A stretch of 37,272 bases of DNA from Fonticula alba ATCC 38817 (GCA_000388065.2 KB932208.1); one strand, 5' to 3'; shown: positions 1-37,272, numbered from the stretch's first letter. Made by a program: numbers and translations. Notes: generated by a model from the letters alone, not told the origin.

Positions 1-20
1 CCCCCCCCCCCCCGGGGCAG

Positions 21-3000
21 GCATGCTCGATGCCGGGCGCGGCTACTGCCAAGCCACCAACCTCATCCGGTGCCTGGCCAACACCGGCGTGCTGGATGCC
101 ATCGCCGGCAGCCGCGAGGCCAGCCTGCATGGGGATCTGCCGGAGCCGACTGGCGTCCGGCTGCCTGGCGATTGGTGGCGGTCGCCGCGCGGGCCGTCCA
201 CCCATGCCCGGGCCCAGCGCCTTGTGTCGGCCCTGCTGGATCGCATTGTCCGCGAGACGGATGCCCAGCCGGCCAGCCTGCTGGCCGGGCTTGATGCGGC
301 GGATCTCCCGGCCCCCGGCGGCCTCTCTCCGGAGGCTGGTGCCGGTGCCGATCGCGATTGCTCCGGGGATCTGGTGCGCACCTCGACCACTGGCAGCCTG
401 CCGGCCGCGCTGCTGACGCGGGTGGATCCGGCCTCCGGGCGCCGGGTGCTCGGGCTGCCAGTCCGGACATGGGCCAGCTGCTCGACATGCCGGTTCGCCG
501 GGCCCGAGCCCGCGGCCGAGGCCGAGCCCGAGCCCGAGGCCCCGGGCGTGCGGCTGTCTCTGGCGGTAGATGTGCCCCTGGACCGGCCGGCCGGGCCGGA
601 GGGTGCCGGCTTCGCGGCCCGGCTGCAGGCGGCCCTGAATGCCGACCTGGCCGGGGCCGGGGCCGGGCCGCGGCGCGCCTGCCCCCGGTGCGGCTGCCTG
701 ACCTTCCGGCGGAAGCTGACCTTCCTGGCGGGGCCCGACGAGGGGCCGGCCACCGGTGCCGGCCCCTCGCCCGGCCCCTCGCCGGTGCTGCCCTCGGTGC
801 TCATGGTCCGGTGTGTGTCCTCCAGCGTGGCCGTGACCAAGCCCCCGGCCAGCATCTCCGGCGGGGTGTTCCCCTATGACCGGCACCGGTGCGGGGTCCA
901 CGGGGCCGACAGCTCCACCGATCGCATGGTGACCATGCTCCAGTGCCGGAACCCGGGGGTGGCGCTTCCGCGTGCGGTGGCCGTGTCCACGGATCCGGCC
1001 ACCGGGCGCATGGTGGTCACCCCGTGCGCCGTGCCGGCCGTCCTCGGGGCCCAGGGCCCGGCGGCCGACCCCGGGCCCGGGGACCTGGCCGTGGATGTCG
1101 ACCGGGGGGGCCGGCTGGCGGCCGGCCCCGCGGCGGGCTCCAGCTGCTATGTCCTGGTGAGTGCCCTGCACTCGGTTCCCTTTGCCCCGGTGACCAATCG
1201 CTTTTCGCTGCTGGCGAATGCCGAGGCGTCGGCCGCGGCGGCGGCCGCCGCCGCCGAGGAGTTCTTCGCCCCCGGCTCGACCGCCGGCCCGGGGCCCGGC
1301 CCCCTGGGGGACCTGATCGCCGGGGACTTGACGCACTTTGCCCCGGCGCCCCTGTCGGGGGCCTTCCTGCAGGAGGTGTCGCGCATTTGCCCGGAGTCCG
1401 AGGCGCTGACCGTCCGGCCGCCGGCCCCTGTCCCGACATCCGGCGGCGGGGGCACTGGCGGCGGCGGTGGCGGTGCCGGGGGCACTGGCGGCGGCGGGGG
1501 CACCAGCGCCGGCGGCGCCGGCCCCGGCCCCGGCAGCGCTGTCGGCCGCAAGGCCGCCCGAAGCCGGTCCTCCTCCCAGACCGCTGGCAAGGCCGCCGGC
1601 AAGGCTGCCAGCCCGGTGGCCCCCAAGGCCGGCCTGGCCAAGGGCCACGCATCATCGGGCCTGGCTGGTGCCCTGGCGCCCGGGCCCGGGGCTGCCCCTA
1701 CCGGGGCCGGCGATGCCCCGGTGGTGGTGCTGGCCGCCCCGGCCACGCCGACCCCCCAGCCACAGCATCCCCCCCCGCCGGACATGGAAGACCGGGTGAC
1801 CGACCACATTGTGGCGCATGTCCGCGTGCCGCGGTCATACCGCCTGCGGGGCACCCTGGCGCCGTATGTGCCGCGCCTCGACCCGACCGAGCGCCAGCTG
1901 GGCCTGTCGGCCGACGGGGCCTTCTTCCGGGACCCGGGCCTCCGGGACCCGGCTCCCTGGTGCGTGCTCAATGACTTCAGCGCCGGGGTCATGGCCGAGG
2001 AGGGCCTGCTGGATGAGTGCCACGAGGGGGCCTCCTTCGAGCCGGCCCTCCCCTGGCGCCGGCCCGGGGTCCTGTTCTACGTGCGTGCGGAGGACCTGGT
2101 GTTCGACGCGCAGCCGGGCCTGCTGGCCGCCGGCCCCCGGGCTCCGGTCCCCTGGTGGCGGGAGCTCCCGCTCCGGGTGAACCCGGCCATCCTGGCCATG
2201 GGCCTGGACTCGGAGGGGGTCATGAGCCGCGGCGATGCCGGGCCCCTGGCCCGGCCGGTGGCCCTCCCGCCGCCCATCCAATTGCCCACCTACGACGAGG
2301 TGTGTCGCCGGGCCCGGCCGCCGCTCGAGTGTGTTCCCTTCTCCACGGTCCCGCCCACCGGGGGGCCCGCCCCGTGGACCGTCGCCCTGGACTCGGAGTT
2401 TGTCATCCTCCAGCCGGACGACGGCACGGACAAGGGCGATGGCGATGGCTGCCACCATGTACGTTCGGGCTGCTGCGACCGCTGCCCATGCCAGCGCGCG
2501 CTCCCTCCTCCGCTTCCGGTACTGACATGCTCCACGGCTGTGCCTTGCTTCCCCCTCTCCCCGCCTCCTGTGCCTTGCTGCCAAGCAGGACCCCTGCTGG
2601 CCATCGCATGCGCGCAGCTGCCTCCTGTCGATTCCGAAGTTCTTCGCCGCACGTGTGTCCATCCTCAGCACGCAGGCCGGCGTCGGGGCCGGGGAGTCGG
2701 GCAACCCGCTGGCCGGCATCGCCGGCCTGGCTCGGGTCCTCAACCCGGCCAGTGTCCAGTCTCTGCCGGTCATCCTGGACGACTACATCGTGCCCCAGGC
2801 GCGTGTCATCGACCATGCCACGCGCTTTTCCGGCATCCAGCCCGGCGATCTGTGCCCTCGGCGGTCGCGCTTCCCGTTGCTCTTCTCGCGTGTACGTACT
2901 GCTCCGCGCTGGCTCTTGGCCTGGTCGGTCCCTGTCGGGCCTTGCTCCTGGCCGGCCATTCGGCGGCCTGCCGGGAGGCGGCCCCCTCCGGCCCTGCGCC

Positions 3001-3606
3001 CTTGCTCCCTTTGCTTGCGCCCGGAAAAACCCGCCCGCTGACAGCATCCACCCCCCGACCGGCATGGCCGGGCACGCAACCATCATGCCCCCCCCCCGGC
3101 CACAGGCCGTCTACCTGAAGCTCCGGGCGCTGATCGACCACAACACCCTCTTCATTGGCCACGGCCTGCAGATGGACTTCCGCATCCTGAACATCCGGGC
3201 CCCGCGCGTGGTGGACATGGTCAACATCTTCCGGCAGCCGGGCCAGCGCATGGTCGGCCTGCGCTTCCTGACGCACTACTTCTTCCGCTCGGTCATCCAG
3301 TCGGAAACGCACGACAGCATCATCGACGCCCAGTCGGCCCTGCGCCTGTTTGCCATCTACCAGAACGTCATCTCCGGCGAGAAGGATGTCCAGTCGTGGC
3401 TGCTGGCCCTGGACCCGTACAGTGTGGACCGGCAGTTGGATGCGGCCGCGGCCGCGGCCGCCGCCGCCACTGAGGGCGGGTCCTCGCCCAGCCTGGCGAC
3501 GCCTCCTTCGGCACACACCGAGGAGCTGGGCCGCCTGCTGCTGGAGGACGCCGTGGCCAGGATGTACCGGTATGGCTGGTCCAGTGGCTGGCATGTTCAG
3601 GAGTGA
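21..3606 (+). CDS. PAN2: PAN2 poly(A)-specific deadenylase subunit, 3' part (USP/UCH-like domain + DEDDh exonuclease); 5'-partial. Exons 21-2458, 2589-2891, 3106-3606
   Basis: MLDAGRGYCQATNLIRCL matches the Pan2 UCH-like domain; CSTC/CPRC fingers motif; CVLNDF. Exonuclease motifs: VALDSEFV, ARVSIL, ILDDYI..VIDHATRFSGIQPGDL, YLKLRALID..FIGHGLQMDFRILNI, LRFLTHYFF..IQSETHDSIIDAQSAL. Introns 2459-2588 and 2892-3105 (GTACGT..CAG) join in phase. The window starts in an intron (poly-C, CAG at 18-20), so the WD40 N-terminus lies upstream. Confidence 0.93.
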
Positions 3607-3997
3607 GGCTTTCCCCTGGCTGGGCCTGTGACTCCCCCTGCCCGCTGGCCGCGGGGATCCCCTGTCGAGCCCCTACACGCCGGTGGCCCCTGCCGCAGGC
3701 ACATCTTTTTCCCCCAGGCAAGCGGGCTGCTCCTGCTGTCCCAACCCCCTGGAAATGTTCCCCCTCCCTCTCCCCCTCCCTCTCCCCCTCCCTTCGACAC
3801 GGGGCGTATGCATGTGTCCCCGGTGGCACCACTCTCCGAACTGGCAGGGATACTTCGGGGGTGGGGAGGAGCCAAACGGGCCCCTGCTGGCTGTCTCTCT
3901 GCCCCCGCCTCCTGCCGGTGTCCGGGGTGTGGCTTGTGACATTTGTCGTGGTGACCTTGCGCCTTTGTGGGAGTGCCTGTCTGCTCGGCTCCCGCCG

Positions 3998-4836
3998 NNN
4001 NNNNNNNNNNNNNNNNNNNNNNNNNNNNNNNNNNNNNNNNNNNNNNNNNNNNNNNNNNNNNNNNNNNNNNNNNNNNNNNNNNNNNNNNNNNNNNNNNNNN
4101 NNNNNNNNNNNNNNNNNNNNNNNNNNNNNNNNNNNNNNNNNNNNNNNNNNNNNNNNNNNNNNNNNNNNNNNNNNNNNNNNNNNNNNNNNNNNNNNNNNNN
4201 NNNNNNNNNNNNNNNNNNNNNNNNNNNNNNNNNNNNNNNNNNNNNNNNNNNNNNNNNNNNNNNNNNNNNNNNNNNNNNNNNNNNNNNNNNNNNNNNNNNN
4301 NNNNNNNNNNNNNNNNNNNNNNNNNNNNNNNNNNNNNNNNNNNNNNNNNNNNNNNNNNNNNNNNNNNNNNNNNNNNNNNNNNNNNNNNNNNNNNNNNNNN
4401 NNNNNNNNNNNNNNNNNNNNNNNNNNNNNNNNNNNNNNNNNNNNNNNNNNNNNNNNNNNNNNNNNNNNNNNNNNNNNNNNNNNNNNNNNNNNNNNNNNNN
4501 NNNNNNNNNNNNNNNNNNNNNNNNNNNNNNNNNNNNNNNNNNNNNNNNNNNNNNNNNNNNNNNNNNNNNNNNNNNNNNNNNNNNNNNNNNNNNNNNNNNN
4601 NNNNNNNNNNNNNNNNNNNNNNNNNNNNNNNNNNNNNNNNNNNNNNNNNNNNNNNNNNNNNNNNNNNNNNNNNNNNNNNNNNNNNNNNNNNNNNNNNNNN
4701 NNNNNNNNNNNNNNNNNNNNNNNNNNNNNNNNNNNNNNNNNNNNNNNNNNNNNNNNNNNNNNNNNNNNNNNNNNNNNNNNNNNNNNNNNNNNNNNNNNNN
4801 NNNNNNNNNNNNNNNNNNNNNNNNNNNNNNNNNNNN
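3998..4836. other. Assembly gap (N-run) between the convergent 3' ends of PAN2 and the P4-ATPase
   Basis: Ns in the sequence. Other gaps are at 16306-16806, 19086-19270, 22404-22984, 23784-23843, 25264-25273 and 29399-29456; several abut G/C homopolymers or microsatellites. Confidence 0.99.
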
Positions 4837-5064
4837 GCAGGGAGAAAGCGGGAGAAAGGGGATGCGAGCGGGAGGGGCGGAAAGGGAGGCAGATGGACGT
4901 CAGCATGGACAGGGGAACGGGGGGGGGGCGACAGCAAGACGGGTGCCCCAAAATCTTGCGCGTCCCGTGAGTTTGTGTGTGCGCGGAGGGGGGGGGAGGG
5001 AGGAGGGGGAGGGCGAGATAAACAGAACACAAGAAGGGAGCTACTGACGCCGGGCATGCCCCTC

Positions 5065-8000
5065 TCACTCGGAATCCGTCGTGGAGTCGGTGTCCGAGTA
5101 GAAGGACGACGAGTAGAAGCCGGAGCCGGAACTGGAGGAGATGAAGGACGAGGTGAAGGACGACGACAGCAGATGATCGGACGACAGGGAAGAGACGGAC
5201 ATGACGGCCGCGTCGTTGTCGCCGGGGGGGGCAGCGGCAGCGGCAGCGGCCTCCTGCATCGGGTCGGCCGGACCCAGGCTCGGCGATCCGAGGATCGTAG
5301 CCTCAGGCACCGGTGGTGGCGGCGATGGCGATGGCGAAGGCACGGGCAGCGGCATGGCCGGACTGGCCGGGCTGGCCGGGCCGGTGGCAAGGGCCGGGCT
5401 CATGTCGATCAAGGGCTCGACCGACGCATGGGCCGCCGGAGGCTCGACAGCCACCGCATCCGGCACGGGCCCGTCGTCGTCGTCGTCGTCGGAGGGCCGA
5501 CGATCGGGGCTCGCCCGGGGGCTGAAGGAGTGCACCGGCCCCGTGGCCGCCATCGGGGACACGGGCGATGTGGGGCTCATGTGCAGGAGCGAGGCCGGCA
5601 GGCTGGACACCTGCTGGGGCCCGAGCCCGCTGGCCATCGGCAGGCCGCCGGCCGGGACATCGCCCCCCTGGGCACCGAGCACACCGTGAGGCCCCCCACC
5701 GGCCTCGGGCTCCTCGTCCGGCAGGGTGGGCATGGCGGGCGAGGAGTTGATGATGACCGACTCGCCGGGCGGGCCGACCGCCTGGGTTAATACCGCGGCC
5801 AGACCGGCCTGCGGGCCGGCATCCGGCCCGGCTGCCAGGGCGTCGACCTGGCCACGCCGGCGGAAAGGCCGGCGCAAGATCCGCCGGTCGGACGAGGAGG
5901 AGATGCCACGGCTGCGCGACCGGCTGGCCGGCTGGGCATACAGCCGCACCAGGACCGATTGCGGGACCTCGGCGCCCTCGGGCGTGGAGAAGGCAAACGA
6001 CGACATGGGGGCCTTCTCGCTGCCGGGCGCGCCGGCCGACGCATGCGGCGACACCGGCGCCGGGTCCTCGGCGCCGGGCTTGTCCAGCAGCAGGGCGTCG
6101 CTCGGCGAGCCATCCGCCCGGCTGCCTCCCAGGGGGACAACGAGTCGAAGGGGGCCATGCCACCGGACATGTCGGCTGACACATCGCCCAGCTCCATGTC
6201 CTCCGGCCCGGCCGGTCCGCCGGCGAAGTGCTCCTGCATGGCTTCCACACAGCGGGTGAAAGGACCGAACACCTTGCCGGCTCCATCGCGGATGACGCCC
6301 CACTGACGGGCCTGCAGCTTGACCCACTTGAGCTCGTTGAGGATCTGGATGTCCGACGGGAAGCGCTGAATGCCCCAGCTGCGGGGTGAGAAGGTCGGCC
6401 CCGGCGGGGGGGGGGGGGGGGGGCAGCGGTGCGAGAAGAAGGGTCCCGATGTGCGTTTGTGCGTTTGTTTGCTTGTTTGTCAGCACGCGGGCAGGGAAGG
6501 CCGAGATCCAGACACGACAACGTGCCCCCGAAGAAGAAGAAGAAGAAGAAGAAATACCACACGAAGGGCAGGCACGTACTACTTGACGGTGACCAGCAGC
6601 AGGGCCGCCGTGGTGGGGGCCGCCAAAAAGGCCACCCACGAGCGCGCGTCCGCTGTCAGCAGCTGCCGATAGATGCGATAATAGACATAGAAGTCCGAGG
6701 ACAGGTTGAGCAGCTCGCCGGTGTAGAATTGCAGGAAGATGAAGACCGCCAGCGACCCGAGCAGCGACAGGACAATGATCAAGGTGATGCGCCTGAGGAG
6801 GCCGAGCAAGTGGGTGGACATCCGGGGGAGGGAGGGAGGAAGAGGAACGTGTCAGCCAGGGGGGGGGGGGGCCTCGAAGGGCAGCAGAAGCGGCAGAACG
6901 CAGGAAGAGCGCAGGGGAACGAAGGCCGGGCCCGGCAGGCGGCACAGGCTGCCCTGCTCGGGAGCGCGACGCACGTCATGTCAACAATCAACACCGCCGA
7001 CACAGTGAGCATGACCAGCGTGTAGAGCGTCGCGCCGAAGCTCATCATGGACACATGCTGCGGCGAGGCGGCTGCCAGGGAAAACAGCATGAGCAGCCCG
7101 GCCACCATGGTGGCCATGAGAGACCGGATCCAGAAGACCCGCATGGAGAAGAGGGGCCGGATCTTCAGCGACCGATATGCCTCCGGGTGACTGAGGAGCT
7201 GGTTGGCCGACAGATGCCGGTCCAGCACGGCGGCCAACATGACCGGCAGACCGGTGAACACCGTGAAGAAGAAGATGTGAAGGAGGGCCTGGTACATGGT
7301 CTGCAGGGGTTGGAGGAAGCGAGTAAGTAGGGAGCGCGTGGGGGGGATATGTGCTCGGGCAGGCATGTGTCGCCCCCGCCCTGCCGCCGCCCGCCGCATG
7401 ACGGCGCCCTGACAGGGTGTGGACAGGGGGGGGGGGCGCGAGGGGAAGGACCGCCGCGGCGCACCTGCATCGAAAGGGAATTGATGAACTGGAAGAAGAA
7501 GAGCAGCATGTTGAAAACCACCTGGATGAAGAACTGGTAAAGGATCAGCAGACTCTGCCGGTGGTAACTCCATGCGCCGTGGACCAGCAGCAGGCGCGTC
7601 AGGAAGCGGAACTGGCCGACGGCGTAATCCGCAGCGCGAACCGCCTGAGAGCCCTCCTCGCCGTGGACGCCCACGCCGATGGAGGCCGCCTGGATCATGG
7701 CCACGTCGTTGGCGCCGTCGCCGATGGCCAGCGTGTTGGAGGAAGACCGCTTGCGGACCAGCTGCACCATGTTGGCCTGGGAGCCGCGAGAAGAAGGACA
7801 GAGGGAAGGCGAGGGAGGGGGGAGGGAAAGGCGCATCAGAACCACCGGGAGCCGGGGAAAGGGGAGACGGAAAAAGACCGACCCCTCCCGAGAGGCAGAG
7901 CGGGCAGAGCGGGCATAGCGGGCAGAGCGGGCATAGCGGGCAGAGCGGGCAGAGCGGGAGACATGGAGGCACCGAGCAGGAGAGGCCCACGAAAGACGCA

Positions 8001-11000
8001 CCTTCTGCATGGGAGACACACGGCAGCAGATGACGGTGCGGCACTGCAATGCCAAATCGAGGAAGCGCTGTCGATCGTGGCCAAGGGAGGACACATGGAG
8101 GGAGAGGGACCGAGGGAGAGAAAACAGCAAACAGAGCAAGAGACGGCCAGGAAGATGGACGGAAGCCAGGGAGCCAGGGGAGAAGGGGCGACGGGGGACA
8201 CCGGGGGTCAGCCCACAGAAGGACGGAGCAAGAAGAGCAACAAGGGCGGAAGAGAGGGGGAGGGGGAAGCAGCACGCCGCCGCAGCGAGCGAGCAAGCGA
8301 GCAACGTCCACGTACATCGCGCAGGTCTTGCGCATCCTCCCGCATGATGTACAGCAGGGCCGACCCGTCGATGACCAGCGACCGGTTCGGGGTGTCGTAG
8401 GGGTTGGAGGAAGCGAGTAAGTAGGGAGCGCGTGGGGGGGATATGTGCTCGGGCAGGCATGTGTCGCCCCCGCCCTGCCGCCGCCCGCCGCATGACGGCG
8501 CCCTGACAGGGTGTGGACAGGGGGGGGGGGCGCGAGGGGAAGGACCGCCGCGGCGCACCTGCATCGAAAGGGAATTGATGAACTGGAAGAAGAAGAGCAG
8601 CATGTTGAAAACCACCTGGATGAAGAACTGGTAAAGGATCAGCAGACTCTGCCGGTGGTAACTCCATGCGCCGTGGACCAGCAGCAGGCGCGTCAGGAAG
8701 CGGAACTGGCCGACGGCGTAATCCGCAGCGCGAACCGCCTGAGAGCCCTCCTCGCCGTGGACGCCCACGCCGATGGAGGCCGCCTGGATCATGGCCACGT
8801 CGTTGGCGCCGTCGCCGATGGCCAGCGTGTTGGAGGAAGACCGCTTGCGGACCAGCTGCACCATGTTGGCCTGGGAGCCGCGAGAAGAAGGACAGAGGGA
8901 AGGCGAGGGAGGGGGGAGGGAAAGGCGCATCAGAACCACCGGGAGCCGGGGAAAGGGGAGACGGAAAAAGACCGACCCCTCCCGAGAGGCAGAGCGGGCA
9001 GAGCGGGCATAGCGGGCAGAGCGGGCAGAGCGGGAGACATGGAGGCACCGAGCAGGAGAGGCCCACGAAAGACGCACCTTCTGCATGGGAGACACACGGC
9101 AGCAGATGACGGTGCGGCACTGCAATGCCAAATCGAGGAAGCGCTGTCGATCGTGGCCAAGGGAGGACACATGGAGGGAGAGGGACCGAGGGAGAGAAAA
9201 CAGCAAACAGAGCAAGAGACGGCGCGAGAAGAAGGGTCCCGATGTGCGTTTGTGCGTTTGTTTGCTTGTTTGTCAGCACGCGGGCAGGGAAGGCCGAGAT
9301 CCAGACACGACAACGTGCCCCCGAAGAAGAAGAAGAAGAAGAAGAAATACCACACGAAGGGCAGGCACGTACTACTTGACGGTGACCAGCAGCAGGGCCG
9401 CCGTGGTGGGGGCCGCCAAAAAGGCCACCCACGAGCGCGCGTCCGCTGTCAGCAGCTGCCGATAGATGCGATAATAGACATAGAAGTCCGAGGACAGGTT
9501 GAGCAGCTCGCCGGTGTAGAATTGCAGGAAGATGAAGACCGCCAGCGACCCGAGCAGCGACAGGACAATGATCAAGGTGATGCGCCTGAGGAGGCCGAGC
9601 AAGTGGGTGGACATCCGGGGGAGGGAGGGAGGAAGAGGAACGTGTCAGCCAGGGGGGGGGGGGCCTCGAAGGGCAGCAGAAGCGGCAGAACGCAGGAAGA
9701 GCGCAGGGGAACGAAGGCCGGGCCCGGCAGGCGGCACAGGCTGCCCTGCTCGGGAGCGCGACGCACGTCATGTCAACAATCAACACCGCCGACACAGTGA
9801 GCATGACCAGCGTGTAGAGCGTCGCGCCGAAGCTCATCATGGACACATGCTGCGGCGAGGCGGCTGCCAGGGAAAACAGCATGAGCAGCCCGGCCACCAT
9901 GGTGGCCATGAGAGACCGGATCCAGAAGACCCGCATGGAGAAGAGGGGCCGGATCTTCAGCGACCGATATGCCTCCGGGTGACTGAGGAGCTGGTTGGCC
10001 GACAGATGCCGGTCCAGCACGGCGGCCAACATGACCGGCAGACCGGTGAACACCGTGAAGAAGAAGATGTGAAGGAGGGCCTGGTACATGGTCTGCAGGG
10101 GTTGGAGGAAGCGAGTAAGTAGGGAGCGCGTGGGGGGGATATGTGCTCGGGCAGGCATGTGTCGCCCCCGCCCTGCCGCCGCCCGCCGCATGACGGCGCC
10201 CTGACAGGGTGTGGACAGGGGGGGGGGGCGCGAGGGGAAGGACCGCCGCGGCGCACCTGCATCGAAAGGGAATTGATGAACTGGAAGAAGAAGAGCAGCA
10301 TGTTGAAAACCACCTGGATGAAGAACTGGTAAAGGATCAGCAGACTCTGCCGGTGGTAACTCCATGCGCCGTGGACCAGCAGCAGGCGCGTCAGGAAGCG
10401 GAACTGGCCGACGGCGTAATCCGCAGCGCGAACCGCCTGAGAGCCCTCCTCGCCGTGGACGCCCACGCCGATGGAGGCCGCCTGGATCATGGCCACGTCG
10501 TTGGCGCCGTCGCCGATGGCCAGCGTGTTGGAGGAAGACCGCTTGCGGACCAGCTGCACCATGTTGGCCTGGGAGCCGCGAGAAGAAGGACAGAGGGAAG
10601 GCGAGGGAGGGGGGAGGGAAAGGCGCATCAGAACCACCGGGAGCCGGGGAAAGGGGAGACGGAAAAAGACCGACCCCTCCCGAGAGGCAGAGCGGGCAGA
10701 GCGGGCATAGCGGGCAGAGCGGGCATAGCGGGCAGAGCGGGCAGAGCGGGAGACATGGAGGCACCGAGCAGGAGAGGCCCACGAAAGACGCACCTTCTGC
10801 ATGGGAGACACACGGCAGCAGATGACGGTGCGGCACTGCAATGCCAAATCGAGGAAGCGCTGTCGATCGTGGCCAAGGGAGGACACATGGAGGGAGAGGG
10901 ACCGAGGGAGAGAAAACAGCAAACAGAGCAAGAGACGGCCAGGAAGATGGACGGAAGCCAGGGAGCCAGGGGAGAAGGGGCGACGGGGGACACCGGGGGT

Positions 11001-11627
11001 CAGCCCACAGAAGGACGGAGCAAGAAGAGCAACAAGGGCGGAAGAGAGGGGGAGGGGGAAGCAGCACGCCGCCGCAGCGAGCGAGCAAGCGAGCAACGTC
11101 CACGTACATCGCGCAGGTCTTGCGCATCCTCCCGCATGATGTACAGCAGGGCCGACCCGTCGATGACCAGCGACCGGTTCGGGGTGTCGTAGCTGCCCTG
11201 GCCGCCGGCGGTGGCCGCGCGAGTGCGCACCCGCACCGGGGCCACCGTGCCACTGCCAGCACCGGCCCGACCGGGCCCGGAGCCCGGGCCGCTGCCACCG
11301 GCAGCCACATTCCCGGCAGTGCCGGAGACCGGGCTACCACCGGCCGAGGCCGACCCCGGCGCCGCCGGCACCGACGACCCCCCGGCCATCTGGCTGGGCG
11401 TGGTGTCCGACATGAAGACAGCCGTGGTGCGCGAGGGGAGCGAGGCGGCCGCGCGAGCCAGCAGCCGACGCTGCCGCGCCCGCCGGGGCTTGTGCTGCGC
11501 GAAGAAGTCCAGCAGCATCTGGACATTGGGATCGCGCGCCGAGGAGGCACCCGGGCCCGGGGCAACCGCACCGTCGGCATCCAGCGTGGTGCCGCTCTCC
11601 GAGGCATCCACCTCGGAGGCCTTATCC

Positions 11628-11658
<31 letters not shown>

Positions 11659-14050
11659 TACTACCATCACCACCACCACCGGGGGACGGCTCAGTGGGGC
11701 TGCTGTCGCCCGTGGCACTGGCCGACACTTGCGGGGCCACGGTCAAGGCCGGCGAGGGGGTGATGATGATCTCCGTCTGCGAGTTCAACAGACGGCAGGA
11801 GTGCGCAATGTTGATGGCGGTCTCCTGCTTGTCGCCGGTCAGCACCCACAGGCGGATGCCGGCGCGCAGCAGCAGCTCAATGGACTCCGGCACGCCGGCC
11901 TGCAGGCGATCCTCGATGGCCGTGGCCCCCAGCAAGATGAGCTCCCTCTCGATGGCATCGGACGCGCGCTCCAGCGCCTCGTCGCGATTGGCCAGATCAT
12001 CGATGCCATCCAGGTAGTTGCTGCGCCAGTGCGCATACTCCCCCGGGGAGAGCTCGCGCCAGGCGATGCACAGCGTCCGCAGGCCCAACCGAGCGAAGGT
12101 ATTCAGCGCTCGCCGGGTGGACGCCACGGCGCGCTGCGTGTGCAGCACATCCGACAGGCCGTAGAAGCCGGCCGGCCGGCCGGCGATCTCGGCCGCCGGT
12201 GTCCCGGAGGCCGTGTCCCAGCCGGTGACCTGGGCACCACCGCCGCCCGTGCCAGGGCCCGAGCCGGCCACGATGGAAGACCCACCCGCACCGGGGCCCG
12301 GCCCGGGGAAGGCCCCCTCGGGCCCGGCCACGAAGGGAGCCAACCGCGAGAGGATCGTATCGTCGGCCCCCTTGCAGAAGAGCACCCGCCGGGGCGCGCC
12401 GCAGGCATGTCGGCCGGCCTCCGGCGGGAGCTCAATCACCACGCTCATGCGCTTGCGTGCCGAGGAGAAGTCATTGATGTGCAGAACGTGATACTTGCGA
12501 TCGACGGCCCCGAGCCCGCGGCCCTCCAACGGGTCGTAATCCGCCGGCGGGGTGGGCCCCGACCCGGCGCCCAGGGCATCGGCCCCGTCGGCCCCGGCGG
12601 CCTGCTGGCCCGCGGACCCGGTGACCGCCGCATGCAGCGCACGGAAGGCCCCCGCCAGCCGGGCCCCGATCGACCGCTTGGCCGGCCGGCTGATCGACGA
12701 GGCGTCGGTGCCGGCCAGCGAGGGAGTGCGCCCGATGCTGGTGCCATCGGCCTCCAGCTCGTCCTTGTCCCCGGGCGAGAGGAAGGACCCATCGGCCCCG
12801 AGGCCGTCGGCCTTGGCCTCGGCCTCGGCCAGGGCACGCGCGCGATCCGGCGGCAGGATGCCCCCCACCCGCACGAAGGCCACATCGATTTCCCGCTTGT
12901 GGAAGAAGTACCCACAGGACCGGGCCGCCCGGACCAGGGCATCCTCATCCGGCGAGGAGGCCCGGTAATTGATCATCCCCGGGGCCTGGAGCAAGCCATC
13001 CTCGGCCTCGGCCCCGGCCACCAGGGCCAGGCCCCCGTCGCCATCGGCCCCGCCGCCGGGACCCGCGCCGGTCAGGGACCCGGACCCGCGAGAAGCCCCC
13101 GAAGCCAAGGAAGCCACTGATCCGGCTGGACTGGCGCCCGAGGAGGCCGCCCCGGGGGCCGACAGGTCGCCCATGGGGATGGACACGCTGGCGCTGCTGC
13201 CCCCGGCCCCGGTGACCGGGGGCGGCGGCAGGGACAGGCCGCCAGGCCCATCCCCGGGGCTGGCCACCGACGGCCGGACCGGCGGGTCGGCCGGGCTCGG
13301 GGTCTTTTCCTGCTCGGCAGCCGACAGGGACACATCCTCCGGGATGACCGTCTGGCACACGGCAAGTGCCACCATGAAGGCATCGACCACCGACGGCCGG
13401 GCCACGCGCGAGGAGATCGACTCGGACCGCGGCCGGCCGGTGCCGGCCAAAACTTGCGACCCCATGCTCGAGGGGGGCACATACGGCGTGCCTTGGATGG
13501 CATCCAGGATGGAGCTCCGATCGAAGTAGGGAGCCTGCGTCCATGGGCAGGAGCGAATGGCCCAAGCCACCGGCCGGGTCAGCGAACAACCTCACGGAGG
13601 GGCCAAAGGGGCGGCAAGGGAAACCGGCCGGTGCCGGACGTACCCGCATGAAGCTCCCCTCGTCGGCGTACGGGCCGCCAAAGACCAGGCCGTCGATGAC
13701 ACAGCGCTGGAAGACCATCTTATTGCGCGTCAGGGTGCCGGTCTTGTCGGAGAAAATGTGCTCCACCTGCCCGAGCTGCTCATTGAGGTTGGTGGTGCTG
13801 GCCTTCGATGGAGGGTATGGCGGAGGCGGGGCCGGGGATCCATCGGCCGGGGGGGGCAGCGCCGGTGCCCGCAAGGCCGGGTCTTTGGCAATCAGGAATC
13901 CCTGAATGAAACGGGCAATTTCCAGCTGGAAGAACAGCCTGGGGGCGAGGGACATGTGTCAAGAGGTGGGCCGGCAGGGAGAGAAGGGAGAGGGAGGGAG
14001 GGGGAGGGAGCAGCGGACGAAGGAATAGGTAGAATCAAAAAGGAAGAAAG

Positions 14051-14095
<45 letters not shown>

Positions 14096-17000
14096 CCCCC
14101 GGGCAGGACACACGCACGTCAGGGGAATCATGTTTTGCAGAAGGAGAATCGCCCGCAGCGTGTAGACGATGGCCGTGTCATCGGTCCCGGGGTTGGCCGT
14201 ACGCTGGCCAAGGTACCAGGGCCGGCCGCGGATGCGATCGGTCGAAGCACGCGTCACTGTCAGGATGATGGCCAGGATGACAATGCACAGGAACATCAAC
14301 AAAACCATGTGGTTAAGGCGCCGCTGCAGGCTGGACTCCTTGATCGGGGCGGCGGCGCTGTTCTTGAAGAGCTTGGTCTCCTGGCCGGCATACACGACGA
14401 TGCCCACGGCCCAGGCCGTGTTGCGGATGTGGCTCCCCCGTAGCACCACATTGTAGGGCTCGATGAGCTTGCGATTGTCGCCGCCGGCCGGGGCCAGCGG
14501 CGTGGTGGGCGGCAGGGCCGACGCCACCGGGGTCGGTGCGGCCGAAGCCACTGGCAGCGGCCCGCCGCCGGTCTCCGGCCCACGGCCACCAGTGGGCGAG
14601 GCGGGGATCTGAATGCGCAGGGCGCCCGGCCCGGCATGCGGGGCGTCCATGTCGGTGGCCGGGGCCCGCGGCGAGGCCACCGACCCGCCGGGCCCGGCGC
14701 TCGGGCCATCGAGCAGCAGCTGCGCCGGACCCGGGGCAAGGGGCGGGCTGGCCCCGGACACACCGGCCTCCACCGGCGGCGGGCCGGTCAGGAAGTCCAG
14801 ATCGCTGCCAGCCCGGCCGGAGAGATCCACAGACCGGCCACGGCGGCTGGGCGATGCCACCGGCCGCTGGGCACGCAAGGACACCGAGCGCGTGGGCAGG
14901 CGCGGGCTCCGGCCCGGCGTCCCGGGCACATTGCTGCCCGGAGAGCCGGGCATGGTGGGAGACGCGCAGGCCGAGGCGCCATCGCCGGCCGCCGGCCCCG
15001 GGCCAAGGGGCGGGCTGGCGCCATGGTGCTCGTGGTGCTCGCGCGCCGGGGCATGGCCGCCACCGGCGCGCGGCTGCAGCGTCAGCTCTGCCAGCCCCGA
15101 GAAGGTGTACAGCCGGCTGTTGGGCTGCTCGCACTGGATGGATCCGGCCAGGCGGGAAAACTGGTCCAGGCGCTTCAGCCGGTGCGTGATGGGCAGGGCG
15201 CTGCGAATCTTGAGGTTGGTCTCGCCATCGATCGAGGCTGTCTCGACAAAGCAGACGCCCTGCGGCTCGGAGGTGGAGATCTGGCCACGGGCAGGAGCCC
15301 CGGCCGGGAGAGGGGGGCGGGGAGAGGCAGGCAACAGCCGGGTAAGTGAGGGAAGTGCCAGGAGGTAGAGTGCCCCATGGCAGGAGGAGCATGGTGACAT
15401 GGGGAATAGAAGTCAAAGGGGGGGGGGGGATCGTACAAGCACAATGTCCGCGGGCACCGCGTCGTCCTTGGCCAGGCAAAGGGTGTCCCCCACGCAGATG
15501 GCTCCCGAGCGGACCGGCACAAATTGCCCCTGACGGAGAACCATGACGGGACGACGGTTGGTCTGGCGATCGGCCCAGTACTGTGTCGGCGCATGGGCGC
15601 ATGGGCGCATGGGCGCATGGGCGCATGGGCGCATGAGAGAGAGAGAGAGAGAGAGGAAGGGAGGGGGCAGGGGGTCAGACAGCTGCAGGGGGGCCGCGAA
15701 ACAAGCACCGGACACGGGGAGGGCGCGCGCGGGCGGGCACGCACGCGCAGGAAATCCTCGATGAGCTCCTTGAAGGCCGACAGGACAATGACAACGAGCA
15801 GCGGCGCCGCGGCCAGGGCCGGGCTGATGACACCGACATTCGGCACCAGCGTGAGGCAGGCACACACGAGGAAGAAGAAGTTGGACGCTCGGCCGAACTG
15901 CTCGAAGAGGAACTTCGGCAGGAAGGTGAGGATGGTGTACTTACTGGTGGACACGGCATTCTGCACGAAGTTGGAGTTCTGCGGGTGCGGCATCGCCAGC
16001 GAGGAGGGCTCGATCTGGTCCTCCGGCCGGGCCCAGCACCAGGACATGATGCTCATCCACCAGGACAAGGACAGCAGGCTGGCCAGGTGGAATGTGGCCT
16101 GCTGGTCGGCCGAGCCGTCGCCGATGGACCCGATGAAAATAACGCGCGGTGCTTGGGCCACCGTGTCGGTGGCGGCGCGCGAGGATGACCCGGCCCAGGG
16201 GACCAGCGACCGGGCACTGGGCGAGCAACCGACCGGCGACGAAGAGGGGAGTTAGATCGCTTGGAGGGGCCGGGTGCCGAAGACCAGCCGGCCGAGGCCG
16301 GCGGGNNNNNNNNNNNNNNNNNNNNNNNNNNNNNNNNNNNNNNNNNNNNNNNNNNNNNNNNNNNNNNNNNNNNNNNNNNNNNNNNNNNNNNNNNNNNNNN
16401 NNNNNNNNNNNNNNNNNNNNNNNNNNNNNNNNNNNNNNNNNNNNNNNNNNNNNNNNNNNNNNNNNNNNNNNNNNNNNNNNNNNNNNNNNNNNNNNNNNNN
16501 NNNNNNNNNNNNNNNNNNNNNNNNNNNNNNNNNNNNNNNNNNNNNNNNNNNNNNNNNNNNNNNNNNNNNNNNNNNNNNNNNNNNNNNNNNNNNNNNNNNN
16601 NNNNNNNNNNNNNNNNNNNNNNNNNNNNNNNNNNNNNNNNNNNNNNNNNNNNNNNNNNNNNNNNNNNNNNNNNNNNNNNNNNNNNNNNNNNNNNNNNNNN
16701 NNNNNNNNNNNNNNNNNNNNNNNNNNNNNNNNNNNNNNNNNNNNNNNNNNNNNNNNNNNNNNNNNNNNNNNNNNNNNNNNNNNNNNNNNNNNNNNNNNNN
16801 NNNNNNATGTGAGTTCGGCGGACAAGCAGCGGGGGGAAGGGCACCAAGCAAAATACAAAAAAGAGAGCGAGACACGGGGAGCCGGGGGCCGGGGGAGGGA
16901 AGCGGCACGGGCGAAAGCCCGAGAGGGCACACGCGCCAGTGCCGGCGCTCGCTGGGCCATGCCGGTGTAGATCGCCACGGGCGCGCACCTGGTTCGGATC

Positions 17001-17456
17001 GCCGGAATGTGCGCAATCGCAGGGAGGCTCGTCCGACTCGTCGCCCGAGCTGTGGCCAGGGTCAAAGCCATCGTGCAGGTCCTCCTCGTAAAAGGCATCC
17101 TCCTCGTCATCAAGGAAGTCATCCTCGTCGGAGAAGGCGTCGACCACCAGGCCGGCGGGCTCGGGCTCGGGCTCGGCGAAGGTCACGCGCGGGCGGCCAG
17201 CCGCTGCATGGCTGCCAGCTCCATGGCCGCCGCCATCGGCACCGGTGCCGGCGCCGCTGCTGTTGCCGCCGCTGCCGGCCCCGGCCCCGGCCCCGGCATT
17301 GGCCAAGATCGATACCGGCTCATGGGGTGCGCCGGTCAGATCGATCGGCTGCTCGGGGGCCGGGCGTCCAGCCGGCACGACGATCAACGGCGACTGGGAT
17401 GTGTACGGAGTCGATCCCTCGGACTGGTCGGAGGAAGCGTGGGGGGACAGCGACAT
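5065..17456 (-). CDS. P4-type ATPase (phospholipid flippase, DRS2/ATP8-like architecture), ~2,400 aa with large low-complexity inserts. Single-copy exon model (5'->3'): 17456-16933, 16216-15745, 15580-15437, 15280-14118, 13938-13644, 13534-11108, 10859-10794, 10568-10257, 10092-9767, 9585-9373 (exons 7-10 repeated at 8067-8002, 7776-7465, 7300-6975, 6792-6580), 6378-5065
   Basis: Motifs: [29 protein letters not shown]|[24 protein letters not shown] (DGET), [37 protein letters not shown] (phosphorylation Asp), [75 protein letters not shown]. All internal junctions are GT..AG and phase-compatible. The exon 1 donor (16932) spans a gap and is less certain. Internal duplication 6431-11192 and apparent frameshift near 6132-6136 (see findings). 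Confidence 0.93.
6431..8400. repeat. Segmental duplication copy 1 (blocks A-B-C), near-identical to 9224-11192
   Basis: By direct comparison, 6431-8400 matches 9224-11192; the only difference I found is one G in an intronic G-run (G13 vs G12). It carries the exon 6 tail and exons 7-10 of the P4-ATPase. Confidence 0.95.
7898..7958. repeat. Intronic 9-bp minisatellite (GCGGGCAGA/GCGGGCATA), present in all three B copies with variable copy number
   Basis: Visible tandem units at ~7898-7958, ~8992-9034 (two units fewer) and ~10690-10750. Confidence 0.85.
8401..9223. repeat. Third copy of block B (exons 7-8 of the P4-ATPase), equivalent to 7307-8147 and 10099-10939
   Basis: Matches the other B copies but is 18 bp shorter in the GCGGGCA(G/T)A 9-bp intronic minisatellite (823 vs 841 bp). 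The left junction has 2-bp AG microhomology; the right junction has none. Confidence 0.95.
9224..11192. repeat. Segmental duplication copy 2 (A'-B''-C''), contiguous with the unique 5' part of the gene
   Basis: Same sequence as 6431-8400; continues into unique exon 6 at 11193. Confidence 0.95.
14052..14092. repeat. (GA)n microsatellite acting as intronic polypyrimidine tract on the sense (-) strand
   Basis: One of many: ~15636-15654, ~24055-24076, ~24123-24143, ~24888-24925, ~25624-25641, ~29763-29779 (GA on +) and ~33916-33941 (CT on +, inside the + strand SUN gene). Confidence 0.9.
15590..15655. repeat. Intronic 8-bp tandem repeat (CATGGGCG)~5 followed by (GA)n
   Basis: gcatgggcgc atgggcgcat gggcgcatgg gcgcatgggc gcatgagaga..., directly upstream of the exon 3 acceptor on the - strand. 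Confidence 0.9.
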
Positions 17457-19646
17457 CCTGGGCAGGCAAGGATGCCGGGGAGGCGCTGCAAGGGGGGGGA
17501 GGGGGGGGGGAGCGAGGGGGGTGGAGGCTGCGCTCGACTGGCGTGCCTCGGGCGCCCGGGGGCCAGAAGGGCTGGGAGTGGAGGGAGTGAAGACGGCGGC
17601 GCCCGCCGGTGGATCTCGCGAGGCGCGGCTCGCCGGCCGGAGGGGGGCGAAGCGCCGGGGAGAAGGGCGTGGGGGGGTGGCGAGCACGAAGGGGGAGCGG
17701 GCGTGTGTGCGTGTGTGTGGGTGTGCCGCCGTGCGTGCGTGCGTGCGTGCGTGCGAGAGGAGGGCCAAAGGCGTGAAGGAGCGGGATGCCCCGGGCCGCA
17801 GGGCTGCCCGGCCCGGAGCGTGATCCCTGAAGAAGGACGCGCTGGACAGCCTCGAGCGTGTGCGCAGGGGGCGCGCCTGCGCCGGGCCCGGCTGGGGCGG
17901 CCCCCGGCAGGGCGGCAGACCGAGCGAGGCCCGCGCCTCCTGCGCCCCATCGCCGGCGGATGGGCGGCTCGAGTGCCGTCTAGAACCGGTGAACATGGAG
18001 CACTCCCTGGGCCGGAGGGGATTTCGCCGAATCGCTCCCCGCCGCCCCCGCCTCCCGAGGGGCAAGGGTGGCCACCACGGGCGCGCACAGCCAGCCATCG
18101 GAACGGGCAATCGTGCGAACACCGGCGTGCGCCGGCGGAGCCAGCGTTGGGGGTTCGTACTCGCCCCCGGCCCCCCCCCCCCCCCGCCGCCGCTGGGCGT
18201 TTGGCCAGCCGGCTGGTCCCTGGGGCCGCCCCGCCCCCCCCCTTCCCCTCCTCCGGCGGTAATGAGGGCCTGGGGCCATCCGCGCATGTCGCGGCTATTG
18301 AACATGTCTGGGGGCCGCCCGCGCGCAGGGAGGGCGCGGGCGGCCCACACATCGGGGCCTCGCCCTCTTCTCCCGGCCTCTCGGCCCGGCCGTCGAGCCC
18401 TCCCTTGAGGCCGTGATGCCCGGGGGGTGGGGGCGCGGGGGGGGGGGGGGGGGCAAAAACATGGGAACTCCATACCGGAGGACCGGGGGAGAACTGCGTG
18501 TGTCATTAGAGACCAACGCGGGGGCGGGGGGGGGGGGGGGCGCCCCAACCGGGGGCCCCACGGCGGGCGGGCGCGCCCGGCCCCGGAGGGGGGACCGGCC
18601 ACCGGGAAAATGCGGCGGGAACGCGGCCCGGGAAAAAAAAGATCAGGGCCCGTCATACATCGCCCCTCTCCCCCGGACATAGCTGGGGCGACACGCGCGC
18701 GCGCGCGCGCACGGGACCCCTCCCGCCCCACCGCCCCCGGCGCTGCACGGGAAGACCGCAGCGCCCATGGCGACCCCGGTGCCAGTGCCACCGGATCCTT
18801 GGCACGTCCCGCCCGCCGCGCCTCCCCGCCGGCGGCCTCCCTCGGCCGGACGCCCCCGGCGGGGGTTTCACCCCAACATGGGCATCGGCGCGGCCCGCGC
18901 GCACGATCGCCCGTGCCGACACCCCGCCCCGGGATGCGGATGCCGGCGACCACAAGGGGCCGGGGGGCCCGGGGTGTGTGTGTGTGTGTGCCCCCCCCCT
19001 GAGGTTCCGGCGCTCCGCGGTCCCGAACGGTCAAGAGCCGCCCCCCGCCCGAGGCGCACGGTCCTTGGCTTCCCGGCCTGTCCGCNNNNNNNNNNNNNNN
19101 NNNNNNNNNNNNNNNNNNNNNNNNNNNNNNNNNNNNNNNNNNNNNNNNNNNNNNNNNNNNNNNNNNNNNNNNNNNNNNNNNNNNNNNNNNNNNNNNNNNN
19201 NNNNNNNNNNNNNNNNNNNNNNNNNNNNNNNNNNNNNNNNNNNNNNNNNNNNNNNNNNNNNNNNNNNNNNGGGGGGGGGGGGGGGCGGGCGCACACGCTC
19301 CCGGCGCTTTTTTTCCGTCCCCGTCGTTTGAGCGCCGGCGTCCGGGCCTGAACCGGGTCTGTTTTTCTCCGCCCCCCTCGCGCTTTTCACGATCTCAGTC
19401 ATCGACCAGAATGGGCAGGCCGCCTGTCTCGGGGTCTTTGCCGGTGGCGTGCGCGCGCCCACGCACGCACACCGCATGCCGGACGGGGCCAAGCGCCCCT
19501 GATGACCGGCACATTCCCCGGCCGGCCGGGCTCGAAAGAAAAGGAGAGGTACGCTCCCCCCCGCCAGCGGGGAGAGGGCGCGGCCCCCTGCCGGCCGGGG
19601 GCGTGAGAATGGAGGCCGGGCCAGAGACGGGGGCGGGCCCCGGCCC

Positions 19647-19652
19647 AAAAAA
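19647..19652 (-). terminator. RNA Pol III T6 terminator of tRNA-Glu
   Basis: AAAAAA on + (TTTTTT on -), 4 nt downstream of the discriminator base. Confidence 0.85.
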
Positions 19653-19656
19653 GGTA

Positions 19657-19729
19657 TTCCCATACCGGGACTCGAACCCGGGTCTCGTGGGTGAGAGCCA
19701 CGTATCCTAACCACCTAGACTATATGGGA
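19657..19729 (-). tRNA. trnE-CTC: tRNA-Glu (anticodon CTC), intronless, 73 nt
   Basis: Minus strand TCCCATA-TA-GTCTAGGTGGTTAGGATA-CGTGG-CTCTCAC-CCACG-AGAC-CCGGG-TTCGAGT-CCCGG-TATGGGA-A. Perfect acceptor, anticodon and T stems; A-box and B-box present; no encoded CCA. Confidence 0.97.
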
Positions 19730-20398
19730 GGGGTGGCTTTACAGCCGCACGGGGCCTATTTATTTCCTTGCTCTTCATGCGCCCCCCCCCCCGGCTCTCG
19801 GACCTGCCGACATGCTCGCCCACCCTCTCTTTCTCAGGCACCCGAGGCGGGAGAGAGGGGCCCATCCACACCGATGTATAGGCCTGCGCAAGAGCACCAC
19901 ACAGACCAAGATCCTCCCCGGTGCCGGCGGTACGCATCCTCCCAAGGAGGGCCCCACCCCCCCCCCCCCCCCCCGCGAGACGCCCAGGAGAAGGCGGGAG
20001 CGCACAGGGACAACTCTTCCGTTTTCAACAAGGACAGGGCGGTGTATTGTGGTGGGGCATGGCTGTGCACGCTCGGCGCGCGCACAGCCAAGTACAAGCC
20101 ACGCAGAGGGAGGGGGGAAGGGAGAAGGAGAAGGGAGGGGGAGAGGAGCAGAGTGGAGGGGGAACGGGGGGAATGGTGACATGGAAGAAGCCAGGCACAC
20201 ATCGCCACGAGGGGGAGATGAGCAGGGGGAGGAGAAGCACCTGCGCCCCAGCCCCAGCCCCCTACAAACAGGAGAGGGGAGAGGAAGGAGGCACGGCCCC
20301 CGCCCCCCCCCCCCCCCCCCATGATCGCCCCTGCACACACCTCCTCCTCTCGCCGCCGCCCCCTCCCCCTCTGGAGGGGAAAAGGGGACAGCCTCTCC

Positions 20399-21582
20399 TC
20401 AGCAGTCCACCTGCACCGGGCGGTATGCGCTGAAATAGTTGTTCGGAACCCAGCCAGAGCGCGTCGGATCGGTCGCCGAGCGGACAAACCACCACGACGA
20501 CTGCTCCAGGACGCTGGTCGGCGAGTCCGGGCTCATGGGCGTGTCCGGGGCCCCGGACACCGAGGTCGGGTCCTCCGGGTCGAAGGACTCCGAGCGAGAA
20601 ACCACCACGAACTTCTCCCCCATGGAGAAGGCCAGCTCATCCGGGTTCTCACACTCGGCCGGAGTCCGATCGAAGATGGCGAAGATCTCCTCGGCGGTCA
20701 GGAAGGAGTGGAGCTCGGTCTCAATGAGCTTGGCCGTATCCGGGCAGGAGGACAGCGTAAGCGGAGTGTCATCCTCGACATTGCGCGCCAGCAGGCTGGC
20801 CCCGGAGAGAATCAGCTGCCGGGCAACATCGAGGCTGCCACAGGACGCCGCGCCGTGCAGCGGGGTCCAGCCATCGACATCAAACTGCGCGGCAGAAGGG
20901 GCGGGGGGGGGGGGGAGAGGGAGAGAAAAAAAGAGATGGAGGATTCCGACCAAATGGAAGAGACGGCCGGGGTAAAGATGACAAACAGGGTGTTAGTGGA
21001 GCATCGAGAAGGAGACGCACACACCGCATGCCAAGGGCAGGAGGGTGGCAGAGCAGCAGCCCACGCTGAAGGACCACAGGCGCGCGCGCGCGCGCGCGGG
21101 CGCACGCTCCACGCGAAGGATGGCCACCCACACCGACCCGAGGGAGGGAACAAGGGGGGGGGAAGCAAGGAAGGAAGCCCCAACAGCCACGCACCACGTT
21201 CGGCCGAGCGCCCTTGCTCAGCAGGTATTCGGTGATGTCGACATAGCCATTGCAGGCCGCGCAGTGGAGCGGCGTCAAGCCTTCGTCATTGGACCGATCC
21301 ACCACCGGGATATGGTCGTCCACCGGCCGGTAGCCGGTCGTCGAGCCGGGAGCCGGAACGCCAGTCGCAGGGGCGCCGGTGCGGCGCGGACCGGCCGCCC
21401 CCAGCGGCGGTGTCGAGTCCGACTCCACGCACTTCTTCACCAGATCCAGGTCCCCGTAGAAGGCCCCATCGAGGATGAGCACCGCCAGGTTGAAGCGCAG
21501 ATCCCGACGAGGAGTGGACTTGGTGTTGGAAGGCTTGAGGATGGACTTGGGCGGCCGCTTGGGGCCGGGACCAGCAGCAGCA

Positions 21583-21617
<35 letters not shown>

Positions 21618-22992
21618 GACACCCGCACCGGCATCGGCGCCGGACGCCGGGGCAACTACCCCCGGCGCGGGGGACACCGCCGTCGCCTCCGGGGTCGCCT
21701 GCTCGCGGACATTCGCCGGGATCAAGGTCGGCGACGGCTGTGCCGAAGGAGGCTTGCCGGGGCCGGGGCTGGCGCCGGGGCTGGACCCGGCCGCGGCGCT
21801 GCCACTGCCGGTGCCCGCTGCCGCCCCGGCGGGAGATCCCTTGGCCTGGGGAGGGGAGGGCGCCCGCAGGGCGGCCGCCAAATCGGCCACCAGCGGCGTC
21901 GAGGAGGCCGACCCGGCGGCGCTGCTGGGCGCCGGCCCGGCCGGGGTCTCACGCGCCTCGAGGCGGGCGCACCGCCTGGCCAGGCGCGCCACCTCCAGCT
22001 GGGATTTGGACAGCTCGGCGTTGGCCATCTCCAGGGCGGTCTCCGACTGGCTCAGAGCCTGGCGCGTGGTGCGAAGCTCCGTGTCCGAGTCGAGGGCCTG
22101 GCGCTCGGCCGCCCGCAGCGACGTCTCCAGGGTCTCGATCTGGCGCCGGAGCTCCGCGAGCTGGCTGTCAAACTGCCAGGAGGGGAAGGGCCACGTTCGG
22201 GCAGACCACACCGCGGCCAAGAGGGCGCCACATCCGAGCAGGACATTCGCCAGGAGCATGGTCAGTGGTAGCACATACCAATGGAAGGATGGGTCGGGGG
22301 TGTCACGCGGGAGAGGGGGAGGGGGGGAGGGGGAGAGATGGAGAGATGAAGAGATGGAGAGATGAAGAGATGGAGAGATGGAGAGATGGAGAGATGGAGA
22401 GATNNNNNNNNNNNNNNNNNNNNNNNNNNNNNNNNNNNNNNNNNNNNNNNNNNNNNNNNNNNNNNNNNNNNNNNNNNNNNNNNNNNNNNNNNNNNNNNNN
22501 NNNNNNNNNNNNNNNNNNNNNNNNNNNNNNNNNNNNNNNNNNNNNNNNNNNNNNNNNNNNNNNNNNNNNNNNNNNNNNNNNNNNNNNNNNNNNNNNNNNN
22601 NNNNNNNNNNNNNNNNNNNNNNNNNNNNNNNNNNNNNNNNNNNNNNNNNNNNNNNNNNNNNNNNNNNNNNNNNNNNNNNNNNNNNNNNNNNNNNNNNNNN
22701 NNNNNNNNNNNNNNNNNNNNNNNNNNNNNNNNNNNNNNNNNNNNNNNNNNNNNNNNNNNNNNNNNNNNNNNNNNNNNNNNNNNNNNNNNNNNNNNNNNNN
22801 NNNNNNNNNNNNNNNNNNNNNNNNNNNNNNNNNNNNNNNNNNNNNNNNNNNNNNNNNNNNNNNNNNNNNNNNNNNNNNNNNNNNNNNNNNNNNNNNNNNN
22901 NNNNNNNNNNNNNNNNNNNNNNNNNNNNNNNNNNNNNNNNNNNNNNNNNNNNNNNNNNNNNNNNNNNNNNNNNNNNNNNNNNNNGAGAGCTG

Positions 22993-23037
<45 letters not shown>

Positions 23038-24885
23038 AAGAGAGAGAGAAAGAGAAAGAGAAAGAGAAAGAGAAAGAGAAAGAGAAAGAGAAAGAGAAAG
23101 AGAGATGGAGAGATGAAGAGATGGAGAGATGGAGAGATGGAGAGATGGAGAGATGGAGAGAGAGAGAGAGAGAGAGAGGAAGAAAGAAGGCAGGAGCGGG
23201 GAGCCCCCTCTGGGGACACGGGCCGGGAAGCATACCTTGGCCTGCGTCGGGCTCGGGTTGATGGTGGATGCCAGGCGCGTCTCCAGGTCGGCCAGGACCG
23301 CGCGGGCCTTGTTCTCGGCCGACACGGCCCGGCTCTCGGCCGATTCCAGTCGCGACCGGGCCAGTGCCGCCTCGGATGTGGCCGAAGCCAGCTGCGTCTC
23401 CAGGCTGCCAATGCGCCGCTGCAAGGTGGCCACCTCGGACTCGGTGACGGTCAGCTTGTTCTCGACCGACGTGCGAGCCTGGCGCTCTTCCGAGAAGAGG
23501 GTCTGTGCCTCGCGCACGAGGCGCTCCAAATCCTCGATGTCCCCGGGGCTGAAGACCGGCGAGGGGATGCCGGAGTGCGGCGGCCGGGACAGCATGCGCA
23601 GGTTCTCCTCTTCGAGGTTTTGCTCGCGGAGCTTGGCCGCCGCCAGTTCGTGGCGCAGGTGCAGGATCTCGCTCTGCTTCTGGGCCAGCCCCTCGCGCAG
23701 CTTGCGCAGGGTGTTCGGGGCGTTGGCTGCACGTCCGACCGCGAGGGGAAGGGGGGAGCCACGCGGAGAAGGGAATCCAGCGGNNNNNNNNNNNNNNNNN
23801 NNNNNNNNNNNNNNNNNNNNNNNNNNNNNNNNNNNNNNNNNNNGGGGGGGGGATCAGAGGACAGTCCTGGGTGGGAAAATCCCCCAAAAGACGGGAGGGG
23901 GGCAGCGGGCGAGGAGGCCAACAAGGCACCACGCACTATCCTCCTCGAAGAGCTGGTCGAAGCGGCTCTGGGCTGAGCGCTTCTTCATGTCCTTGAGGCT
24001 GGGCCGCGAGTCGGTGTTACTGCGCGAGAAGTCGGCATTTTCCGAGAGCTGGAGGAGAGAGAGAGAGAGAGAGAGAGGGCCGGCGGAGGATGAGTGAGCA
24101 CATGATGGACAAGCAGCGAGCAAGAGAGAGAGAGAGAGAGAGAGCAGGGGGGGAGAAGATGCCAAGGGCGGGGGAGCAGGGGAGGAACCACCCGGGCGCA
24201 CATTCTCAAGCATGGACGCCTGCTGGTCTAGCTCAACCAGCTCATCCTTCAGGAGGCGGTTCATTTGCTGGAGCTTGCGCTTGAACAGAGCCGCATCCTC
24301 GGGGGACATGTCCTTGGCAGCCTCGAGGAAGGCCTAAGAGGTCCGGGGGGGAGGGGGACGAGAAATGTGCGTGTACATGGTGTCAATCGGCGATGTGCAT
24401 GGATGCGCATGTGTGTGCGCGCGCGCGCACGCGTGCGAGGCCAGAGGCGGCGGCCCTCGGGGGCCGGGGGCCCGCACAAGGGCTCCAGCGACGTACTGCC
24501 TGGTCGAAGATGTGGTCGTCGTGTGGGCCGTCGGACGTGGGGCTGGTCGGGGTAGCGGTGGCAGTGGCAGTGGTCGATGCCGGGGCAACGACAGCCTTGG
24601 TCACGACGGGGGAGCCAACCCCGGGCGAGGAGGGCGTGCTGCTGAGCGACTCCACCGACACCGCATGCATGTAGCTCGCGCCGTAGACCTTCTTGGACTT
24701 GGGCGGGACGCCGGCGGCCGGAGAGCCGGGAACCGGGGTCTTGGAGGGATCCTCGGCCGTTTGGATGCCAGTGGTGGCGTCGGTGGAGCCGGCACCAGAG
24801 GAGGCTGGCCGCTGGGCGGCGTCCGGACCGGCGGCCGCGTCAGCCGCCGCGCCACCACCAAAGACAGCCTGATGAGGCAGGGGGG

Positions 24886-24936
<51 letters not shown>

Positions 24937-25052
24937 CGGGCGAGGGAAGCACATGGATAGATGGTGTGGTTAGGAAAGGCCACCAGGCTGGCATGTGGGC
25001 GCGTGAGGATGGGGACAGGCTGACACACCTGAAAGATCCGACCTGAAAGCAT
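20399..25052 (-). CDS. ASPP (53BP2/PPP1R13)-like protein: low-complexity N-terminus, coiled coils, Pro/Ala linker, SILK + RLxF, ankyrin repeats, C-terminal SH3 (~860 aa or more). Exons: 25052-25029 (tentative), 24868-24497, 24333-24202, 24048-23937, 23726-23236, [possible exon in gap], 22172-21195, 20884-20399
   Basis: RRDLRFNLAVLILDGAFYGDLDLVKKC..SNDEGLTPLHCAACNGYVDITEYLLSKGARPNV|FDVDGWTPLHGAASCGSLDVARQLILSGASLLA, then SH3 IFAIFD..NPDELAFSMGE..SSWWFVR..SGWVPNNYFSAY. This follows the ASPP C-terminal signature (RVKFNPLALLLD..NDEGITALH..DSDGWTPLHCAASC..WWWAR..GYVPRNLLGLY, recalled family sequence). Heptad-rich exons upstream; all junctions in phase. The start codon is uncertain. Confidence 0.85.
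22332..23178. repeat. Compound intronic satellite: (GAGAGATG/AAGAGATG)n on both sides of a gap, plus (GA)n and (GAAAGA)n
   Basis: 8-mer arrays at ~22332-22403 and ~23101-23160; (GA)n at ~22997-23032; (GAAAGA)n at ~23044-23100. Confidence 0.92.
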
Positions 25053-27548
25053 GGTATGCACTTGTGCGCGGCTGGGTTGGCCGGGGGGAGGAGGAGGAAG
25101 GGCGAAAGAAAAGGGCGGAGGAACCTACCGCTCCCGCGGGCGGCGAGAGGGCTTCTCTCCGAGAAAGCGGCGAGGGAGGCGCTCGTTGGACGTGCGCGTC
25201 GGGGCGAAGGGAAGGTGCGATGAAGAAGGCAAAAGCGGCAGGCGGAAAGGGGGGGGGGCGGGCNNNNNNNNNNGGGGGGGGGGGGAGGGTGCGGTTGGTT
25301 GCCGGAAGTAACTGGTCCAGGTGGAAAGGAGTTCCACAAAAAAGCCCCGGCGGAGATTGCCTTCGCAAGATGTCAATAAAGGCCGGGGGGGGGGGCGCGG
25401 CTCCAGGGCGCGGATCTTTCCCCAAGGGACCGGCTCGATCCCGAGCCCCGCCCCCCATCGCCGTGCCCCCCCTCGCCCTTCCCCGGGGGGGGGACCGGGC
25501 ACGGAGTCACGTACGCCGCGCATTGAAGGAGGTCGCCAGAAGCCGGGCCCGTGTGTACTGCCAAAGGATTGGCGTCCCTTCGTTGGCTGTGAGGTCTGCC
25601 GTCCCGGCGAGGGCCAACAGGCGGAGAGAGAGAGAGAGAGAGGTGGCGTCTCCAGGCCCACAGAGGCACAGGGGAACAACAGATAACAGGGCAAGATATA
25701 CCCGAGGCCGAGCGCGCGCAGGCGGAAAGTTAACGCTTTCGGCAGGGCCCAGCAAGCGCCGGGGGAAGGTCGCCGGCGTTCTGACCTCCCCCACGCGCAC
25801 GCCAGGCCGGGGTCAGGCGCGTGCGCCTATCGCGTGCCTCCGCCCGCCCCCGAGACCACGCTCCGGCTCCGCCTTCCACGGTCCGCCGGCCGTGCGGGTG
25901 GGCATGCTCCGCTCTCTCCACACCCCGATGCCCCCCGGGCAGCCGGGCTGCCCCCCGGTGCGAGGGATAAAACCGTGTCACCCAGCTGAAAACTTGGCCC
26001 CTTTATGGCCCGGCCGTGCGGCTGGGGGCGGATGCCCTGCGCCCCCCCCCCTCCCACACGGGCACAGGCATTCCTGTGATGGGCTTTTCACCCGGCCGCG
26101 TACGGGGGGTGCGTCGTCCCCGACGTCGATGTGTTTGGCTCTCAAAGCAGGCCAATATTAAATCGAGCATTTCCGAGCTACCGCACCCCTACCCACTTCC
26201 GGGGGGGGGGGGGGGGGGAGACGGCATCTACTCTCCTCCGTGTGTCCTCCCCGTTCCCCCCCGGCCCGGCTTCGGCTTCGGCCCCGGCAATCCCAGCGCA
26301 GGTCCGCGCGCTGGACAAGGGCGCGCGCACACACACACACACACACGGGGAGGAGGAACATAGGTCCGGCCTATTTCCGGCGAGAGGATGATAAGATGCG
26401 ATACGATGTGCGGGCACAGTCCCCCCCCCCCCCGTGCACGGTTGGGGCGCGACCTCGCCCAGGCGCGCGCGCGCGCGCGCGTGCGCGCGGGCCAGCTCCA
26501 TGGCTCGGGCCGGGGGCCGAGAGGCAGACGTACCGGCACGCACAAATAGGGTTGACGCCAGGCTCCAGGCGAGGGGACAGCGACAGGGATGGGGGGGGGG
26601 GGGGGGGGGGGGGGGGAGATCGCTACCCCGCCCCCGGGGGTGGGGCCGCTCCGCCGCCCGGAGGGCCCGGGGGCAGCCTCCCCCCCCCCCCGGGGGAGGG
26701 GCGGCGAGGGGATCCAGCCCGGCTCGCCAAGGTTGGCATTGGCCGTGGTCGGGAGACCGCGGAATGACCCGCGGGGCTGGATCACGCGCAGCATCCCCGC
26801 GAATCACACCGCGGCCCGGTCACGGCCCGGACTGACAACCCTCCAGACGGCGCCGCGTCTTCCTCGAAAGGGCCCCGTTGCCCTGGGGAGGCGGGCGTGG
26901 AAGGGGGGGTGGGGGGGTGCCCGGCCCCGCTGCCGGATCTCCCTGTTTCCGAGAGTGCCACCGGAGCCGGCCGGGGTCTGGGCGCGGAGGCGCTCTCAAT
27001 TCGGCACCCGACCAGACGAACGCTTACATGAGCCGCTCGCCCCCCCCCCCCCCCCCCCCCCCCCCCGTAGGTTGGGGATGGGCTTGTCTGATCCGTGAGG
27101 CGCACCCGGCCCGAACGTGACAGGGTGTCACCGCCGGCATTGACACGGGTCGCCTCCAGCCGCGATCGCCCGGCGCCCCGCACCGGACCCGGGGTCCGCG
27201 GCCCCGCCCGGCTGCGATCGGTGGGACCTGGGATCTGGACGCCCGCCAGTGCGGCGGCGGTGTTGTTGTTGTTGCCGGAGGACTGCAGGACGCGGTGCGG
27301 AGCGGGGGATGTCCCCCCCCCCCGCCCAGCCACCGTGCATGCAGACGTGTGCGACACCTTGACTCCAGGGACGCCGGCCCTGGTGACGGTGTGTACGTGT
27401 GTGTGTGTGTGTGTGGCCATCAAGCCCCCAGGCAGGCACCATTGCCAGGCTCTGGAGACCAATGAGCCTCGGGCCGGCTATGTCCCCCCCCCCCCGCACT
27501 CCCGACGGCAGAGCAGCAGGCCACACCGGCGATGCTGCACGGTGCCAG

Positions 27549-27555
27549 ATATAAG
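27549..27555 (+). promoter_or_regulatory. Candidate TATA-like box of the HAD gene
   Basis: ATATAAG in a ~70% GC context, ~30 bp before a pyrimidine-rich leader and ~190 bp before the ATG at 27740. Confidence 0.35.
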
Positions 27556-27739
27556 GCAGCGGGCCCCTCCCCGCCAAGCGACGCCGTTCCGAGCCCCCCT
27601 TCCTCCCAATTCTCCCCTTCCCCAGCGCCCTCCCCCCCCCGCGCTCCCCTCCCTCCGTCTACCTCTCCCTCCCCCCCTCCTCTTCCCCCTTCCCTCTCCC
27701 TTCCGCTCCCGCCCCGCCCCCCCCCCCACTAAAGCTCCA

Positions 27740-29343
27740 ATGACTGCCGAGTCCGCTGTTCAGCTTGCCACTCGCGGCCTGCAGCACGCGGTCCCCGACC
27801 GGAATGTTCTGTTCCTGGACCTGGACAACAACATGTACCCCCCCTCGACCGGTATCGACGTTCAGATGCTGGAGCGCATCCAGGTACATATACGCGTGTT
27901 CTCTCTGCCCCTCTCTCCCGTGCGTCCATGCGTGCTCACAAGACCCCCCCCCCCCCCCCTCCCCCTCCCCCACGCAGGCCTTCTTGGCCTGGAAGCTCGA
28001 GCTCGACCCCCGGTCCGCACTGGACCTCGGCCGGTACTATTACCGCACGTACGGCCTGACCGTTCGCGGCCTGGTGCTCAACCACAGCGACCGAATCAGC
28101 GCCCAGGAGTTCGACAAGCACATCGACGGGAGCCTGGACATCTCGATGCTGCGCGAGGACCCGGCCCTGCGGGCCATCATCACGGCCGCCCGCGATGCCG
28201 GCACCGAGGTCCTCATCTTCACCAATGCCGGGATCACTCACGCCCGGCGGGTGCTCAAGGTCCTGGGTCTGGCGGACTTCTTTGTGCCAGCCGCTTGCCA
28301 GGGCCCGACCGGGTGTTCTCGCGACCCGGGGACTTGTGCCCCGGCGCCGGCCGTCCCCAAGTCCGACCCGCTCTACAGCCGGCCGCCCAACTCCCGCTGC
28401 GGCCGCGTCATCTACTGCGACTACTCGGCTCCGAACTTCCCGTGCAAGCCCGAGTTTGACTCGTACCTGGCCGCCCGCTGCCATGCGTCGGCCGTCCTCC
28501 TTGGCGGCGCTGATGGGACCGCCCTCAACATGGCCTCGGTCTTCGATCTGCCGCCTGTGCCGGCCGCGCGCAGCTTCTTCGTCGACGATTCCGACCTCAA
28601 CATTCGCATGGTGCGCCTGCCCGGCCTGCCGTCGCCTCCCTGCCCTTCCTGGCTTGGGCCCTTCCCTCGCTAACTCCCTCCCCTCGGTCCATATGTGCCT
28701 CCACGCCTTCCTCCTCCGCGCTTCTCCTCGGAATTGCCTCCCCCCTCTGCCACACATCCAGGCCCGCGCTCTCGGCTGGCACGCCCTTCAGCTGGATCCC
28801 AACTCGCCCCACGGAGCGGAGGTGTGCCCGGAGATCCTGTCGGCCGCTACGGCCGCCGTCAAGGCCGCCGTTGCCGATACCGCGGCCGCTGCCGCGGCTG
28901 CCGCCACCGGCGTCGACGGAACCATGATGAACCCCGACTGCGCGGACAATGCGCGTGCCATGGTCGAGGCCGCCGAGGCCACCGGCCTCAAGGCGGCCAC
29001 CGAGGCCGCCGCCAACCCCACGGCGACCCCGGCCCCCGACGCCCCGACCCCCAGTGGCCCCTACTACCCGCCGATTCCCTACCTGGCGCTCTTTGTCAAC
29101 CGGTTTGCCGTGCTCTTTGGCGGCCCGGCCGGCGTCCAGCGCACCTTCGACGCCATTGCCGCCGAGGAGCAGGCCTTCGCCAGCCCGACCATGATCCGGT
29201 CCCGGCCGTCCGGCATCGAGGGGCTCCCTCCGCCCCCGACCAGCCGGCCGGTCACCTCGGCCGCTGCCGAGCTGGATGCGGCCGAGGCCCATGCCGACAG
29301 TGGCGCCGCTGGTGCCATCATCACCGAGGCCGGCAAGGAGTAG
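27740..29343 (+). CDS. SDT1: HAD-superfamily pyrimidine 5'-nucleotidase, SDT1/PHM8-like (452 aa). Exons 27740-27883, 27978-28610, 28762-29343
   Basis: Motif I FLDLDNNMY; cap YYYRTYGLTVRGL; motif II IFTNA..HARRVLKVLG; YCDY..CKPE (motif III Lys); motif IV FFVDDSDLNI|..ARALGW. Introns GTACAT..CAG and GTGCGC..CAG, both phase 0. SDT1 and PHM8 orthology cannot be separated by eye. Confidence 0.88.
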
Positions 29344-29844
29344 TGCATGGTCGATGCCCCTCCCCCCGCCTGGGCTCGCATTTCCCCCTTCGCCCCCCNN
29401 NNNNNNNNNNNNNNNNNNNNNNNNNNNNNNNNNNNNNNNNNNNNNNNNNNNNNNNNTCACTAGACTGTACATTAGTTGCGCGCTCGCTCGTTTGCTGGCC
29501 TCATTATTCCTTCCCCCTCGCCAGGAAGGAAGGAACGAAAAACCCGCCAGGGCAGGGGGGGAGAAGGATGAGGGTGCTCGGTTGAGTGGGGTTTTTTTTT
29601 GAGTGCATTTGCCGAGCCCCTCCACCCCTCTGACAGGGGGACACACATGTTTCTCCCTATATATATATATGGCCGGCTCGGTATTTGTCGCGAGAGCCGG
29701 CCGAGGTAGAGGGGGGGGGGGGGATGGGGGAAAAGGAGGGCATACATGGCGGCCGATGGACGAGAGAGAGAGAGAGAGATGACGGGGACACGGCCAGGCA
29801 TGCGCTTCGAGATCTCCGGCGTTCACAGTGGCCCCACAGCCCAT

Positions 29845-31907
29845 CTAGGCGGAGCCGGCCTCCTTCTGCTGCAGAGCGGCATCAATCTCACCGGCCCGGC
29901 GGTCGCGGAGGATGTTCCCGATGAACAGCTCGCCGGCCTTGTACGACGAGCGAACCAGCGGCCCGGAGGCGGTATACACGAAGCCCAGCTCCTTGCCACG
30001 CTGCTCCCAGTACTTGAACTTGTCCGGGTGCACGTACTCCGACACCTTCATGTGGCCCTTGGTCGGGCGCATGTACTGCCCGAGGGTGACGCAGTCGACC
30101 CCATGGGCGCGGAGATCGCGCATGGTCTGCTCCACCTCCTCGTCGGTCTCGCCGACACCGAGCATGATGGAGGACTTGGTGATCAGGTCGGGGCGGACCT
30201 CCTTGGCGCGCTTCAGCACATTCAGCGACTGGTGGTAGCCGGCCCGGCGGTCGCGAACCACACCCTGGAGCTGTGGCGGCCGGCGCGGGGCGAGGAGGAG
30301 CGGGCGTGGAGAGGGCGGGTGTGCGGGCATTTTTCCCGCACAAAACCCGCGCGCGTGGGGGCGTGAGTGAGCTGCTCGCGGGGGAGGAGCAATGGCAGGA
30401 GAGGCCGGGGGGCAAGAGCAGCAGGGGCGAGGGCCGCCTTGTGGAGGGACGCACGCGCTCGACGGTCTCCATGTTGTGGGCATACACGTCCAAGCCGGAG
30501 AGAGCGACCTGCTCGACGCCAGAAAGGTCGCCGGCGAAGTCGCCGGTCAGACACTCGACCAGCATATCGGGCTTCCTGTGGATGGGAACCATCGGCGCAA
30601 ATACCCGCAGACACATGCGTATGCGCATGCCCGGCCCAAGGATGGCTGGAGGGAGGGAGGGAGGGGAGACAGCGGAGCAGGGCACATGGTCAGCGGGAAG
30701 GGTGTGGACAGCCACCAGCAGGGCCCCGCCAGAGGCAAAGCAAAGAGGGCGGTCGCCAGGGACGGACCGGGACTTGATCTCGCGGACGGTCTGGGCAAAG
30801 TGCGCAGCCCCACCATCGGCCAGGTCTGAGGAAATGAGAGAGCGAGGGAAGCACCGCCGAGGGGTTAGCAAGCATGCCGTCTGAATAATCCCACCATTAC
30901 CGCGCGGACCGCTTGTCTCCCCCGCCCCGGCCCCCTCTGTGCGCATGCATGGCTGCGGCTGCACGAGCGAATGGATGCCCTTTCCGGAGCCCAGCACGGG
31001 GGGAGGGGGGAGGGGAGGGGGGCAAAGCTGCCGGCGACGCACCGTCACGATCGACACTGGTAAGCACAACGTAGCCGAGCTTCCAGCGGGACACGGCCTC
31101 GGCCGTGTTGATGGGCTCCATCGGATCGAGCGGGGGCGGGGCATTGGACGTCTTGACCGCGCAGAAGCGGCAGGCACGGGTGCAAGTGTCGCCCATGATC
31201 TGCGCCAAGCCCGAGGGAAGAGGGTCAGGCAGCGGGGGTTTTGGTCAGTCACCCGAGGGAACGGAAGAGCGGCAATGTCGGCCAGCAGACGGTGAGCCCC
31301 TCCCCCGCTGGCAGCGACACAAACAGGCAGACGCCCGGCCCTGCAGCATGAGGGGGGCCGGGACGCGCGGCCACGCGCCACGCACCATGATCGTGGCAGT
31401 GGCAGTGCCCTCCTCGCCACCCCAGCACTCGCCCATGTTCGGGCACTTGGCCTCCTCGCAGACGGTGGCCAGGCCGAGCTCACGCAGGTTGGACCGGATC
31501 CGAGCAAAGTTCGGACCCGAGGGGAGGGCGATTTTCGCCCAGGGCGGGACGCGGGAGACGGCCTTGCGCGGGCCGCGGGCCTTGGCCGGGGCGGCGTTCG
31601 GATCCGACGCGGCGAAGGCCGCGTACGCGGCATTCATGGCCTCCATGTCCGGGCTACCGGCCGGCACGCCGCACATGGCCGCCGCATTCAGAGACCCGGA
31701 AGAGGCGAAGTCCCCGAGCCCGGGACCGGTGGAGGCTGCCTGGCGCAGGGCCTCCAGCCGGCTGCCAGCGGCCGGGGCATTGGCCTCCGAGGAGGATGAG
31801 GACATCTGCCGAGCGGCGGCGGCGGCAGCGCCAGCAGGGCCGGCCAGCGAGACGGCCACCTGGCGCCGAGCGGCCGCGATGGCCGTATGACGCGCGGCAA
31901 GGAACAT
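29845..31907 (-). CDS. LIP5: Mitochondrial lipoyl synthase (radical SAM; LIP5/LIAS/lipA), 427 aa. Exons 31907-31386, 31199-31043, 30825-30768, 30575-30455, 30270-29845
   Basis: [12 protein letters not shown] (CX4CX5C), CTRACRFC (CX3CX2C), [67 protein letters not shown]. Arg-rich, acid-free N-terminal presequence (MFLAARH..ARQMSS). Exon lengths sum to 1284 nt in frame. Confidence 0.97.
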
Positions 31908-32347
31908 CAGGAGGGGGGGGAGGGGGGGGGGGGGGGCGGCGACGCAAGCGCGGTTCAGAGCCCGGGCGGGGGAGGGGGGGGGGGAATAGAAAGGCCAAAA
32001 AAGGAACGGGCGATCGGGCAGCGGAGGCGCAGGAGGGATCGGGGGATTGAGGCGCGCCATCCTGCCGGCAGGCCAGCGGGCCCGGGCGCTTTTAGCCGGG
32101 CCCGACACGGGGAACGGGAGAGTGGCGAGACCAGCCGAGACCGGCCTCCTTGTTGTGCGGGAGGCCTTCGGGAAATGTGCGGCGAAAAAAAAAAAAAGGC
32201 ACATGGGTCACCTGTGTGTGTATGTGCCGCTTGTCCCTGCGCTGGCCCTTGCCCGGAAAACACGCCTCCCTCCGCCCCGCCCGCCCCCCGGTGTCTGGGG
32301 CCAAACGGACAGAGAGGGGCGAGGCGGGGGGGGGGGGGGCAATGCGT

Positions 32348-32398
<51 letters not shown>
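32348..32398 (+). repeat. 51-bp poly-G homopolymer in the LIP5/SUN divergent intergenic region
   Basis: Direct count; the length in the assembly may be unreliable. Confidence 0.9.
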
Positions 32399-32399
<1 letters not shown>

Positions 32400-33214
32400 C
32401 TACCACTCGGGAGCGGGCCGCCCCAGTCACCCGGGGAGTGCGCGCCGCGGCGTGGGGCGAGCCGCGGCGGAAGACGTGGCCCCGGGCATGGCCGCGGGGC
32501 GGGGCCTTTCTTCCCGAGGGCCCAGCAGGGGGACGGGGCCGGGCCCAGTGAGAGGCCGAGGAGCGTGCGGCATGGTCCGACCCGCGCCGAGGCCAGGGCG
32601 GAGAACATAAATCCGCGCCGGATCACGCCCGGTCGCGGGGGCGCCACACATGATCCCAAAATCCGCGGGGCCGGACGATCGGCCGGCCAGAACCCAACTG
32701 AAGCACACCGCGGCAGGGCCGCCGCCGCCGCCGCCGCCGCCTTAACTCGGAGGCCATGAGATGCCTCGACACTGCGCGGATTTTGCTCGGCGGAAACACG
32801 GACTAGGATACCGGGGGGGGGGGGGCGAGGAGCCCGGCGAAAGGGCGATACGCCGGATGCCGGCACACACCGGCCCGTTCATCTGGCGGCGGCCCGGGCA
32901 CACCCGGCCGAAGGAGGGAGAGAACGTCCGCCCCTCCTTCCCCCTCTTGCACACATCGTCCCCCTCCTGCCTCCGGGTCTTCGGGCTCCCACGTCGCTTG
33001 ACTCCCCCCCTCCCCCTCCTTCTTTCCCTCTCCCCCCCCCCCTCCTTTCTCCCTCTCGCGCCCACTTCGGCTGCTTCTCGCCGCGTGCGCGCACCAGCGT
33101 GTGTGGCATCGCGCGCACACGCTCACGGGCACCTCTCCCCGCCGGACGCGCCTGCTCCTGCCCCTCCATGCTGGCGTGCGGCCCCTCCATTGGGTGAGCC
33201 TTCCTCCTGACACC

Positions 33215-33625
33215 ATGTCAGGGCCTCCCGTCCGGGGCCTCGGCCGCTGGTGTCGGCCCCTACTCACGCTTGCGGGCGCATGGCTGGCGCTCGTGTTGCT
33301 TGTGATGCCGCGGCCGCTGGCCGGCATGCCCTTCAGGAGAGACGTCTGTCAGCCTCGCCCGCCGGGGTCGATCTGGGCCGCGTTCGAGGCCCGCGGGCGA
33401 GCCGTCTCCCCGCTGATCGTCTGCCCGACCAATGGGGTTGACGGGTTGACATCGCTGCTGACCAAGCACCGGCAGGCGCGCCGGACCACGCGTGCCGCCC
33501 TCTTGGAACGGCACATCGGCCTGCCACCACCCTACCAGCCAGTCTGCCTGCCCGGTGAGGAGGCGCCCACCCGGTCGGATCCCTCATCCACGCGGCCCGA
33601 CTCGTCCTCACCGTCCCCCTCATCT

Positions 33626-33667
<42 letters not shown>

Positions 33668-36600
33668 TCACCCCCCGCCCCGGGGGCGCATGTGCCACCG
33701 AAGCGTCGGACAAAGCCCCCGAAGACGGACCCGGTGGCGGCGGCTGCTGCCGCACGCGCCCAGCAGGCCCTTGCACAGCTCCTCCGCCGGGCCAATGATC
33801 TGGTCACCGCGGCGAACACCCTCCAGCGCGCCGAGCACCTTGCCGGGACATCGGTCGACCGGCCAAACTACTGTGCGTGAAGCCCTCCTCGGATGTCCCG
33901 CCGCTTGGCAAACCTTCCTCTCTCTCTCTCTCTCTCTCTCTCTTCCCCTCTCCTCCCGCCTGCCTGTCTGCCTCTGCCCATGCCTTGCACTCATCGCCCA
34001 CCCGCTCTCGGCCCCCCCCCCCCCCTCCCCCCCCCTCCCGCCCCCCTTCCGACCTTCCCCCGTGGTAGCTTCGAAATCCTGCGGGGCGCGGATTGTGTGG
34101 AAGTCGCACGCGCAGATCCAGCACGCATCGGCCGTGCTGGAGGACGATCCGGAGCGCTACCTCATCGCCCCGTGCACCGGGGACCCGGAGGAGGCTGCCC
34201 CGGCCGAGGGGCCCCTGCGGCGGCTGGCACGTCTCCTGGGCCTGCCGCGACTGGACCAGCCCCCGGCCAAGCGCCTCCCCCCGCCGGGCATCGTCATCGA
34301 GCTGTGCGATGAGGTCCTGCTGGACACGCTGGTTTTCGGGAATCTGGAATTCTTCTCCTCCGTGGCCCAGTTCGTGCGGGTTGAGGCACGCCGCGAGCGG
34401 GCCGGGCCCATTTTGCCGAAGGCTCCCGCTGCGCAGCCCGGCTCGGGGCTCGTGTCGCCGCTGGCCGGCGGGTCCGGCGGCGGCACCGCAGCCGGGACCC
34501 CGGGCTCCGACTCCGATGGCTGGCACACCATTGGTCTCTTTGAGACGGCCAATGTTCGCCACTTGCAGATCATTCCCCTGGTGGCGGGGGATGCCCCGGT
34601 CCAGGACCCGGTCCCGGGGGACGGGGCGCGCCTGGCCCACCTGGAGCCGCCCCCGCCGACCGGCGTCTGGGCTCGGTACTTGCGTCTCACCTTCGAAGGG
34701 TACCACCGGACCTCCTCCCGGCGGCATCCCCTGTGCCCGGTGACCCTGATCAAGGTCCACGGGCTGACCGCCTCCGAGGATTACTACCGCATGCAGCGGG
34801 TGAATGCCGCCCGGCGCCGGTCCAGCCAAGCAACCGCGGCCTTTCAGCGGGCCCTGGGCAGCCAGGACATCCGCGCGCTGCCATGGCAAGTCGAGGGCAC
34901 GGCGCCCGGCGGGGCGGAGATCCTGCCTCCCGGCCGGGCAGGCGCCGAGGCCGCCGCCTCGCCGCGCCGGTCTCCCCTCCGGTCCTTCTTCCAGGCGCAG
35001 CATGTGTGTCTCCCGGAGGAAGAGCCCGAGGGGGCCCCCGGGTGGCATGTGCGCATGGCGCCCGTCGGGCGCAGTGCCAGTGCGGTGGCCCTCTTCGGCC
35101 GGATCCTCCGAGCATTGGTCCTCTTTGTCCGGCAGTGCTGGGTGTCCTTGCGCGAGGCCATCACCCTGGCGACGGCCATCACCACACAGGCGCACCCGTC
35201 GGCCACGCATTCGACGCTGCTGCGCCATGGGGCGCATGCCCCGGGGCCTCATGCCGCCGGGGGGCCGCTTTTGACCCGGGGGCCGGCCGCTCGCACGTCG
35301 CCCGGGCCGCGCACGCGCCCCGAGCCGTCCGGTGACACGCCTCCGGAGGATGAGGCCGATGCTCATGCGCTGGCCCCCCTGGCCCGCTGGGAGCAGCTCC
35401 ACTCGCCGGCCGACCGGGCCTTCCTCTGGCCGGATGACGCGCAATCATACTACGACTATGATGACGACCCGTCGCCCTTCCAGCACCATCCGCACCATCT
35501 CCATCATCCGCATCATCATCCGCATCACCAGCACCAGCACGCGCCCGGCCCATATGTCTCCCACCATGGCCACCAGCAGCTGCACTTCCATCATACCTAC
35601 CCCCCGTACGGCCACCATTCGGCCCATCAGTCGCAGCAGCAGCAGCCGCCGGCGGCGGCGGCGGCGGCCTCGCACTCGCCCGACGTCGCCGCCGACGACC
35701 CGGTCTTTGATGGGTATCCGTTTTCCGGCGATGAGGATGCTGGCTCCCTGCCTGGGGCGGCGATGCCCGATGCCGCCGGCGTTCGGGACCTGCTGGCCGA
35801 GCTGGATCTGCTGGCCGAGCTGGACCTCGCGGTCGCGGAGGACCTTCTCCCGGCCGAGGCAGCCCCGACCCAGGGGCCCGGGGGGTCGGTGCACCGCGAC
35901 CTGTCGGACCGACTGGACCGCCTGCGCGGGCACCTGGCAAAGTCCATCCTGACCATGGAGCTGGCCCTCGGCGGTGTCCACCAACGGCAAGACCTGGCCG
36001 CGCGGGAGACGGCCGCCCTGGCCGAGTCCCTCGGTGCCCAGCTGGAGCATCTTGCCCGGCAGCAGACGGCCCTCCGGTTGATCTTCGACACGAAGACCGC
36101 CTCGGTGGCCCTCGGCCTGGAGCGAGATCTCACCCGGGCCATTGGCCGGGCCTTGGGCCAGGCGCGCTACTGGGTCCTGGCATCGGCGCTGGTGTCGTCC
36201 GTGGCCACGGCCTTTCTCTTTGGCATGGGGGTGCTGTGCGTCGTGGCGGGCCGGCGCCTGGCCGGGCTGGCCCAGGAGCGCGTGTCCCGGCGGGCCGGGG
36301 GCTCCACCGTGGGCACCGGCGCCGGGGCTGCCGCGGCCATTCGCCCGGCGCCGCTGGTGGTCCCTGGTGGGCCGCCGTCGCCCTTGACGCCTCCCGCCTC
36401 GCCGGCGTCCACCTCGCCGCCCTCGCCCTACTGGGCCTCGCCGCGGGCCCGACTCACGACCATTCACACGCCAAGCCGGCGGGGGATATCGTCGTCTGGC
36501 CCTTGGCCGATGTTGGCCCCTGCCGCCGCCGCCGCCGCCGCCGCCACAACGGCCATGGCTCTCGCCAGCGAGTCTGATGATTCGGATTCCGCGTCATTCC

Positions 36601-36803
36601 CCTCCCTTAGATCGGTGGTGACCACCGAGCTGTCACGCGTGCGCCCCGACAAGGCGCCCAGTTTGGCGCCCAGCCCGGCATCCGGCCTCCGCGCAAGCCC
36701 GTCCCCTGACTCGACGGCCGATTTGGGGCTCGCATACTACGCCTCCCCCGCATCCGATGCCACCATCCTGTCCTTGTCCGACATGCGCCGGAATTCCGTG
36801 TAG
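33215..36803 (+). CDS. SLP1: Mid-SUN-domain ER/nuclear-envelope membrane protein, SLP1/SUCO (Osteopotentia)-like, 1130 aa. Exons 33215-33872, 34069-36803
   Basis: Signal peptide (LLTLAGAWLALVLLVMPRPLAG). SUN domain reconstituted across a phase-1 intron: NY|SSKSCGARI..ASAVLEDDPERYLIAPC, IVIELCDEVLLDTLVFGNLEFFSS, WHTIGLF, ARYLRLTFEGYH..CPVTLIKVHG. Coiled coil (LSDRLDRL..LARQQ) and C-terminal TM (YWVLASALVSSVATAFLFGMGVLCVVAG). Confidence 0.88.
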
Positions 36804-37272
36804 CGTGGTCGGTTGCTGGGTGTTCCCCTCCCTGTCCCTCCCTCTTGCCCTCTCGTCCCCGGCGTTTTCCCTTTTTTTTTCTTTTCTTTTTTGCCGGCCC
36901 CGGCCGAGACCCCTCCCCCCAATGCCGCCGCCGTGGACACCCGATATGGGGGGATGGTATGCGCGTGCCATCCCCGCATGCTATCGCCCCTTGTTTCGGT
37001 TGGTGTCCCCGGGGCGGGCGCTCCTTCTCCCCTGTAATATAAGTGCATAGGTAAACACCGAATATCGGATGTATATTGGACACTGCGTGTGGGTCTCCAC
37101 ATGCGTGTTGCTTGTTTGTTGTTGGCTTGGAGTTTGTTTGGGTTTGTTTTTTTGTTGGGCGGGGTGCCGGCCCGTCTCCCATATCCGCCGCGCACGGCGA
37201 GAAAAAAAAAGAGGGGGGGGGAGGAGAGGGGCACAAGGACAGGGCGCGGCAGAGGAACAGTGCCAAAGAGGG

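Follow-up and report, generated by a model that had tools for sequence, protein, structure and literature searches.

A probable ASPP-type PP1 scaffold with SILK and RVxF-like docking motifs in Fonticula alba

Our analysis of a 37,272-nucleotide stretch of DNA from Fonticula alba ATCC 38817 (GCA_000388065.2, KB932208.1), referred to here as the window, leads us to conclude that a gene on its minus strand probably encodes a PP1 regulatory scaffold of the ASPP (PPP1R13-like) type, and binding to PP1 is predicted. The best evidence of kinship with the ASPP family comes from 56 residues that comprise the PP1-docking segment and ankyrin repeat 1; against this reading, the top E value is just 0.0067 and was obtained with that short piece. 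The initial annotation had already proposed an ASPP-family protein. The layout of the domains, the link of the docking segment and ankyrin 1 to iASPP and ASPP2 over MYPT1, and the retention of PP1-contact residues favor that assignment, whereas ankyrins 3 and 4 and the SH3 domain carry no ASPP-specific sequence and the search for an N-terminal domain of the RA/ubiquitin-like kind was negative.

The window has a G+C content of approximately 70%, contains several N gaps, and carries intron-bearing genes. The feature under study extends on the minus strand from a CAG acceptor (22173/22172) to a stop codon at 20399. Upstream of its first exon, designated exon A, four further exons with consistent phases (E2 to E5) and a possible 8-codon start exon were read from the sequence, and the resulting gene model is as follows.

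25029..25052, minus strand: possible first exon E1, with an ATG, 8 codons and donor GTGTGT, predicted from the sequence alone
24497..24868, minus strand: exon E2, 124 residues, Ser/Thr/Pro/Ala-rich and probably disordered, no Pfam family; CAG acceptor and GTACGT donor, with the frame open between them
24202..24333, minus strand: exon E3, 44 residues, helical or coiled-coil-like, no Pfam family; TAG acceptor and GTGCGC donor, phase 0
23937..24048, minus strand: exon E4, 37 complete codons and one extra base, phase 1 to the next exon; CAG acceptor and GTGCGT donor
23236..23726, minus strand: exon E5, a coiled coil of about 163 residues; donor GTATGC, phase 0
22172-21195, minus strand: exon A, 326 codons
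20885..21194, minus strand: intron between exons A and B, 310 nt, GTGCGT...CAG, phase 0
20884-20402, minus strand: exon B, 161 codons
20399..20401, minus strand: stop codon TGA, read from the sequence

Donors of the form GTGCGY account for three of the six in the gene, and the codon that is begun in E4 (A) is completed by E5 (CC). The 310-nt intron, which splits the ankyrin block, is CT-rich and contains in-frame stop codons. The link between E5 and exon A crosses an N gap of the assembly and is proposed on the basis of phase and matching coiled-coil composition; the whole protein would be about 864 residues long, provided that this gap hides no exon. Four probable RNA runs contain 0.71 of the words sampled from positions 20350-22400, which equals the exonic share of that stretch. 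Sequencing runs that contain this stretch comprise DNA and probable RNA runs dated 2012, which share one organism label, DNA runs dated 2025, which carry a second label, and soil and sediment metagenomes.

It is unlikely, but deserves consideration, that this gene model is partly wrong, either because the assembly gap conceals an exon at the point where E5 joins exon A, or because exon A starts at an in-frame ATG at 22257. In the latter form, the protein would have an additional 29-residue, hydrophobic, signal-anchor-like N terminus, and the upstream coiled-coil exons would belong to a separate gene. The frame from 22257 to 22173 is indeed open, with G or C at about 83% of third positions; however, a CAG acceptor with a good polypyrimidine tract is present at 22173, E5 leads into exon A with agreeing phases and the same style of coiled coil, and the observed word share of 0.71 is nearer to that expected for a start at 22172 (0.72) than for one at 22257 (0.76 or more), which is a slight preference. 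The C-terminal ASPP-like module is unchanged whether the start at 22172 or that at 22257 holds. Within exons A and B, the following elements were delineated.

21933..22172, minus strand: coiled coil, exon A residues 1-80, with weak coiled-coil Pfam matches
21549..21932, minus strand: disordered linker, exon A residues 81-208, Ala/Pro/Ser/Gly-rich
21534..21548, minus strand: KSILK, a canonical SILK-type PP1-docking motif, aligned to SVLR of iASPP (6dcx_C)
21507..21533, minus strand: spacer PSNTKSTPR, 9 residues, basic and Ser/Thr-rich
21492..21506, minus strand: RDLRF, an RVxF-like motif, aligned to RARL (iASPP) and RVKF (ASPP2)
21423..21491, minus strand: ankyrin repeat 1 (N-cap type), with a gapless alignment to ASPP2 4a63_B and iASPP; carries D235 and D241
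21300..21407, minus strand: Gly/Pro/Ala/Thr-rich insert of about 36 residues, in the loop that joins ankyrins 1 and 2, outside the PDB alignments
21198..21281, minus strand: ankyrin repeat 2 (canonical), exon A residues 298-325, Pfam Ank E 1.2e-8
20780..20875, minus strand: ankyrin repeat 3 (canonical), exon B residues 4-35, GWTPLHxAASC signature, Pfam Ank E 1.7e-7
20681..20779, minus strand: ankyrin repeat 4, a degenerate C-cap, with the connection to the SH3 domain, AF2 helices 48-61 and 64-71
20435..20680, minus strand: SH3 domain, the last of the protein, exon B residues 69-150, Pfam SH3_1 24.2 bits, also SH3_2
20495..20596, minus strand: n-Src loop insert, about 30 residues long, with 7 acidic and 0 basic residues and three Ser/Thr-Pro sites

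Translation and Pfam searches bore out the C-terminal ASPP layout that the initial annotation had described, namely, a SILK motif, an RVxF-like motif, a block of ankyrin repeats, and a terminal SH3 domain, and the long coiled coils that it had placed upstream were recovered at residues 1-80 of exon A and in E5 as weak or sub-threshold Pfam matches, all of those in E5 to coiled-coil families. The 128-residue linker that follows the coiled coil of exon A (43 Ala, 23 Pro, 16 Ser, and 16 Gly; 34% Ala and 18% Pro) matches the Pro-rich region of ASPP proteins in position. No N-terminal RA/ubiquitin-like domain was detected by Pfam in exons E2 to E5, and the true N terminus is uncertain; such a domain, known from ASPP1 and ASPP2, is not universal among the ASPP family. 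The Pfam match to the SH3 domain ends 11 residues ahead of the stop codon, and the n-Src loop insertion interrupts every SH3 alignment, with the Fyn SH3 domain aligning to that of exon B in two pieces. A 60-nt intron within this insertion was considered and rejected: the third codon positions there are all G or C, GTGTCC would be an atypical donor, and no other intron of the gene is shorter than 150 nt. Third codon positions in the ankyrin 1-2 loop insertion are also mostly G or C, and because of this G/C richness, both large insertions are best read as coding. Ankyrin 4 was seen as two helices in the AF2 model only. When exon B was modeled alone, AF2 gave a pLDDT of 39; with an ankyrin-only alignment, the repeats reached 96 to 98 and the SH3 part was poor.

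The two putative docking motifs were found where they had been reported: the minus-strand translation of 21492-21548 is KSILKPSNTKSTPRRDLRF, in which KSILK and RDLRF are separated by 9 residues, and RDLRF continues directly into NLAVLILDG. The second motif is not canonical, since it has Leu in the Val position and its Arg lies one residue farther out, and it failed the strict [VI] RVxF pattern. Across exons A and B, the patterns [GS][IV]L[KR] and [KR]x0-1[VIL]x[FW] had no other matches. The placement of the motifs was assessed with 200,000 composition-preserving shuffles of the upstream residues. A SILK motif fell within the 40 upstream residues in 0.25% of the shuffles, and an RVxF-like motif ended exactly at the ankyrin boundary in 0.0175%; the two together occurred in none of the 200,000, which argues that the pair did not arise by chance.

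Previous studies of other PP1 regulators allow the spacing of the two motifs to be evaluated. The SILK motif has been broadened experimentally to G/S-I/V-L-K (PMC9813921), and in the crystal structure of Inhibitor-3 with PP1, binding involves both a SILK-type string and KVEW; their key positions have 12 residues between them, and the spacer, which is basic and disordered, lies over an acidic patch (PMC10066265). In the Fonticula protein, the distance from the Ile position of the SILK motif to the Val position of the RVxF-like motif is 14 residues, and the spacer contains three basic residues; by analogy with Inhibitor-3, simultaneous docking of both motifs on PP1 would thus be geometrically reasonable. 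Inhibitor-3 (PPP1R11) and KNL1-type tandems likewise place SILK N-terminal of RVxF with a short basic spacer between them; however, these are disordered inhibitors or kinetochore proteins that lack an ankyrin-SH3 module.

To examine kinship, the exons were used as separate queries and were never joined. A 56-residue piece (21566-21399) that spans the SILK motif, the spacer, the RVxF-like motif, and ankyrin 1 was searched against 177,635 distinct PDB sequences. It yielded five matches at an E value of 10 or less, four of which were members of the ASPP family: the PP1 co-crystal chain of iASPP (6dcx_C), which was the best match, iASPP 2vge_A, a p63-iASPP fusion (9gfo), and ASPP2 4a63_B. MYPT1 was not among the matches to this piece at that threshold. 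The alignment was collinear, with the SILK motif falling on SVLR of iASPP and RDLRF on RARL or RVKF, after which ankyrin 1 aligned without gaps. Of the iASPP chains, the one that carries the docking segment scored 20.0 bits, and the one limited to ankyrin 1 scored 12.3 bits; the docking segment itself therefore contributes to the match. In the 6DCX structure, ascribed to Zhou et al. in 2019, both the SILK and the RVxF motifs of iASPP are reportedly bound to PP1c. The alignment of the 56-residue piece suggests that a SILK-type motif some 13 to 14 residues before the RVxF motif is an ancient element of the docking segment in ASPP proteins.

Residues that make contact with PP1 in ASPP2 were also compared. 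ASPP2 holds PP1 via its RVKF motif, acidic residues of ankyrin 1, and its SH3 domain (Bertran et al. 2019, PMC6377682); D932 and E938 are bonded to R261 of PP1, and the SH3 residues that contact the PxxPxR motif are W1066, D1074, E1075, E1094, W1097, P1110, N1112, and L1113 (PMC6377682). D235 and D241 in ankyrin 1 of the Fonticula protein align with D932 and E938. The SH3 domain appears to keep the Asp-Glu of the RT loop, the first Trp of the WW pair, and the Pro, Asn, and Tyr of PxNY. When mapped through canonical positions and the Fyn alignment, the kept residues would correspond to D1074/E1075, W1097, P1110, and N1112 of ASPP2. The ALYDY motif reads AIFDR, such that the first aromatic residue is Phe and the second Tyr is replaced by Arg. 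In a language-model feature search, the cluster nearest to exon B was "ASPP1-like" (0.97, with 182 features in common), and OSTF1 and caskin ranked behind it; the piece that covers ankyrins 1 and 2 returned only generic ankyrin clusters.

Comparison with individual PP1 regulators showed that iASPP (PPP1R13L; human, 6DCX chain C and 2VGE) shares the order of the parts: both proteins have a SILK-like motif, a basic spacer, an RVxF-like motif, ankyrin repeats, and a terminal SH3 domain, and in both the RVxF motif is non-canonical. Unlike iASPP, with its SVLR and RARL, the Fonticula protein has a canonical SILK motif and Phe rather than Leu at the last RVxF position, contains the two insertions in the ankyrin 1-2 and n-Src loops, and has AIFDR in place of ALYDY; past ankyrin 1, overall similarity is low. 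In ASPP2 (TP53BP2; human, 4A63), which binds p53, RVKF adjoins ankyrin 1 as RDLRF does here, and the n-Src loop is acidic in both proteins. However, the alignment contained no SILK-like string from ASPP2, and the N-terminal ubiquitin-like domain of ASPP2 has no counterpart in the Pfam results for E2 to E5.

The main rival to the ASPP reading is that the gene encodes a member of a wider group of PP1-targeting proteins with RVxF and ankyrin elements, MYPT-related or lineage specific, that gained its SH3 domain independently and would have an ASPP-like function without ASPP descent. We consider this quite improbable. MYPT1 (PPP1R12A; 1S70 chain B) shares with the Fonticula protein an RVxF motif right before ankyrin 1 and a repeat of the GWxPLHxAASC type, and it scores at least as well as ASPP2 on ankyrins 3 and 4: in the PDB search with exon B, MYPT1 reached 61.5 bits and ASPP2 was not among the best 60 matches, and Foldseek gave 42% identity between ankyrins 3 and 4 and MYPT1 (1s70_B) over 67 columns. 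The SH3 domain offers no ASPP-specific sequence signal; in PDB sequence searches, its pieces matched Fyn, Eps8, and Nck better than ASPP proteins, and the piece made up of ankyrin 4 and the SH3 domain's N-terminal half had no match. On the other hand, the docking segment and ankyrin 1 matched iASPP and ASPP2 but not MYPT1, and ASPP2 was the only PDB chain whose Foldseek alignment extended over all of exon B (158 columns). MYPT1 has eight N-terminal ankyrin repeats and lacks an SH3 domain, and its motif is MyPhoNE instead of SILK. This architecture is not that of the Fonticula protein, where a SILK motif occupies the place of the MyPhoNE motif in exon A, four repeats are found rather than eight, and the module lies at the C terminus, preceded by coiled coils and by a linker rich in Pro and Ala, an arrangement shared with ASPP proteins.

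Whole-exon searches were uninformative for this comparison, both against the PDB and with exhaustive HMMER, because they are dominated by the summed scores of many-repeat ankyrin proteins. The best 150 matches of exon B in the exhaustive HMMER search were mostly giant multi-repeat ankyrin proteins, and Pfam, BLASTP, and phmmer with the SH3 part detected no SH3 domain in any of these 150. Word-based protein searches returned generic ankyrin proteins only, with neither an ASPP protein nor a self match, and the sole match in metagenome scans was an unrelated AT-rich ankyrin contig; across the word searches, exhaustive HMMER, and metagenome scans, no orthologue was found in another organism. A self match was missing from every protein library searched, which suggests that this gene model is absent from the public protein annotation.

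It is very unlikely that the product is a common type of ankyrin-SH3 adaptor with no binding to PP1, in which the SILK and RVxF-like strings would be incidental. Short linear motifs do produce many false positives and RDLRF is non-canonical, but none of the 200,000 shuffles placed both motifs exactly as they are here, the motifs align residue by residue with the docking segment of iASPP in the PP1 co-crystal chain, and the acidic PP1 contacts of ankyrin 1 are preserved.

On the ASPP reading, we propose that PP1c would be held at three or four points. The SILK motif would occupy the SILK pocket of PP1 and RDLRF its RVxF groove, the acidic D235 and D241 of ankyrin 1 would face Lys260/Arg261, and the SH3 domain would grip a PxxPxR motif in the PP1 C-terminal tail, the basic residues of which could be read by the enlarged acidic n-Src loop. 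The catalytic cleft would be left open, as in the ASPP2-PP1 structure, and it is for this reason that we envision a targeting and concentrating subunit and not an inhibitor. The N-terminal coiled coils may set the location of the protein or oligomerize it, and the three Ser/Thr-Pro sites of the n-Src insertion, together with the Ser/Thr-rich spacer, are possible sites of control by phosphorylation.

ASPP proteins (PPP1R13B, TP53BP2, PPP1R13L, Drosophila ASPP, and C. elegans APE-1) have been studied as animal proteins, in cell junctions, Hippo/YAP signaling, and the control of p53, and it has been debated whether their primary partner is p53 or PP1. The binding of ASPP proteins to PP1 is approximately 100-fold tighter (PMC12543280). 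F. alba belongs to the Opisthokonta, order Rotosphaerida (NCBI), and the p53/63/73 family is present in several unicellular holozoans (review, PMC8061703). Our literature search found nothing on a p53 family in Holomycota and no link between ASPP proteins and unicellular lineages. It is plausible, as the initial annotation had suggested, that the ASPP-PP1 module predates p53 or works without it. More tentatively, and with the balance of our judgment falling slightly against it, the full module, with its SILK and RVxF motifs, acidic ankyrin 1 face, and SH3 domain, may already have been assembled in the ancestor that animals share with fungi, kept in the Fonticula lineage, and lost in most fungi. 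If so, ASPP proteins would have begun as PP1 scaffolds, and p53 binding would be a later addition in animals or holozoans; the apparent absence of the gene from the public protein sets searched would mean that comparative studies have overlooked it.

In conclusion, an ASPP member in a unicellular, aggregating relative of the fungi would place the origin of this scaffold before animals. If the organism is without a p53 family, it would provide a natural setting for ASPP-PP1 function without p53 or epithelial junctions.

The ASPP-like gene (20399-22172, minus strand), a predicted PP1 scaffold, did not return a match to itself from either the word index or the exhaustive protein library, among the matches listed, and in neither search did any listed protein reach 50% identity over exon B (20884-20402). 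Because of these two results, the gene model seems to be missing from public protein sets. The further features discussed here are as follows.

about 8200-13570, minus strand: P4-type phospholipid flippase, represented by several exons (Pfam matches to PhoLip_ATPase_C at E 3.8e-19 and to Cation_ATPase at E 4e-8)
19657-19729, minus strand: tRNA-Glu (CTC) gene (ARAGORN; Rfam, 63.5 bits)
22173-22257, minus strand: possible in-frame extension of exon A, from an ATG upstream of its acceptor
about 22330-22403 and 22984-23170: CT-rich short repeats, CATCTCTC-like units, beside the large N gap
29848-30483, minus strand: ORF with a weak, sub-cut-off match to the end of the Pfam Radical_SAM profile (E 5.8e-5, 23.8 bits)
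L001 3468-4874: two ankyrin genes, side by side on an AT-rich metagenome contig

The tRNA gene lies on the same strand as the ASPP-like gene, about 670 bp downstream of its stop codon, and the ORF at 29848-30483 is probably a single exon of a larger gene. The adjacent ankyrin genes of L001, which share a conserved C-terminal tail (KxWRPWNHxKYPIKYR), are unrelated to the ASPP-like gene.

Upstream of exon A, the CATCTCTC-like repeats are common to both flanks of the large N gap, and this assembly gap may represent a collapsed repeat within the intron. When exon A is read from the upstream in-frame ATG, 29 residues would be added, forming a hydrophobic, signal-anchor-like N terminus; judged from sequence, this segment could be simply intron sequence, or it could encode an alternative, membrane-anchored isoform of the ASPP-like protein.
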